A stretch of 62,846 nucleotides of DNA, the filler included, from an uncultured bacterium (GTDB lineage: Bacteria > AUK180): the NCBI GenBank assembly GCA_937863565.1. It is 8 parts of 7 records of this genome, joined end to end, with 100 filler letters (N's around TTAATTAATTAA, not from the genome) between each part and the next. Parts side by side here need not be neighbours in the genome. Positions count along the whole stretch, not along the records: positions 8,549 to 30,585 come from CALMGJ010000006.1; 7 more parts are not named here. The stretch is one strand, 5' to 3'. A program made the position numbers and the translations under genes. The notes under the pieces were generated by a model, which saw nothing but the letters and a program-made list of their open reading frames with translations, ran no database searches and was not told the DNA's origin. Below, piece by piece: positions 1 through 62,846 of the stretch. Positions within the stretch are counted from its first letter, which is position 1. Each line of letters begins with the position of its first letter.

Positions 1-1297
1 TCCATGCTCCGTCGGCATCGCTTATGCAGTACTTGTTCGTGCCCTTTGCCGTAACAACTCCCGTCAGCGTCACCTGCTCTCCCGCCCTCGGCGAATCATA
101 GCATGCCGCGCCGACCGCCGTGGCGTATTGAACGCTGTATATCGTATCTGAAGTATCTTCGGGTGTTGTTACTCCTATCTCATCCGATGCGGTCAAGTAC
201 AAAGGAACACAATTATATGCCACAACTTTATAATAATATGAAGTGGAAGGAGACACGGTGTTATCCGTTGCGCTTGCGGCGGTTGCCGCAGATACTACGA
301 GGGTAGCTGTAGAAGTATTAACGGGGGAGGTCGGGCTTCTGTAAAGATCGTATCTTACTGGCATCGTATCATTCTGAGCATCCGTTGCCGTATCCCAGAT
401 TAGCGATACTGATGAAGAAGTGACTGACCCCGTATCGATATTCGACTGACCGGATACCGCCCAATCGGGAGGAGTAAGGTCCGAATCATCGCAAGAACCG
501 CAATCTCCGCCCCAGATCTGACAGATCCATTCCGGATGATCGATGAAGGGGTTCCTGTTCCCTTGAACGGCATATACGGCATCATTACGATCTATCTCCT
601 TCTGGCTCACAGGGTCCATGTTGCTCCACTCAAGAAGCATATCATAGGCCCACGATTCGAAAGCCGGGAAGGCCGTATTATTAAAAACAGGACTTGACCA
701 GGAAGATATCTTATCCTCATACCGGGTTGCAGCATAGAAATATGTTCTTGCGAAATCACCCTTATACTCATCGATAGGTTCGAATACGGTTCCCGAGTAT
801 CCGGGATATGAACACGGGCCTACCTTCGATCCGTTAGTCGAGGTCCATGTCGGGCTGTCGGTTTCGCCGAATGGATAGTTGCTTCTGCGGTTATTGACAT
901 AACCGTCCGTAGGATACACCATGAAAAGATCCGTATACATCGGAGATGCGTCATTGAACCAGCTGGACGGCACGGAATGCTCCCTGTTGTAGCAATCCGC
1001 TTCGCTATTGTATGTACCGCACTGGTTTGTTCCGTGCGTGTATGTATATGCGGGTGTTCCGCCCGGAACATCCGAGTACATGTCCCATACCGTATTGGTC
1101 CCGGTATTGTCCGTTGATTCGTAGTGGATATAAAGGGAATCATAACTCTGGGTGGAATGATCATCTATGATATTGTGAAGATTTGTCTTCAAAGCGGCCC
1201 CGGTCCCCGTGGCGGTATCATAGTATCCTGCGGGAATACCGGCGAATATTCGAAGCAATGCAAAAGAAAACAGAAGAGTGAATAAGGATTTTTTCAT
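1..1297 (-). CDS. Secreted endonuclease I family nuclease with FN3-like and further C-terminal domains; runs off the window edge, absent from the ORF track
   Basis: Manual translation from ATG 1297 (GAGGT RBS upstream): MKKSLFTLLFSFALLRIFAGIPAGYY...YNREHSVPSSWF...TDLFMVYPTDGYVNNRRSNYPFG...KGDFARTYFY...QGNRNPFIDHPEW; open to position 2. Confidence 0.88.
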   Translation of the reverse strand, partial: MKKSLFTLLFSFALLRIFAGIPAGYYDTATGTGAALKTNLHNIIDDHSTQSYDSLYIHYESTDNTGTNTVWDMYSDVPGGTPAYTYTHGTNQCGTYNSEADCYNREHSVPSSWFNDASPMYTDLFMVYPTDGYVNNRRSNYPFGETDSPTWTSTNGSKVGPCSYPGYSGTVFEPIDEYKGDFARTYFYAATRYEDKISSWSSPVFNNTAFPAFESWAYDMLLEWSNMDPVSQKEIDRNDAVYAVQGNRNPFIDHPEWICQIWGGDCGSCDDSDLTPPDWAVSGQSNIDTGSVTSSSVSLIWDTATDAQNDTMPVRYDLYRSPTSPVNTSTATLVVSAATAASATDNTVSPSTSYYYKVVAYNCVPLYLTASDEIGVTTPEDTSDTIYSVQYATAVGAACYDSPRAGEQVTLTGVVTAKGTNKYCISDADGAW

Positions 1298-1424
1298 AAA
1301 AGACCTCACGTTAATTGTATTATATTTTCATTTTAATTGCAAATGAAGATTAAAAAATTTTCCGCGAGACCGTGTTTAGGGCGCGACGCAGCGTATAAAC
1401 GGTGGAAAGATGAAAAAGTTCGTC

Positions 1425-2189
1425 TTATTTCATTGTTGCTACAACGAGCATTTCAAAATCATTCACGGTCAATTCATCATTCTTGGAAAAAGCTCCGAGT
1501 TTTGCTCCGAAGATATCGATCTTTCCGAAACCGAGCGTTTTCAAAAGCCATTTTATCTCGCTTGGAACATAGTAACGCTCATTGCATTTGAGCTCCTTTT
1601 TATTGCCCGAATCGTCCTCGACAATGACTGTGTTATGTTCACGGAAAGTCATCAGATCAAAAGAGCTCTCCTTACACTCTGACCGGCCTTCTTTCTGCGC
1701 CGATTCATAGAATTCCTTGACAGAATGAAACAGCGGGAACAAACCGTTCAATGTGGTGAAAATGAATTTCCCTTTATCCTTCATTGCCCGTGTTGCGCTT
1801 TTTAATATCTCGAAATTCATCTCATCGGTTTCCATGAGAGAGAACCCTCCTTCGCACAACATTATGGCAAGATCGAATTCCTTCTTAAACGGCAGGCATC
1901 GCGCATCATGCTTCTCGAACCTGATATTCAATCCTGCAGCAACGGCTTTTTCTCTTGCTCCTTTCAACTGGTCCTCGGAAAGATCTATGCCGGTCACCGC
2001 ATAGCCTCTTTTTGTAAGTTCTATCGCATGTCTTCCCGTACCGCAGCCGATATCAAGTATCCTGAGGGTTTTATCTTCTCCGATCTCTTTTTCAATGAAA
2101 TCGCATTCGCCGACAGTTCCGCCTACATAGCATTCTTTATCATATTTGTGCGCATAATTTTCAAATAATGATTCATACCATTGCTTCAT
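1425..2189 (-). CDS. Class I SAM-dependent methyltransferase
   Basis: ILDIGCGTGRHA motif I; start moved to ATG 2189 (MKQWYES) behind a GGAGG RBS. Confidence 0.88.
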   Translation of the reverse strand: MKQWYESLFENYAHKYDKECYVGGTVGECDFIEKEIGEDKTLRILDIGCGTGRHAIELTKRGYAVTGIDLSEDQLKGAREKAVAAGLNIRFEKHDARCLPFKKEFDLAIMLCEGGFSLMETDEMNFEILKSATRAMKDKGKFIFTTLNGLFPLFHSVKEFYESAQKEGRSECKESSFDLMTFREHNTVIVEDDSGNKKELKCNERYYVPSEIKWLLKTLGFGKIDIFGAKLGAFSKNDELTVNDFEMLVVATMK

Positions 2190-2280
2190 TATCGCCTCCC
2201 GGATCTTTATCCTGGTTACTTTACCACGAATCATCATTATTTGCAAATTCGCCGGCCTTTTATTATTCTTCACTGGCAGT

Positions 2281-2562
2281 TGTTCACTGTTCGCTGTTCA
2301 CTTCGTTTCGACCAACTCTCAACTCTGTTCACTGCGCCTCGCCCCCTATCCTCTAGCCTCTAACCTCTATTTGATCGCTCCGCTTTATTATTCAATTAAC
2401 GTGTTTGCAAGAAGCTTGCCTGCGAGTTAACGAGTTTATTTTATATTTTTTATTATTCTAACTTTCAACTCTCAACTCTCAACTCTCAACTCTCTTCACT
2501 ATTCACTGTTCACTGTTCACTTTTCATTTGATCATTTGAGAACGAAGGGTGCTTCGTTCTCA
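2281..2562. repeat. Composite tract of heptamer repeats (TGTTCAC, TCTCAAC, CCTCTAN), one GTTAACGA-hairpin element and an 11-bp hairpin at a contig end
   Basis: ttcaact-ctcaact-ctcaact-ctcaact at ~2464-2491; ttcacta-ttcactg-ttcactg-ttcactt at 2495-2522; TGAGAACGAAG-ggtg-CTTCGTTCTCA at 2537-2562. Confidence 0.85.
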
Positions 2563-2577
2563 TAAAGCGAAGCTTCT

Positions 2578-2677
2578 NNNNNNNNNNNNNNNNNNNNNNN
2601 NNNNNNNNNNNNNNNNNNNNNTTAATTAATTAANNNNNNNNNNNNNNNNNNNNNNNNNNNNNNNNNNNNNNNNNNNN
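2578..2677. other. Artificial contig linker; identical linkers at 8449-8548, 30586-30685, 46627-46726, 54482-54581, 58012-58111 and 59595-59694
   Basis: 100-nt N-runs around TTAATTAATTAA (stops in all six frames). Confidence 0.98.
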
Positions 2678-3095
2678 ACGCTTTTATCGCTCCGCGGAAA
2701 TCTCCCGTATAGAAGAGAATATCCCCTTTCACTTCAAAGAAAAAACGGTCGTCCGTTTCAAGTTCCTTCAGGTACATCCGGGCAAGATCGAAACGCTTCC
2801 ACCTTAGAAGGTTTTTCAGAAAGACCACGCCGATGATGCTTTTATTTGCGATCGGATCCAGATTGAGAAGTATCTTATTGGCCCTGGCATACTCTCCGAG
2901 TTCGCTCAGAACAGAAGCGAAGAACGCTCCCGCTTCCAATCCGTACCCGGAATTCTCCATTTCTACGAGGATCCTGTACGAATCGGCTATCCTGCCGCAG
3001 TAGTAAAGTTCCTTCGCGCGGCTGAGTTCGGACGCGGCGGGGAACGACGATATAAACCAGAACAGTAAACCGAAGATTACTGCTTTTTCACCCAA
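2678..3095 (-). CDS. Secreted TPR-like protein, 3'-truncated by contig end
   Basis: Signal-peptide-like N-terminus and TPR-like helices (LGEYARANKIL, KGDILFYTGDFRGAIKA); overlaps the upstream gene's end. Confidence 0.6.
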
Positions 3096-5110
3096 GCGTC
3101 AAGCCCTTTTGCCTTGAGTTCCTCTATGAGTCTGTTCGCCGACGGTTCGTCATACTCTCCCATCTTGACCCTGAATATTATCTTCTCATTACCGGCGGTA
3201 TCTCTCAGCTTCACTCTCACATATGAAGGGCTGTAACCCATACCCTGTATTTTCTTGACCTCGGCTATCGCGTCGTCCTCCTTGTCATAGGATCCAACAT
3301 ACACAACGAATTCGCCGGGATTGTAGGCGGGTTTCTCAACGGGCTTCACAATTTCGGTTTGCGTAGTGGTCGTACCGAGAATAATGATCTCGACCCTTCT
3401 GTTGCGCGCTCTTCCGTCTGGCGTGCCGTTGTCGGCAATAGGCATCGTTTCTCCGTATCCGATCGCCTCGATCCTCTGAGGAGGTATGGCGTGCTTCTCA
3501 ATGAAATACATCATCACCGCATTGGCACGTGCTTTGGAAAGGCTCTGATTGTATACATCATTACCCACGCTGTCCGTGTGCCCTTCAACGCGGATCTTCG
3601 CATCAGGATACTGGCCGAGTATCCTTGCGACCCTGTCGAGGGTGGGATAAACATAGGGCGGTACTTCGGCCTTGCCGGACGCGAAATTGATGCCCTGAAG
3701 GTTGAGGACTATACCTCTTTTGTCTTCGCGGACCTCGATGTTCTTGTCCTCTTTTACTTCTTCCTTGATCTTATTGAATTTTTCCTCGTATTCCTTTCTG
3801 AGTTTTTCAGTGGCCTCTTCTGCAGCTTTCTTGGCCGCTTCCTCGACAGCTTTCTTCTGTTCTTCGGCCATCTTCTGCTTCATGGCTTCCTGTTCGGCTT
3901 CTTTCGCAGCGAGTTCGGCATCCTTCTTCGCGAGGTCCTCTTGTGCTTTTTTCTGTGATTCTTCAAGCGCCTTCCTCAATTCGGAAGAGGATTGGGCAAG
4001 TATCGATTTCAGATCGTTCAGTTCATTTGTGAGCGCATCGATCTTCTCGCCCGAATCGGATATCATGCCTGTATTTGTGTTCACGTTCTGGGAAAGCGCG
4101 TCAACCTGCTGCTTGAGCGCATTCACATCCTCTTTCCAGTCCTCGCTTTTCTTCTCCTTCCTGCCGAAAAGGACGGTGAGCGCCGCCAGTTCGTATTTTC
4201 CGAGATTGCCCTTGTCGGAATATGCCATGTCTATTCTCAGCATATTGGAAACGATAAGGCCGAGGCCGAAAGTGAATTCCGGGATATCCCAGCCAAGCAT
4301 CTTGTAACCGCTGCGCAGGATGATCGTGTTCCCGAGATTGAGTTCGCCGCCGAGACTGAGTTTATATGCGCCGTCAACGGGAAAAGTATTATCAAAAGAG
4401 AACGAAAGGCCCGAACCGTACAGATCGATCAACCTGATGACCCAGCCAAGGTGGAATGTGGTCGGCGCTCTGAGCTTCGCCTCGTTGTATGCCATTGAAT
4501 TAGCGATACCGATATTGGTAACGGAAAGACCTATGCCTACTTTTTTGAACACCTCCGGTATGAACTGGATGCCGACATCGGCAAGAAATGTTTTCTGGTA
4601 ATTATCGAAAAGGGTCTGGTCGATGAATTTTCCCGTAACTCCGAGATAGAGACCCGCTCCGAGGGCGGAGCTGAAGCTGGCAAAGGCCATCGTGTTCTTG
4701 TTCGTGAAATTTCCGATCGTCGTGCCTGTTGCGTCCGTTTCCTCTTCCTCGCCCCAGTCGATATAGGCGCCGCCTACGGCCATGGCCGCTTCTATGCCGA
4801 AACTCTGAGCAACACCGGCGAAAACGAGTCTTACATCGGTGAGCGGGATCAGCATCGAGCTTAATGTGAACTGGCTTGAGGTCAGTCTCGACACACCTGC
4901 AGGGTTAATAAAGATCGAACCTGCGAAATTATCGGAGAATCCGGAATATGCATCGGCCATTGCGTATGATGCCGGGTCCCAGTTCAATTTGAGGAAAATA
5001 CCCATCGTGGCATTGCCGGCATTCGCAGAACTTTCATCCGCCTCAGCGGCGCGTATTGAAGGAACGGCAAGCATAAGGACCATCAAAAACAATATGGTAA
5101 GCTTTTTCAT
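3077..5110 (-). CDS. PorV/PorQ-family beta-barrel fused to a coiled coil, an OmpA-like peptidoglycan-binding domain and a SPOR domain
   Basis: Signal peptide; FLKL..PASYAMADAY...FINPAG PorV-like start; EGHTDSVG...NQSLSKARANAV...GRARNRRVE OmpA motifs; C-terminal VYVGSY...FRVKMG SPOR; GGAG RBS fits ATG 5110. Confidence 0.82.
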   Translation of the reverse strand: MKKLTILFLMVLMLAVPSIRAAEADESSANAGNATMGIFLKLNWDPASYAMADAYSGFSDNFAGSIFINPAGVSRLTSSQFTLSSMLIPLTDVRLVFAGVAQSFGIEAAMAVGGAYIDWGEEEETDATGTTIGNFTNKNTMAFASFSSALGAGLYLGVTGKFIDQTLFDNYQKTFLADVGIQFIPEVFKKVGIGLSVTNIGIANSMAYNEAKLRAPTTFHLGWVIRLIDLYGSGLSFSFDNTFPVDGAYKLSLGGELNLGNTIILRSGYKMLGWDIPEFTFGLGLIVSNMLRIDMAYSDKGNLGKYELAALTVLFGRKEKKSEDWKEDVNALKQQVDALSQNVNTNTGMISDSGEKIDALTNELNDLKSILAQSSSELRKALEESQKKAQEDLAKKDAELAAKEAEQEAMKQKMAEEQKKAVEEAAKKAAEEATEKLRKEYEEKFNKIKEEVKEDKNIEVREDKRGIVLNLQGINFASGKAEVPPYVYPTLDRVARILGQYPDAKIRVEGHTDSVGNDVYNQSLSKARANAVMMYFIEKHAIPPQRIEAIGYGETMPIADNGTPDGRARNRRVEIIILGTTTTQTEIVKPVEKPAYNPGEFVVYVGSYDKEDDAIAEVKKIQGMGYSPSYVRVKLRDTAGNEKIIFRVKMGEYDEPSANRLIEELKAKGLDAWVKKQ

Positions 5111-5119
5111 TCTCATCTC

Positions 5120-6040
5120 CTAATCGCTCAGAAGGGTCATCTTTCTGACCTTTTTCTTTCCGCCTGCATTCAGGCCGATGAAGAAATTGCCCGTCTGAAC
5201 TACATTGCCCTGATCATTATCCCCAAGCCATTGAATCTCGTGGAATCCCGCGGTCATGTCCTCGTTGAGGGCCAGGGTCCTTATAATATCCCCCGCGATC
5301 GTATAGATCCTGAGCGTTACTTGAGCAGCTGCAGGCAGGAAGAACCTGATATTCGTCACCGCGCCCTTGCTTTTATCGAAAGGATTGGGGTAATTCTGAT
5401 AAAGTTCTATCGGCATCTCGGAGTATGATTGGAAATTCTCCTCACCGGGATTGAGATCGGCGAAAGCGATATTCTTCCAGTCATAGGCATTGTCATGGTC
5501 CGTTCCCGTTATCCTCTGCAGGCCGTAACCCGGAGAATAATAGACCGGCCTTGTCGATGTATCCCATTCTCCTGCCGAAACGACAGCGCTTTCGGCTGCG
5601 GCATTATGATAGGTATTGTCCGAATCCATGAAAAAGACCGCATCCTCCCATGTGGACGCATCGCTGAAAAGGGCAATAAGCTGATACGAAGCCGAAAGAG
5701 ATGCCGCGTCGCCGACATAGATATCCCAGTAGCTGGGATTATTCTCGTCGATCGCTGCATCCGTCGTGCCGTTGGCGAAATGGATCACGGCTATGTCCGC
5801 TGCGGCAAGAACGATCGATTCGCCGGAGCCGAGAAGCGGGATGGTGTCCGATGACGACGAGAGTCTGAGAAAATACGTTTCGTTCAGCGTAATATTACCG
5901 GTAGTAATGTTCTGTACCTCGATCCAATCATGAGGGAACTCCATGCTTCCGACTGGGGCGATCTCGGTCATGATGACATCCCCGCCGTAAACGGCCGTTA
6001 AAAACAGTACTAAAAGTACCACAGGCATGGTTCTCTTCAT
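5120..6040 (-). CDS. Secreted lamin-tail-like domain protein with FlgD/T9SS-type C-terminal domain
   Basis: VIMTEI...DWIEVQN start; C-terminal LYQNYPNPF...IYTIAGDIIRTL...WLGDNDQG. Confidence 0.75.
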   Translation of the reverse strand: MKRTMPVVLLVLFLTAVYGGDVIMTEIAPVGSMEFPHDWIEVQNITTGNITLNETYFLRLSSSSDTIPLLGSGESIVLAAADIAVIHFANGTTDAAIDENNPSYWDIYVGDAASLSASYQLIALFSDASTWEDAVFFMDSDNTYHNAAAESAVVSAGEWDTSTRPVYYSPGYGLQRITGTDHDNAYDWKNIAFADLNPGEENFQSYSEMPIELYQNYPNPFDKSKGAVTNIRFFLPAAAQVTLRIYTIAGDIIRTLALNEDMTAGFHEIQWLGDNDQGNVVQTGNFFIGLNAGGKKKVRKMTLLSD

Positions 6041-6672
6041 TCATACCTCCTTAATATTTTCAGGTTCTTCGCAAGCATGCTGTTCATAAGCGCGCTGCCC
6101 ATGACGGCAATGTCAACGGTTCCGCCTTCTTTAATACGGGCGAAATTCTCCATATTGATACCGCCGTCGATTTCTGTTAAAAAACCGTATTTACTTTTAA
6201 ATTGCTGCATAAATTGTGCCTTAATGAGGACATCATCTATGAATTTTTGCCCTCCATAGCCCGGAAATACGCTCATAATAAGGATAAGATCGAATTTACC
6301 GAGAAGCGGCACGACTTTCTCGGCAGGCGTATCGGGATTGAGTGAAATACCCGCCAATGCATCATTTTTTCGAATATTTTCCAAAATTTTCGCATGATCG
6401 TCGCATGTTTCATAATGGACCGTCACTATTTTCGAGTATTTTGCGAATCTTTCGGCATATTTGCCCGGATCGCTTATCATGAGATGCGTATCGAGATCGA
6501 AACCTTTTCCGTAGAGAGATTCGATGACGGGGAAAGCAAAGGAGATATTATCTACGAAGTGTCCGTCCATTACGTCCATGTGGAGTTTTTTTATTCCGTG
6601 TTTTTTCAGGATGTCGAGCTGTTTTTTCAAACAGTAAAAATCGGCATTCAGTATCGAAGGGGCGATTTCCAT
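6037..6672 (-). CDS. rpe: Ribulose-phosphate 3-epimerase
   Basis: IAPSILNADF, HMDVMDGHFVDN, HLMI, MSVFPGYGGQKF and IDGGIN motifs. Confidence 0.96.
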   Translation of the reverse strand: MEIAPSILNADFYCLKKQLDILKKHGIKKLHMDVMDGHFVDNISFAFPVIESLYGKGFDLDTHLMISDPGKYAERFAKYSKIVTVHYETCDDHAKILENIRKNDALAGISLNPDTPAEKVVPLLGKFDLILIMSVFPGYGGQKFIDDVLIKAQFMQQFKSKYGFLTEIDGGINMENFARIKEGGTVDIAVMGSALMNSMLAKNLKILRRYE

Positions 6673-6677
6673 ATTAC

Positions 6678-6706
6678 ATTATATAAGTTTTAGGGGTTTA
6701 TTCCAA
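6678..6706 (-). promoter_or_regulatory. Sigma70-type promoter, probably giving a leaderless rpe transcript
   Basis: TTGGAA-17 bp-TATAAT, then 5 nt, then ATG; no RBS. Confidence 0.6.
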
Positions 6707-6777
6707 ATTTCCGGTATTTTTTACACTCAGAAAATCCGTTTAACGGATGAATTATCATTTATATCCGTCCGCTGTTA

Positions 6778-8091
6778 TTATAATTTTTCTAAATCTGATT
6801 TTTTTATGATCCATATCTCACTTTTTGTTCGCTCAGAATTCTTATCATATCCTAAGGGTGCTTTTTGAAATACTATATATTCTCCATTTTCTATAGAATT
6901 TATAATTGGGGCAGTCTTATAAAATAAATCATTTTTTCTACTAAATAACTTCTTTAATATACTGCCATTAAGTTCCTCAGAAAGATCATCACGTAATTTC
7001 CTATCGGGAATAAAACTATATATCTTTATATAATCTTGACTTTTCTTTCTATATATATTTAACCCATTTATTACCGTTATAATAATCTTATCACCTACAA
7101 GATAAGTAGTCAAGGGTTCACATTCAACTATCAGTTCAAGATTTGTATTATATTCTTTATCTGTTGAAATATCATAAAAAGATATACACATATTTTTCCT
7201 GTAAAATATAAGTCCCTTTTCAATCTTATAAATAAGATCGTCAGGATAATTGGTTTTCAGTTTATTCAATTGTATTAATAGTTCCTTTTCATTTACTATG
7301 ATTCTCGCTTTAATATCATATTGATACAAGTAATATTCGTTATCATTTTCTTGAATATAATTCAGCATATTGTTCTCAATATTAGCGTAAATGATATCTT
7401 TGCCAAAATCTTTTATAACTTCATACCCTGTTTTAGTTTCGTATACACAGACTTTATTATCCCACATTAAAGAAATAAAGTCTTTATTTCCGGATAGTAT
7501 ATATGAATTTCGGTCTGACATTTCTACTTCATTCTGCCAAAGAACGATAAGTTTTCCTTCTTTAGCTGTCTTCACATAATCTACACAATATAGTATTTTG
7601 CTTTCAACATAGAAAAGTAAATTCTGAATTACACTATACTTTTCTCTATATAAACGAGTGTAATACCACTTCGCTGTCGAATCTTCTATAGCCTTTTCAA
7701 ATATATTTTTATCAGATGAGATAAAATAAAATATCATTCTGGGGGCATCAGGATAATCGGGCCCATAATAGTGATGCACATCTAAAAATACATCGCTATT
7801 ATAATAACGTATAGGAGGCGTACTGATAAAAGAGTTCCAATACAAATCAATATCTGGATTGATTCTAACTCTATCTTTCTTCATGTATTTCTCATTTAGA
7901 TTCAATACATACAAATAACTTTTATTATATTCAACATTGCGAAGAGTATAACACAAGTTGTTCTCCTCTTCAAAGTATATACTGTTGAGACCATCATTTA
8001 CATGAACAGTTTGCCATAAATCAACATTCTTTGCGCATGAAGTAACTATAGTCAAAGTGATAAATAACAATATCCATATTCTTACTTTCAT
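6778..8091 (-). CDS. AT-rich hypothetical lipoprotein, candidate immunity protein for the upstream RHS C-terminus
   Basis: Lipobox-like IVTSC; very low GC; start overlaps the stop of the RHS-CT ORF. Confidence 0.6.
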   Translation of the reverse strand: MKVRIWILLFITLTIVTSCAKNVDLWQTVHVNDGLNSIYFEEENNLCYTLRNVEYNKSYLYVLNLNEKYMKKDRVRINPDIDLYWNSFISTPPIRYYNSDVFLDVHHYYGPDYPDAPRMIFYFISSDKNIFEKAIEDSTAKWYYTRLYREKYSVIQNLLFYVESKILYCVDYVKTAKEGKLIVLWQNEVEMSDRNSYILSGNKDFISLMWDNKVCVYETKTGYEVIKDFGKDIIYANIENNMLNYIQENDNEYYLYQYDIKARIIVNEKELLIQLNKLKTNYPDDLIYKIEKGLIFYRKNMCISFYDISTDKEYNTNLELIVECEPLTTYLVGDKIIITVINGLNIYRKKSQDYIKIYSFIPDRKLRDDLSEELNGSILKKLFSRKNDLFYKTAPIINSIENGEYIVFQKAPLGYDKNSERTKSEIWIIKKSDLEKL

Positions 8092-8448
8092 TATCTTAAT
8101 CCTTTTTTAAAATACTCATATGCCTTCGAATAGGAGTAATTCCTATAATAATCAAGCCAATTCGTATATCCATCAGGAAGGCATCTGCCAATAGAAAACA
8201 TGCTCAAATTAACTGCCGTATTAACAATATTGAGGCCTTTATTTATTGTTGTTCTTGGATCATTGAATAATTCCACATACATTACCTCAGCATTGCAGGC
8301 AAAGTAGTGGCCTATCATGAAGTCACCTAAAAATCCCTGTTTGCGGATCGGAAATAGTCCGTTGGCATCAATATAAATTAAGGGATTATTCCCACAATAC
8401 TGGTACTTATTGATATTCACCGGTTCCTCTATCTTCATCGCTATCGGA
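8091..8448 (-). CDS. C-terminal end of an RHS-repeat protein (core end plus variable tip), 5'-truncated
   Basis: NKYQYCGNNPLIYIDANGL matches the RHS core terminal PxxxxDxxGL motif. Confidence 0.75.
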
Positions 8449-8548
8449 NNNNNNNNNNNNNNNNNNNNNNNNNNNNNNNNNNNNNNNNNNNNTTAATTAA
8501 TTAANNNNNNNNNNNNNNNNNNNNNNNNNNNNNNNNNNNNNNNNNNNN

Positions 8549-11500
8549 CAACGAAGGTCCTAGCCTATACTCCCCCCGATGCGCTTGAGGCCGGTACATA
8601 TAAAGTCAAAGTAAAAGCAACGAATTCTTTTGTCGGTCATGATTATACGGATATTTATGAATGGGAATTCACCGTATCGAGCGTAAAGATCTCGCTCGAA
8701 TCCGACGGCTCCTATTTTGCCGGGGACACGGGGATCGCAAGGATAAAAATAGAAAAGGTCAATTCCAAAGATACGGCCTCCTATGTCTTGAAATGGCAGA
8801 CCAAAGAAGAAAGCTGGTTCATACCCGAAAAAACAGAAAGCGAGACATTCACCCTTTCGACGCTTCCCGTCGAGGATACCTGCGCGTTCCGGATATCGAA
8901 TCATCCCCGGACAGGGGACTATGCTGCAATATTCGGACTGCATTCAGGAGAATCAAGCATATGTGATACCAGGCCTTTATCGATAAATGTTAAAAAATCG
9001 TTCGAAATAACAACCGACAGAGAATGCGAGGAAGCGAATTACAGTGTCCGGGTCACTGTTAAAAATGTTTCAGATACGATTTTAAAGAATATCGTTTTAA
9101 ATATAGACGGATGTGATAATGCCCTTGTTTCTTCCTATACAAGATCATTGACATTTCCGGAATTGAAAAAGGATGCAACCGCGAAAGGCATGATCAAATA
9201 TGTTTTGAAAAGCGAAGTGACGGACCCGGACAATATTTCGGGGAATTTCACCATACATATATCAACAAGCGCTGTTGCGGAGAAATATGCCGTTTATGAA
9301 CAGGGAACGAATTTCAATACGGCAATGAAGAACACACATTTTCAAAGTTTGACTGTAACACCAATAAAAATGGCTTGCGATCTTAAGATCGAGCGGGAAG
9401 GATCATTTTCGATAGATCTTGTGACGCACTATCAGCTTGACAATGCCACGCTGAATACCCTTAAAGGATATACTTGCACACCCCATAGAACGGAAGATAA
9501 GATGCGCGGCGGGTATATATGGACATATAAGATCAGTAAGAACTACACTCAGGGATGCACCTTTGAACTAAGTGCGAGAAATGTCATAGGCGGATTCGAT
9601 AAATGTAAAATAAACATAGGAATACTCGTACCTGATTGTGATTACAATGTTCACCAAGATATAGACGGTGACGGAATGCCTGACGGCTGGGAGGACTTAT
9701 ACGGATTGGATAAAGAGACGAACGATGCGGGAGAGGATAAGGACGGTGACGGGCTCACTAATCTTGAAGAATATACAAACGAGGCCAACCCGACCCTGGA
9801 AGATACGGATAGTGACGGATTGAATGATTATGAAGAAGTCAAGGAAACGGGAACGGAAGTTAATAATGCAGACATAGATAATGATGGATTGAACGATTGG
9901 GAGGAAGTGAACGAGGGAAAAGATGGCTATAAAACATCGCCCGATCATGCGGATAGTGATGGTGACGAAATAATGGATGGAGAAGAGGCAACTTATAAAA
10001 CCAATCCGCGGAAAAGGGATACTGATGGTGACGGCTTTACTGACTACAAAGAGATAAAAATCTGTAAAACAGACCCTCTTGATCCGAATTCACCTCCGGC
10101 TCCCCCTAAACCCGGACTGTCAATAAAAATTGAACCGTGCAAGGTATGTTATACATTAACAATAATCAAGAATTGTAATATTCCGAAGCAGTATGCTGTT
10201 TGTGTGCCGGTTGCCGGATGCAAGGCATATCCAGACGAAGGAGAATCGGGACCGTGGGAAAGTGAATATACGATCAATAACTATGACCCCGAAGCGGAGA
10301 TAGGGGTTCTTGTGAACGGTTTTGCCGTTGGCTGGATAAAGATGCTGGATAAGATGGGAAAGAAGATGCAGCTTGTCTTCCCCGAGGAATATACCGATAT
10401 CACGAAAGAGAGCGAATTCGAAGGAATGAAAGTAATTATAATCCCTTCAGGCGGATTGGGAGGGCTTGCGGGAAGCGAAATGTTCAAGAACAAACTCAAT
10501 GATTTCGTCACCAAAGGGGGAGTGATAATTGCATTGACCCAACAATGGGGCTATGAATGGAATGCTCTTCCCGTGCCATTAAGCAATGGGAATATTACTC
10601 ACAATGTGGGCGGATACGGCTGGACGGAGGACCAGGCCTGTCATCTGCAGTCCTGTTATATCGATGAATTCCATCCGGCGGTCAGCGGACTATCGGAAAG
10701 CCGGCCGAACATAAACATAGACGGATATTTCACCACATATCCCGAATACGCCAATGTGATATTAAGAAGGAGCAAGAACCTTCAGCCCGCGCTTTTGACA
10801 TATGAATGCGGGGAAGGCGCCGTGCTAGCGGGGAGTTTATACAGTGATGCGGGGATATCGATGGGACAGTATACGGAAGATGAGAGGATACTGATGCGCG
10901 ACATACTGAACTGGGCTGAAGCGGAAAGCGCGGGAAAGGAAATAGAAAGGGCCGCGCAGAATTCCGGCATAAACCTCACCCTTGATATTACAAATTACGA
11001 TCTTTTCACTGATGCGGAATTTATTGAAGTATATCTTTCCGACCCCGACGGGAACATTATCGATACAAGGACCTATCCTTTGGGATTGGGACCTGAGGAA
11101 ACGGGAAGCATAAATATCGAGTATCCCGCACAGGAAAAGACAGGCATATACAGGGTCTCATATATACATTATAACTACGATGAAGAGATAAACGAGAGGG
11201 TGATCACAGGATATGAGGATAAGTCGGGATATTTCTCTGTGGATCAGAGCCTGGAACATATACCGGATACGGGGATATCGGCATGGATCACAACACCGTC
11301 TGAAACATTGTTCGAGAACAGCACAGTGACATTCTATCTTAATATAAAGAATAATGGAAATACGCCGAGGACGATATCTGCAGTTTGGGATTGGGTACAA
11401 AGCACACCTAACGCCTATGATACCATGAGAAATCTCGGAACTTATGAGATCTTCCCCGGCCAGTCAGAGATCATACCTATAAGAAAAACGAATATACTTG

Positions 11501-14500
11501 GCAGCGGTCGCGGATCATATTGGGAGATAAAATCCTATATTTATGAGAATGGAAATATTATTAAATACGCCAGTGAAGCAGGTAATGTTGTAAAAACATC
11601 GATCGCTTGTTCGGTAGTAACAGAGAAGAAAGAGTATGCTAAGAACGAAGAAGTTACCATCCAGGCTTCCCTGAACAATGCATCGTTTGAAAGTATCGGC
11701 ATGGAGGCCGTTCTGAGAGTATTCGATCCTTTGAACACCGTAGTCTGGGAAAGCACTGAACTCATTACGCTCTCCTCCGGTGAAACAAGGGCGCTCACGG
11801 GAACATACCATATTCCGGAGACGGCATTGCCCGGCGCATACAAGGTCACCTGCGAAGCGAGAAGGGACGGTGTGCTTGCAGGATTTACCGCTGGATATTT
11901 TAAAGTGAAACGCATAATGCTCTCTGCGGAATGCGTGATGCCGGATGTATTGAGAGAAGGCGAAATACATGAATTTGTCCTTAGCATTAAAAATAACGAC
12001 ACTATAATTTTCCGGAACGCAATGTGCAGCGTTAAGATCAGATCCCCCGAAGGGATCATCAGCGAATTCGAATATCCCATATCCGAGATCCTGCCCGGAG
12101 AAAGTTTTGATGAACCGTTTTCTGCGGATTTCGGCGTATTGCTTCCGGGCGAGTATGCGGTCGAATACGAAGTGAAGGATAACGGCATTAGCGTTCTGAA
12201 CGGGGAATTCGCGATCGAGAACAGGCCTGAGATGACTATTGCCTTCAGGAACGTCCCTTACAGAGCGGGTGCGTCTCTTGATATGGAAGTGAAGGTAGTG
12301 AACAGCGGAACTTTTGAATACGCGGATAAAACGCTTGAGATCACGATAGAAGGCCTCGGCGCATCGTATTCCTATCCGATCACGCTCTCTCCGAAGGGGA
12401 CCTCTGTGATCGCGCCGGATATCTTCATCCCTGCTGATGCACAGGCAAAGCAGTACTCGGTCAAAGCGGAGCTTGGCCTTTCAGACAAGATGGCCATCGA
12501 GAAGAATGGGGTATTCCAACTTGCCCCCGCATCTCTTGCGCTCATTACTGATACGGACATATTCGGCACATCCGAACCCTTGAATTTCCGGCTTTTCAAT
12601 GAAGGCGGAGTGGAAGAGATATATGATCTGTCCTACGGGATCTCGGATGTGATGACCGGGGGATACTTTTTGAAACTTCAAAGTCCGGATGAACGCTTCG
12701 GGGCGGGAGAGGAAAAATCCTACTCACTCGATATCACGGGCCTGAAAAGCGGGTATTACGGTCTTTTCGTTACCGGAACCCCGTATTTCAACGAGAACCC
12801 CGAGCAGGTAAAAAAGGATATCTATGTGAAGGGTCCCGATCTTATGCTCGCGACGAGTTCGGACAGGGATAACTATGCTCCGGGAGAAGATATAACTGTT
12901 GCAAGCGCGATAACGGTTCAGGGAACTTTCACGGGTTCGCTCGAAATGAAGATCACAAAGGATATCCGCTGGGACTACTATGTATCCCCCTCGGGCAGTG
13001 ACAGTTATCAGGGTACGATCCTCTATCCGTTCAAAACGATAGGGAAAGCATTGGCCGCGGCCGGCACATACAAGAATATCTATGTGTTCGAGGGCGAATA
13101 CAATGAATCGGCAGTCATTCCCGAAGGCATTTATCTGAAAGGCGCAGGTCCGGAAAAAACGGTGATCTCTTTAAGTTCGAGAATAGCCGGTCCGAAGAAT
13201 GTCACCGTTGAAGGGATAGGATTCAAGGGAACGCTCGGCATAAGGACGAACGGTGGAGTTTATGCGGAGAATATCACGGTCAGAAACTGTCTTTTCACCT
13301 GCCTGACCGGTTCGGGCGTACTTCTCGGAGACAGCAGCAATGCACTGAAGGGTACGGGTATAAGAATAATAAATAACAGGATCATGGGCGCCGTTAATAG
13401 TCAAAGCGGCATCATCTCGAAAAACTCTAATTGCGAACTGACGGGCCTTGAGATAACCGGGAATATGATAACTGGGACATCAAAAGATCAATACGGGATC
13501 GTTCTTTATCTGAAGACCGGAGCGGACCTTGCGATAGAAGGCAACACTGTTTCGGGCGACGGCATTTCCTCTGCACAGAACAACTGCGGAATAAAACTGA
13601 ACGCGAACAGGTTGAACGGCATAAGGATCGCCCTGAACGATATCTCCTCATTCGCGGGCGGGAATTCGGGCATAGTATTCGTTCCGCTCGGCTCCAATCC
13701 TGCATTTGCGGATATTGATATCTCGGGAAACCGGATCTCAGGCTTAAAGAAAGGCTCCAACGGCATTCTGTTCACGGCCTCCTCGGTGCCTGTCTCGGAG
13801 CTTTCCGTAGAAGAGAACATGCTCTCGGACTTGAACGGCGCAGGCAATAACGGAGTGATCCTTAAAACGAATTATATGAACGGGATAACCGTTAAGAACA
13901 ATGAGATAGCGGATATCTCCGGAAGCAGTCAGACGGGATATTGCGGAATTCTTCTTGATGCCACTTCAATGAACGGGATCGGAATTTCGAACAATCTGAT
14001 CCGTGATATCGAGATAACGGCAGGTTTCGGCGGTATGTTCGTCTTGAATTCAAGCGCATCGGTCTGCAGGGATGTTCTTATTTTAGAAAATACCTTCAAG
14101 AACATCTTCGGGCAGAACTGCGGACTGAAGTTACAGTACACATCAACGGCGGTCAATACTGTCATCTCGGGGAACTACTTCGAGAACATTCCCGATACCG
14201 GTATCGGCGCGGTGTCGCTCTACTATGCCAAGGGGGTTTCGATCAAGAACAATGTTATAAACGGCGCGAGAACCGGTATATCCCTTCCCGGATTGTCCAT
14301 TACCGGACTCAATGACAATATCTCGGATAATACCATTATGAATTGCGGCGCCGCGATAGCCGACCATTCGCAGGGAGGGAATATATTCAGGAACAATATC
14401 ATCATCGCCTCGGGAACGGGGATCTATTTCAAGGATCCCGAGAACGATTCGGATATCTCGTACAATGACCTTTTCGGGAACGGCGAGGATTATTCTGGTA

Positions 14501-17500
14501 CAACGGACAGGACCGGCCAAAACGGCAATATCTCGGAAGACCCTATGCTTTTCGGCATCTGGAAACTCTCCGGAGAATCGCCCTGCATCGGAACCGGTTT
14601 TGAAGGGTCGGATATCGGAGCTCTGAGTTTCGGCGATAATGCCACCCTCGGATACACTTCGTCATATTCCTTTATGCCTTATGAAAATGCTGCGGCGGAC
14701 GAAGGTACTTCGATCTGGAGCGAAAGGTATGAACTTGATATTACAGGCTCTTCGGATATTACGGACCTTATCGATATAACGCTTCCCGAAGGTCATTACG
14801 GAGTTACCGGGACGGTCAAGAACAGGTTCGGCCAGGTCATAGCGCTCTCTGAGGATCTGTTCTCCGTAAATTCCGGATTACCGCGCCTTGCGCTTACAAC
14901 GGAAAAGAAGGCCTATGCGAAGGGAGAGACCGCCGTGATAACTTTAACGGTGGAAAATAACGGAGATGAAGTCCTCAGCGGGCTGGACACGGTTATCATT
15001 GCCGCGGGAAGCGTTCAAAGAAAGGTCATCTTCTCGGAGCAGATCTCTCTCTTGCCTGGTGAAACGAAAAACATTAGTATGCATTATGCATCGGATGAAC
15101 CTTATATTCTTTATGCCGGGTGCGGGAATTCTTCGGTCCAGAAGAATGTCGATGTTTCTGTCCCCGCTCTTTCCGTTACGGTTCTCATCGACGGCATCAT
15201 CGGGAAGGAGAAGAAGGATTTCATTGCCGGTTTCCGCAATTCGTGCGGCACGGATATCTCGATCGATGCGGAATACTATATAAACGGCGACCCTTCCGTA
15301 CCATTAGGTTCTTTCACGGTGCCGGCATTCGGGAGCGTTTTGAGAGAGGGAGGTTTCGATGCAACGGATGACTTCACTATCGGCATTACGGTCACCGGCG
15401 ATGTGAATGACAGCATTTCCAAAAGGGTAATATACGGTGAAAAACCCGAGATCGCCTTCAACCCTCAGCCCGTTTACGGTGAAGGGCTCTGCATCCTTCC
15501 TTACACGGTTAAGAACGAAGGTCCGCTCGATTCGGCATTCGACCTTAATATTTTCCTTGACGGTGTTCTTTCGGAGACGCGGCATTGCCGGGCCATATCG
15601 GGTTCGGAAGCAACGGAAGAGATCGCATTCGATCTTTCAGAAGGAGATCATACTATATTCTATTCCTATTTCCGCGGAAGCGGGGAAGTTCTTCTGAAAG
15701 TAAGGAAAAAGAACAGAGCGGAAATAAAAGAGATAGCCGCCGTTAACGAGAACGGTCTGCCCTTATTAAAAGTGATCGTCGAAAATACCGGTTCGAATAT
15801 CTTCAAAGGGACATTGAATGTATCCGGGGATTTCATTTCTGCGGAGACGGACATAGAGATAGCGCCCGCGGATCTTCGGGAGATCATTTTCAATATCCCT
15901 GCCGTTCCCGAAGGTGCCTATGCAGTGAAATCGGAAGTTGTGCAAAATGGTCTTCTCATAGACGAAGAAGCGGCAACGGTTTCCTGCCGCGCATATTACG
16001 CCGTCGAAACAACTGAGGGACCAATCCTCGGGTCCGGGGGAGAAACGGTGAATCTGCCCATTGCCGTAAGGAATACGGGAACGGCATACGGAGAAGCCTC
16101 CCTCACCGTTAAAGGCGGCGAATTCCTAAATGCAGGGATCAACGGAACGCTAATGCCGGGAGAGAGCCGGGGAGAGACCTTCACGATCGCGCTTGGCGAC
16201 GATCTGAGGTCGGGAGAATATTTCATTCTTTGCGAGACCCGGGATGAAAGAAAAAAGATCACGCTTTCCGTGGAGGGGATAGATATCGGCGTTTCGGCCT
16301 CTCTTGACAGGACATCCTATCAGGTGAACGATACGGCCGTTTTCACCGTTGCGCTCATGAACAGAGGCGAAGAAGCGCAGGATATAAAGGCCGCGGTCAG
16401 ATTCGGAGGATATGAAAGGAACGATGCGGTGCATCTCGGGAGCGGGTCGGAAAGTGAAACGTCCCTGACCTATGAGATACCGGTTTCGGGGAGCGGGGAG
16501 AAGATCTTCCTTGGTATTTATGCACCGTCCGGAAGGTCGCTCTATCTCAACTCTTATTTTCTGAGAAGGACAGCGGAAGGTTTCGAAGTGAGCCTGGACA
16601 AGGATATCTATGATGAGGGCGATACCGCTTCTGTCACGATCGTCACTGAGTTCAGGGGCCGCCTTGACCACAGCGTATTCGATGAAGCCCTCCCGCCGCT
16701 TCTCATCACGGAGAATATAACGGGATCCGGGTTTCCCGTTCCGGAGGAGATGAACAAGGGTGATTACGGATATTATTTCACTTTCACGTCAACAGGCGAC
16801 GTTGAAAGATTGAACGCGTATATGTCGGGCCTCGAGAACAGCTCTACGATAATACCTCTTCTGAAGGGAGAAGGCAGTTTCGGTGCGATGACGGTGGAAA
16901 AAACGAAAGAGAGGGTGAACATTCGCGGGAAGAAGATCACTGTATGGAATATAGACTATGACAATATGCTCCCTGCCGAGACGGCCTCCGCCGGAAGCAA
17001 GTATACGAAAGAAGAGAAAGCTGCGATAATGGCCGAACTGAGAAAAATAACTAAGATTGTTAAAGTCCCCACGCCGCTTGAACGGAATATCTTAACGCGT
17101 GATGCGAACCTTCCCGGTGCAGATGAAATGTCCGAGGAGAATATAGTAGTGATCACGGGTTGTTATCCGTTCTCGGTGAAAGGATACGATGTGATCGTGA
17201 GGGAATGCTCCCTTGATAAGAACGCATACGGACCCTTCGAGAATATGCACGCGGCGATCTGGGCTGAATCGAACCGCGATTTCTACGGCTATGTCCAAGG
17301 CTGGATTAAGGACAAGAACGGCAATTATTTGGAATGCTTCAATTTCGAAAGGCATTTCAATGCGGGCTGGAACGACATTTCGATAGATACGGTCCAGGTC
17401 TCCGAAACGGGCGGCGTGAACTATTTCGTTTTCGGGATATTCAAGGAAAGGGCAGACGGCAGCATGATCACTTTGAGCGGCGGGATGGAATCGTTCGATA

Positions 17501-19089
17501 TCGGCATTCCCGACAGCGAACCTCCCGTGACGGAACTGACGGTCTCGGGCCCGTATTATGAAAACGCGGGATATGAATTCGTTTCATCCCTTACATCATT
17601 CGCGTTGAGCGCATATGATACAGGAGATCCCGCAAGCGGAGTGAAAACCTCATATTACCGTATAGACAATTCCGGATGGTTCGAGTACTCGGAACCATTC
17701 AAACTCTTCGGCGACGGTGAAAAGAACATAGAATATTATTCGGCCGATAATATCGGGAACATAGAGACGGTTAAAACCAAAAGCTTTTACAGCGACAATA
17801 CGCCTCCTGTTGCCGACATTTCTTTCGGTGGGCCGGCAACCGAATATTTCGGATTAATATGCATCGATGCCGGTACGGAAATAACGATGACCGCTGAAGA
17901 TCCCGCCTCAGCAAGCGCGGCAAGCGGAGTGAAGAAGATATACTATGCCCTAAACGGCGGTGATTATTCGGAATACACGGGACCATTCACACTCGCCTGC
18001 GGCACTTATACTATCAGCTGCAAAGCGGAAGATAATGTTGGGAATGCCGGGGAATGCAGGGAATTCACGGTGACGGCTATGCCTATTACGGAATATGCTG
18101 TCCAGGGTGGCCTCGTCACATTGGGCGGCAACGGACATGTGCTCGGGAACGCAAGGAGCAATTCAAGGATAGCGCTTTCCGGCAATGCGTTTATCGACGG
18201 TTCTTCATGGTCGGCGCTCGATACCGAGCTTGAAGGCAATGCTTATATTACTGGAGTGATCACAGAAAATGCGTTGAACATCTTCTGGAATGGTCTGTCG
18301 CTCGGGAAGATCGAAGAGGCGCTTGCAGAGGAGAATGATAACTGTCAGCTCGATAATTGTCCGTCCGAACTCGTCATCGACAGCGGAGAACTTATGCTCC
18401 CTGCGGGAAATTATCTTTTCTCCAAGATGGAAATAACGGGTAAAGCGAAACTCGTTTTCGAAGAAGGTGTGAACATCCTTCTCACCGGGCCAATGACGGT
18501 TGCCGGGCAGGCAGTCATAGAATACGCGGGAGATCCTATGAAGGCGGCCATATTCTCTACATCGGACGAGATGCTTGAGATCGCCGGGCAAGGGGTTTTT
18601 GCGGGATTCATCTATGCACCCGATACATCCGTTTATATAAGCGGGACAGGCTTGACTTTGGGCAATGTTTGGGCGGGCAATGTCACCGTTGAAGGCGGAA
18701 GCTGTATAAGAGGGTATGGATACAATTCCGGACAGCCGACTGTGCTTACCGCTAAAAGTCCATCATCAAAAGGTTCAGCCGTTGATAACAGGGCTTTAAA
18801 ACTCAATCCGTTGATGACCGTACCGAATCCTTCAAAGGGCCCGGGAAAACAGATGATCCGGATCGAAGCGAACAAAGCATCGAAAGTGCGGATGAGCATA
18901 TACAATATCGCGGGGGAGCTGATCTATACCGAAGAGAAGGAAGTTCCCTCGGGCGAGTGCGAATTCGTGTGGGATAAAAGGAACAATGCCGGAAAGAAAG
19001 TGCATTCGGGTATATACTTCATAAAAGTGGAGGCGGAAAGCAACGGTGAAAGAGCGTATCAAAACGGCAAGGCGGTGATAATAAACTGA
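8549..19089 (+). CDS. Giant (>3500 aa) secreted/surface protein with Ca-binding DxDxDG repeats, Ig/CARDB-like domains, a right-handed beta-helix and a FlgD/T9SS-type C-terminal domain; 5'-truncated
   Basis: Frame is open from the contig start (8551 TKVLAYTPPD...); DGDGMPDGWE/DSDGLND repeats; YVSPSGSD..GT..YPFKTIGKAL beta-helix entry; C-terminal PNPS...IYNIAGELI...WDKRN..G..SGIYFIKV. Confidence 0.85.
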
Positions 19090-19106
19090 TCTGTGGAGTG
19101 CGGTCT

Positions 19107-20375
19107 TTAAAGCAAGAAGAGCGGAAAATATACTATCTCGCATTTGTCTGACCGGAATGAACCAAGATTGCTCCTGTTGAGGATAAAGGCCTTAGCGGGA
19201 GAATACTTCTCAATAAAACTTCTCAGCGCCCTTGATATGTCACCGGTCCTGATATCAGAGGACTTCACTTCTACCGGTACAATACCGTGCTCTCCCGTCA
19301 ATACGAAATCCACTTCGGCTCCGCCTTTTGTCCTCCAGAAATTCACTTTTAATCCCGTCCCGCTCAGGTGATTTAAAGCAAACATCTCGGTGAGCTTCCC
19401 GATGTCATCCCGTCCGAGCGGTTTCAGATTGTTGAGAATAGCATTGCGGATGCCATTATCGGCGAAGTATATCTTTGATTGTTTCGTTATTTCTGACTCC
19501 TTATTCCGGCTGAAAGGAAAAATTTCATCGATTATGAATATCCCTTTCAAAAGCGAGATGTAATGCTCAACAGTATGTATGCTCGATGAAGCGATCCGTG
19601 CGAGATTCGTTTTACTTATCTCGTTGTTCACATTAGCGGCCAGGGCCAGCAATATCTTATTGAAACCTTCGATGCCCGATATCCTGGAGATGTCTTTTAT
19701 ATCCTTCTCGATATGTCCTGTTACGATCTCTGAGAGCCTTTTGCTTTTTTTTTCAATATCGACGGAAAAAACAATTCCGGGATAACCTCCGAACACAAGA
19801 TACTCCTCGAAAAGCGGGGAAAATTCCCCGAATACTCCGGTAGAATACGGCTTATCCGGAAGGGTATCGGACTCTAGGGCATCAATGAAACGCGGAAGAT
19901 TGCCGAATATCCGGCTCTTTTCTTTCGCTGCTAAGAATTCTCCGAAATTGAAAGGCTGCAGATGGAATGTGATCTTTCTTCCCGCAAGTGAGTCGGAAAA
20001 TTTTTTCCCGATATCAAGAGAAGAAGAGCCTGTAACCACGAGTTTGATCTCCGGATAATGGTCGTGGACCATTTTTAAGAGATTGGAAGGGTCATGTAAT
20101 TTCTGTATTTCATCAAGTACGAGTATGGTCCTTCTTTCGGGCGCGATGCCGTTTATCTTGAGATAATTGATAAGATCGTGAACGCCTTTGTTGGCAACCG
20201 CCCTAAACGCAATGTCCTCGAAATCTATATAGAAACTCTGAGCATCTTTGCTCTGTTCGAGTATATGCTTACACAATGTCGTTTTCCCGACTCGGCGTGC
20301 CCCGAGTATAACTATGATCTCCTTTTCGGACATCCACTTATCGATATTTGTCTCAATGTCCCTCTGAATGTACAT
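19107..20375 (-). CDS. AAA_14/DUF4143-type ATP-binding protein with C-terminal PD-(D/E)xK-like domain
   Basis: GARRVGKTT Walker A, LDEIQ Walker B, VTGSSS, FGGYP, KIYFADNG, EVDFV...PVEVKS; start at ATG 20375 behind a GAGGTG RBS. Confidence 0.9.
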   Translation of the reverse strand: MYIQRDIETNIDKWMSEKEIIVILGARRVGKTTLCKHILEQSKDAQSFYIDFEDIAFRAVANKGVHDLINYLKINGIAPERRTILVLDEIQKLHDPSNLLKMVHDHYPEIKLVVTGSSSLDIGKKFSDSLAGRKITFHLQPFNFGEFLAAKEKSRIFGNLPRFIDALESDTLPDKPYSTGVFGEFSPLFEEYLVFGGYPGIVFSVDIEKKSKRLSEIVTGHIEKDIKDISRISGIEGFNKILLALAANVNNEISKTNLARIASSSIHTVEHYISLLKGIFIIDEIFPFSRNKESEITKQSKIYFADNGIRNAILNNLKPLGRDDIGKLTEMFALNHLSGTGLKVNFWRTKGGAEVDFVLTGEHGIVPVEVKSSDIRTGDISRALRSFIEKYSPAKAFILNRSNLGSFRSDKCEIVYFPLFLL

Positions 20376-20394
20376 AAACACCTCTTTTGGATAT

Positions 20395-20510
20395 ATTATA
20401 GCAAAAAAATGCGGTTTTGTCAAGATAAAACTGCAAAATAGTAAGGCTAAACTGAAGGCAGACTGCAGTTTAGTAGGGTTAATATGCACTCAAACTGCAG
20501 AATAGTAAGG
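20395..20510 (-). promoter_or_regulatory. Consensus promoter for the ATPase, preceded by three direct repeats at 32-bp spacing
   Basis: TTGACA (20423-20418)-17-TATAAT (20400-20395); ACTGCAnnnTAGTARGG units with CTGCA at 20431, 20463 and 20495. Confidence 0.7.
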
Positions 20511-20575
20511 ATGAGATTTATAAATAGCGGAATATAGGGAAATGTATTTTGGCTGCCGGAAACACTCTGCTTACA

Positions 20576-20611
20576 ATTGCACGGTTTCGTAATTGAGAAA
20601 TCGTGCAACTG
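20576..20611. repeat. 36-bp palindromic direct repeat, copy 1
   Basis: ATTGCACGGTTTCGTAATTGAGAAATCGTGCAACTG, identical to 20995-21030. Confidence 0.95.
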
Positions 20612-20652
20612 TGAATATACATAAAAAAGAAGGAATATTGATGAATATTGTG

Positions 20653-20681
20653 TTGACACTATATGTATATGGCATTATAAT
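20653..20681 (+). promoter_or_regulatory. Consensus sigma70 promoter for the ArsR gene
   Basis: TTGACA-17-TATAAT. Confidence 0.75.
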
Positions 20682-20705
20682 AAATTAATTGAAAAGAGGG
20701 GAAAA

Positions 20706-20987
20706 ATGAAGGAAAAAGAAAAAAGGGTAGTGAGTATTTTCGAAGCTTTAGGTTCTCCCATACGCTATAAAATGATCAAACTCCTTGCCGACGGGGAAAT
20801 GTGCACGAGTAAATTGGCCGAAGCGCTTGGGAAGGATAAATCTACTGTTTCGAAACATCTGAAGATACTGAAAGACTTGGATATTGTGCGTTTTGTCACT
20901 AAAGAGAAATACGTTTATTATAGATTGAAAAAAAGCGATATCCTGAAACTTCTTGAATTTGCCGAAAAAATATTCGGCAGAGAATGA
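20706..20987 (+). CDS. ArsR/SmtB-family transcriptional regulator
   Basis: FEALGSPIRYKMIKLL...STVSKHLKILKD...YYRL winged helix. Confidence 0.92.
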   Translation: MKEKEKRVVSIFEALGSPIRYKMIKLLADGEMCTSKLAEALGKDKSTVSKHLKILKDLDIVRFVTKEKYVYYRLKKSDILKLLEFAEKIFGRE

Positions 20988-20994
20988 ATTCATG

Positions 20995-21030
20995 ATTGCA
21001 CGGTTTCGTAATTGAGAAATCGTGCAACTG
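20995..21030. repeat. 36-bp palindromic direct repeat, copy 2
   Basis: Identical to 20576-20611. Confidence 0.95.
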
Positions 21031-21128
21031 AGAAAAGGGCATGTATTCATTGAGAAAAACGGGGGAAAAAATTGCATATTTGGAGGAATTTGGTATAATT
21101 AGGCAAAATATGTGAGCGGAGAAGGAAA

Positions 21129-24100
21129 ATGCCGGAAACTGAGGGCATAGTCAAGGATTATCTCAAAGAAATACAGAAGATACACAAAAAGGGAGATGCG
21201 CGGGAAGAAAGTTATTATCCTGCCCTCAAGGTCTTCCTCGAGAAGCTCGGCGACCTCAACAAAAAGAGAACGGACATCACCATCCTTCCCAGGTCCATCG
21301 AGGGGAATAATCCTGATTTCCGAATCTGGGACGGCAGACAGAAGGTCACCGGTTATGTCGAGGCGAAAGACCCGTCCGTCACCGATCTCGATACGATAGA
21401 AAGAAGCGAACAGTTAAAAAGATACAGGAACACATTCCATAACCTGATACTCACTAATTTCCATGAATTCAGATTCTACCGCGCTGGCGTCCTTATGGAT
21501 ACGGTCTTCATCGCAAGAAGAAATATTCTTCTGGACATGGGAAAGATCGTGGTAGAGAATGAGGCGGAATTCCTTGAAGCGATGGAGAGGTTCTTCGATT
21601 ACTCGATGCCGGCTATAAATTCTCCGAAAGCGCTTGCCGTAGAACTTGCCAAAAGGACGAAATTCCTAAAGGACGATATCATCGGTCATGAGATCGGGAA
21701 TAATGAAACGATAATGGCATTCTACGGGGCCTTCAGGGAATATCTGGTGCCGGACCTCTCGGAGGCGGATTTCGTCAATCTGTATTCTCAGACGATCGCC
21801 TACGGCATCTTTGCCGCACGTACACGCTCGGGGGGGGGAATTCACCCGGAAAAACGTTTACGAGAAGATTCCGAAAACGATAGGCATACTCCGCGATATC
21901 TTCAAATACATTTCTCTTGAAGAGGACAAGATGTCGCCGGCGATGGTGATGATGATAGACGATATAGCGGCCCTCCTTGCGGCTACGGATGTGAAAAAGA
22001 TTCTGGACGAATTCTATCACCAGGGAAAAGGCAGTGATCCGGTCATACACTTCTATGAGACATTCCTTGCCGAATATGACCCGAAGACAAGAGAAAAACG
22101 CGGCGTTTACTATACTCCAGAACCCGTGGTCTCTTTTATTGTCCGTTCCGTTGATCTCATATTGAAGGATAAGGAACGCTTCGATAAGAAAGACGGCCTT
22201 GCCGACGATACGGTGACGATACTCGATCCCGCGGCCGGCACTATGACATTCATCGCGGAGGCCCTCAAACTCGCCGTATCGGAATACCGCGATAAATACG
22301 GGAGCGGGAATGTGGGGAAATTCATCAAGGAACATTTCCTGAACGATGAGACAACGGATAGGATAGAGGGGAATTTCTTTGCCTTCGAACTGATGATGGC
22401 GCCCTATGTCATCGGGCATATCAAAATATCCTTCCTGCTCGAAGAACTCGGCTATACCGTTGAGGACAATGAAAGGTTCAATCTCTACCTCACCAATACG
22501 CTTGAATTCGACGAGAAAAGGGAATCCCGCCTTCCCGGCATAGTCGGCACGCTCTCCAGGGAAGCGGAGAAGGCCTACCGCGTCAAAAAGGACCAGCCGA
22601 TACTCGTCATTATGGGCAATCCTCCGTATTCTGTGAATTCCTCAAATAGTGATCCTTGGATTAAAGATTTATTAAAAGATGGAAAAACAGGATATTACAT
22701 GGTTGATGGGAAACCTCTTAAGGAGAAGAAAATATTGCTCCAAGATGATTATGTGAAATTCATACGATTCGCCCAATGGAAGATAGAACAAAGAAGTGAA
22801 GGGATTTTAGCCTTCATTACAAATCATGGTTATCTTAATAATCCAACCTTTCGAGGTATGAGACAATCATTAATAAACACTTTTGATGAGATGTATTTTC
22901 TGGATTTACATGGGAATATTGGCCGAAAGGAAAAATGCCCCGATGGTTCAAAAGATGAAAATGTTTTTGATATAAAAAGAGGTGTAGTAATTGCATTATT
23001 TATTAAAACAAAAACCGCTCCAGAGAAAAAGAAAATATTTTATTCCGAATTATGGGGATTACGTGAAAGTAAATATGAATATCTATTAATAAATGATTAT
23101 CAAACCACAAACTACAAAGAGATAACACCTAATACACCATATTACTTCTTTGTTAATCAAGATGATACTGGAAAAGATGAATTCTATTCATACCCAGGAA
23201 TAACGGATATTTTCCCCGTAAATGTAACAGGAATCGGAACATCAAGGGACTCTTTTGTAATAGATATGAATTATGATTCTTTGTTATCCCGTATGATGCA
23301 ATTTAAAGACCTAAGTATTCCCTCGAATATATTTGATGTTAAGGAAACTCCAGTTTGGCAAATAAAAAAAGCAAGAGAGAAGATGTCTAAAAAGAATGAT
23401 ATTCAAAATGATATGTGTAAAATACTATACCGTCCTTTTGATATAAGACATATATATTATTCCGATGATATTATACATAGAACTAGAGGAAATACTATGA
23501 GAGGAATGCTATCGGATAATCTTGGAATAATATCTGTTAGACAAGTAGCTGAAGGTGTATTTAATCATGCAATAATTACAGATACTATTGTTGACAGCAG
23601 AGTGACATTTAGCAGTAAGGGCACAAGTTATCTTTTTCCCCTTTATATTTACCCGGATGAAATATCCCGTCAAGATAGTTTGCATAGCAATAATAATGGG
23701 AAAAGAGTAAATATCAATACTCGGCTCTATGAACAACTGAAGGCCACATACAAAAAAGACATCACACCGGAAGAGATACTTTACTATATCTACGGTGTGC
23801 TTTATTCAGATACATACCGCGATAAATATAGAGAATTATTAAAAATAAATTTTCCACGGATACCCTTTACGGAGGATTACAATACTTTTATAAAGATAGG
23901 CGAACTGGGAAAAGAACTTGCCGATCTCCACCTCCTGAAATCCCCCGTTCTGGATGAACCCGTTTCCAAATACGAGGGCGCGGGGAATAATCTGGTGGAG
24001 TATGTGAAATACGATCCGGAAGGAAAGAGGATATTTATAAACGGAGCCCAGCATTTCACCAATATCAGCCCCGAGGTCCACTCGTATATGATAGGCGGTT

Positions 24101-24258
24101 ATCAGGTCTCAGAGAAATGGCTCAAGGACAGAAAAGGCCGCCTCCTCTCCTCAGAAGAGATCAAAACCTATTGCCGGATAATCACGGCCTTAGCGAATAC
24201 ACATTCTATTCAAAATGAAATAGAGGATGTATTTAACAATACTCGGGGGGTAAAATAA
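21129..24258 (+). pseudogene. Single-chain restriction-modification enzyme (nuclease + N6-adenine methyltransferase + type ISP-like specificity domain), frameshifted at a G9 tract
   Basis: ORFs 21129..21920 (PDF...YVEAK) and 21811..24258 (GVYYTP, LDPAAG, GNPPY) join into 1042 aa if G9 at 21830-21838 becomes G8. Confidence 0.88.
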
Positions 24259-25518
24259 ATGTCGAAAAACAAAGATTTTAAATCATTTTTAGATAGTAAC
24301 AAAAGCGTTAAATATATCGAAGATAGTCAGTTTATAAAACTAATTAATCTATGGGAGGACACCTCTTTTGATATTATTATTAAAAAGGGCACCAATCTCA
24401 ACTCTTTTAGGGATATCATTTTATTTAAAGAACTTATAGCAATATTTCACAATAATGAAAATCAACAAAAAATAGAATTTATTTTTAGCTTACTTCCAGA
24501 AACTGAAAACTATATTAATAGGAAGACAACATATGTCTATGAAAATCATGAATATAAAACATATTTCTCTGAACCAAGTGAAGCATTAAGAATTCTAGCT
24601 ACTGGATTTCGGGAGAAGGATATTCCCGGAGATTCATACTATAGAAATTTAAGAATATTTAGAGATTATTATCATAGTGATAAAGCCCCTGATTATATTC
24701 AAGAATTTTTTAAAGATAAAATCCCAATATCGTATTATATTGAAGGCAGTTTTGAAGTAGATAGTTCGAAGCTCATTAAGTTATGCAAACACATTAATTT
24801 TTTCAATAAGTACTATCATAGAAAAAGTCCCAGTATTGTTATAATTGAAGAAGAAGACAATACTGAAGAGAATAAAGTACCATGTCTTTTTATAAATGAA
24901 AATAAATTCCCAGAAATTATCTCTATTTATCGAGAGATAGATCCAATTCCCCTTGAGTTATTTTTAGCGGCAGATGCAAACATTCATACTCGACAAAGAT
25001 TTCTCTTTTATTACCAAATACTTGAATATTATGCATACTATTTCTATCGGAATGTAATAAAAGATGATTTGCAAACAGTAATATATGATGTTAAAGTTAT
25101 GGGGAATATTGATGAATTAATTAAAAGGATTATCGAAATTGCTAATAAAATAAATAGTAAACAAGATCTTCAAAAGATGAAAGAATTAGTATCATCTGCA
25201 TGTAAAATAGATGATATAATGAGCGAATTAAATCTTTATACAGAGTATTTTAGTAAGGATGTAACATTTGAGGGAGGATTTTGTATAGATCACTCTAGTA
25301 TAAAAAAGAACATTGATAGTTGTGACAAAAATACCATAGATTCAATATTATCAGTAATTGACAAAATAAGAAATGCGCTTGTTCATGTAAGAGAAAAAAG
25401 AGAAAAAGATATAATACTACCTACTAAAAGTAATGATAGTAAATTAAAGCCATATGTATTTCTTATTAGACGAATTGCAGAGAAAGTGGTTTTGATGAGT
25501 CAAACACATCTAATCTAA
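24259..25518 (+). CDS. AT-rich hypothetical protein with C-terminal HEPN-like RxxxxH motif
   Basis: FLFYYQILEY and IRNALVH motifs; abuts the R-M stop codon. Confidence 0.6.
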   Translation: MSKNKDFKSFLDSNKSVKYIEDSQFIKLINLWEDTSFDIIIKKGTNLNSFRDIILFKELIAIFHNNENQQKIEFIFSLLPETENYINRKTTYVYENHEYKTYFSEPSEALRILATGFREKDIPGDSYYRNLRIFRDYYHSDKAPDYIQEFFKDKIPISYYIEGSFEVDSSKLIKLCKHINFFNKYYHRKSPSIVIIEEEDNTEENKVPCLFINENKFPEIISIYREIDPIPLELFLAADANIHTRQRFLFYYQILEYYAYYFYRNVIKDDLQTVIYDVKVMGNIDELIKRIIEIANKINSKQDLQKMKELVSSACKIDDIMSELNLYTEYFSKDVTFEGGFCIDHSSIKKNIDSCDKNTIDSILSVIDKIRNALVHVREKREKDIILPTKSNDSKLKPYVFLIRRIAEKVVLMSQTHLI

Positions 25519-25632
25519 AACTATGTATAGCAATTTCATAAATACTCATCAGGAGTTATTTGGTATACTTTACGAGAGTATTGGGAATAATGTTATTATT
25601 AGAATACTTTTTATCATTATTATTATAGATAA

Positions 25633-26172
25633 ATGATCGAATCAAGATATTGGAAAAGTGATTTATTAAAGCATGCAAAAGATCTGCAACCGAAAAAGAA
25701 TCCAGCTCGTATGACAGAGAAAATGATATATGAGTTTGAAAAACGATTAATTATATCTTTCTTCATTGTTCGTAAGATGCTGGAATCAGATAAAATCTCT
25801 AATAATATAAAGAGATATCGAGCAAAAATATATGAGTATAAAAGTAAGAGGATGATTAATAAGCTCAATGTTCATTCTATTGAAAAGAATTATGATCTTT
25901 ATAATGAGATAACGATATCAAGGGATATTAAATTTATTTCAAATCAATTCATTCACAGTAGTACGATATGGAGTTCGAGAATTAGTAAAAGAAATAGAAA
26001 TTGGAGTGATATATATTTATGTTCGGATTATGAGAAAACAAAAGCTTTATATCGTATTCCTATTGAAGAAATAATTAAAATATTTAATTTGGTTGGGAAT
26101 GATTATCCAACACATACTATACAAAGTAGGTGGAATGAGAAAACTAATGATTATGAAATTGAACAGGAATAA
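25633..26172 (+). CDS. AT-rich hypothetical protein, possibly divergent HEPN-like
   Basis: 179-aa ORF with SNQFIHS motif; low GC. Confidence 0.55.
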   Translation: MIESRYWKSDLLKHAKDLQPKKNPARMTEKMIYEFEKRLIISFFIVRKMLESDKISNNIKRYRAKIYEYKSKRMINKLNVHSIEKNYDLYNEITISRDIKFISNQFIHSSTIWSSRISKRNRNWSDIYLCSDYEKTKALYRIPIEEIIKIFNLVGNDYPTHTIQSRWNEKTNDYEIEQE

Positions 26173-26187
26173 AATTGGAGAGGTTAT

Positions 26188-26598
26188 ATGATGGAGCCAT
26201 TTCAAGTTATCTATAATCATCAAATAACAGTCCTTGATAGTAAAAACAAACAAATATATGGGACATTAAAGGGAACTCCTACTAAGAAAGTAATAAAAGA
26301 ACTACTTATAGTTATATTTGAAAAATATCATGTTCAATATCTCTTGATAAAAAGAATAAGAGATAAATATCCATTATTATGTTGGTCAAATAGTAGTGTA
26401 GAAACACTAAATATATTTCAATTGGCAGAATACAGCGCCTCCGAGAAAATGAAACATAAAAAACCTGAAATAAAGGTAAGGCGTTGTAAAAAAACGGAAT
26501 TAGAAGATATATCAGGTTTTTATAAAAGGAAAGAACTGGAGCTTTATTTATATTTTAAATGTGGAGGAGCGGCAAAGAAATATGCTAAAAGAATCTAA
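26188..26598 (+). CDS. AT-rich hypothetical protein
   Basis: 136-aa ORF with GGAGAGG RBS. Confidence 0.5.
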   Translation: MMEPFQVIYNHQITVLDSKNKQIYGTLKGTPTKKVIKELLIVIFEKYHVQYLLIKRIRDKYPLLCWSNSSVETLNIFQLAEYSASEKMKHKKPEIKVRRCKKTELEDISGFYKRKELELYLYFKCGGAAKKYAKRI

Positions 26599-26818
26599 GT
26601 GTATAACAATATACAAATACAATCACTTCGACATTAATAAAATAGGAAAGTATGATAACAAAACAGGTCCTACTTCAATTTCGTATGCAATCCTGCCCCG
26701 CCCTCTCCTTTTTTTTGACATCAGCCAAATATCGGTATAGAATTGGGCGGCGGCAAAATGTTATCGCAGATTTCCCAATATATGGTGAAAAAATCAAGCA
26801 TTGAGCACGAAGAAATTA

Positions 26819-27658
26819 TTATTTAAGATATTGCCGGATCTTTTCGAAGGCCGTTTCGTCCACGCCGGCCTTGCCGAGGGCGGCGTCGGGTTTGATGCTC
26901 AGGCCGTGGAAGTCGGACCCGCCGGAGACGAGAAGGCCGTGCTTCTCGCACAGATCGAGAAGATATTTTGTCTCTTCGGGGGAATGTTTAGGGTAATATG
27001 CTTCCAGGCCATCCACTCCTTCGCCGACGATCTCATCGATCAGCTTAAGGATATCTTCCTTTTCTCTTCTTATTAAAAACGGATGTGCGAGGAATATGAG
27101 GCAATTGAACTCTGAGTGCGCTCTTTTTATTAGCTCTTTGAAGTGTATCCTTTCCTTGGGCATATAAAGCGGTTTTCCGTAGTCGAGGTATTTCGAAAAG
27201 GCCTCTTCACGGTCTTTGACCGCGCCCGTGTGAACAAGATAGGCGGCAAGATGCGGCCTGCCCGGAGCGGAATCGTTCACGAAATCACTGAAAAGAACTT
27301 CTTTATCTACCGCAACCCCGATCTCATTGGCCTTATCGGCCGCTTTAATAAGGGATTCGCGTCGAGTGCGCCTCTGCCCTTCAAGAAAATCCCGGAGGGC
27401 ATTGTTCTGCCAGGTGCGCATATAGGCGGTGAAATGCATATTTGATATATCGGTGGCGAATTCCACTCCGAGAAGGATATCAAGATCGCAGAGATTCGCG
27501 AATTCCTCTTCTTCTTTAGAACCCACGGTATCGTGATCGGTAATGGCGAAACCGGAGAGTCCGGCGGCGCGCGCCATTGCGGCTATCTCCGGGATGGTGT
27601 TCTCGCCGTCGGAATTTTTCGTATGAACATGAAGATCGTAACTTGCAATTTGTTCCAT
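26819..27658 (-). CDS. PHP-domain phosphoesterase (TrpH/YciV-like)
   Basis: DLHVHTKNSDG, ITDHDT, GRPHLA, AHP and GGSDFHG motifs. Confidence 0.93.
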   Translation of the reverse strand: MEQIASYDLHVHTKNSDGENTIPEIAAMARAAGLSGFAITDHDTVGSKEEEEFANLCDLDILLGVEFATDISNMHFTAYMRTWQNNALRDFLEGQRRTRRESLIKAADKANEIGVAVDKEVLFSDFVNDSAPGRPHLAAYLVHTGAVKDREEAFSKYLDYGKPLYMPKERIHFKELIKRAHSEFNCLIFLAHPFLIRREKEDILKLIDEIVGEGVDGLEAYYPKHSPEETKYLLDLCEKHGLLVSGGSDFHGLSIKPDAALGKAGVDETAFEKIRQYLK

Positions 27659-27690
27659 AATTTATTTTATCATAAGAGGGGGGAAAATAC

Positions 27691-27844
27691 AATGGAGAAT
27701 TGAGAATGGAGAATTGAGAATGGAGAGTTGAGAATGGAGAATTGAGAATTGACAATGGAGAATTGAGAATTGACAATGGAGAATGGAGAATTGAGAATTG
27801 ATAATTGAGAATGGAGAATTGACAATTGAGAATGGGCAATGGAG
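27691..27844 (+). repeat. 22 tandem copies of heptamer AAT(G/T)GA(G/C/T)
   Basis: Counted directly in unbroken 7-bp phase: aatggag aattgag aatggag ... aatgggc aatggag. Confidence 0.97.
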
Positions 27845-27898
27845 AAATAGGAATTTGGAAAAAGATTATTATAAGATATAATAAGAAGGAGGGTTTAG

Positions 27899-28240
27899 AT
27901 GAAAAGAAACATAGTATATGAAAAGGCATTTGATTTTGCGCTTAAGGTAATAAAATTATATAAAACAATGATCGAAAAAAATGAATATGTGCTTTCAAAG
28001 CAAGTACTCCGTTCGGCAACAAGCATTGGTGCTAATATAAAAGAGGCTTTAAACGCACAGAGCAGGAAGGATTTTTTATCGAAGATGAATATCGCTTTGA
28101 AAGAATCATCGGAAACGGTTTATTGGCTTGAATTATTATTAGCTTCCGGGTACTTGAAAACTAAGGAACTATTAAATGATTGCGATGAAATAAATAAAAT
28201 GCTGGCAAGCATTGTAAAAAAGGTGAAAAAAACACTTTAA
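27899..28240 (+). CDS. Four helix bundle protein (23S rRNA IVP/TIGR02436-like, Avd-related fold)
   Basis: EKAFDFAL...LSKQVLRSATSIGANIKEA...DFLSKMNIALKESSETVYWLELL. Confidence 0.92.
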   Translation: MKRNIVYEKAFDFALKVIKLYKTMIEKNEYVLSKQVLRSATSIGANIKEALNAQSRKDFLSKMNIALKESSETVYWLELLLASGYLKTKELLNDCDEINKMLASIVKKVKKTL

Positions 28241-28242
28241 AT

Positions 28243-28331
28243 AATTGACAATTGAGAAATGATAATGGAGAATTGAGAATGGAGAATTGAGAATTACAAA
28301 AGTGGCTGGAGGTTGGAGGTTGGAGGATAGG
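28243..28331 (+). repeat. Seven AATKGAG-type heptamers (28243-28291) followed by four GGNT(G/A)GA-type heptamers (28304-28331)
   Basis: aattgac aattgag aaatgat aatggag aattgag aatggag aattgag; ggctgga ggttgga ggttgga ggatagg. Confidence 0.93.
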
Positions 28332-28434
28332 GGGTGAAGAGAATAATAAATGAAGAAAGGTAAAAGAGACTGGAGATTTGAAATATATTATAAAAAGAGA
28401 TATAAATAGCAAAGAAATAATTGGGAGGAGATTT

Positions 28435-28803
28435 ATGAGTATTGAAGATCTGAAAGTTATAGAGGCGATAAATGCTCTTGTAAAGGACATTTATAAAGTG
28501 ACATTGAAATATCCGAAAAATGAGGAATTCGGGCTGATCTCACAAATGAGAAGAGCAGCAATTTCAATCGGGTCTAATCTGATGGAGGGTAATTACAGAG
28601 GTTCCACAAAAGATTATGTGCATTTCATAGATATCGCAAAAGGTTCAGCTGCCGAATTAAAATACCAACTATTGATCTCAAAGGAATTGAAATACATATC
28701 CGAAAAGGAACAGGAAATATTGGATAAGAAAATTGAAGAAATAATAAAGACGCTAAGCAGTATTAAGAGGGCGTTGAAGAAGAAGCTGGAGGATAAAGGA
28801 TAG
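28435..28803 (+). CDS. Four helix bundle protein (23S rRNA IVP-like), second and divergent paralogue
   Basis: EDLKV...IYKVTLKYPKNEEFGLISQMRRAAISIGSNLMEG...FIDIAKGSAAELKYQL; ATG 28435 behind GGGAGGAG. Confidence 0.92.
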   Translation: MSIEDLKVIEAINALVKDIYKVTLKYPKNEEFGLISQMRRAAISIGSNLMEGNYRGSTKDYVHFIDIAKGSAAELKYQLLISKELKYISEKEQEILDKKIEEIIKTLSSIKRALKKKLEDKG

Positions 28804-29291
28804 AGGATGGAGGATAAGGGCGAGACGCAGTGAATAGTGAACAGCAGAGCGGCAGAGCCGCGGTGTGGAGTGTGGAGTACGGAGTGTGGAGTGGGAAAGA
28901 AAGACAATGGAGAAATACAATAGAGGCTGGAGGATGGAGGTTAGAGGATGGGGAAAGAAAAGTGTGGAGCGGGGCAGTGAAGCAATGCAGTGCAGAGTGT
29001 CGAGTACCGAGTGCCGAGTGGGATGAGGATAAATAATCCTACCTTCACTATTGCACTAAGCACTTTGCACTATGCACTAAACAAGCGAAGTGCCGTGTGG
29101 AGCAGAGCGGCAGAGCCGCGGTGTGGAGTGTGGAGTACGGAGTGTGGAGTTAATAATAAAAATACAATTGCTCAGTTATCCGGTTAACGAGTTGGCGGGT
29201 GACCGTCTGCGAGTTAACGAGTTTAAAAAAGTGAATAACGAATAGTGAGAAGTGAATAATGAAAAGTGAGGACTAGGAATGGATAATTGAG
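28784..29291 (+). repeat. Mosaic of short heptamer tracts from at least five families, plus a 50-bp internal duplication and a GTTAACGA-hairpin element
   Basis: GGATRGA (28784-28818, ~28921-28952), GTGAAYA (28830, 29231-29272), GAGTGTG (28861, 29119), GTGCCGA (28990-29017), inverted TGCACTA (29051-29078); 28843-28892 is identical to 29101-29150. Confidence 0.9.
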
Positions 29292-29337
29292 AATTTATGA
29301 ATGCCGGTATTTATTAATACACTATTAACTGAATATA

Positions 29338-29787
29338 TTAAAGGGATTTAAGCAGGGATTCCATTGCTGAAAGAAAATCACCGGCGGCATCAAGTGAATT
29401 TCGCACCTCATCTTCTGTTGAGATATAACTCAGATCGTATTGTCCATGATGGCGCAATTCTCTGTTGTGGTCCAAGATATCCACCCATTTTTGATCGAGT
29501 TTTCCGGTAGAGACATATTTTCTTTCAAGAAACCGGGCAATGCAGGCATGGCTCTTTTCACGATAACCTTCGAAGAACAGCAATGCTCTTCCGGCATGGA
29601 ACATTACCATATATGAAGCATGCAATGAGGAGTTGAACGCCTTTGCGCGTAATGATGCCTCGGCTTCAACGGCCCATTCTTTGGCTTTTTCAATGGATTG
29701 AAAAGCCCTCTCCCGTGAAGGCGGGATCTTTCTCAGCAGATTGAGCCTTAAACATTCCTCGAAATCAAAGGACATCATTCTCTCCAT
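29338..29787 (-). CDS. HEPN domain protein (toxin-like partner of MNT)
   Basis: SYMVMFHAGRALLF, KSHAC and RELRHHGQYD motifs. Confidence 0.85.
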   Translation of the reverse strand: MERMMSFDFEECLRLNLLRKIPPSRERAFQSIEKAKEWAVEAEASLRAKAFNSSLHASYMVMFHAGRALLFFEGYREKSHACIARFLERKYVSTGKLDQKWVDILDHNRELRHHGQYDLSYISTEDEVRNSLDAAGDFLSAMESLLKSL

Positions 29788-30298
29788 AGAGCATAATGGA
29801 ACCGAAAGAGAGGGCGTGATAGAAAAGCGGATCTTCTTTTTTTATTTTTTCAATTTTATCGGCTGTCAGAAGTAAGATCTTCACATTTCTGATCTTCTTT
29901 CTGAGCCGGGCGGACAAAGAAGCCAGATCCGCTTCAGGGGCTTTATTTATATAAAGCCAGATATCTGTGTCGGAACTTTCCGTGTTTTCGCCTTTTGCAC
30001 AACTCCCGAAAAGCCCGGCCGCTCTTATGAACTTATATTTTCCGAAAATAGAAGTATCTATCGAAATAATGTTCAGCATAATCTTCAGTGATCTTGTAAT
30101 ATGGGAATTATTCGCTATGTATTTACTCCGGACCCTTTTCAGCACATTTTTTACGGAAAGGAGTTCTAAATATTTAGATACGAAACTTTTACTTATACCG
30201 AGAGCATTTGCAATGCCGGTTACGCAAAAAGCATCTTCCTTGAATATGACTGCTTGAAGCACCTTTTCCCTTTCCCTGCTTGACAGTATCTCTCTCAT
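29765..30298 (-). CDS. Winged-HTH plus minimal nucleotidyltransferase (MNT) antitoxin
   Basis: N-terminal HTH (IANALGISKSFVSKYL); LFGSCAKGENTESSDTDIW GSx10DxD motif. Confidence 0.88.
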   Translation of the reverse strand: MREILSSREREKVLQAVIFKEDAFCVTGIANALGISKSFVSKYLELLSVKNVLKRVRSKYIANNSHITRSLKIMLNIISIDTSIFGKYKFIRAAGLFGSCAKGENTESSDTDIWLYINKAPEADLASLSARLRKKIRNVKILLLTADKIEKIKKEDPLFYHALSFGSIMLYGENDVL

Positions 30299-30467
30299 CT
30301 GCAGTCCTCCAAAAAAGTTCTCAAATCATGAACAAAATGTTCGCGAATTGTGAATAAAGTGTTCGTGTATTGAATATACGGATGAAATAATGACCCATTA
30401 ATAAATAAATTGCATAACCCGGTATTCATAAGTAATTATAGCATATTCTTAAGGGAAATACAAGAAA

Positions 30468-30585
30468 AATAGAGGATGGAGGTTTGAGGGTGGAGGATGG
30501 GGAAAGAAAAGTATGGAGTGTGGAGTACGAAGTGTGGAGTTAATAATAAAAATACAATTGCTCAGTTATCCGGTTAACGAGTTGG
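30468..30585 (+). repeat. Second copy of the composite repeat block, at a contig end
   Basis: 30511-30585 matches 29121-29195 with 2 mismatches; 30468-30517 resembles ~28919-28969. Confidence 0.9.
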
Positions 30586-30685
30586 NNNNNNNNNNNNNNN
30601 NNNNNNNNNNNNNNNNNNNNNNNNNNNNNTTAATTAATTAANNNNNNNNNNNNNNNNNNNNNNNNNNNNNNNNNNNNNNNNNNNN

Positions 30686-30825
30686 AATGAAGAATGAAAA
30701 ATGAAAGATGAAAAAAAATAAATACAAAAAGAAATAGAGAATCAGAAGAATGAAAAAAACAAGATCAACTCGTTAACTCGAGGACATTCCGATGTCAACT
30801 CGTTAACTGAATAATAAAGCGAAGC
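30686..30825. repeat. AATGAAR heptamers plus an inverted GTTAACGA-hairpin element at a contig start
   Basis: aatgaag aatgaaa aatgaaa gatgaaa; AACTCGTTAAC twice around GACAT-tccg-ATGTC. Confidence 0.85.
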
Positions 30826-30886
30826 GATTAATTTGAATTGATAAGTTCCCATTCAAAGGATGTTTTTAAATATCCCCGATATATCA

Positions 30887-30915
30887 TTGACATAAAACGC
30901 TTTTAAGGGTAAAAT
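30887..30915 (+). promoter_or_regulatory. Sigma70 promoter for the oxidoreductase operon
   Basis: TTGACA-17-TAAAAT. Confidence 0.7.
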
Positions 30916-30946
30916 AACACAATATTATAATGCACGGAGCAATCTC

Positions 30947-31249
30947 ATGAGAATAAAGGAACATCCGATACTCGATTTCCCCGAAAAAAAGAAGATCCCT
31001 TTCTACTGTGACGGCAAACTCCTTTTCGGAAGAGAAGGCGATACCATCGCGGCCGCGCTTCACGACAACGGCATAATGGTCTACCGCATCACCGAGAAGG
31101 AGCGTTCCCGCGGTTTTTTCTGCGCCATCGGCAAATGCTCATCCTGCTTTATGACCGTGAACGGGATACCCAATGTCAAGACCTGCGTAAAACCCCTTAA
31201 AAAGAACATGAAGGTGGAGACCCAGAAGGGCAAGGGGGTGTATAAATGA
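30947..31249 (+). CDS. 2Fe-2S binding subunit (sarcosine oxidase alpha N-terminal/HcnA-like)
   Basis: GDTIAAAL...RGFFCAIGKCSSC...VKTC. Confidence 0.9.
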   Translation: MRIKEHPILDFPEKKKIPFYCDGKLLFGREGDTIAAALHDNGIMVYRITEKERSRGFFCAIGKCSSCFMTVNGIPNVKTCVKPLKKNMKVETQKGKGVYK

Positions 31250-33090
31250 TAAAGACCGATGTTCTGATAGTGGGAGGCGGCCCTGCCGGCCTCGGCGCGG
31301 CGATAGAAACGACAAAGGCGGGATTGAGGACGATCGTAGTTGACGAGAATCAGCGCCTGGGCGGCCAGCTGATCAAGCAGACCCACAAGTTCTTCGGGTC
31401 TTCTTCGCATTTCGCCGGGACGAGAGGGATACTCATACAGGACGAACTCGTGAAGGAGATGGAGAAGGGGAATCTCAAACTTCTCGAGGAGACGGCGTGT
31501 TCCGCGATCTTCGACGACGGCATCGCGGGCATTTACGATGTGAAGAGGAACCGCTTCGAAAAGGTGAAAGCCAAAAGGACCATCATCGCGGCGGGCGCTT
31601 CGGAGAAGTTCATTCCGTTCAGGAACAACGATCTGCCGGGAATATACGGCGCAGGCGGCGTGCAGACCCTTATGAACGCGGGAGGCGTGCTCCCCGGAAA
31701 GAAGATCCTGATGATCGGCGCGGGGAATATCGGCCTCATCGTCTCATATCAATTGCTGCAGGCGGGCGCTTCCGTCGTCGGCATCATCGAGGCCGCGCCC
31801 AAGCAGGGCGGTTATGAAGTGCATCTTGCAAAAATAAAGAGAATGGGCGTCCCCGTCCTTTTCAATCATTCGATCATCGCAGCCGAAGGCAAGGATAAAG
31901 TGGAAGCGGCTGTGATAGGCGAGATAGACAAGAATTGGAAGTTCATAGACGGCAAACAGAGAAGGATAGAATGCGATACGATCTGCCTTGCCGTCGGGCT
32001 TACGCCCACATCGGAGCTTCTCTGGCAGGCCGGCGTTGAAATGATGTACCTTCCCGCGCTCGGCGGATATGTGCCCAGGCACAATGAATATATGCAGACC
32101 AATGTCCCGGGCATACTCGTCGCGGGTGACGCGGCCGGCATCGGAGAGGCCACGTCCGCCATCATTGAAGGGCGTTTGGCGGGCCTGAGCGCGGCAAAGG
32201 GGCTGAAGGTTAAAATGGATTTCGGGAAAAGATACAATGACCTTCTTACATATCTCGACGGATTGCGCCGGGGCTCGACGGGTTTCAAGGTCAAGGCCGC
32301 GAAGAATACCGTCTGGAATAAAAAGGAAGAGATAAAAGGCGATGCTTTCGCGAGAGGTTCGAAAACGAAAAGAGCTCCCGAACCCGGAAGGAAAAAACCG
32401 TATATCGTCATAGAATGCGACGAGGACATCCCGTGCAATCCATGCGAAGCGTCGTGCTCTTTCAAGGCGATCGAGATCGGGCAGGATATAACGAACCCTC
32501 CCGTTTTCGACGCGGAAAAATGCACGGGCTGTTTGAAATGCATAACCTCCTGCCCGGGTCTGGCCATCTTCGGCATCGCTGAAAGCGGAGAACCGGGCAA
32601 AACGGTGATCTCGATACCGTATGAAATGCTCCCGCTCCCGGAGAAAGGGGACAAGGTATGGGCCTGCGGCCGCGAAGGGGAGATCATATGCGAAGCTGTG
32701 GTTCATTCGGTGAGAAAGAGCCCGAATAAAACGCATATCGCGAGCATCATCGTTGACGGCGAGTATAAGAACGATATCAGGCACTTCATCCCGTTCTCTG
32801 CGAAGGACGCCGTGATATGCAGATGCCTCGATATAACATGCGGGGAGATCGAGGAGGCCATAAGCAGAGGATACACGGATTTCGAAGAATTGAAAAGATA
32901 TTTAAGAGTGACCACGGGACCTTGCCAGGGAAGGACCTGCCGCAGCATAATCATGGGAATGATAAAAGCCGGAACGGGCATCGACCCGAGCAAGGGTTCA
33001 ACGGGCACGCGCAGACCGCCTGAGGCCTCGCTGCCTTTCTCCGCCTTCGTGAAAAAGGGGAGAAGGTCCGGAGGGAAAAATGAAAAATAG
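31246..33090 (+). CDS. FAD/NAD(P)-dependent oxidoreductase fused to 4Fe-4S ferredoxin and BFD-like 2Fe-2S domains
   Basis: GGGPAGL, GGQLIKQTHKFFGS, GAGNIG; CNPCEASC, CTGCLKCITSCP; ICRC...GPCQGRTC. Confidence 0.88.
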   Translation: MIKTDVLIVGGGPAGLGAAIETTKAGLRTIVVDENQRLGGQLIKQTHKFFGSSSHFAGTRGILIQDELVKEMEKGNLKLLEETACSAIFDDGIAGIYDVKRNRFEKVKAKRTIIAAGASEKFIPFRNNDLPGIYGAGGVQTLMNAGGVLPGKKILMIGAGNIGLIVSYQLLQAGASVVGIIEAAPKQGGYEVHLAKIKRMGVPVLFNHSIIAAEGKDKVEAAVIGEIDKNWKFIDGKQRRIECDTICLAVGLTPTSELLWQAGVEMMYLPALGGYVPRHNEYMQTNVPGILVAGDAAGIGEATSAIIEGRLAGLSAAKGLKVKMDFGKRYNDLLTYLDGLRRGSTGFKVKAAKNTVWNKKEEIKGDAFARGSKTKRAPEPGRKKPYIVIECDEDIPCNPCEASCSFKAIEIGQDITNPPVFDAEKCTGCLKCITSCPGLAIFGIAESGEPGKTVISIPYEMLPLPEKGDKVWACGREGEIICEAVVHSVRKSPNKTHIASIIVDGEYKNDIRHFIPFSAKDAVICRCLDITCGEIEEAISRGYTDFEELKRYLRVTTGPCQGRTCRSIIMGMIKAGTGIDPSKGSTGTRRPPEASLPFSAFVKKGRRSGGKNEK

Positions 33091-34225
33091 CGCGGCGGTA
33101 GGGATAATCGGCGGCGGCATATCCGGCGCATCGGCCGCTTATTTTCTAACGAAGCTCGGAGTGAACGACATCGTCATATTCGAGAAGAGCTACCTTTCTT
33201 CGGGCTCTACCGGAAGATGCGGCGGCGGGATCAGGCAGCAGTGGACGACGCCTGCGAACGTAAAGCTCGCCATGCGCTCCGTTCACCATTTCGAAAGATA
33301 CGAGGAAGAGCTCGATTTCGGCTTCGATTACGTTCAGAAGGGCTATCTGCTTCTTGCCTTCACCGACAAGGAGAAAGCGGCTTTCGCAAAGACGGTCGAG
33401 ATGCAGAAATCGCTGGGGCTCAAGGTGGACCTTGTTACTAAGGAGGACGCGAAGGAGATCGTGCCGCATCTCAACACTTCCGAACTTGTTGCCGCTTCGT
33501 TCTGCCCGACCGACGGGCTCGGTAACCCCTTCCTTGCGACCTACGGGTATATCGAAAGAGTCAAAGAGAAGGGCGGTACCGTTCTAAATCACACCAGAGT
33601 GACCGCGATCGAAAGGAAGGGCGGCGAATATCTTGTAAGGACAGACAAAGGGGATTTCACCTGCAAATATATTCTCAATGCCGCCGGACCTTGGGCGAGG
33701 GACTGCGCCGAGATGCTCGGATATGATATCCCGGTCAAACCCGAAAGGCATCAGATACTCGTTACCGAGCCCCTTGAGAGGATGGTCGGCCCGATGATCA
33801 TCGATTTCTACCACGGCTTCTACGGTTCGCAGGAAAAGAAGGGCGGGTTCGTAATGGGAGAGGGCGACCCTTCTGAACCGGAATCCTATAAAGTATCCTC
33901 CCACTGGAAATTCATAGAGAGCATTGCCCGGAAATTCACATATCTGTTCCCGGGATTCAGGGATGTAAAGATATTGAGGCAATGGGCGGGTTCATACTGC
34001 GTTTCGCCGGACGCCCAGCCGATCCTGGGCCCGATCTCAGACAATGACCCGAACTATATGCTCTCGGTAGGTTATTCGGGCCACGGTTTCATGCTCGCTC
34101 CGGCAACGGGGGAGGCGGTGGCGGAATGGATCGTTCACGGAAAGCCCCGGACCATGGACATATCCCACCTTACGATGGAGAGGATAAGAAAGGGCGATTT
34201 CGATCAGGAGCATAATGTGGTCTGA
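33080..34225 (+). CDS. FAD-binding amine/amino-acid oxidoreductase (sarcosine oxidase beta/L-proline dehydrogenase-like)
   Basis: IIGGGISG, GSTGRCGGGIRQQW, SPDAQPILG and GYSGHGFMLAP motifs. Confidence 0.9.
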   Translation: MKNSAAVGIIGGGISGASAAYFLTKLGVNDIVIFEKSYLSSGSTGRCGGGIRQQWTTPANVKLAMRSVHHFERYEEELDFGFDYVQKGYLLLAFTDKEKAAFAKTVEMQKSLGLKVDLVTKEDAKEIVPHLNTSELVAASFCPTDGLGNPFLATYGYIERVKEKGGTVLNHTRVTAIERKGGEYLVRTDKGDFTCKYILNAAGPWARDCAEMLGYDIPVKPERHQILVTEPLERMVGPMIIDFYHGFYGSQEKKGGFVMGEGDPSEPESYKVSSHWKFIESIARKFTYLFPGFRDVKILRQWAGSYCVSPDAQPILGPISDNDPNYMLSVGYSGHGFMLAPATGEAVAEWIVHGKPRTMDISHLTMERIRKGDFDQEHNVV

Positions 34226-35565
34226 TGAAAGTACTCATAGTTGACGACGAGATAAACATACAGAAGGTTCTGAAGGACATAATAACGGACAACGGCTGGA
34301 CCACTTTTGTCGCCGAAAGCACGGAGGAGGCCTGGAAGGTGCTCGAAAAGGAATTCATCGATGTGATGCTTCTCGACGTGTTCCTCAAGGACGAGAAGGA
34401 AGGCATAGATTTTCTGAAGAAGGTAAGGGCTTTCTTTGACTTCCCGCCGGAGATCATAATGATCACGGGCCACGGTTCCATAGATATGGCCGTTGAAGCC
34501 CTGAAGAACGGGGCATACGACTTCATCGAGAAACCTCCCTCCATAGAGCGTCTCGTAGTGACCGTCTCTCACGCGGCGGAATCGCTGAGACTGAAAAGAG
34601 AAAGCCTCTATATAAGGGACCAGGATACACCCATCATCGGAAGATCGCGTCACCTCGAGAGCATCATCAGCCTCATCGCCAAGGTCGCGCCGACAGGAGG
34701 CAATGTTCTCATCACAGGCGAATCCGGCTCGGGAAAGGAGCTCGTGGCGAAATCCATACACCTCAATTCGCTCCGCAAGGACGGCCCCTTCGTCATCGTC
34801 AACAGCGCGGCAATACCTGAAGACCTGGTCGAAGCGGAACTCTTCGGTTACGAAAAAGGCGCTTTCACGAACGCTCTCAAGATGAAAAGAGGCAAATTCG
34901 AACTTGCCGACTCGGGCACGCTGTTCTTCGACGAGATAGGCGATATGTCGCTTAAGACACAATCCAAGATACTCCGCGCTATCCAGGAGAAAAAGGTTGA
35001 ACGAGTAGGAGGAGAGGAAACTCTCAATGTGAACGCGCGCATCATCGCGGCGACGAACAAGAACATTGAAGAGATGATGAAAGGGGGGAAGTTCCGCGAG
35101 GACCTCTATTACAGGCTGAACGTGGTCAAGATAGAGCTCAAGCCCCTCAGGGAGCGCACTGAGGACATCGTGCCCCTTTTCGAATATTATGTGGACAGGT
35201 TCTCGAAGGAATACGGGAAGCCCGTTCGGCATATCGATGCTTCCATCCTTGAACGGATCGTGAAGATGCCGTGGAAGGGGAATATAAGAGAACTCAAGAA
35301 TTTCGCCGAAAGAGCGGTGATATTCTCCGGCCCGAACGGCATTAATCCCGGCCGCGATGATGAAGGACCGGGGGAAGAAAGGCCTGCGGAGACCTTCAAC
35401 GAAGCTAAGGATGATTTTGAAAGGGAGTATATCAAACGCGCGCTTTCCGGGAACGGTTATAATATCTCGAAGACCGCACGGGCGCTCGGCATGGACAGGA
35501 GCAATCTGTTCAAGAAGATAAGATCGCTCGGTATCAACATTGAAGATTGCAAAGATAGCGGTTAA
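34225..35565 (+). CDS. Sigma-54-dependent response regulator (NtrC/NtrX family)
   Basis: Receiver domain, GESGSGKE, ELFGYEKGAFTNA, FFDEIG, FREDLYYRLNV and Fis HTH. Confidence 0.93.
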   Translation: MKVLIVDDEINIQKVLKDIITDNGWTTFVAESTEEAWKVLEKEFIDVMLLDVFLKDEKEGIDFLKKVRAFFDFPPEIIMITGHGSIDMAVEALKNGAYDFIEKPPSIERLVVTVSHAAESLRLKRESLYIRDQDTPIIGRSRHLESIISLIAKVAPTGGNVLITGESGSGKELVAKSIHLNSLRKDGPFVIVNSAAIPEDLVEAELFGYEKGAFTNALKMKRGKFELADSGTLFFDEIGDMSLKTQSKILRAIQEKKVERVGGEETLNVNARIIAATNKNIEEMMKGGKFREDLYYRLNVVKIELKPLRERTEDIVPLFEYYVDRFSKEYGKPVRHIDASILERIVKMPWKGNIRELKNFAERAVIFSGPNGINPGRDDEGPGEERPAETFNEAKDDFEREYIKRALSGNGYNISKTARALGMDRSNLFKKIRSLGINIEDCKDSG

Positions 35566-37894
35566 CTGCCCGGTATTCGGTTTTTTCGATTATCTCATTC
35601 CGCCTTCCGCGGAAGGATCATTAAAAAGGGGGGATTTCGTTCATATCCCTTTCGGCAAGTTTAAAAAGGACGGCGTCATAACGGAGATCCGGGAAACCGC
35701 TTCGCATCCCTATGAATTGAAACCGGTCGCTTCTTCCGTCCCCATTTCCTCCCTTTCTTTATTGCAGCTTGAACTCGGGCTTTATATTCAGAACGAATAC
35801 CTCAATGCCCCGGGCCCTTCATTTTTCATGATGAAGCCGTCCGGCACGCGGCAGACGGTGAAATACAGGTTCTTCATTACCGAAAAGGGAAGGGAAATGC
35901 TCTCCTCCCGGCGTTTCACTGATGCCAAGCACGGGATACTGTCCCTTCTCGAAGAGGGAAAGGGCTTGATGAAGGCCGGTTTAAAAAGGGCTGTGAAAAG
36001 CGACAATATCGACCGCGATATAAATTATCTTGTCAAAGCCGGCTGCATACGGAAAGAGGAAGAGACGGCAAAAGAGGTGAAAAGAAGAAAGCTTCTCTAC
36101 GCCAAACTTCTGGACGGGAACACGGAGAGACTTTCCGAGAAGGGCGTAAAGGTGGTCCACTTTCTGCAAAGATACGGGGGTTTCTGTTCATACGGCACCC
36201 TTTCAAAGAAATTCGGCCTTGTGAAAAAAGACCTTAAAGAACTGCTGAAAAATGAAAAGATCGCGCTCGAAGAATGCGATCTGGTCATTGACAGTTTCAT
36301 CGACCCGGGACTTGCCGACGGCCGATCACTCGAACTCAATGAGGAACAGAAAAAGATAAAGGCGGGCATTTCAGCCGATATCAAAGCTCGCCGCCATTCC
36401 GAGCATCTTCTTTTCGGCATTACGGGAAGCGGGAAAACGGAGGTCTATTTCGAATGCGCGAAAGATGCCGTGGCCGAAGGCCGCAAAGCGCTCATACTCG
36501 TTCCGGAGATCTCGCTGACCCCTCAGGTGGCCGCGCGTTTCAAGAACCGTTTCGGAGAACGCCTCGCCGTTTACCACAGCAAGCTCACGCCGAACGAAAG
36601 AGCGGATATCTACAAAGGCGCGGCGGCCGGAGCATACGATATCATCATCGGGCCGAGGTCGATCATGTTCCTGCCTCTTCCCGATATCGGGCTCGTGGTC
36701 ATAGACGAATTTCAGGACACGTCTTTCATACAGGATCAGGCCGAGCCCTACTATAACGGGCCGGATGTGGCCCGTTTTCTCGCGAGCGCGCATTCAGCTC
36801 CCATCATTTATGTCTCTGCCACCCCTTCCGTCGAAATGTACCGCCGCACCGTGCTCGGACAAGTCACCAGGCATTACCTTTCCCGCCGCGCTCCCGAGGC
36901 GTCCGTGCTTCCCGATATTGCCATAGTGAACATGGCCGAGGAGAGCGATCACATGCTTTCGAAAGAACTCCACGGCGAGATCGCCGAGACGCTCTCGCGC
37001 GGCGAGCAGGTGCTTCTTTTTTATAACCGCAGGGGATTCTTCCGCAGCATAACATGCCCTAAATGCGGCAATATCGTAAAATGCCCTAATTGCGACATAC
37101 CGTTCACGTATCATTTCGATTCTAACGATCTCATCTGCCACTATTGCGGCGTTTCCATGCCCGTTCCTTCAAGATGCCCGGAATGCGGCGCCTTCAAACT
37201 GCATCAGAAGGGAATGGGAGTGGAGCAGGTCGCTGAACGGATCAAGGAACTTTTCCCGGGCAGAACAGTTGAGAGGGTTGATCAGGACATAACAAAGGAT
37301 ATGATGAAACTTCAGAAGATACTCGGGGATTTCAGGGAAGGAAAAGTTGATGTTCTCGTGGGAACGCAGGTCATCGCCAAAGGCGTGGATTTCCCGAATG
37401 TCACCCTGGTCGGCGTGATCTCCTCAGAGATACTGTTCGCTTTTCCCGAATACGATATTTCGGAGAAGGCGTTCAATATCCTGGTCCAGGTCTCAGGGCG
37501 CGCCGGGCGCGGCGGCAAGAAAGGCAAGGTGATCATACAGACATACGATCCTGCCGGAGAGGTCACTCGTTTCGCGCTCGCCCAGGATTTCGAGGCCTTC
37601 TATGCGTACGAGATCGCGCTTCGGGAACAGCTTTCATTCCCCCCGTTCAAAAAACTCGGCCGGGCTGTCATCGGGGATAGAGATGAAGAAAAGGCGCGCG
37701 CGAATGCGGAGAAGGTCAAAAAACACCTTGACACCGGCGCGGTGGAATCTTTCGGCCCGATACCATCGCTTATCAGGAAAGTGAACAATATTTTCTATTT
37801 CGAGGTCATGTTCAAATACGCCGAAAAGAAGGATGTGCTGCCCATCCTTTCCGCGGCAAAGAAAAAATTCGGTTTCGTAAGATTCAAGGTATGA
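35540..37894 (+). CDS. priA: Primosomal protein N'
   Basis: GITGSGKTEVY, LVPEISLTPQ, four CxxC pairs, GTQVIAKGVDFPNV and QVSGRAGR. Confidence 0.96.
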   Translation: MKIAKIAVNCPVFGFFDYLIPPSAEGSLKRGDFVHIPFGKFKKDGVITEIRETASHPYELKPVASSVPISSLSLLQLELGLYIQNEYLNAPGPSFFMMKPSGTRQTVKYRFFITEKGREMLSSRRFTDAKHGILSLLEEGKGLMKAGLKRAVKSDNIDRDINYLVKAGCIRKEEETAKEVKRRKLLYAKLLDGNTERLSEKGVKVVHFLQRYGGFCSYGTLSKKFGLVKKDLKELLKNEKIALEECDLVIDSFIDPGLADGRSLELNEEQKKIKAGISADIKARRHSEHLLFGITGSGKTEVYFECAKDAVAEGRKALILVPEISLTPQVAARFKNRFGERLAVYHSKLTPNERADIYKGAAAGAYDIIIGPRSIMFLPLPDIGLVVIDEFQDTSFIQDQAEPYYNGPDVARFLASAHSAPIIYVSATPSVEMYRRTVLGQVTRHYLSRRAPEASVLPDIAIVNMAEESDHMLSKELHGEIAETLSRGEQVLLFYNRRGFFRSITCPKCGNIVKCPNCDIPFTYHFDSNDLICHYCGVSMPVPSRCPECGAFKLHQKGMGVEQVAERIKELFPGRTVERVDQDITKDMMKLQKILGDFREGKVDVLVGTQVIAKGVDFPNVTLVGVISSEILFAFPEYDISEKAFNILVQVSGRAGRGGKKGKVIIQTYDPAGEVTRFALAQDFEAFYAYEIALREQLSFPPFKKLGRAVIGDRDEEKARANAEKVKKHLDTGAVESFGPIPSLIRKVNNIFYFEVMFKYAEKKDVLPILSAAKKKFGFVRFKV

Positions 37895-38940
37895 CGGATA
37901 AAAGGTTCGATATCACATCATACGATTACGACTTCCCCGAGGACCTTATCGCCGGTCATCCCCCGGAAAAACGCGGCGATTCAAGGCTTCTGACCGCGCG
38001 CGTCGATACGGGGGAAATGAAGGACGGGATGTTCGGCGGCATCGCCGAATATTTCAGGGCGGGAGACGTTCTCGTGCTCAATGAGACCAAAGTGGTCCCG
38101 TCGCGCTTCTTCGGTGTCAAGGAAGGCACCGGCGCCCGGATAGAGCTTCTGATCATCGAATACGATCCCGGGAAAAAAGAATATCTTGCGCTTTCACGTC
38201 CGGCAAAAAGACTTAAGCCGGGTACGGTGGTGAAGATCTCGGATGAATTTTCAGCGGAGGTTTCATCATTGAATGGCGAAGGGAAAGTAACGGTGAAATT
38301 CAATATCGGCCATGAACGCTTCCTCTCCCTTGCCTCGAAGTACGGGCATATCCCTCTTCCTCCTTACATAAAAAGACCGGACGGGCCGTCCGACAGAACG
38401 GACTATCAAACCGTTTATGCGAAGAATGAAGGCTCTTCGGCGGCTCCGACAGCGGGCCTGCATTTTACCGGAGAGATACTTGCCAAGATCGCTTCCCGTA
38501 ACGTATCGGTGGTCAAGATCACTCTTCACACGGGGCTCGGGACTTTCGTTCCGCTCAATAAGGAGGATATAAGGGATTTCCGGATACACAGCGAATATTA
38601 CGAGGCTTCAGGAGAGACCCTGGAAACGGTAAGGTCAGCAAAAGGAAAGGGCAGGGTGTTCTGCGCCGGAACAACGACCGTAAGAACGCTCGAACATATC
38701 GCCGCAACGGGATACGCAGAATTGAAAGGCCGCTGCGGCCTTTACATATACCCCGGTTTCGATTTCAAGGTCGCCGATAATATGATCACGAATTTCCATC
38801 TTCCGCGGACATCGCTTCTGGTAATGGTCTCCGCCTTCGCCGGCAATGACCTCATAAAAAGGATGTACGCCCATGCCGTGAAAGAACGGTACAGGCTCTT
38901 TTCCTACGGCGATGCCACGCTGCTATTGAAAAAAAGCTGA
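37891..38940 (+). CDS. queA: S-adenosylmethionine:tRNA ribosyltransferase-isomerase
   Basis: PLPPYIKR, YQTVYA, AAPTAGLHFT, TNFHLP and YRLFSYGDA. Confidence 0.97.
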   Translation: MTDKRFDITSYDYDFPEDLIAGHPPEKRGDSRLLTARVDTGEMKDGMFGGIAEYFRAGDVLVLNETKVVPSRFFGVKEGTGARIELLIIEYDPGKKEYLALSRPAKRLKPGTVVKISDEFSAEVSSLNGEGKVTVKFNIGHERFLSLASKYGHIPLPPYIKRPDGPSDRTDYQTVYAKNEGSSAAPTAGLHFTGEILAKIASRNVSVVKITLHTGLGTFVPLNKEDIRDFRIHSEYYEASGETLETVRSAKGKGRVFCAGTTTVRTLEHIAATGYAELKGRCGLYIYPGFDFKVADNMITNFHLPRTSLLVMVSAFAGNDLIKRMYAHAVKERYRLFSYGDATLLLKKS

Positions 38941-38958
38941 AAAGCAATATAATGAACC

Positions 38959-39732
38959 ATGGGAACTGAAGGTTTGAAAAAGAATATCGGCAAACTGGCC
39001 GATTCACTGATCATGAAGATCTTGATCGCCGCCGTTACTTTCGTTTCGGCCGGCCTTCTGATAGCGTCCGGGATATCTGCGCCCAGAATGGAGTTATCCG
39101 TCCTCATCAGCCCGATGTCGTCAAATTCCCTCGAATCCCTCAATGCCGATTACAAGGCGGGCTATGTTCTCGGCCCGTATATGAAATGGGATCCCCGGTT
39201 CAGGAAATATATCATACGGATCAAGAATGCCACGGGCAAGGCTTTCTATAAAAAGGACCCCGTCTCTTTAGTTCTTAAAAGAACATTCCCCGGAGTTATA
39301 TTTAAATTAAGATACTTCACGGATACCGGCGGCAATGTCCCTCTTATCATGAATCCGGGGGAATTCATCATACATTCTTCCGGTTCGATATTTCCCGCAA
39401 GCCCTATGGACTTGAAATTCAATCCGGAGAAGACGGAGATCGTCTCGGGGGACCAGAAACTCGATATCCGGCTTCCCGCGCTCTCACGGAAAGAAGAGAT
39501 CTTCGTGATGGTCTTTCTGACGACCGGACTTCCTCCCGAAGTCCTTCTGAAAAAGGCCGGGCCCCTTACTCTGGAATATGAAGTGAAGGTTCTCGGAGTG
39601 AGATTCAAAAAGAGGCTTTCTTTACACGAGTTCGAATACAAAGTGGGTTCCGCCGATACAAAGGTGGGCATAGGCATTGAAAGCGATCCCTCGGCGGTTT
39701 TTCTGAACAACGAGATCATAATGTATAAATGA
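38959..39732 (+). CDS. Hypothetical membrane-anchored protein
   Basis: 257-aa ORF with N-terminal TM segment; overlaps the next gene by ATGA-like coupling. Confidence 0.6.
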   Translation: MGTEGLKKNIGKLADSLIMKILIAAVTFVSAGLLIASGISAPRMELSVLISPMSSNSLESLNADYKAGYVLGPYMKWDPRFRKYIIRIKNATGKAFYKKDPVSLVLKRTFPGVIFKLRYFTDTGGNVPLIMNPGEFIIHSSGSIFPASPMDLKFNPEKTEIVSGDQKLDIRLPALSRKEEIFVMVFLTTGLPPEVLLKKAGPLTLEYEVKVLGVRFKKRLSLHEFEYKVGSADTKVGIGIESDPSAVFLNNEIIMYK

Positions 39733-40979
39733 ACGCTCAACCGATCATCCTGGCGCTGGTCTTCGCCGGGATCATGTTCCGGCAGTTCATCGGGAAAAAG
39801 ATCAGGATCTGGCATATTATGGCGGCGGGCGCAGTGCTGTCGCTCATATCATACCGAAGAAACCCCGCGGACATCGCGTCTTTCATCGATCTTGACGTGA
39901 TCGTCTTTCTTATCTTCATTTTCATAATCGGAGAAGCGGTGATACGCGCGGAACTTCTTGAAAGAACGATAGCCCGTGTTTCCGGATTAGCGAAGGGAAG
40001 ATTCTTCTTCTTCATTCTGCTCTCATTCACACTCGGTGCGCTCGCGGCTTTTTTCATGAACGATACGGTGGCTGTCATAGGCACTCCCTTCCTTCTTGTC
40101 CTTTCAGAAAGAACGGGCATATCGCACAAGCTCATGCTTCTTCTTCTTGCATTCTCGATCACGACGGGAAGCGTCTTAAGCCCTATCGGAAATCCCCAGA
40201 ACTTGATGATAGCGTTATCATCCGGCATGTCCGACCCTTTCGGGAGCTTCTTTGCACGGCTTGCCCTGCCTACGGTCATCTCGCTCGCCCTCATTGTCCC
40301 GGTACTTTTCATCTTCTATCCTTCGTCCTTCACCGGAAACCGTCCGGCCTTCTCCGGAAAGCGCTCCGGGGAGCCTCAAAGCCGGCAGTGCTTCCGCCGG
40401 ACGCCTCCCGATCTCAAAGCCTCCCTTCTCATTCTGACCGGAGCGATAATATTCAAAATGACCGCGGTCGCATTCGGCGTTCCCCTTGACATAAAACTTA
40501 CATATATCGCTGTTCTGAGCGCCATTCCGCTCATCATAGCGAGAAAGGACAGGCTTTCCCTTATCAGATCGATCGACTGGGAAACGATCCTGTTTTTCAT
40601 ATTCATGTTCATTCTTACCGGCAATGCCTGGGCCGAAGGCGGCGTACAGGAACTCATACGGTCCGGGACCGTGATCTCAGAGAAGAACATCCTGCCGGTC
40701 AGCATCATCTTAAGCCAGTTCCTTTCCAATGTGCCGCTTGCCGCTTTTCTCATTCCCGTCGTCAGGGGGTTCGGAGGCGGAGAATTGAACTACCTGCTTC
40801 TTGCTTCCGGCAGTACGATCGCGGGGAATATGCTCCTTTTGGGCGCGGCGAGCAATATCATCATCGTGCAGAATGCCGAGAAGAAGGGTTACCGGCTGGG
40901 ATTCTTCGAATTCGCGGCGCCGGGGTTGATATTGACTTTTATGCAGTTTATGATATATTATTCCATGTTGAGGAAATAA
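39729..40979 (+). CDS. ArsB/NhaD/CitMHS-family anion permease
   Basis: FFMNDT, SPIGNPQN, LSNVP and AGNMLLLGAASNII motifs. Confidence 0.88.
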   Translation: MNAQPIILALVFAGIMFRQFIGKKIRIWHIMAAGAVLSLISYRRNPADIASFIDLDVIVFLIFIFIIGEAVIRAELLERTIARVSGLAKGRFFFFILLSFTLGALAAFFMNDTVAVIGTPFLLVLSERTGISHKLMLLLLAFSITTGSVLSPIGNPQNLMIALSSGMSDPFGSFFARLALPTVISLALIVPVLFIFYPSSFTGNRPAFSGKRSGEPQSRQCFRRTPPDLKASLLILTGAIIFKMTAVAFGVPLDIKLTYIAVLSAIPLIIARKDRLSLIRSIDWETILFFIFMFILTGNAWAEGGVQELIRSGTVISEKNILPVSIILSQFLSNVPLAAFLIPVVRGFGGGELNYLLLASGSTIAGNMLLLGAASNIIIVQNAEKKGYRLGFFEFAAPGLILTFMQFMIYYSMLRK

Positions 40980-40982
40980 TTA

Positions 40983-41933
40983 ATGGCAGGGAACATACTC
41001 CTTCTCGTCGCCGGATTCGTGATGCTCTTTTTCGGCGCGGACATCATGATCAAGGGTTCATCTTCGATTGCGAGAAAATTCAGGATATCCGATATCGTGA
41101 TCGGCCTTACTATAGTGGCTTTCGGTACATCTGCGCCGGAACTGATCGTGAATATCATCGCGGGATTCAAGAAAAACGGGGAAATGTGCTTCGGAAATGT
41201 GATCGGCAGCAATATGTTCAATACTCTGCTCATACTCGGCATCGCCGGGATACTCATGCCTATCCCCGTACCCGGCGGCACGGTAAAGAAGGAGATACCG
41301 TTTTCCCTTGCCATCATTCTCATCCTGGCTTTTCTCGTCAATGACCGGCTCTTCGGAAGAACTGACATGCTCTCGCTTTTCGACGGGATCGTACTGCTTG
41401 TCCTTTTCTCCGGATTCATCTACTATACCGTGAAGATCGCCCGGATAGACTATTCGGAAGATGTCAATATCAAGACCTATCCCTTTTTCCTGTCCGTCAT
41501 CCTGATAATCGCAGGGCTGGGTCTTCTCTTCGCCGGAGGGAAATCCGTCGTGGACAGTGCCGTCAGGATCGCCAAAGCTCTCGGCGTTTCGGATAAACTC
41601 ATCGCCCTCACCATTGTCGCCGGCGGCACATCGCTTCCCGAATTGGCGGCGAGCACGGTAGCCGCGGTCAAAAAAAGGGCCGGCATCGCGATCGGGAATA
41701 TTATCGGTTCCAATATTTTCAATCTGCTGTTCATACTCGGCATTTCCTCCGTCATCAATCCCATTCGCTATGATCCGCTCCTCAACGTCGATCTTACCGT
41801 TGTCGCCGCCGCAACGCTCCTTCTTCTTGCCGCTGCCGGCATAAGGGGAAAGAAGCTTATCGACCGTGCCGAGGCGGCTGTTTTTCTTATCGCCTATGCC
41901 GCATATTTCGCTTTCCTCTTGTTCAGAAAATAG
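40983..41933 (+). CDS. Calcium/sodium antiporter (YrbG family)
   Basis: Duplicated GTSAPE/GTSLPE and GNVIGSN/GNIIGSN alpha repeats. Confidence 0.93.
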   Translation: MAGNILLLVAGFVMLFFGADIMIKGSSSIARKFRISDIVIGLTIVAFGTSAPELIVNIIAGFKKNGEMCFGNVIGSNMFNTLLILGIAGILMPIPVPGGTVKKEIPFSLAIILILAFLVNDRLFGRTDMLSLFDGIVLLVLFSGFIYYTVKIARIDYSEDVNIKTYPFFLSVILIIAGLGLLFAGGKSVVDSAVRIAKALGVSDKLIALTIVAGGTSLPELAASTVAAVKKRAGIAIGNIIGSNIFNLLFILGISSVINPIRYDPLLNVDLTVVAAATLLLLAAAGIRGKKLIDRAEAAVFLIAYAAYFAFLLFRK

Positions 41934-41939
41934 AAGAAG

Positions 41940-42113
41940 ATGACGGGTAAAGGGAAGAAGAACAAAAAACGGAAACCGGGCAAAACGGATATCGTGAAAA
42001 AACTGAGAAAAGCCGCCCGTGAAACGATCGGCCCCATACCTCCGTCACGTCCTTTTAAGAACGGAAAGAAATACGACCGGAAAAAAGAAAAAAAGCCGGG
42101 AAAAGAAGAATGA
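41940..42113 (+). CDS. Small basic 57-aa protein, below the ORF-track cutoff
   Basis: MTGKGKKNKKRKPGKTDIVKKLRKAARETIGPIPPSRPFKNGKKYDRKKEKKPGKEE; starts 6 nt after the antiporter stop. Confidence 0.55.
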   Translation: MTGKGKKNKKRKPGKTDIVKKLRKAARETIGPIPPSRPFKNGKKYDRKKEKKPGKEE

Positions 42114-42268
42114 TCGCTCAAGGCAGCGCGGGTATAAGCCCATTCCGCCGCCTGTTTCAAACCAGGTCCCGTTCATCCGAGCAGTTCGGAGCATTCTCCA
42201 TATAAATTATTGTTGAAAAATTTGTATTTTTCCCTAAAATCTGATAAAATTCCAAAGAGGTGAAATAA

Positions 42269-43336
42269 GTGAGCAGAAGCCAGGCTACCATCGTTTTCAT
42301 AGAGATCATCTTAATACTTGCAGGAGCGGTCCTTCTTATATGGGGAGAAAGGATATTCCAGGGCAATTACGAAAAAGATATCCTGAGCGAGAAGGTCACG
42401 GCTTTGAAGGCCAAGATAGACGAGTACCAGACCCATGATCCGGAACAGCGCTATGTCAAGGAATTCCTTGCTGTTGAGGGAGAATATAATGATCTGAAGC
42501 TTTTATATGTCGACAAAAAATACAAAGAGACCCTGAGCGGTTATACCGATCTTCTCGAAAAGCTCGAGAACCTGAAGAACGAGGTCGACAAATACTATGT
42601 TGAGGCTTCCATGAACAAACAGAAGGAAGACCTGAAAAAAGAGATGGAGCTTAAAGAAAAGGCGCGCCTTGACGAGGAAAAAAGAAAAGCGGAAGCGGCT
42701 AAAGCGGAAGCAGCTAAAAAACTTGCCGATCTCCAGAAGAAACAGTCAACGACCACCGAGAAAACGGTCTCTCCGTCAACCGAGAAAACATATACATATG
42801 AACCTTTGAAGAAACAAACAGAAACGCAGACCACGGAAACAAAAACGGAAGTGCCGCCCGCAGTAACGGCCCCGGCAGCGGACAATTCGAAAAAGATAGA
42901 CATAAACAATGCCGGAAGCGAGGAATTGCAGAAGCTTCCCAGGATAGGTCCCGTGATGGCGCAGCGCATTATCGACTACAGGACGCAGAATGGCGGATTC
43001 AAGAACGTGGAAGAACTTGTAGAAGTGTCCGGTATAGGCGAAAAGACCCTCGCATCGCTGAAACCTCTCGTTTATTGCGGAACTTACGGAGGCGGTACTG
43101 CCGCCCCGACCGCTGCACCTGCCCCAGTATCGGTTGCTAAAAAGATCAATATTAATACGGCAAGCTATGAAGAACTCCAGGAGATCCCCAAGATTGGCCC
43201 GAAACTTGCCCAGAATATCATGGATTACAGGGATGCTCACGGAGGCTTTAAAAAACTGGAGGAGCTGATGGAGGTTCCCAGGATAGGCGAAGCTACATAT
43301 GAAACGATCAAACCGTACGTTACATTAGGAGAATGA
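42269..43336 (+). CDS. comEA: ComEA-family membrane-anchored DNA-binding protein with two HhH domains
   Basis: N-terminal TM, coiled coil, then two IxINxAxxEELQxxPxIGP...IxDYR...GGFK domains. Confidence 0.8.
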
Positions 43337-43337
43337 G

Positions 43338-45311
43338 ATGAACATCAACAATCTGATCATGCAACTGCCGGAAAAAGAGCAGAAATACTTCGTCTACCTT
43401 ATCAAGGACCTTGATGATGCGGAGAAGGATAAGTTCATTAAAGAGATCTACGAACTTAATGATACCGAAATGGGTCTTATCCTCAATATGCTGCTCAGAC
43501 TTTCGCCGATCCAGCTGCGCGCGGTCATACACAACTCGATCGAATCGGGTCCGCTAATGATCATAGGGGATCAGATCTCATCCAAAAGAACGATCCTGGG
43601 GAACAGGATCGCGTATCATCTTCTTGCGAGGAACCTCAAAGTGGAGGAGATCCTGGGACTCACATTCTCGAACGTGAACGCGGGGAATGTCGTTGACCTT
43701 ATAGGTAATTACCTTCCCGAGAAAATGATATTCAAGATGGATATAGATACATTCAATACGGTCTGCCTGAAGATACTCACGGACAATGTTCTCGGCAATC
43801 TCAATGTGGAGAAGATCGGTTATAAAGCCTCTCCGAAATTCAGGGTGCTCGTTGCCAGAGAACAGCTTCTTCTTTTGAAGCGTTCGCTCGAGGAATCGAA
43901 AATCCCTTCTTCCGAGCTCGGTTTTCCGACGCTTCTGAGGGAGATCATAGACCTTAAAAGAAAGCTCATCTCGCCGGATGCCGCGGAAAAGGACGCGAAA
44001 ACGGACCTCTACAAGAAGATCGCCCAGGTTTACAAGATATACCAGGAGAAGCTTTTAAAGAACAATACCTGCGATATCAACGACCTTGTAAGGCTCACGC
44101 TTGAGCTGTTCAAGAAATCGCCGGAGATACTCGAATTCTACCGCAATAAGTACAAGATGATAATAATAGACGATTATCATTATGCGAGCTATGCCCAGTA
44201 TATGCTGATAAAAGTTCTTACCGAGAAGAAGACCAATCTTACATTCACATCGAGCAATAAGATAAATGTGTACGGGTGGCATTCCTCCGGAGAGAATTAC
44301 GCAAACGAATTCATCAAAGATTTCCCCAAAGGGAAGATCATTGAATATGAAAGAGAACCCATCGATGTCGAGGAGATCCTGAAAAGGGAGATATTCATCC
44401 AGACAGGCGAAACGGTTGTGGACATCGAACCCGCGCAGACGGCGGATTTCCTCGATTATATAAACGGCCAGGCCCTGATAAGGCTCGAAGAAGAGGATGA
44501 GACCAATGAGGCATCTCTGGTAGTGAACTCGGTCATCCGCAAACATCAGGAAGGGGTCGGGCTCGGCCAGATAGCGGTGGTGGTAAGGACGAACAAACAG
44601 CTCGATACTCTGAAAAAGGTGCTTAAAGGCGCTAACCTGCCATATTTCATAACCGGCGACAAACTGCTCACAAGAGAAGAGATAATCAATGTGATGTCGC
44701 TTCTCAAGACCGTTTACTACAGCGCCAAGAAGATCAAGGGAACGGTGTTGGAATCTGATGAGATCTTCGATTTCAACAATGCCCTGAAGAACATTCTTTT
44801 GGAGATCACGCCGCTTCAGCTCGAGTTCAACACTTATGTTCAGCTTGAAAAGATGGCCCTCGAGGAGAACACCGATATCTTCGAGATCATTAATAAAGAG
44901 AAGGGGAACGAGGACAGGTTCAAAACGCGATTCCCGCTCAAGGACAGGGAGATCATGGGTTATTTCAGGGACCTCATCATCACCGTCGCCAAGGAGATCG
45001 AGGATTATGACGGTGCGGTGCTGATAGAACTTCTCACAAATGAGACGGAATTCCTCCATTCGCTCGTGAACGAGGGCAAGATGATAGGGAGACTGAAAGC
45101 AGAGAACATTAAGTTCCTCTATCTCTATGCCGCCGATTTCGTCAAAAAGAACAAGAAAAAAGGCCTCTCGGGCCTGAGGGATTTCATCGACGATATTGAT
45201 TCCCGCAGGAAGAAGATCAACGAGGAGGAAAAACTCCACGAGGACGAGATCAAGATCATAACCCTGAACAATATCGAGAATATCGAATATCATGTCTATT
45301 ATCTGATATAG
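43338..45311 (+). CDS. UvrD/PcrA-like protein with degenerate ATPase motifs
   Basis: UvrD layout (LSPIQLRAV, GPLMIIG, ILGLTFSN, IDTFN, IAVVVRTNKQ), but Walker A reads GDQISSKRT and Walker B reads IDDYHY. Confidence 0.75.
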   Translation: MNINNLIMQLPEKEQKYFVYLIKDLDDAEKDKFIKEIYELNDTEMGLILNMLLRLSPIQLRAVIHNSIESGPLMIIGDQISSKRTILGNRIAYHLLARNLKVEEILGLTFSNVNAGNVVDLIGNYLPEKMIFKMDIDTFNTVCLKILTDNVLGNLNVEKIGYKASPKFRVLVAREQLLLLKRSLEESKIPSSELGFPTLLREIIDLKRKLISPDAAEKDAKTDLYKKIAQVYKIYQEKLLKNNTCDINDLVRLTLELFKKSPEILEFYRNKYKMIIIDDYHYASYAQYMLIKVLTEKKTNLTFTSSNKINVYGWHSSGENYANEFIKDFPKGKIIEYEREPIDVEEILKREIFIQTGETVVDIEPAQTADFLDYINGQALIRLEEEDETNEASLVVNSVIRKHQEGVGLGQIAVVVRTNKQLDTLKKVLKGANLPYFITGDKLLTREEIINVMSLLKTVYYSAKKIKGTVLESDEIFDFNNALKNILLEITPLQLEFNTYVQLEKMALEENTDIFEIINKEKGNEDRFKTRFPLKDREIMGYFRDLIITVAKEIEDYDGAVLIELLTNETEFLHSLVNEGKMIGRLKAENIKFLYLYAADFVKKNKKKGLSGLRDFIDDIDSRRKKINEEEKLHEDEIKIITLNNIENIEYHVYYLI

Positions 45312-45319
45312 GAGGCATT

Positions 45320-45544
45320 ATGGGCAGTTTTGACAAGTACAAAAAATCACAGGACAACGCGAACCTTGACAAATACAAAAAGGCCAGCGGGAAATCCTTC
45401 GATGAGATCGAAAAAGACCTCGAAAAGAAAGAAGCGGTTAAAACGGAGGCAAAACCTTCGCAGGGAGGGACCATCCTCATCATCGTGCTCGGAGTGATCG
45501 CCGTGCTGGTCTGGGTCATGGCAATAGGGAAATTAATGAAGTAA
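45320..45544 (+). CDS. Small hypothetical membrane protein
   Basis: GGAGG RBS; C-terminal TM helix. Confidence 0.65.
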   Translation: MGSFDKYKKSQDNANLDKYKKASGKSFDEIEKDLEKKEAVKTEAKPSQGGTILIIVLGVIAVLVWVMAIGKLMK

Positions 45545-45545
45545 A

Positions 45546-46626
45546 ATGAAAAGAACAGGACTTCTTTTCCTTATTCTCTTCTCGGTTTTCATCCTGGCAG
45601 GAGAACTTTCCGTTACTTTCCTGAACGTGAATCAGGGGGACGGCATAGTGATCCGCGCGCCGGACGGGAAAGTATTCCTCATCGATGCCGGTCAGCCCGA
45701 GTACTATGACAAGGAAAAGAACATCTATTATTCCCGCTTTGATGCCGGCCGGGATATCGTAGCCCCTTATCTGAAGAGCCAGGGCATTACCGAGATCGAG
45801 GGCATTCTGGGCACCCATCCGGATGCCGACCATATCGGCGGCCTTGTATACATCCTGAAGAATTTCCCCGTTAAGAAGGCGTACTATACGGGGAAACTCC
45901 ATACGTCCAATATCTTCAATGAGTTCCTTGAACTGATCGATAAGAACGGAGTGGAGTACATAGAGGTGAGGGCAGGGGACATACTCGACTGGTCACCGGA
46001 CATCCTTGTAAATGCCGTGGGGCCGACGGAAGACGAAGTGAGGAATTCTTCAAATAACAATAATACCTCCATCGTTCTCTACCTGAAATACGGGAATGTC
46101 TCTTTCATGCTTACAGGGGATGCCGAAACCGAAATGGAGGAGCGCATCGTCGACGAATACGGCAATGCCGTCGGCTCGCAAGTCCTGAAACTCGGCCACC
46201 ACGGGAGTAAATCATCATCTTGTTATGAATTCCTCTCCGCGGTAAGCCCTGAATATGTCATTTTCTCCTGCGGCAAGAACAATAAATTCGGGTTCCCGCA
46301 TGCAGAGATGATAAAGAGGCTCTGCGACGCCGTTCCCGATGTGAAGATCGTCCGCACCGATTACAACGGCAATATCACATTCGTCACAGACGGAACTGGA
46401 ATTACGGTCACTCCCGAGAAAGGCGGCCTTTACACGATGGAAGAACTTCTGAAGATGGAGAATATCTCATATGTTCCTTCAAGAAAACCGTTGCCGAAAC
46501 CTGAAGTAAAAAAAGAAACCGAAAAAACGACGCCCGCACCGGCGCCCTTGCCTCAAGAACGCTCGGATAGAATAAACATCAATACGGCCTCGCAATCGGA
46601 ACTCGAGACGCTGCCGAGGATAGGCC
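45546..46626 (+). CDS. Secreted ComEC/Rec2-type metallo-beta-lactamase-fold hydrolase with C-terminal HhH domain, 3'-truncated
   Basis: NVNQGDG, IDAG, THPDADHIGG, LTGDAE, GHHGS; ININTASQSELETLPRIG. Confidence 0.88.
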
Positions 46627-46767
46627 NNNNNNNNNNNNNNNNNNNNNNNNNNNNNNNNNNNNNNNNNNNNTTAATTAATTAANNNNNNNNNNNNNNNNNN
46701 NNNNNNNNNNNNNNNNNNNNNNNNNNTAGTTGAGGTAAGAAGTTTTCATTTGAATTATGAGAGGCAG

Positions 46768-47087
46768 GAAGCCAACTGCTTGGCTTCTGTCGGGATTCGA
46801 AAGGCGCAGTTATGTCTTTAGACAAACGAGCCGGGGTCGCGAAAACGGCAAGCAAAGCGAACTGTTATTCGTGACCGCTAAATCCCTCTTGTCCGCGTAT
46901 GCGCGGATAAGAGCAACCGGCCTCTCCGTATCCAATGAGGCATTGGATCGAAGCCAGAAATTCAAATTAATAGTTAATAGTGAATAGTGAATAGTTGATA
47001 TTGAGGAATAGTCAGTAGTGAACTGCGAAGATCGGCGAGCCGGGGTCGCGAGCGATGCGGAGCATCGACTTGAGACCGTTAGATCTC
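46768..47087. other. Hairpin-dense non-coding region with two copies of a GAGCCGGGGTCGCGA structured motif separated by heptamer repeats
   Basis: Motif at 46828-46842 and 47037-47051; hairpins at 46768-46787, 46886-46913, 46930-46948 and 47053-47067; (T/G)AATAGT-type heptamers at 46967-46995. Confidence 0.7.
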
Positions 47088-47110
47088 TACGAAATACATA
47101 AATCCAAGGT

Positions 47111-47139
47111 TTGATTTTTACAGACAAATAGGTTATAAT
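47111..47139 (+). promoter_or_regulatory. Sigma70 promoter for the rnf operon
   Basis: TTGATT-17-TATAAT, with AGGAG RBS downstream. Confidence 0.6.
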
Positions 47140-47169
47140 AATCAAATTTTTTTAAGCAGGAGTTAGTTT

Positions 47170-48489
47170 ATGGCTCTTCTTACGTTCAAAAAGGGAGTTC
47201 ACCCCCATGATCACAAGGAACTCTCCAAAGAATCCCCGATACAAAGATTCCCGGCTCCGAAGACAGTTTACATTCCCGTTTGTCAGCATCTGGGAAGCCC
47301 TTCTCAGCCTGTCGTCGCAAAGGGCGACCGCGTTAAAAAAGGAACGTTGATAGCAAAGGTGACCGGATTCGTCTCTGCCAATGTTCATTCTTCCGTTTCC
47401 GGAACAGTGAAGGATATAGTCGATATTCCCACTGTTTTCGGCAATCGTGCTCCCGCGGTCGTGATCGAAAATGACGGTCTTGACGAGAAGGACTATCTTT
47501 CTCCTTTAAACTCCGAAGACAGAGCGGTCCTTATCGAGAGGATCAAGGAATGCGGTCTAGTGGGTATGGGCGGAGCGACTTTTCCCACACAAGTAAAACT
47601 TTCGCCGCCGCCTGATAAGAAGATCGATATTCTGATAATCAACGGAGCGGAATGCGAACCTTATCTTACAAGCGACTACAGGTTGATGCTGGAGAGCCCG
47701 GAGAGCGTGATCGAGGGTGCAAGGATCTTTCTCAAGATACTTGGCGCTCAAAAAGGGTATATCGGTATAGAAGCGAATAAACAGGACGTATATGAGAAGA
47801 TGGATGCGATACTTAAAGATAATAGCGTGTTAAAAGCCGTTCTGTTGAAGACGAAATATCCTCAGGGCGCGGAAAAGCAGCTCATATATGCCGTAACTAA
47901 AAGGAAAGTTCCGGCCGGAGGCCTTCCGATGGATGTGGGGGTGGTAGTTCAGAACTCTGCCACGGCAGTAGCCGCATACGAGGCGGTTAAGGCAGGCAAA
48001 CCTCTTTTTGAAAGAATAGTGACAGTAAGCGGCAGCGGGATAAATAAACCGGCTAATCTTCTTGTCTCAACAGGCACTCTTGTCAAGGATGTGATCGAGC
48101 ATTGCGGAGGCCTTACCGAAGAAGCGGCGAAAGTGATCCTGGGCGGTCCGATGATGGGGATTTCGGTAGCGGAACTGGATATACCCGTAACAAAAGGGAC
48201 TTCCGGCATCGTTGTTCTTACGGATAAAGAGGTCCAAAAAGAGGAATACGAAGCCTGCATCAGATGCGGCAAGTGCGTTGATGCCTGCCCGATGAATCTT
48301 TCTCCGTTCCACTATATCGCATTGGGCGAAGTAAAACAGTATATCGAGTGCGAGAAATGGAGAGTGATGGATTGCATGGAATGCGGCAGTTGCGCATATG
48401 TATGTCCCGCCAAAAGGCCTATCGTGCAATTTGTAAAAATAGCGAAGCAGAAAGTCCTTGCCGAAATAAGAAGGAGGGGTGCTAAATGA
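47170..48489 (+). CDS. rnfC: Rnf complex subunit C
   Basis: GMGGATFPT, INGAECEPYLTSD, YPQGAEKQL and two CxxCxxCxxxCP. Confidence 0.96.
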   Translation: MALLTFKKGVHPHDHKELSKESPIQRFPAPKTVYIPVCQHLGSPSQPVVAKGDRVKKGTLIAKVTGFVSANVHSSVSGTVKDIVDIPTVFGNRAPAVVIENDGLDEKDYLSPLNSEDRAVLIERIKECGLVGMGGATFPTQVKLSPPPDKKIDILIINGAECEPYLTSDYRLMLESPESVIEGARIFLKILGAQKGYIGIEANKQDVYEKMDAILKDNSVLKAVLLKTKYPQGAEKQLIYAVTKRKVPAGGLPMDVGVVVQNSATAVAAYEAVKAGKPLFERIVTVSGSGINKPANLLVSTGTLVKDVIEHCGGLTEEAAKVILGGPMMGISVAELDIPVTKGTSGIVVLTDKEVQKEEYEACIRCGKCVDACPMNLSPFHYIALGEVKQYIECEKWRVMDCMECGSCAYVCPAKRPIVQFVKIAKQKVLAEIRRRGAK

Positions 48490-49595
48490 AAAAACTTTAC
48501 ATGTCGGCTTCTCCGCATATATTCAGCAAAACGAATACTAAAAAGATCATGCTTACGGTCACGGCATCGCTTCTGCCGGCGACATTCTGGGGGCTCTATG
48601 TTTTCGGCATCCCGGCTTTCCTGACCATACTTACAAGTATAGTCGCCGCTGTTTTTACAGAATGGCTTGCCTGCAGGATCTTTAAATTCGAATTGAAAGT
48701 AAACGACGGTTCAAGCGTGTTGACAGGACTTCTTCTTGCGCTTACGCTGCCGCCCGAAACGCCTCTCGCTGTGACTTTTGCCGGTTCATTCTTTGCAGTG
48801 TTCTTCGGCAAGATGATATTCGGCGGCCTTGGGTATAATCCTTTCAATCCGGCCCTTATCGGAAGGGCTTTTCTTCTTGCTTCCTGGCCCGTGTACATCA
48901 CTACATGGAAAAAACCTCTCAGAGAAGGCCTTAACATGGCCGGTATCCCCGAGAGTATCGTGAACATGCTAACCGAGAGGAACATCCCTCAAACGGTAGT
49001 GGATACGATAACTTCAGCCACTCCTCTCAATGCTCTCAAACAGTCATTGCTTCTTCTGAAGGAACATTCTCTGAGTATTGAGCAGTTCGATACCGTGAAA
49101 AACGCTCTTTTCGATCCCGGGACGATTAAAAACCTTTTCTTCGGGAATATCGGAGGAAGCATCGGCGAAGTATCGGCGCTCCTCCTTCTCTTAGGAGGGC
49201 TTCTTTTGATATTCACCCGAGTGATCACATGGCATGTACCCGTGATATATACATCTACAGTTGCCATTCTCGGTTTCGTTCTCGGCGGCCGGGGGTTCTT
49301 TGACGGCAATATCCTCTTCTACCTTTTCTCGGGCGGGCTTTTCCTCGGAGCTTTCTTCATGGCGACGGATTATGTCACTTCTCCCATGTTCCCTGCGGGA
49401 AAGGTCCTTTTTGCTGTCTTTGCCGGCATCCTCGTTGTCGTCATCCGACGCTTTGGCGGATACCCCGAGGGCGTTTGTTATTCCATCCTCATCATGAACG
49501 CTTTTGTTCCCATACTCGACAGATTCACGGCTCCCAAGCCTTTCGGTTTGAGGAAAAAACCTCATCCGCGGGACGGAAAGGAGGTGAAGAAATGA
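48486..49595 (+). CDS. rnfD: Rnf complex subunit D
   Basis: SPH, GGLGYNPFNPAL, TSATPL FMN site and FMATDYVTSP. Confidence 0.96.
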   Translation: MKKLYMSASPHIFSKTNTKKIMLTVTASLLPATFWGLYVFGIPAFLTILTSIVAAVFTEWLACRIFKFELKVNDGSSVLTGLLLALTLPPETPLAVTFAGSFFAVFFGKMIFGGLGYNPFNPALIGRAFLLASWPVYITTWKKPLREGLNMAGIPESIVNMLTERNIPQTVVDTITSATPLNALKQSLLLLKEHSLSIEQFDTVKNALFDPGTIKNLFFGNIGGSIGEVSALLLLLGGLLLIFTRVITWHVPVIYTSTVAILGFVLGGRGFFDGNILFYLFSGGLFLGAFFMATDYVTSPMFPAGKVLFAVFAGILVVVIRRFGGYPEGVCYSILIMNAFVPILDRFTAPKPFGLRKKPHPRDGKEVKK

Positions 49596-50206
49596 AGGAT
49601 ATAATAAGATTCACCGTAACACTTCTCGTCGTTTGTCTTCTTTCTTCAGGTTCTCTTTCACTTCTTTACAACGGCGTGAAGGACCGGATAGAGAAGGGAA
49701 AGATACTTGCGCAGGAAGAAGCGCTGAACTATGCCCTTGACGGATCGGCAAAGATCGATAAGATCGAGAGGGAAGGGCTTGAATATTTCAAAGCATTCAA
49801 TGAGGACGGAACACTAAAAGGCTTTGCGGTGATATGTTCGGGAAAGGGCTTCTCAAGCACGATAAAAACGGCTTGCGGTTTCGGTGCATCGGGTACGATC
49901 ATAAGGATACGCGTTATTGAACAGCAGGAAACGCCAGGCCTCGGATCAAATCTCAAAGAGGTTAGAACAAATAAATTCCTCTGGGATATCTTCACAGGGA
50001 AGAAAAGGCCGGAAGTAGACCCTACACCATATTTCCAGAGGCAATTCTTCGGCATCAATTACAATGATCTTAAAATTGTGAAAACGCCTTCGCAGGCCTC
50101 TGGAGAGATCCAGGCATTAACCGGTGCGACGATATCCTCGAAGGCGGTGATGGAGAGCATCCGGGCCAAGATCGGGGAAGTGCTGAAAGCGGAGGGGTTG
50201 AAATGA
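49592..50206 (+). CDS. rnfG: Rnf complex subunit G
   Basis: ETPGLG and TGATISS FMN motif; start set to ATG 49592 behind GGAGG. Confidence 0.9.
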   Translation: MKDIIRFTVTLLVVCLLSSGSLSLLYNGVKDRIEKGKILAQEEALNYALDGSAKIDKIEREGLEYFKAFNEDGTLKGFAVICSGKGFSSTIKTACGFGASGTIIRIRVIEQQETPGLGSNLKEVRTNKFLWDIFTGKKRPEVDPTPYFQRQFFGINYNDLKIVKTPSQASGEIQALTGATISSKAVMESIRAKIGEVLKAEGLK

Positions 50207-50805
50207 ACGTATTTAAAATTATTAAAAACGGCATACTTGATGAAAATCCGACGTTCAGGATAGTGCTCGGCATGTGTCCCACGCTCGCTGTCACATCTTC
50301 GGCAGGAAATGCGATCGGAATGGGACTTGCTGCGACATTCGTTCTTGTTATGTCCAATGTCATCATATCTCTTATCAAGAACGTGATCCCTTCGAAGATA
50401 AGGATCCCGGCCTATATCGTTGTTATCGCCACTTTCGTTACGATCGTCCAGTTCGTGATGGCGGGATTCGTTCCCGAACTTTACAAAACACTTGGGATCT
50501 TCATTCCGCTCATCGTCGTAAACTGCATTATCATGGGACGCGCGGAAGCCTTCGCCTGCAAGAATAATGTGGGCGCTTCTTTTTTTGACGGGATCGGTAT
50601 GGGCATCGGGTTCACTCTTGCTCTTATCCTGATCGGAGGTGTCAGGGAAATACTCGGGGCTAACAAGTTCTTCGGTTTTCTTGTTTTTCCCGAAGCCTAT
50701 AAACCGATGCTTTTCTTCGTACTCGCTCCGGGAGGATTCTTCACGATGGGGGTCCTTCTCGGCATCTTCAATGCCATGTCGCTGAAGAAGAAGAAGGAGG
50801 GATAA
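50203..50805 (+). CDS. rnfE: Rnf complex subunit E
   Basis: LGMCPTLAVT and IPLIVVNCIIMGRAEAFA. Confidence 0.95.
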   Translation: MNVFKIIKNGILDENPTFRIVLGMCPTLAVTSSAGNAIGMGLAATFVLVMSNVIISLIKNVIPSKIRIPAYIVVIATFVTIVQFVMAGFVPELYKTLGIFIPLIVVNCIIMGRAEAFACKNNVGASFFDGIGMGIGFTLALILIGGVREILGANKFFGFLVFPEAYKPMLFFVLAPGGFFTMGVLLGIFNAMSLKKKKEG

Positions 50806-50806
50806 T

Positions 50807-51397
50807 ATGGAGATTTCAAAACTTCTGATGATCGCCGTTTCTGCCATATTCGTGAACAATTTCGTATTTTCGAGATTCCTCGGCATATGTCCTTATCTCG
50901 GCGTTTCAAAAAAGTGGGACTCAGCAATGGGAATGGGTATCGCGGTCATCTTTGTTATGACGCTTGCATCCTTCATTACTTGGATCATACAGAAATATCT
51001 GCTGGACAGGTTCGGTATATCCGATATCCTTCAAACGATCACTTTCATCCTGACGATCGCGGCTCTTGTTCAGCTCGTGGAGATGTTCCTGAAAAAATCC
51101 GCACCTGAATTGTACAAAGCGCTCGGAATATATCTTCCGCTCATCACTACGAACTGCGCGATATTGGGCGCGACACTTTTGAACATTAAGAATGATTACA
51201 ATCTGATCGAATCAGTCTTCTTCGGTTTCTCGGGAGGCGTCGGATTCACTATTGCCCTTCTTATGATGGCCAGCATCAGGGAAAGGCTTGAATACGCCAA
51301 GGTCCCGCCAGCTTTCCGCGGTACGGCCATAGGACTTATACTGGCGTCTTTGATGGCTCTTGCATTCGGCGGTTTTTCCGGCCTTATAGGAGAATGA
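50807..51397 (+). CDS. rnfA: Rnf complex subunit A
   Basis: FLGICPYLGVS and LPLITTNCAILG. Confidence 0.95.
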   Translation: MEISKLLMIAVSAIFVNNFVFSRFLGICPYLGVSKKWDSAMGMGIAVIFVMTLASFITWIIQKYLLDRFGISDILQTITFILTIAALVQLVEMFLKKSAPELYKALGIYLPLITTNCAILGATLLNIKNDYNLIESVFFGFSGGVGFTIALLMMASIRERLEYAKVPPAFRGTAIGLILASLMALAFGGFSGLIGE

Positions 51398-51398
51398 C

Positions 51399-52445
51399 AT
51401 GGTGCTCGTTTCGATATTGGTACTGTGCATACTGGGCGTTCTTTTTGCCGTTCTTCTTGGCATAGCCAATAAGGTCTTCCATGTAGAAGAGGACCCGAAG
51501 ATCGCAATGATCGAATCCGCGCTTTCGGGAGCGAATTGCGGCGCGTGCGGATATCCCGGATGCTCTGCCTATGCTACCGCTATCGTGGCCGGTGAAGCAA
51601 TAGACAAATGCGCACCCGGAGGCCAAACGGCCATAGAAGAGATCTCGAAGATCATGGGGATGAAAACCGGAGCGAAAAGAGTGAAGAACATTGCCTGGCT
51701 GATATGCCAGGGAGATTGCGATATCGCCCCGAGAAAATCCGTATATATCGGCGCAAAGACATGTAGGGAAGCGAAAGCGGTGGGTTTCGGGGATAAAACG
51801 TGCAAACAGGGATGTCTCGGTTACGGGGATTGCGAAGCCGCTTGTCCTTTCGACGCTATTCATATCGGAGAGAAGATGCTGCCCGTGATCGACAGGGAGA
51901 AATGTACGGGATGCGGGGTCTGCGTGAAGGAATGTCCCCAGAACACTCTCGTTTTGCAGCCCCTGAGCAAAAACGTTTTAATACGGTGCATAAATACCGA
52001 GCCCGCGAAGAACGTTATCAAGGAATGCGGGATCGGTTGCATAGGATGCGGCATCTGCGAGAAGAACTGCCCGATCGACGGCGCCATCATCATGGGCCGC
52101 AATCTTGCCGTGATGCAGTATGGGACCTGCGTGGACTGCGGCATTTGCGCATCCGTTTGCCCTAAAAAATCTATAACGGACGAAAAGAAGGAAAGGTATA
52201 TTCCTAAAATCACAGATAAATGCACGGGCTGTACGCTTTGTGCGCGGACCTGCCCCGTAACTGTCATTACAGGAAAGATCAAGGAAAAGCATATCATAGA
52301 TCCCGATAGATGCATCGGGTGCCTCAAATGCGTCGAGGTCTGCCGTTTCGAAGCTATAGTTCCTGATCATGAAAGGCCGAAAAGCATTCCATACTACAAG
52401 GAGAGGAAATTCAATGTGAGGGAGAAAAAAGAAATCTCAAGATGA
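51399..52445 (+). CDS. rnfB: Rnf complex subunit B, polyferredoxin form
   Basis: GANCGACGYPGC followed by multiple CxxCxxCxxxCP motifs. Confidence 0.94.
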   Translation: MVLVSILVLCILGVLFAVLLGIANKVFHVEEDPKIAMIESALSGANCGACGYPGCSAYATAIVAGEAIDKCAPGGQTAIEEISKIMGMKTGAKRVKNIAWLICQGDCDIAPRKSVYIGAKTCREAKAVGFGDKTCKQGCLGYGDCEAACPFDAIHIGEKMLPVIDREKCTGCGVCVKECPQNTLVLQPLSKNVLIRCINTEPAKNVIKECGIGCIGCGICEKNCPIDGAIIMGRNLAVMQYGTCVDCGICASVCPKKSITDEKKERYIPKITDKCTGCTLCARTCPVTVITGKIKEKHIIDPDRCIGCLKCVEVCRFEAIVPDHERPKSIPYYKERKFNVREKKEISR

Positions 52446-53233
52446 TAGACATGCACTCCCATTATATTCCTATGCTCGATGACGGAGCGCAATCGAAGGA
52501 CGAGAGCATAAGATACATCGAAAGGTATTTATCCCTGGGTTTTACGGAGATCCTTTTCACTCCGCATATTTACGCGGGTTATTACGATAACACACCAAAG
52601 CAGATCACCGCCAAGTATGATGATTTCAAAAGGATCCTGGAAGCCTATTTCAAAGACCGCGTTCGATTCTATCTTGCATCAGAAGTATATCTTTCATCCG
52701 AAACATTAAGTTATATCGAGGAAAAACGCGTCATACCGGTGAACGGCGGTAGCTATCTTCTTTTCGAGATCGATTTCACTTTCATCTCTCCTGATTTCGA
52801 AGAGGTAATAGAAAGAGCGCAGAAAGCCGGATACAAGCTCATCTGGGCCCATCCCGAGCGCAATTCAAAGATCATGGAGAATCCGGAAAGGCTGAAGGAC
52901 TACATTGACATGGATGTACTCGTTCAGATCAATCTGGGCAGTCTGGCGGGGGATTACGGTGAGGAGGTGACCCATTGCGCCAGGAAACTCCTTTCCATGG
53001 ATATGGTGCACCTTGTCGGGACCGACTGTCATTGCCGGGATGCGAAACCCGTGAATATAGAAAAAGGTCTTCAGGAATTCCGCGCCCATGTAAATCCTGA
53101 ATATGAACATCTGATAACGGAGGAATATCCGAGAAGGATACTCAGCAGTGAAGTATTGTATCCGTTCCCCTATAAAACGGAAAAGAAGAACCTGTTAAAG
53201 AATATCCTCGGTTTCTTCGGCTGGAAGAAATAG
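52442..53233 (+). CDS. CpsB/CapC-family PHP tyrosine phosphatase
   Basis: MIDMHSHYIPMLDDGA, TPH, AHPERN and GTDCH. Confidence 0.9.
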   Translation: MIDMHSHYIPMLDDGAQSKDESIRYIERYLSLGFTEILFTPHIYAGYYDNTPKQITAKYDDFKRILEAYFKDRVRFYLASEVYLSSETLSYIEEKRVIPVNGGSYLLFEIDFTFISPDFEEVIERAQKAGYKLIWAHPERNSKIMENPERLKDYIDMDVLVQINLGSLAGDYGEEVTHCARKLLSMDMVHLVGTDCHCRDAKPVNIEKGLQEFRAHVNPEYEHLITEEYPRRILSSEVLYPFPYKTEKKNLLKNILGFFGWKK

Positions 53234-53370
53234 GTTTTTCATCTTATTTTTCTATTTGAACACACGGCTTTCGAATATATCCTTGCATCGCATTTTTTTC
53301 CAATAATTCAAAAAATCCCTTGAAAAATCGAATGGAATATATTATAATGTTTAGAAGAAGGGAGGTCGCT

Positions 53371-54481
53371 ATGAATTACGAAAAGGAATTCAGGACCGAA
53401 ATGATCGAAAAGGAAATGGAAAGGTTTCGTTTCGGCATTCAGGACAGGTTCAAGATACTTCTGCTCGGTTTCGTGCTCCTCTTCTTGGGTAAAGAAGTTA
53501 TAAAATACCAGGGCATTTACGCATATGAGCATTTCGGTCTGAACTGGCCGGTGATGCTCCTTTGCATAGGGATATTGCTTGTTCAGAACGGTTATCTTAT
53601 CCCTATGATAAAAATGAGAAAGTATTATCGGTGGATGAAATACATCATATCGATCGTAGATGCCTCTGCATCCGCCATTATCATTCACTACACCGGAGGT
53701 GATAAAAGCCCTTTCATCCTCGGCTTTATCTTCATGATCGTGCACAACAGCTATGAGCTCGGGATGAAGATGAGCCTGTACATGGGCGTGGTCTCCGCGA
53801 TCTTCTATGGCACTGCCGTGTGGACGGCAAAACTCTCGGGGAAGATCGGAGACGTGATCCTGTACAATGAGATCGTCAAAATGGCCTTCATCATATACGT
53901 ATCCTTCAGCGCCGGACAATTGGGTCAGCGTGCCATCAACAAGGTGAGAGCACTCAGAAGCGCAATGCATAAAGTTGAGAACGGTTCACTGGAGGAACGC
54001 GTTCATATCAAGGACAGGGATGAACTGGGATACCTTGCCGGTTCTTTCAACAATATGATGGAAAGTCTCGGAATAGCGAAAAGGCAGGCCGCCGCCATTG
54101 CGGACGACCATCTTGACGATGACGTGCTCTCCCATGAATTCAAGGGAGATTTCGGCGAAGCTTTCAAGAATATGAAAACAAGGCTTTCATTCATAAGGGA
54201 TGTGGCGAAGGATATCGCAGAAGACCGTTTTGAGAAGATCGATCTGGATGAGATCAATTCAGGCAGCCTTGCAACGGAGTTCAAAAAGATGGTGGAGAAG
54301 TTCTTCATGATCTCCGAGTACATGAGTTATATAAAAAACGGCGACCTGCAGGTGACCGTGGCGAAAGAATTCCGTGCAGGAAATGTCGGAGCGGTGATCG
54401 CGGAGAACATTGACAAACTGAAAGCCATCATCGGCAATATGAAGGAATCATCGTTTAGGATCTCGAGCTCTTCCGCTGAGA
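53371..54481 (+). CDS. Multi-TM HAMP-domain protein, likely a methyl-accepting chemotaxis protein; 3'-truncated
   Basis: TM segments, HAMP (DRDELGYLAGSFNNM) and start of signalling helices ISSSSAE; ATG behind GGGAGG. Confidence 0.75.
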
Positions 54482-54581
54482 NNNNNNNNNNNNNNNNNNN
54501 NNNNNNNNNNNNNNNNNNNNNNNNNTTAATTAATTAANNNNNNNNNNNNNNNNNNNNNNNNNNNNNNNNNNNNNNNNNNNN

Positions 54582-56296
54582 AAGAACCCGTTAAAGAAGA
54601 GCCCGTTAAAGAGGAAGTTGTCGAAGAACCGGTCAAAGAAGAACCCGTTAAAGAAGAGCCCGTTAAAGAGGAAGTTGTCGAAGAACCGGTCAAGGAAGTG
54701 CCTAAGAAGATCCTCACGGCCATAAAGGAGATCAACATCATTTCGGAAAAAGAGATGACCAGGCTGCAGGTTTTTGCTGAAACGAAACTTTTTTACGAAT
54801 TCACGAAAAACGATAAGACTTCATCTGTCGAAATAAGGCTTTTTGACGCTGAATTCACGGGAAGTCTTCCCGAAAAAGGAGGCTTCATAAAATCTCTGAC
54901 TGGAAGCCAGTTGGGTGAAAAATACATCTTGAACATTGCTTATGTAAAGGATGCGGATATTTCCATATTCCCCATTGATAATCTCATTGAATGCGATATC
55001 CTGAAACCTGTGGAAAAGAAGGAAGAGGTAAAGAAATACGTTGAATTCGAGGCTGAAAAAGAGAAAAAGACAGGCCTTAAATCACAGACCCTTGTCGAGC
55101 AGAAGAAATATAGAGGCTATTCCAAGATCTCCCTGCACCTCAATAACGCATCCCTTACTTCGCTTCTCAGGCTTATATCCATGGAGACAGGTGTAAATAT
55201 CTATTCGGATCCGGGCGTTGCCGGCAAAATATCCATCGATGTTGACAATCAGCCTTGGGAGCCCACTCTCGATGTTATTTTAAAGAATTATGAGCTGACG
55301 TATGAATGGGAGGGGACCCAGATAATCAGGGTGACTAATCTCGATAAACTAAAAAAAGAGAAGGAAGAACAGAAAAAAGCGATAGAATCAAAAGAGAACC
55401 TTCTTCCTCTGATGACCAGGATCTATCAGCTGAGTTTTGCCAAAGCCAACAGCCTATCATCATTTTTAAAGGCTCCTCTCGTATCGAAAAGAGGTTCGGT
55501 GGATTACAATGCCAGGAACAATATCCTTATTGTCAGGGATACGGAAGAGAAACTGGGCGTGATCGATAAACTTATCAAAGAGCTGGATGAGCAGACCAGG
55601 CAGGTCAATATTCTGGTCAGGATCTACAGGCTTAACGATGTACAATCCACTTCGCTCGGTATCAACTGGAATTTCAACAACAGCAGCTCTCCCGGCGATA
55701 CCCCCATATCCGGCGGAGTTAATCTCGGTTCGGGCGCAAGCGGATCAACTCTCTTCGGAGAGAACTTCGGAATGGTCTCTCTATTCACGGCCTCCCAGTT
55801 CGCCAATATCGATATGACACTTACCGCTCTCATGAACAAGAACAAGGTCACGCTTGAAACATTCCCCAATATTACGACATTGAATCATCAGAGCGCTAAT
55901 ATCACGATAGGCCAGAAGGTCCCGATTACGATGCTCGATGAAGCGGGAAATACAGTAACTCAATTGACGACGATAGGTACTAAGATAAAGGTTACGCCGC
56001 ATATCAATGCGGACGGTACGGTAATACTTAAAATACATCCGGAAATAAGCAACCTTGCCGGCGTTGTTGCGGGTTTGATCAATATCGCAACCAGCGAAGC
56101 TGATACGACAATGATGGTAAAAAACGGCGATACGGCGGTGATCGGCGGCCTTGTTGAATACAGGATGACCACGACGAACCAATTTATTCCTTTCCTCAGC
56201 AAGATACCGTTGATCGGCCTTCTTTTCAAAAATAAATCGAAGACCTTCAACCAGGGAGAGATACTTATCTTCGTAACGCCTAAGATAATCGAGTAA
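54582..56296 (+). CDS. pilQ: Type IV pilus secretin, 5'-truncated, with EEPVK repeat linker
   Basis: VDNQPWEPTLDVIL, RNNILIVRDT, TAVIGGL and PFLSKIPLIGLLFK...LIFVTPKII; frame open from the contig start. Confidence 0.88.
54584..54697 (+). repeat. 57-bp coding tandem repeat x2 (EEPVKEEPVKEEVVEEPVK)
   Basis: Direct reading; probable cause of the assembly break. Confidence 0.85.
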
Positions 56297-56311
56297 TGAG
56301 GTAAACACATT

Positions 56312-57529
56312 ATGCCGACCTTCATTTACAAATACAAAATGAACAATGGAAAGGTCAGGAAGGGCCAGATGGATGCAGACAGCTATGACGAGATGAGAGC
56401 ACGCCTTAACAGGCCGTCCATTATAGCGGATTCCGTCTACATCAAAGAAAAAACGGCCATGGATGTCCAGATTAACCTGCCTTCGATGGAAGTCGTTACT
56501 CCGAAGGACGTTTCCATATTCACGCGTCAGTTCTCGACCCTTCTCGATGCGGCCATAGACCTGACTAAATCATTCGACATTCTGACCCGTGAAATGGACA
56601 ATAAGAAATTCAAAAAAGTCCTTCTTGACATAAAAGGCAAGATCGAGTCCGGTACGCCGATCTCGACAGCGATGAAGGGCTATCCGAAATTGTTCGATGA
56701 CCTGTACATCAACATGGTCGGCGCCGGAGAGCAGTCAGGCAAGCTTCCGCTTGTTTTTAAAAGACTGGCTGAATACATGGAAAAGTCCGAAGAGATTAAA
56801 GGAAAGGTGAAAAGCGCCATGACATACCCGACGATCATCGCGATCGTCGCCGTAGTCATGGTATTCGTGATGATGACGGGCGTTATTCCGCAGTTCAAAT
56901 CGATGTTCGCAGAATTCGGCGGAAAACTTCCGCCGCCGACGATGTTCCTTTTCAACCTTTCAGAATTCTTCAAGAAATATTCCATCCACATGGTCGTTGT
57001 GATCGTCGGCCTGGTCGTTGCGCATCTCATGCTGCAGAAAAAAAGCGTGAAATACAGATGGATACTCGATCTGGTCGCTTTAAAAGTTCCGATAGCGGGT
57101 GATATTACAAAAAAGAACGCTATCGCGAGGTTCGCGAGAACGATGTCGACCCTTCTCGATTCCGGTGTGCATCTGCCCGAAGCGCTTATGATCAGCTCAA
57201 AGACCACGGGCAATATACTTTACGAAGAGGCGATCTCCGAGGCACGGGATTCGGTCACTGCCGGCCAGCCCCTTACAACGCCTCTTAAGGAGGCAAAGAT
57301 CTTTCCCGGCATGGTAGTTCAGATGATCGACGCCGGCCAGGAATCCGGTAAAACTTCAGACCTGCTAGCCAAAGTGGCTGACTTCTACGAAACAGAGGTC
57401 GATACTGCGATCGAAGGCCTGATGGCCGCTTTGGAACCGATTATAATGGTCGTGCTCGGGTCCGTCCTGGGCTTCATAGTTATAGCGATGTTCATGCCAA
57501 TCCTTACGATGTCCTCGATGGTTGGATAG
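56312..57529 (+). CDS. pilC: Type IV pilus/T2SS F-family inner-membrane platform protein
   Basis: FTRQFSTLLDA, AGEQSGKL, KSAMTYP and ALEPIIMV. Confidence 0.92.
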   Translation: MPTFIYKYKMNNGKVRKGQMDADSYDEMRARLNRPSIIADSVYIKEKTAMDVQINLPSMEVVTPKDVSIFTRQFSTLLDAAIDLTKSFDILTREMDNKKFKKVLLDIKGKIESGTPISTAMKGYPKLFDDLYINMVGAGEQSGKLPLVFKRLAEYMEKSEEIKGKVKSAMTYPTIIAIVAVVMVFVMMTGVIPQFKSMFAEFGGKLPPPTMFLFNLSEFFKKYSIHMVVVIVGLVVAHLMLQKKSVKYRWILDLVALKVPIAGDITKKNAIARFARTMSTLLDSGVHLPEALMISSKTTGNILYEEAISEARDSVTAGQPLTTPLKEAKIFPGMVVQMIDAGQESGKTSDLLAKVADFYETEVDTAIEGLMAALEPIIMVVLGSVLGFIVIAMFMPILTMSSMVG

Positions 57530-57532
57530 AGC

Positions 57533-58011
57533 ATAAAGCGGATAGAAGGGCTTGTTTCAATACTGCTGATCGGACTTTTAGCGGTTTTTCCGTTCGCCTC
57601 GTACGGGATCCTTTTTACGGCCGCTGCAGGCCTCCTTATTATTATTAATGTAAAAAGAGCCTCGGAAGAGATGCACCCGGCATTTGCAGTATACCTGGGG
57701 TGGGTCGTTATCAGCATATTGGTCTGCCGTACGCGGTCCGGAGCAATGACCTATCTTTTTACGATGAGCGCCGCTGTTTTTGCTTTCTTTTCCTCCCGCT
57801 ATTTGGACCGCACAACGACGGAGCGGTTCTTCTTCGGTCTTTCACTGGCCTTGCTCGTTTACGGATTTTATCAGAAATTAGTGCTGTTCCCCCGACTCGG
57901 AGAACTTCCCAGAACTGCGTTTTTACCGGGTATAAGCGATTATGCGGAAAGAGGAAGGGTCAACGGTACTTATGAATCCCCTAATATATTGGTGTTGATG
58001 GCAATGTTATC
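57533..58011 (+). CDS. O-antigen ligase-like membrane protein; start uncertain, 3'-truncated
   Basis: Multiple TM segments and RVNGTYESPNIL motif; frame is open from directly after the pilC stop. Confidence 0.6.
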
Positions 58012-58129
58012 NNNNNNNNNNNNNNNNNNNNNNNNNNNNNNNNNNNNNNNNNNNNTTAATTAATTAANNNNNNNNNNNNNNNNNNNNNNNNNNNNNNNNN
58101 NNNNNNNNNNNAACGTCCCTGTCTTCTTT

Positions 58130-58194
58130 TTTATCGGCAATTTATCGGCAATTTATCGGCAATATTTGCTTTTCACTTAACTCCGTGTTATAAT
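58130..58194 (+). promoter_or_regulatory. Three tandem 11-bp repeats directly upstream of a leaderless-type promoter for fic
   Basis: (TTTATCGGCAA)x3 at 58130-58162; TTGCTT-17-TATAAT with TG extension, 5 nt before GTG. Confidence 0.7.
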
Positions 58195-58199
58195 ATGAT

Positions 58200-59318
58200 G
58201 TGAACAAGGAAAACAAAGATATATGGCTCCCTCATTATACCCTGAACAATATTATAGTCAGGGCATTAATGAAGATCGAAGAGGCAAAAACCGCAATTGG
58301 CGCCATTCATCTGCCGGCCTCCATTGAATCCTCATTGAGGCAAAGGGCCAAGATGGCCTCCACTCATTATTCCACAAGGATAGAAGGCAATAGGCTTACA
58401 CTAAAAGAGGCCGAAGATGTCCTGAAAGGCGGTGCCGGTCCAAAAGGCAAGACGCGCGATGTCGGTGAAGTCCGTAATTATTGGGAAGCGCTTGCCCGCA
58501 TAGAAGAATGGGCGGATAAGGGCATTCCCTTTACGGAGGACCTTGTGAAAAGAACCCACGGCATAGTGATGAAAGGCAAAAGAGGCGGGCTCTCGCCTTA
58601 CAGGGAAGGCCAGAATGTCATCCGCGATTCAGTTTCGGGGCAGATCATTTATCTCCCGCCCGAGGCCAAAGATGTACCGCTTTTGATGAAGGGTCTTATC
58701 GGATGGATGAGAAACGCCATCGGGGATAAGATGCCCGCTCCCATCATTGCCGCTTTGTTCCACTACCAGTTTGTCACCGTTCATCCTTATTATGACGGCA
58801 ATGGACGGACTGCCCGTTTACTTTCTTATTTCTTGCTTCTCCGGGAAGGATATGCCGGAAGCGGTCTTTTCTCGCTGGAAGAACTTCATTTCAAGAGCAT
58901 AGAGAGATATTATGCGTCGCTCGCGGTGCATCCGCACCATAATTATTACGAGGGCCGGGAAAAAGCCGACCTTACCGGATGGATAGAGTACTACACTGAA
59001 ATACTTGCGGAGGCCTTCAATTCTTTAAAGAAGATCGCCCTTGATGCGTTTAAAAAGCCTGCCTTGAAATCTCCCGCAGGTATAGAGCGCCTTGATCCCC
59101 GGAAAAAAGCTGTTTTGTCTCTCTTTGCAAAGAAGGACCATATCACTTCTTCCGAATCGGCATTGATACTCGGCCTCTCTCAGCGTATGATGCGCGTTCT
59201 GCTGATCCGATGGGTGAAGGAAGGTTTTCTTAGGATTACTGACCCGGCAAACCGTTCCCGGGCTTACACGCTTGCACCGAAATACAAAAAATATCTTTTG
59301 CCCCCCGGGAAAATATAA
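58200..59318 (+). CDS. Fic family protein with C-terminal winged HTH
   Basis: STRIEGN inhibitory motif; HPYYDGNGRTAR Fic motif. Confidence 0.95.
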   Translation: MNKENKDIWLPHYTLNNIIVRALMKIEEAKTAIGAIHLPASIESSLRQRAKMASTHYSTRIEGNRLTLKEAEDVLKGGAGPKGKTRDVGEVRNYWEALARIEEWADKGIPFTEDLVKRTHGIVMKGKRGGLSPYREGQNVIRDSVSGQIIYLPPEAKDVPLLMKGLIGWMRNAIGDKMPAPIIAALFHYQFVTVHPYYDGNGRTARLLSYFLLLREGYAGSGLFSLEELHFKSIERYYASLAVHPHHNYYEGREKADLTGWIEYYTEILAEAFNSLKKIALDAFKKPALKSPAGIERLDPRKKAVLSLFAKKDHITSSESALILGLSQRMMRVLLIRWVKEGFLRITDPANRSRAYTLAPKYKKYLLPPGKI

Positions 59319-59423
59319 GCCCTCGCGGGCCCGGATCCGAAATTTCACCTTTTTCAACCAACGTCCCTCTATACTATTTTTCATTTCTTTGTTATTCTCG
59401 ACCAGATCGGGAATCCAGGGCTT

Positions 59424-59594
59424 GCTTCGCTTTATTATTCAGTTAACGAATTGGCGGTGGACCGCCCGTGAGTTAACGAGTTATTAAAATTATCATTCCT
59501 TATTTAAACCCGTTAACCGGATAACTGAGCAATTGTATTTTTATTATTAACTCCACACTTCGTACTCCACACTCCACACCGCGGCTCTGCCGCT
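59424..59594. repeat. GTTAACGA-hairpin element plus an inverted copy of the 84-bp composite repeat block, at a contig end
   Basis: 59511-59594 is the reverse complement of 29106-29189 with 1 mismatch. Confidence 0.92.
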
Positions 59595-59694
59595 NNNNNN
59601 NNNNNNNNNNNNNNNNNNNNNNNNNNNNNNNNNNNNNNTTAATTAATTAANNNNNNNNNNNNNNNNNNNNNNNNNNNNNNNNNNNNNNNNNNNN

Positions 59695-59790
59695 GTCCCG
59701 TCCGCATTTATCCTGTATATATTATGATATGAATCGCCGCTCAGTTTCAAATCCGCATACACATATCCCCGCTCCCAACATCTTCGCGAA
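59695..59790 (-). pseudogene. Start of a further RHS orphan cassette, truncated by contig end
   Basis: 59695-59749 is identical to 61346-61400 (KLSGDSYHNIYRINADG). Confidence 0.75.
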
Positions 59791-59836
59791 TCCGACAGCA
59801 TAAAGTGTGATATTCTTTTTCTAATCGCTCTCCTTT

Positions 59837-60166
59837 TTATTGTTTTTCTTTTTTAATATCTTGTTTCTCAAATCTTGCAAGTAAATATACATTCATTAAA
59901 GAGTATATCAGTAAAAAATCATATGAGAATATGATTAGTTTCCCTACATAATTATTATGAATAATTACAGCAATATATAATAACAAGAATCCAATTATAT
60001 GACCTAAAATTGACTGTTTACTAAAGATAAGCTCTTGTATTTTAAGTAAAATAATTATTGAACTGATTATAATACCAATGCCAATAGAAATGATAAAATA
60101 ACTTTTAAGCATTGTTAACACTATAACAACAAGAAAATACCCAAATTCAACATGTCTTCCTTTCAT
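59837..60166 (-). CDS. Small AT-rich membrane protein, candidate immunity protein
   Basis: About four TM segments; ATGA overlap with the RHS-CT stop. Confidence 0.7.
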   Translation of the reverse strand: MKGRHVEFGYFLVVIVLTMLKSYFIISIGIGIIISSIIILLKIQELIFSKQSILGHIIGFLLLYIAVIIHNNYVGKLIIFSYDFLLIYSLMNVYLLARFEKQDIKKEKQ

Positions 60167-61524
60167 TGTGCTTTCTCCATACTAGGCCCCATCATACAAC
60201 CTGCAGTTGCACCTGCCTGACATGCTCCCATTGCCATTGAGGCACCAATAACACCCCCTGCAATTTTGCCTATCGTTCCACCTACTGGCCCCCCTATCGC
60301 AGTCCCAAATACACCTCCATATAAACTCCCTAGCCCCCCTAATACAGCAGCACCTGCTGCAGTCTCACTCCCTAGAGATACTCTTAATAAACCTTCTTCA
60401 AGAGTACCACCAGAGGATGTAAGCTGTTCTAAACAGTATTCTTGAGCTTCATCCCCGCATCTTTTAAGTTTTTCCCCGAAACTCTCTTTTTCCAATCCAT
60501 AAGAATCTTTACCGACAGCAGGTTTATTGCCGATATATGTATATTCATTAAGTGTTTGAATATGCCGGTATAAACAGTAATAATATATTAAATACACTCT
60601 TTGTTCTCCTATAATATTTTCAATTTTATAATCCTTCCCCCCGAATCTGCCCACCGACTGATCGTAAATACGGGCGCGGTAGTAGTAATCCCCTGTCTCT
60701 GTGTTATACTCTCTGCCCGTATATAGGTATTTTATGATCGGTTCGCCGTTCAGGCCTTTATATGGCGTGAGTTTCATCTCTGCAAGCGCTTCAGCTGCAG
60801 GTTCGTATTCAAGATGATCCTCCGCATCGTTCCCAATGATCCCGCCGGTATAAGGATATGCATCCACATGTTCAGACAACACCCTTCTCACCCCCGTCTT
60901 AACCATATATACGCTCGAACCGTTGCCCCGGCCCTCATAACGGCTGTACATCAAGACCTCCTCCCCGCTTATTGTATCATATCTCATCTTTTTGTCAACC
61001 GTATAATATAGGCCCAGATCGGAGACATTGTTCAACTCCGTCGAATATAGTTTCGCACCGATCTCATAGTATCTTACGCCCGCAATTTCCGGATTGATGC
61101 AGCTCCCGCCCCCAAGGGTGTTCACGACGACCGTATAGACCAGGTTCGATGAAGAACGGTTCCAGCCCACAATGTCGATCTCCGCTTCATACGGGAACAC
61201 TTCTGCCGCCGTCTCCGTATTCGCGATCAGGTCTTTTACGCAGACCGTCTGCGTACCGTTGCTTTTTATATATCCTATATACTTTCCGTTTCTAGATGCC
61301 CTCGGCCTTAAGAAATCCCCCGTATCGTCCGTGAGCCGCATATAGGTCCCGTCCGCATTTATCCTGTATATATTATGATATGAATCGCCGCTCAGTTTCA
61401 TCGAGGCATATACCTGCCCTCCGCTCGAGTGCATCTCACAAATTATGAGACAATTATTCCATATTTCTAAATATTTCTTCCATGAAGCACTAAAAATATT
61501 ACTGTTTATACTTTTTTCATTCAA
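60163..61524 (-). CDS. RHS orphan module: conserved handle, RHS-associated core and glycine-zipper C-terminal tip
   Basis: YLYTGREYNTETGDYYYRARIYDQSVGRF...NEYTYIGNKP...DSYGL, then GxxxG repeats. Confidence 0.85.
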   Translation of the reverse strand: MNEKSINSNIFSASWKKYLEIWNNCLIICEMHSSGGQVYASMKLSGDSYHNIYRINADGTYMRLTDDTGDFLRPRASRNGKYIGYIKSNGTQTVCVKDLIANTETAAEVFPYEAEIDIVGWNRSSSNLVYTVVVNTLGGGSCINPEIAGVRYYEIGAKLYSTELNNVSDLGLYYTVDKKMRYDTISGEEVLMYSRYEGRGNGSSVYMVKTGVRRVLSEHVDAYPYTGGIIGNDAEDHLEYEPAAEALAEMKLTPYKGLNGEPIIKYLYTGREYNTETGDYYYRARIYDQSVGRFGGKDYKIENIIGEQRVYLIYYYCLYRHIQTLNEYTYIGNKPAVGKDSYGLEKESFGEKLKRCGDEAQEYCLEQLTSSGGTLEEGLLRVSLGSETAAGAAVLGGLGSLYGGVFGTAIGGPVGGTIGKIAGGVIGASMAMGACQAGATAGCMMGPSMEKAQ

Positions 61525-61909
61525 CTATCTTGCCAGTTAAAGTTAGTAAAAATAAAACAATAAATAATAAAGTAAAAATAATAAAAAAAACAGATGATAT
61601 AATGAAGCACATGCGAAATGTTTTTATATGCTTACTAATCTTTGGATATTTCTCTATTCCTTTCGAAAAATAATACTTAATTACATTCCAACTACAGGAG
61701 TAATTACCAAAAGTAATGATTTTTTCACTTTTTCTAAACACTTCTCCTAATATTTTGTTTTTAAAAAGAAAAAGGGATTCTATTTTATCAATAATCTCGT
61801 AATAATTTCCTTTTGCTATTTTGATAATTAAAAAATGCTGAATATACATTAATATTGCAAAAAAAACATAGCTGAAAATACAAAATAATAATATTAGGAT
61901 ATATTTCAT
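61517..61909 (-). CDS. AT-rich two-TM protein, candidate immunity protein
   Basis: ATG 61909 overlaps the upstream TGA (ATGA); N- and C-terminal TM segments. Confidence 0.7.
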   Translation of the reverse strand: MKYILILLFCIFSYVFFAILMYIQHFLIIKIAKGNYYEIIDKIESLFLFKNKILGEVFRKSEKIITFGNYSCSWNVIKYYFSKGIEKYPKISKHIKTFRMCFIISSVFFIIFTLLFIVLFLLTLTGKIVE

Positions 61910-62526
61910 TTGCACTTCCCTTTTGTACTATTCCCAATACCTTGAACATCAGTTTGGATAATTTGATTTGTATATTCTCCCCCGACACCAATACCTGAAC
62001 CACTTATATTGATACTAAGACCAGTATCGCTGATATTGACTCCGCCTCCTCTTATTAATCCACTCCCTAATTGTAGATTCATATCTAAGCTTGTCCCCGC
62101 TAATTCATTAACTGAATTAGCTGACGGATTGAAATTAAGAGTGGAGCCGGCAGTTACAGTTGCACCGAGTGCTACGCCTCCACTATTTGATACAGTGACT
62201 CCTACTGTGAACCCACATTCTTTTGAAAATCCGAAGGCAATTCCCACTTCCTGAGAAGCCCCGCCAATGAATCCGAAATCGAATCTAAATCCAATTTTAA
62301 TTGTAAACAATCCCCATTGATCCTTATATATGACCGGATCGTCATCGGCATAGAAATACCTGTTCAACGCATTCACATTATCTTTGCTTATAAAGCGTCC
62401 CACAGAAGGATCCATAACCCTGTATCGGTAGTAGTAATCCCTTGTTTCTATGTTATACTCTCTGCCGGTGTAAAGATAGCGGATCGATGGTTCGGAATCA
62501 AGGCCTTTATATGGCGTGAGTTTCAT
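61906..62526 (-). CDS. RHS orphan module: RHS-associated core plus glycine-rich beta-type tip
   Basis: YLYTGREYNIETRDYYYRYRVMDPSVGRFISKD...DPVIYKDQWGL. Confidence 0.85.
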   Translation of the reverse strand: MKLTPYKGLDSEPSIRYLYTGREYNIETRDYYYRYRVMDPSVGRFISKDNVNALNRYFYADDDPVIYKDQWGLFTIKIGFRFDFGFIGGASQEVGIAFGFSKECGFTVGVTVSNSGGVALGATVTAGSTLNFNPSANSVNELAGTSLDMNLQLGSGLIRGGGVNISDTGLSINISGSGIGVGGEYTNQIIQTDVQGIGNSTKGKCK

Positions 62527-62589
62527 TATTTCCTAACTCGCAGGTAAGCCACTTGCCAACCCGTTAACCCGCAATAAAATAACTGAGCA

Positions 62590-62680
62590 TATATATATAC
62601 GCTTGAACCGTTGCCCCGGCCTTCATACCTTGAATACAAAAGCACCTCCTCCGAGGATATTTTATTATATCCGAAGTATT
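62590..62680 (-). pseudogene. Remnant of the RHS handle, separated from its core by a repeat element
   Basis: EEVLLYSRYEGRGNGSSVY matches EEVLMYSRYEGRGNGSSVY in 60163..61524. Confidence 0.75.
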
Positions 62681-62846
62681 TACTTCCCTTTTTCTTTTTC
62701 AATTCTCTGCCTAATGAGGTTTTCATAATACCCGAATGTTTTATTGTCTGGGTATCTGTCCTTGTTCTCAAATATCATTTTCATTGCTTCATCATATTTT
62801 TCTTCAAATATCTTATTGCGGATCTTCCGGATAATTACAGGTTGAT

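Follow-up and report, generated by a model that had tools for sequence, protein, structure and literature searches.

This locus raises the question of whether two neighbouring genes for small four-helix-bundle proteins, each lying between arrays of a seven-nucleotide repeat, form private units of a protein and its cognate repeat, as was proposed in an earlier note made from the sequence alone. The genes lie on contig CALMGJ010000006.1 of an uncultured bacterium (GCA_937863565.1, GTDB lineage AUK180), and all positions are given along the window, the whole stretch of 62,846 nucleotides (filler included) that was analysed. The answer is that gene 1 and gene 2 do not form private pairs of protein and repeat but are unusual copies of a cassette about which little has been written; what is new at the locus is the direct orientation of their repeat arms.

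Gene 1 (27899–28240, + strand) encodes a full-length, 113-residue four-helix-bundle protein of the PF05635/TIGR02436 family and is preceded by array A (27691–27846, + strand), which spans 156 nt and contains 22 units of AATKGAG. Sixteen units match AATKGAG exactly in a single register, and the other six differ from it by 1–2 nt (AGTTGAG, AATTGAC three times, AATTGAT and AATGGGC). TRF scores for this array are 200–221 at periods 14, 21 and 28, and its super-unit is 14 nt long (AATGGAG-AATTGAG). A promoter-like site, TTGGAA-16-TATAAT (27855–27882, + strand; 10 of 12 positions, a match to consensus only), is located between the array and the gene, and AAGGAGG is found 7 nt ahead of the ATG. The TAA of gene 1 ends at 28240, and array A resumes at 28243 and runs to 28295 (+ strand; 7.6 units, 5 of them exact), with the orientation and 14-nt super-unit of the upstream copy.

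After a gap of 8 nt, the upstream array B (28304–28331, + strand) reads GGCTGGA, GGTTGGA, GGTTGGA and GGATAGG, of which three units are exact matches to GGNTRGA; TRF reports it as TGGAGGT repeated 2.9 times with 100% matches. Gene 2 (28435–28803, + strand) encodes a 122-residue four-helix-bundle protein of the same family, and its open frame extends back to a TTG at 28378. The downstream array B (28784–28818, + strand) comprises about four GGAGGAT-like units, two of them exact GGNTRGA, and is weak (TRF score 35–42, 80–85% matches); it encodes the final codons of gene 2 (...LEDKG) and its TAG. Tandem arrays with units of ~7 nt therefore lie no more than 250 nt from either end of each ORF, with the same unit family on each side. 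The purine-rich strand is the + (coding) strand in all four, and the arrays of gene 2 are short and weak. This anatomy, already described in the earlier note, was confirmed by sequence, TRF and pattern search. Truncation of the C-termini by the arrays was considered and rejected, as both protein lengths fall within the range of their relatives.

The upstream array A comes from a draft assembly in which contigs frequently terminate in arrays of this kind. At 156 nt it exceeds the usual short-read length, and 26 of 114 tracts in the genome lack a flanking gene before the contig end, so a chimeric or collapsed join at this array is possible. A read is longer than the 53-nt downstream array A or either B array, and these three are thus unlikely to be assembly artefacts.

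Both genes are intact members of PF05635/TIGR02436. Gene 1 scores 116.8 bits against TIGR02436 (cut-off 24) and 106.7 bits against PF05635 (cut-off 33.8), and gene 2 scores 111.6 and 121.3 bits respectively against the same cut-offs. The family is very large and has been an orphan for 30 years, with no function assigned to our knowledge; a copy is present in 61 of 151 genomes of a domain-wide sample. By sequence, gene 1 resembles PDB 2rld (an uncharacterized protein, E = 3e-33) and gene 2 resembles PDB 2gsc (XCC0516 from Xanthomonas campestris, E = 1.7e-18), both of which are structural-genomics entries without assigned function and with five chains deposited in each. In the accessible text of PMC4990558, the X. 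campestris family protein is described as a homopentamer. The family is also homologous to Avd, the nucleic-acid-binding protein of diversity-generating retroelements (DGRs), which has a homologous four-helix-bundle fold and represents a basic, oligomeric, nucleic-acid-binding family (PMC10053308, accessible text). The Avd models NF033474 and PF22296 match gene 2 below their cut-offs (43.3 against 80 and 33.9 against 40) and leave gene 1 unmatched. A search of the genome, which is 95.5% complete, found no reverse transcriptase (PF00078), and a DGR context was rejected on that ground.

Arrays of this kind are widespread in the genome. With one window setting and one threshold, 81 tracts of period 7 and 46 of period 14 (twice 7) were counted, compared with 0–17 for each remaining period between 5 and 13, which places period 7 far above chance across the genome. 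Cyanobacterial STRRs are dispersed heptamer-type repeats, and such an excess of intergenic 7-nt arrays over other periods is a feature that STRR-like arrays and this genome have in common. At a looser threshold there are 114 heptamer tracts, 96 of them intergenic, and same-family neighbouring tracts form 35 direct and 3 inverted pairs. Between co-directional genes, 32 of 39 tracts are purine-rich on the sense strand; the coincidence of purine-rich and coding strands, which the earlier note recorded for both genes, is thus a property of the arrays in general.

The array families include AGAGTTG, AGTGAAC, AGTGTGR, AATKGAG, AGAGGTT and AATGAAG, together with an AATGAAA-type family of 18 tracts. 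Arrays of AATKGAS are found at 11 further sites on 7 other contigs, and arrays of RGAGGNT at 19 further sites on 12 other contigs, with two more in the locus itself; at none of the sites on other contigs is there a PF05635 gene beside them. Instead, the same families adjoin TPR genes (some lying between two of them), leuS, dnaA and other genes, so the idea that each gene has its own repeat family is true only locally. Clusters that mix several array families are common in other intergenic regions, and the switch of repeat between gene 1 and gene 2, recorded in the earlier note, is an example of this ordinary mosaic. On contig C12, for example, three unrelated genes are separated by AATTGAG, AATGGAC and AATGAAC arrays in direct orientation, and many contigs terminate in arrays. 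The arrays are general to this genome and unstable.

The repeats are therefore not private to the genes, but their association with the protein holds across the family, and the link between PF05635 genes and 7-nt arrays is real and general. It was measured in 26 loci from 8 sister genomes, 24 domain-wide loci (23 of which represent as many other bacterial families) and 80 metagenome loci, by comparing tract density within 250 nt of the PF05635 gene with that more than 400 nt away as an internal control. The near and far densities of period-7 tracts are 2.90 and 0.26 per kb in the sister genomes (the phylum sample), 1.82 and 0.31 per kb domain-wide and 3.73 and 0.18 per kb in the metagenome loci, a 6–20-fold enrichment overall. 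Within the genome, periodic arrays flank both sides of all four PF05635 genes, and period-7 bracketing is found for three of these four but for only 4 of 1972 other crude genes (Fisher p = 1e-7). The exception is the copy on contig C16, whose arrays have a period of 8, and no two of the four paralogues share an arm family (AATKGAG, GGAGGWT, AGTGTGR and the octamer GTTAACGG).

The co-segregation of protein and heptamer anticipated in the earlier note is also observed, since heptamer distance increases with protein distance (Mantel r = 0.30, 0 of 2000 permutations), although linkage and descent alone would suffice to produce it. Proteins up to 25% distant share the same heptamer, and at 25–40% protein distance just 32% of pairs are within one heptamer mismatch; the nearest relatives of gene 1 (L031–L035, 61–64% identity) bear other units. 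The arms around gene 1 relatives have a median of 4.7 units (IQR 3.7–5.2; 139 tracts, with a detection floor of 3 units), and in the close relatives L074, L078 and L080 the copy numbers are 8, 12 and 18 units.

The arms of PF05635 cassettes are usually inverted, a normal design that was missed in the earlier note. Inverted arms are present at 61 of 74 usable metagenome loci, 15 of 22 usable domain-wide loci and 12 of 24 usable sister-genome loci, as well as at both other copies in the genome (contigs C37 and C16). Among 63 two-sided loci, the upstream heptamer is the reverse complement of the downstream heptamer, with 0–1 mismatch, in 45, compared with 11% of mismatched locus pairs. In the fold of the C37 cassette the arms form the stem that closes it (z = −5.17; 0 of 100 shuffles as good), and the octamer arms of the C16 copy are, by eye, near reverse complements. 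A family design of inverted, complementary arms points to nucleic-acid pairing rather than to a sequence specified by the protein.

At gene 1 and gene 2 the arms are direct. Arm alignments score 83 (direct) versus 18 (inverted) for gene 1 and 62 versus 14 for gene 2, where the 99th percentile of shuffles is 25.95, and the corresponding unit distances are 0 versus 3 and 2 versus 5. No inverted arms were found in 27600–30590, and RNA folds of the gene 1 and gene 2 cassettes (z = −1.43 and +0.61) contain no arm-arm stem; with both arm pairs direct, no stem can form around either gene. Direct-only or direct-dominant flanks are found elsewhere at 7 of 74 metagenome, 3 of 24 sister-genome and 3 of 22 domain-wide loci, several of them with the form A-A'-gene-A'. 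An automatic test detected no arm signal at 7 of 24 sister-genome and 4 of 22 domain-wide loci.

The surroundings are also rich in repeats, and the locus is a patchwork of arrays in a variable island that includes a type IIG restriction enzyme, orphan ORFs and a HEPN/nucleotidyltransferase pair. The divergent left neighbour of array A is a gene for a PHP-domain phosphoesterase (PF02811; 26819–27658, − strand), with weak matches, under the cut-offs, to RNase RNM and nucleoside bisphosphate phosphatase. Its orthologues are present in all 8 sister genomes (32–49% identity), with different neighbours in every one. In one relative, L122, heptamer arrays are also located 5' of the PHP gene and a PF05635 gene is absent within 1.5 kb.

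To the right of gene 2 is a gene-less mosaic of arrays (28826–29270, + strand) made up of AGTGAAT, GTGTGGA (four units), a copy of array B, AGTGCCG, CACTATG and AAAAGTG; the four-unit GTGTGGA array occurs at 28863–28893 and 29121–29150, and array B recurs at 28919–28951. A gene-less hairpin suspected within 28975–29079 was dropped, as the fold of 28820–29160 is no better than that of shuffled sequences (z = −0.68). The HEPN/nucleotidyltransferase pair (29338–30298, − strand; HEPN 29338–29787, nucleotidyltransferase 29765–30298) is itself flanked by direct composite array repeats, namely D3 (28919–28974 and 30468–30523, 86% identical) and D4 (29121–29195 and 30511–30585, 97% identical). The second copy of the composite (30468–30585, + strand) consists of array B, the GTGTGGA array and 45 nt of unique sequence, and ends with the contig at 30585. 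Unlike in an integron or transposon cassette, no recombinase or transposase family was found (Pfam, NCBIfam) among the eight ORFs of 24259–30298; as the contig stops at 30585, such a gene could lie beyond it. Searches for known RNA families gave no Rfam match in 26000–30585 at E ≤ 1, and PADLOC gave a defence-family match for neither gene 1 nor gene 2.

The closest known system is the ORF-bearing intervening sequence (IVS) of 23S rRNA, which in Coxiella burnetii is located in helix 45 and carries S23p, and which also occurs in Leptospira; the Coxiella IVS ends in a 28-bp stem that RNase III cuts, and its S23p ORF is preceded by tandem GACAGAT heptamers in numbers that differ from strain to strain (PMC4990558, accessible text). 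The ORF family (PF05635) is the same, copy-variable tandem heptamers lie directly 5' of the Coxiella ORF (PMC4990558), and, among the relatives of both genes and at the two further copies in this genome, complementary terminal arms close a stem around the ORF. In contrast to the IVS (helix 45 or 25), genes 1 and 2 are outside an rRNA gene, as the absence of Rfam matches around them indicates, and the sole LSU rRNA match in the genome (contig C19:747–3715) is 2969 nt long against a model of 2925 positions and therefore has no large insert. The genes also differ from the IVS in that their direct arms make an RNase III stem impossible and in that each has promoter-like and Shine-Dalgarno sequences. 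In the openly accessible literature searched, a printed link between the protein family and heptamer repeats was not found; the Coxiella paper alone notes heptamers beside the S23p ORF.

On balance, and with some reserve, we favour the explanation that these are two heptamer-armed PF05635 cassettes whose arms were recombined or homogenised within an array-rich variable island, giving an atypical, derived state. In the usual packaging of the family, a short ORF has tandem arrays of ~7 nt on either side, and these arms, in the usual reverse-complementary form, can close a long stem around the ORF resembling the stem of the 23S rRNA IVS that is cut by RNase III. Gene and arms are inherited as one and are probably also moved as one, and by analogy with the IVS the stem may act as RNA via RNase III, a gene for which is present in the genome. 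At this locus, array slippage together with recombination or gene conversion between arrays may have put copies of the upstream arrays in place of the complementary arms, and may also have expanded array A to 22 units. In the unit AATTGAC found in relatives, a single base lies outside the 6-nt palindrome CAATTG; inverted arms built from it therefore also match as direct repeats at 6/7 positions, and this near-palindromic character would make arm conversion easy for family A. The space between the upstream array and the ATG of each gene is enough for a promoter and a ribosome-binding site of its own, and the two genes may be expressed independently.

Some observations sit uneasily with a derived state. 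Family B (GGAGGTT) is not palindromic, and the easy route open to family A is inapplicable to gene 2. Both genes are intact with the same family on each side, so the direct state could be functional and selected, and direct flanks recur at low frequency elsewhere.

A rather unlikely alternative is that each oligomer recognises, in RNA or single-stranded DNA, the heptamers that flank its own gene, with one unit per subunit, in which case it might also act in trans on arrays of the same family, the hairpin would be non-essential and direct-arm loci would be functional. The shared heptamers of proteins up to 25% distant and the wider correlation (r = 0.30) are as expected from such recognition, as are the four arm families of the four paralogues; however, linkage and common descent alone predict a correlation, because kin share labels, and the heptamers turn over much faster than the protein (the 32% of pairs noted above), and the nearest relatives of gene 1 use other units. 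A median of 4.7 units per arm would suit the five chains of 2rld and 2gsc and the homopentamer described for X. campestris (PMC4990558, accessible text), but that statistic has a floor of three units. Arrays that are mostly on the sense strand could be read as RNA, and the homology to Avd (PMC10053308, accessible text) is with a nucleic-acid-binding protein; against this, the family-wide complementarity of the arms means that a 'cognate' strand is presented by one arm only, and the AATGAAA-type family has no paralogue bearing such arms in the 95.5% complete assembly. It is also possible, though unlikely, that the arrays are recombination or insertion sites, with cassettes entering and leaving pre-existing arrays without a dedicated transposase, so that the direct bracket of 22 and 7.6 units would be one array split by insertion and the HEPN/nucleotidyltransferase pair another cassette. 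Both A arrays share orientation and super-unit, as the halves of one array would, the pair forms a third module within direct repeats 86–97% identical, gene-less arrays of the same families are common, and the lack of a recombinase family among the ORFs of 24259–30298 is in keeping with the idea. Nevertheless, duplication or conversion after insertion would equally yield direct repeats, and insertion into a single array does not predict the dominant inverted-arm design. The C37 cassette lies between two FtsX-type permease genes, and homologous pairs in G001 and G007 are 14–22 nt apart and cassette-free, but the permeases compared are 44–46% identical and their orthology is uncertain; for the present locus an empty-site allele was not found, the PHP-gene neighbours differing in all 8 relatives.

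The absence of any functional link, with generic, slippage-born intergenic heptamers of the STRR type accumulating in non-essential DNA, or with misassembly, is very doubtful. In its favour are the 114 tracts genome-wide, beside housekeeping and unrelated genes, the usual mosaic clusters, the contigs that end in arrays and the three unrelated genes of C12. Dispersed heptamers are also described elsewhere without a noted gene link, as GGGAATC in Xanthomonas and GGGGA(C/T)T in Nostoc/Anabaena (PMC4692102) and as TAACTGA in marine Beggiatoaceae (PMC4679880); the terms '23S' and 'helix bundle' are absent from the accessible text of the former, and '23S', 'four helix', 'S23' and 'intervening' from that of the latter. 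They resemble the arrays described here in being numerous, intergenic, variable in copy number and short in units, with some convergent (inverted) pairs, but here the units are different and belong to several related families, the sense strand is mostly the purine-rich one, and there is a tie to PF05635 genes. Generic slippage does not account for the strong enrichment at PF05635 genes in this genome (3/4 versus 4/1972) and in the three independent, internally controlled samples, nor for the flanking of both genes by one family each, as the cassette rule predicts.

The PF05635 family and heptamer arrays are thus physically coupled well beyond rRNA intervening sequences, with arms that co-vary and stay complementary, which connects an orphan protein family with the dispersed heptamer repeats that are a long-standing oddity of bacterial genomes. 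We consider it quite unlikely that the proteins are sequence-specific heptamer readers, in which a TRAP-like oligomeric ring would bind one 7-nt unit per subunit, both in the repeat family of its own flanks and, in trans, in the dozens of sense-strand arrays of that family within intergenic RNA. If this were true, bacterial heptamer repeats and the orphan family would form one post-transcriptional (or DNA-level) system, and direct-arm loci would show the repeat itself, and not the hairpin, to be the functional element. The locus provides a natural control, as it contains two intact genes with the right arm family in the wrong orientation: if the hairpin is needed, genes 1 and 2 should differ from the inverted-arm copies on C37 and C16, and if the repeat alone is sufficient, they should behave alike.

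Positions 8549–30585 of the window make up one contig (C6; C-numbers denote contigs of the source genome) of a 2.27-Mb draft genome of 38 contigs. It carries two small genes whose proteins are clear PF05635/TIGR02436 members by profile matches and resemble PDB 2rld/2gsc, gene 1 (27899–28240, plus strand, 113 aa) and gene 2 (28435–28803, plus strand, 122 aa); comparison with relatives ruled out C-terminal truncation of either protein. Upstream of gene 1, array A (27691–27846, plus strand) consists of 22 units of 7 nt, 16 of them exact AATKGAG and six near variants, with a 14-nt super-unit, AATGGAG-AATTGAG. The 52-nt spacer between this array and gene 1 contains a TTGGAA-16-TATAAT match and AAGGAGG, and 7.6 further family A units (28243–28295, plus strand) begin 2 bases past the gene 1 stop. 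Eight bases after array A ends, the unit becomes GGYTGGA in the upstream array B (28304–28331, plus strand), whilst the 3' end of gene 2 lies inside a weak downstream array B (28784–28818, plus strand) of about four GGAGGAT-like units, which encodes its last codons and TAG. The coding strand is purine-rich in every array flanking the two genes, the arrays are mutually direct, and no inverted repeats were found in 27600–30590. Sequence, tandem-repeat and pattern searches bore out the earlier note's description of this locus base for base.

Similar arrays are widespread in the genome. With one scan width and threshold, 81 tandem tracts of period 7 were found, 46 of period 14, and 0–17 for the remaining periods between 5 and 13. 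A looser threshold gave 114 period-7 tracts genome-wide, 96 of which are mostly intergenic and 26 of which are positioned where the flanking gene is missing before the contig end. These tracts belong to a few related families, have a median of four units, and adjoin ordinary genes, including dnaA, leuS and genes for TPR proteins, FKBP isomerase, Fic and ABC transporters. On C12, direct AATTGAG, AATKGAC and AATGAAN arrays separate three unrelated genes (two TPR, one without a family match). Between co-directional genes the sense strand is purine-rich in 32 of 39 tracts (binomial p = 7e-5, overstated since tracts are clustered), and of the same-family neighbours no more than 700 nt apart, 35 pairs are direct and 3 inverted, one higher-order repeat on C15 inflating the direct figure. 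A ~182-nt higher-order repeat there (C15:1–500, locus L114) is built from three array families (AACTNTC, TCATTNT, CTCAATT) and is repeated at least twice where the contig begins; a Fic-domain gene lies downstream. In a sister genome of the phylum, a PHP-gene orthologue (L122, G005 C121) has AGTGTGA and GGTACGA arrays about 50–220 nt from its start and no PF05635 gene within 1.5 kb.

Family A (at least two AATKGAS units in a row) has 13 sites, two around gene 1 and 11 on seven other contigs; family B (at least two RGAGGNT units) has 23, two around gene 2, two more in the locus and 19 on 12 other contigs. Apart from the pairs that flank genes 1 and 2, no site of either family lies next to a PF05635 gene. 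The proposal that each gene has a private heptamer family is therefore contradicted. Because of this genome-wide survey, the purine-rich coding strand, the family switch and the direct orientation are to be regarded as general array properties: the strand bias and the switch noted between genes 1 and 2 are both present, but the former is no locus-specific trait and the latter is seen in other intergenic regions of the genome too.

The link of the PF05635 gene family to heptamer arrays is NEVERTHELESS real. Of 1976 crude genes, seven have period-7 tracts no more than 120 nt away at either end, and these seven include three of the four PF05635 genes in the genome (Fisher p = 1e-7). The fourth (C16:9930–10500, L016/L155) has inverted octamer arms, GTTAACGG three times upstream and CTCGTTAA twice downstream, the downstream unit approximating the reverse complement of the upstream one; arm unit length is thus not strictly 7. 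This gene lies between a TGS-domain GTPase gene and a gene following V-type ATPase subunit D. As an internal control, stretches up to 250 nt from PF05635 genes were compared in tract density with those beyond 400 nt at the same loci, the source genome's loci being omitted; the density was 2.90 versus 0.26 per kb at 26 loci of eight other genomes of the phylum, 1.82 versus 0.31 at 24 loci of a domain-wide sample, and 3.73 versus 0.18 at 80 metagenome loci. The last encode gene 1 relatives (52–64% identical) and include some duplicates (98 proteins past filters of at least one tract and at least 95 aa, 89 distinct). At one sister-genome locus (L014/L025, G005 C124), a tandem partial duplication repeats a PF05635 5' fragment and its AGTGTGA arm before the full gene.

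The normal design of these cassettes is inverted arms, the arms being the arrays on both sides of the gene. The 250 nt upstream were aligned to the 250 nt downstream in direct and reverse-complement orientation, a match being a score at or above the 99th percentile of shuffled flanks (25.95) with a lead of 6 over the other orientation. Among 74 usable metagenome loci (the flanks of the other 6 out of 80 being short), 61 were inverted, 7 direct, 2 both and 4 neither; the 24 usable sister-genome loci gave 12, 3, 2 and 7, and the domain-wide loci, which represent 22 bacterial families, gave 15 inverted, 3 direct and 4 neither (22 usable, one of 23 having no flank). Where tracts flank the gene on either side (63 loci), comparing the upstream consensus heptamer with its downstream counterpart, reverse-complemented, gave no mismatch at 27 loci and one at 18; for arms paired from different loci, 11% came within 0–1 mismatch. 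The heptamer varies by locus (AATTGAC, AGTGGAT, AATTCGG, AGTTCAT, AATGCTA and others), so the arms co-vary, which argues for pairing or concerted copying. The source genome's cassette on C37 (86318–86787, L027/L154) has a minimum-energy fold (z = −5.17) closed by a stem of its AGTGTGR arms. A paper on the Coxiella 23S rRNA intervening sequence (IVS) describes the same anatomy, with an S23p ORF preceded by tandem GACAGAT heptamers of strain-dependent copy number and a 28-bp terminal stem that RNase III cuts (PMC4990558); an RNase III gene is present in the source genome. At C12:3004–3352 and C17:22664–22938, arrays of one family form an inverted pair without a gene, separated by 304 and 217 nt of other arrays; both are candidate empty or remnant hairpins.

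Genes 1 and 2 are exceptions, with direct versus inverted arm scores of 83 versus 18 and 62 versus 14; of the 102 usable loci of the metagenome, sister-genome and source-genome set, these two favour the direct orientation most strongly. Folding the RNA of either cassette produced no stem between its arms (z = −1.43 and +0.61). Further direct cases are often A-A'-gene-A', as in L031 (gene 1's closest relative), L034 and L018/L024, a layout that makes two alternative pairings possible; genes 1 and 2, unlike these, have no complementary array at all. The variant recurs as A-A'-gene-A' or A-A'-gene-A (L031, L034, L018/L024/L130, L066), in which a short gene-less array hairpin precedes the gene and one of the arms appears again behind it.

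The earlier note also expected heptamer sequence to co-segregate with the protein, and it does: a Mantel test gave r = 0.30 (0 of 2000 permutations), proteins up to 25% apart have identical heptamers, and pairs within one mismatch make up 32% at 25–40% distance versus 4% above 70%. Such co-segregation would be expected from linked DNA anyway, and gene 1's closest relatives bear other units whilst AATKGAG recurs in the more distant L051, L102, L105 and L026. There are hints that the four-helix-bundle protein may bind its own flanking repeat, in that it has pentameric relatives and the median arm length is 4.7 units, but the arms are complementary to each other and heptamer turnover is fast. The candidate insertion or excision of cassettes at repeats has indirect support. 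The C37 cassette directly precedes an FtsX/MacB-type permease gene, a position also occupied in G003 and G004 (another genus), and homologous permease pairs in G001 and G007 stand 14–22 nt apart without a cassette. At the locus itself a third module, a HEPN/nucleotidyltransferase pair (29338–30298, minus strand), is likewise bracketed by direct arrays.

The arrays bracketing this pair are composite repeats (28919–29195 and 30468–30585, 86–97% identical) of a GGAGGWT array, a GTGTGGA array and 45 nt of unique sequence; the right copy lacks ~146 nt found in the left, as if deleted between two GTGTGGAG stretches, and C6 terminates inside it. The other contigs in the window likewise carry heptamer arrays at or close to their ends (2281–2539, 46967–47004, 59550–59579), and the assembly evidently breaks at arrays. 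Genes 1 and 2 are located in a variable region that also takes in the HEPN/nucleotidyltransferase pair, adjoined by an apparent low-GC variable or defence island (21811–26598) with a type IIG restriction-modification gene (21811–24258, PADLOC E = 4e-201) and, 3' of it, three ORFs (419, 179 and 136 aa) without a Pfam, NCBIfam or PADLOC match. An rRNA-gene location of the two genes was ruled out (Rfam search of the region; a single 23S gene without a large insert), as was membership of a DGR, no reverse transcriptase being found in the genome.

Since the same unit family stands on both sides of gene 1 and of gene 2, as is the rule in these cassettes, the arrays are taken to be the cassettes' own arms rather than a chance mosaic, and their inverted orientation has probably been lost. 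Arm copy number changes rapidly, judging by the upstream AATGCTA arm, whose approximately 8, 12 and 18 units in L074, L078 and L080 (close relatives from different metagenomes) are a direct sign of it, and by the strain-to-strain variation of the Coxiella heptamers. In family A relatives, the units AATTGAC upstream and AATTGTC downstream each amount to a CAATTG palindrome with one base added; inverted family A arms are thus 6/7-identical as direct repeats too, and conversion or unequal exchange between them would give a downstream copy of the upstream super-unit, as seen. Family B is not palindromic, so this step does not account for it. Arms in direct orientation would form no stem; genes 1 and 2 are probably transcribed from their own putative promoters, and gene 1, with direct repeats 435–540 nt apart, is predicted to be deletion-prone.

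An IVS with an ORF (PMC4990558), dispersed bacterial heptamer repeats (PMC4692102, PMC4679880) and the Avd homology of the family (PMC10053308) are already in print; no published link of free-standing PF05635 genes to heptamer arms was found, most subscription journals lying outside the coverage. What is new is that two intact PF05635 copies have direct arms, and that arrays of these families occur throughout the source genome as a general feature of its intergenic DNA, oriented with the sense strand.

Follow-up and report, generated by a model that had tools for sequence, protein, structure and literature searches.

The window, i.e. the whole stretch of DNA that was analysed (62,846 nt), consists of small contigs strung together by N44-TTAATTAATTAA-N44 linkers. 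The unit under study (copy 2 in table 1) follows a long series of heptamer tandem arrays and precedes the genes of a toxin-antitoxin pair formed by a HEPN protein and a nucleotidyltransferase. Each unit contains the 11-mer GTTAACGAGTT, or a near copy of it, twice in direct orientation and 30-31 bases apart; the two repeats flank a hairpin of 14-15 nt, the arms of which vary between copies while their pairing is kept. The exact 11-mer occurs seven times in the window as compared with approximately 0.03 occurrences expected by chance (from our own arithmetic for one 11-mer in 2 x 62.8 kb), and 21 matches are found when up to two mismatches are allowed, against 12.8 +/- 3.7 in shuffled sequences, a weak control that was run at this tolerance only.

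The original prediction described five copies of a small dispersed element in this DNA, and inspection of the sequence located all of them where they had been placed. Two partial copies had been overlooked, namely, that at 30550-30585 on the plus strand and, on the minus strand, the inverted octamer plus leader at 59507-59540. With respect to the leaders that the copies were said to share, the three exact occurrences of leader CGCTTTATTATTCA in the window were confirmed, and GCTCAGTTAT was found to be present exactly four times rather than twice. In copy 1, the first repeat reads ATTAACGTGTT, with two mismatches with respect to the consensus. In copy 5, the second repeat has degenerated and its place is taken by an AGGA-type ribosome-binding site, with the ATG start of a gene adjoining at 62526. 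No more than 260 bases separate five of the six copies from a contig joint or a window end, and the second half that matches the partial copy interrupted by the joint at 30586 is found at the start of contig C16.

Table 1. Position and composition of the copies of the hairpin unit and of associated features in the window.
Feature	Position	Strand	Parts	Remarks
Copy 1	2381-2436	+	leader A 2381-2394; first repeat 2395-2405 (2 mismatches); second repeat 2426-2436	stem GCAAG/CTTGC at 2407-2411/2415-2419; fold z -1.49
Copy 2 (unit under study)	29160-29223	+	leader B 29160-29182; repeat 29183-29193; hairpin 29194-29207; linker TGCGA 29208-29212; repeat 29213-29223 (repeats plus hairpin, 29183-29223)	stem GGCGG/CCGTC with one G.T pair; folds as a three-tier hairpin, z -2.27
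Partial copy	30550-30585	+	leader B, first repeat, GG	followed by the contig joint, N run from 30586
Copy 3	30767-30821	-	leader A 30808-30821; repeats 30797-30807 and 30767-30777; hairpin between the repeats	stem GACAT/ATGTC; fold z -2.21
Copy 4	59428-59482	+	leader A 59428-59441; repeats 59442-59452 (1 mismatch) and 59472-59482; hairpin 59453-59466	stem GGCGG/CCGCC; fold z -2.86
Right arm of the copy 4 mosaic	59483-59540	-	AT-rich spacer 59483-59506; inverted octamer unit 59507-59517; inverted leader B 59518-59540	same layout in five paralogous composites
Copy 5 (decayed)	62527-62588	-	leader 62579-62588; repeat 62558-62568; hairpin 62543-62557	stem GGCAAG/CTTACC with one C.A mismatch; fold z -0.37
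Heptamer arrays leading into copy 2	28243-29150			units e.g. AATTGAG, GTGTGGA, GAGGATG
Similar heptamer arrays	2281-2369, 2460-2526, 29227-29270, 30472-30540, 30686-30715, 59550-59579			Tandem Repeats Finder
HEPN and nucleotidyltransferase pair	29338-30298			toxin-antitoxin pair
Copy of the GGGACGTTGGTTGA repeat	59354-59369

The direct repeats belong to a simpler pattern, GTTAACGAGTT being a unit-and-a-bit of the 8-base tandem repeat GTTAACGR, runs of which (two to three units) also occur without a hairpin. A search for octamer pairs (GTTAACGN) gave 21 two-unit matches in the genome and none with the reversed control pattern. The hairpin is part of a cassette of 19-20 nt, which sits between two octamer units and is formed by a G, a stem of 5-6 bp, a loop of 3-4 nt and then YNCGA; it occupies the place of the two A's in one octamer unit, and the conserved flanks are GAGTT on the 5' side and YNCGAGTT on the 3' side. 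Five paralogous loci (alignment A2) have in common a composite of 130-200 nt, in which leader A, octamer, one or more cassettes, octamer, a conserved AT-rich spacer, inverted octamers and a second leader follow each other in this order, and in which the type of hairpin, the presence of an optional extra module and the number of octamers vary. According to our own reading of the same alignment, the ends of the composite are imperfectly inverted, octamers included.

The cassette types recur in different flank contexts, and two or three cassettes may be found in tandem (C30, 104759-104846, with three hairpins; C3, 219-291). Alignment A3 brings together four paralogous segments with the same left and right flanks and a variable number of cassettes (none on C17, one in copy 1 of the window and in its near-twin on C19, two on C30), so that gain or loss appears to affect a cassette plus one 11-mer as a single block. 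As regards the features of a MITE, a comparison by eye of the repeat variants on the 5' and 3' sides of the 14 units of alignment A1 (see below) gave no clear co-variation and, hence, no clear signal of a target-site duplication, and no parent transposon was found in a search that covered the Y1 and tyrosine recombinase families. The discrete 55-nt element that had been proposed is not borne out: its direct repeats are GTTAACGR units, and its hairpin is a cassette within a larger mosaic.

All copies are, furthermore, embedded in heptamer tandem arrays, as identified with Tandem Repeats Finder. Throughout the genome, 143 period-7 arrays are found in the approximately 7% of intergenic DNA, as opposed to 51 in coding DNA. 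Heptamer arrays of similar units are also present in the gaps around the conserved GTPase gene in three genomes of the family, which makes the heptamer style the older layer and the GTTAAC/hairpin module a genus-specific addition to it. As a separate observation, the purine-rich strand of the heptamer arrays in tandem gaps tends to be the sense strand (38 versus 13).

Conservation of pairing was evaluated on a larger set of units. The pattern consisting of two near-copies of the 11-mer, 12-30 bases apart, is present at 20 places in the 2.27 Mb genome. The interior measures 19-20 bases at 13 of them, and 17 or 26-30 bases at the other seven, which contain other module combinations. Those 13 units plus copy 5, chosen via their flanking repeats and without regard to pairing, were aligned with MAFFT (alignment A1, 14 units, 13 of which are distinct). 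In the inner helix, both sides change in five of the six stem pairs, and 88.7% of the cells are paired as compared with 27-40% when the partners are slid by one to three columns; both the covariation score and the number of doubly changed cells were reached by none of 500 shuffles. The same two helices were predicted independently by RNAalifold, the outer one (GTTAAC:GTTAAC) being an invariant palindrome and, as such, uninformative on covariation. Thus, the claim that pairing is kept in spite of differing stem sequences is upheld, and the signal survives in the larger alignment of 14 units.

These counts are to be read by taking into account that the hairpins fall into three to four types (GGCGG/CCGCC, GRCAAG/CTTGYC, GACAT/ATGTC and a GC-rich fourth one), with several copies of each, so that few independent compensatory events lie behind them. 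As single-stranded DNA, seven of 13 units fold clearly better than their shuffles (z <= -2), the other six being degraded, and the best copies form three tiers, namely, the GTTAAC:GTTAAC stem, an internal loop and the variable inner stem. The non-Watson-Crick cells of the inner helix are balanced between G.T (four) and A.C (three) and, therefore, give no pointer to which strand, if any, folds. The stable three-tier fold in seven of 13 units, along with covariation above all controls, could reflect selection for a function that escapes detection. The same pairing picture would be expected if few founder hairpin types had been copied, or if correction were templated by the palindrome. Thus, selection on the structure of single-stranded DNA or RNA, to which the conserved pairing had originally been ascribed, is not its sole explanation, also in view of the six decayed copies out of 13.

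A covariance model was built from the 14 units of alignment A1 and used to scan the genome, as had been suggested along with the original prediction. It yielded 45 hits at E <= 1 and 37 at E <= 0.01; by length (our own count), 26 of the latter include the hairpin, the other 11 being octamer-only. The 37 hits are, without exception, intergenic, whilst approximately 93% of the genome is coding. Gene calls were crude (longest ORFs, greedy choice), and the gap classes are therefore approximate: 13 of the 28 gaps bearing the element are tandem, seven convergent, only one divergent and seven at contig ends, versus 194 tandem, 63 convergent, 91 divergent and 30 contig-end gaps among the background gaps of at least 150 nt. 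The simplest explanation of the rarity of the element in divergent gaps is one of tolerance, insertions in promoter regions being selected against; its near-absence from them would also fit a role at the 3' ends of genes. The neighbouring genes include accessory ones, encoding two 23S-rRNA-IVP four-helix proteins, the HEPN and nucleotidyltransferase pair and Fic, as well as housekeeping ones, such as the end of a V-type ATPase operon, a TGS-domain GTPase and oxidoreductases. The octamer motif is found within 300 nt of the end of the contig at 10 of 76 contig ends, where approximately 0.9 would be expected, which indicates that the family breaks the assembly and that the true copy number is above the count.

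With the same model, no hits were obtained in 40 related genomes (six of the same family, two of the same class and 32 more distant ones), and no GTTAACGN octamer pairs were present in the six genomes of the family. It should be borne in mind that the nearest genomes are distant, with approximately 52% protein identity in the conserved GTPase. The exact composite pattern was absent from species-representative genomes and from metagenome contigs, a slightly degenerate version of it (R at three positions) was absent from viral contigs, and a blastn search with 59400-59594 gave no match in phages or plasmids, all of these being collections from which the records of this genome itself may be excluded. 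A looser pattern, used in two scans of public collections, returned at least 120 and at least 119 loci. Among the matches listed (314 in 200 loci), the interior is octamer-like in 268, and only two combine an interior of another kind with a hairpin of at least 4 bp; the listed octamer arrays are from Prevotella, Bacteroidaceae, Cloacimonas, Saprospiraceae, candidate-phyla-radiation bacteria and others. At the level of sequence matches, this distribution suggests that GTTAACGN octamer arrays are widespread, if patchy, across many phyla, and that the repeat-hairpin-repeat unit is, among the matches listed, essentially private to this genome.

In the literature, the 15 best-ranked of 904 papers with a match to GTTAACGAGTT, GTTAACGGGTT, GTTAACGG or GTTAACGA include none on bacterial repeats, the 11-mers GTTAACGAGTT and GTTAACGGGTT themselves being contained in only a few of those best-ranked matches. 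In agreement with the initial reading, in which no described family was recognized, the comparison with Rfam gave no match at the gathering score in the window and none, even at E <= 1, on 20 element loci (6000 bases).

The reading that is best supported, and to which we assign a probability of roughly 0.55, is that the unit is a module of a lineage-specific intergenic mosaic, i.e. a DNA-level selfish or neutral repeat of the BIME, STRR or small-dispersed-repeat kind, and neither an RNA gene nor a site-specific recombination site. The original interpretation as a REP-like or recombination-site-like element is partly retained with it, since the element is intergenic, palindromic, multi-copy, mosaic, genome-specific and devoid of an Rfam family; its discreteness, the link to an enzyme and selection on structure as the sole explanation are not. 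For the variation in cassette number that is observed among paralogues, we infer a process, and a direction, in which cassettes would be gained or lost when the flanking direct repeats slip or recombine unequally. Recombination or gene conversion between intergenic copies may have multiplied whole mosaics and rearranged them, as suggested by the shuffled modules and by the near-identical copies found on C1 and C19, and at the end of C6 and the start of C16. Pairing would persist mainly since each palindromic cassette is copied in its entirety and derives from one of few founders. The copying may also involve the extrusion of hairpins on single-stranded DNA, and the palindrome may template its own repair, which would also keep the pairing.

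It is conceivable, if rather doubtful, that the cassette is itself a tiny mobile element, recognized by its shape, which inserts into GTTAACGR units with duplication of an 11-base target and is moved by an enzyme not yet linked to such elements. If so, it would be among the smallest structure-defined mobile DNAs, and the hairpins found inside arrays of 7-8 bases in several phyla would be accounted for.

That the unit is, instead, an element of the REP/REPIN type, moved as single-stranded DNA by a RAYT-like Y1 (HUH) transposase that recognizes the hairpin plus a flanking motif, appears unlikely. The genome does contain three Y1_Tnp genes, for which the best NCBIfam match is the model of the REP-associated tyrosine transposase; the element is an imperfect palindrome, short and extragenic, in which the flanks are conserved and the stem keeps its structure; it is present in many copies although their number (tens) is modest, and copy 4 is only 59 bases away from a repeat of the RAYT family. 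However, the scores of the three proteins, which also carry a C-terminal helix-turn-helix extension, are 65, 70 and 51 bits, i.e. all under the model cut-off of 80, and the 1.5 kb around each gene is free of the GTTAAC (GTTAACGNGTT) motif. Instead, inverted copies of another repeat, with core GGGACGTTGGTTGA, enclose two of the genes; for this core, 20 matches with up to one mismatch were found genome-wide, often as inverted pairs 110-200 bases apart. The third gene (on C13) is bracketed by yet another inverted repeat. Furthermore, RAYT-like proteins plus the GGGACGTTGGTTGA repeat are present in all seven genomes of the family as opposed to one of seven for the GTTAAC element. The RAYT-like genes have, thus, their own family-wide repeat, and their presence does not predict the GTTAAC element. 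Classical REPs carry a conserved 5' tetranucleotide, GTAG, next to the palindrome; a tetranucleotide of this type is absent here, the conserved flanks being GAGTT and YNCGAGTT instead. The RAYT/TnpA(Y1) gene to be sought in linkage with the element does exist, in three versions, but with other repeats at its sides, and the RAYT link was rejected as the primary explanation on the basis of the lack of nearby GTTAAC motifs and of the different cognate repeat.

Also improbable is a functional transcript element, be it a hairpin at the 3' end for mRNA stability or termination, or a regulatory hairpin in the 5'-UTR. Such a function would be in line with the presence of a stable hairpin in many copies, with the finding that 20 of the 21 gaps clear of contig ends are downstream of at least one gene, and with the position of copy 5 immediately before a start codon. 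On the other hand, the orientation of the element with respect to the neighbouring genes is mixed, antisense copies being roughly as frequent as sense copies in tandem gaps, many copies are decayed, and neither model hits in the 40 related genomes nor Rfam matches, even at E <= 1, were obtained. The stem is followed by YNCGAGTTAAC, with no T-run, and a terminator scan of 28700-31000 gave two sites, neither of which is within the element; on these grounds an intrinsic terminator was rejected.

Still less probable is a site array for a nucleoid-associated or regulatory DNA-binding protein, with the palindromic GTTAAC as the core and the hairpin region as a spacer. It is true that GTTAAC sites are concentrated in non-coding DNA (106 in 0.17 Mb versus 107 in 2.1 Mb of coding DNA), the number in coding DNA being equal to the Markov expectation of 111 and, therefore, uninformative as to avoidance of HpaI-type restriction. 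It is also true that GTTAACGN arrays recur in many phyla, and that at external loci L049, L067, L070, L084 and L233 two direct and two inverted units are arranged around a short AT-rich spacer. However, the 8-bp period is out of helical phase, conserved pairing would be needless in a mere spacer, a candidate binding protein was not identified, and the repeats are absent from the six family genomes, so that no conserved pair of regulator and sites is implied.

The attC sites of integrons carry R'' and R' boxes and a GTTRRRY core over a length of approximately 57-141 nt, and are recognized by structure, not sequence. That the unit is an attC-like recombination site, belonging to an integron-like cassette system or to another one based on a tyrosine recombinase, is very unlikely, and integron attC was rejected: when folded, the unit shows an outer and an inner stem separated by an unpaired spacer, with GTT at its base, and the toxin-antitoxin pair of the window is bracketed by two co-oriented copies, but the linked integrase that had been envisaged was not found in the genome (best score for the integron integrase, TIGR02249, 81 bits versus a cut-off of 265, with four tyrosine recombinases, two of them XerC/D-sized), the copies are on both strands of at least 15 contigs among housekeeping genes (V-ATPase operon, GTPase), and the unit, with 36-41 nt, is too short and fits the core poorly, GTTAACG missing it at two of the four degenerate positions.

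By returning to the mosaic of lineage-specific intergenic repeats as the preferred reading, the locus provides an example of how intergenic DNA in little-known lineages is made of nested micro-repeats, namely, heptamers, octamers and hairpin cassettes. Such mosaics break assemblies, as seen at the contig ends, and could serve as strain markers. It also shows that covariation among a handful of paralogous repeat copies should not be taken as evidence for an RNA gene. With a few dozen well-defined copies, this genome could be suited to the study of how mosaics are built and spread, given sister strains or population reads.

By comparison with known systems, the likeness to attC lies in a single strand that folds into two stems with an unpaired spacer between them. 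A closer parallel may be found in the small dispersed repeats of Nostoc punctiforme, which Elhai et al. are said to have described in 2008 as being 21-27 nt long, in some cases hairpin-forming and set in conserved flanking contexts; they are reportedly found also inside tandem heptamers, and inferred to be mobile with no known enzyme. As far as that description goes, the present element differs in phylum and in sequence, and in having an octamer as the host repeat.

The BIMEs of E. coli are mosaics built from REP palindromes, and the combination of palindromes with other motifs in variable order and number, which defines them, is found here as well (alignments A2 and A3, and intergenic listings). 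The resemblance to BIMEs and to the REPINs of Pseudomonas (Bertels and Rainey 2011, PMC3116915) consists in short imperfect extragenic palindromes that combine with other short motifs into variable mosaics, in dozens of intergenic copies, especially downstream of genes, and in several palindrome subtypes. The differences are that there is no sequence similarity, that copies are here in the tens and not hundreds, that no RAYT gene flanks the element, and that the palindrome lies inside an octamer tandem repeat with heptamer arrays all around.

Heptamer repeats have been described as TAACTGA direct repeats in Beggiatoaceae (PMC4679880) and, according to another report (PMC4692102), those of Xanthomonas (GGGNATC) and Nostoc are intergenic and under-represented between divergent genes. 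The STRR of cyanobacteria and the other heptamer repeats share with the present system the dense intergenic tandem arrays of 7-8 bases, the patchy distribution across phyla and the scarcity between divergent genes; unlike those, which are tandem arrays, the unit here is a hairpin cassette between two units of an array. That the element is rare in divergent gaps and in excess in convergent ones is in line with what has been reported for other intergenic repeats (PMC4692102). The sequence family is new and lineage-specific, whereas the kind of repeat is one already known.

The window is made up of small contigs scaffolded through N44-TTAATTAATTAA-N44 linkers, and the neighbourhood of two genes across one of its joints is no evidence of their linkage. 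One open frame, 3433 codons long (8788-19089, plus strand), covers most of the part that derives from contig C6.

Features of the window and of the genome under study (G000)
Feature	Source	Positions	Strand	Basis
Start of N runs	window	2578, 8449, 30586, 46627, 54482, 58012, 59595		
23S-rRNA-intervening-sequence protein genes (PF05635)	window	27899-28240, 28378-28803	+	
23S-rRNA-intervening-sequence protein genes (PF05635)	G000	C16 10080-10490; C37 86404-86718		
HEPN + nucleotidyltransferase (MNT-type) toxin-antitoxin gene pair	window	29338-30298	-	
Second repeat family, core GGGACGTTGGTTGA	window	59354-59369	-	sequence match
Second repeat family, core GGGACGTTGGTTGA	G000	C29 77335-78271; C30 61590-62537; approx. 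20 more sites		

The genes for the 23S-rRNA-intervening-sequence proteins, which are bAvd-like four-helix bundles, have gaps carrying the repeat mosaic on both sides in all four cases found in the genome, which suggests that these small genes move along with the mosaics or settle in them. The HEPN/MNT pair is flanked by two modules in the same orientation (29120-29223 and 30500-30585), each consisting of heptamers, leader B and the repeat; the segment carrying the pair may have been duplicated or recombined. As for the heptamer arrays in gaps between co-directional genes, genome-wide the sense strand is the purine-rich one in 38 arrays versus 13, a bias that could reflect a transcription- or replication-linked asymmetry.

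Distinct from the GTTAAC element is a second repeat family, the core of which, GGGACGTTGGTTGA, continues into either AAAAGGTGAAATTT or CATTGTTGACAA. Of the genome's three RAYT-like Y1 genes, two are enclosed by inverted copies of this repeat, and inverted pairs spaced by 110-200 bases are also found. The Y1 proteins are 283 residues long with a C-terminal HTH extension, and both they and the repeat are present in all seven genomes of the taxonomic family. Taken together, the repeat and the Y1 genes look like a family-wide RAYT/REPIN-type system, with RAYT scores below the NCBIfam cut-off.

Among the matches of the looser pattern listed from public collections, small hairpins between GTTAACGN units are also found in unrelated assemblies, namely at L097 and L217 (stems ACACT/AGTGT versus ACCCT/AGGGT, 12-base loop) and at L187 and L214 (ACGGC-NTA-GCCGT). 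A hairpin inside an octamer array may therefore be a general pattern. Also among the matches listed, five loci (L049, L067, L070, L084 and L233), from assemblies of the candidate phyla radiation, Gammaproteobacteria and Bdellovibrionales and from one metagenome contig, have one architecture in common, which is repeated in different phyla: a pair of GTTAACGAGTT-type units in direct orientation, spaced by 16-17 bases with the linker NGCGA and no hairpin, is followed by a short AT-rich spacer and two inverted units (AACCCGTTAAC GCGTTAAC). Although the hairpin is missing from these five loci, their layout is like that of the composite of the genome under study, in which octamers around the hairpin cassette(s) precede an AT-rich spacer and inverted octamers.
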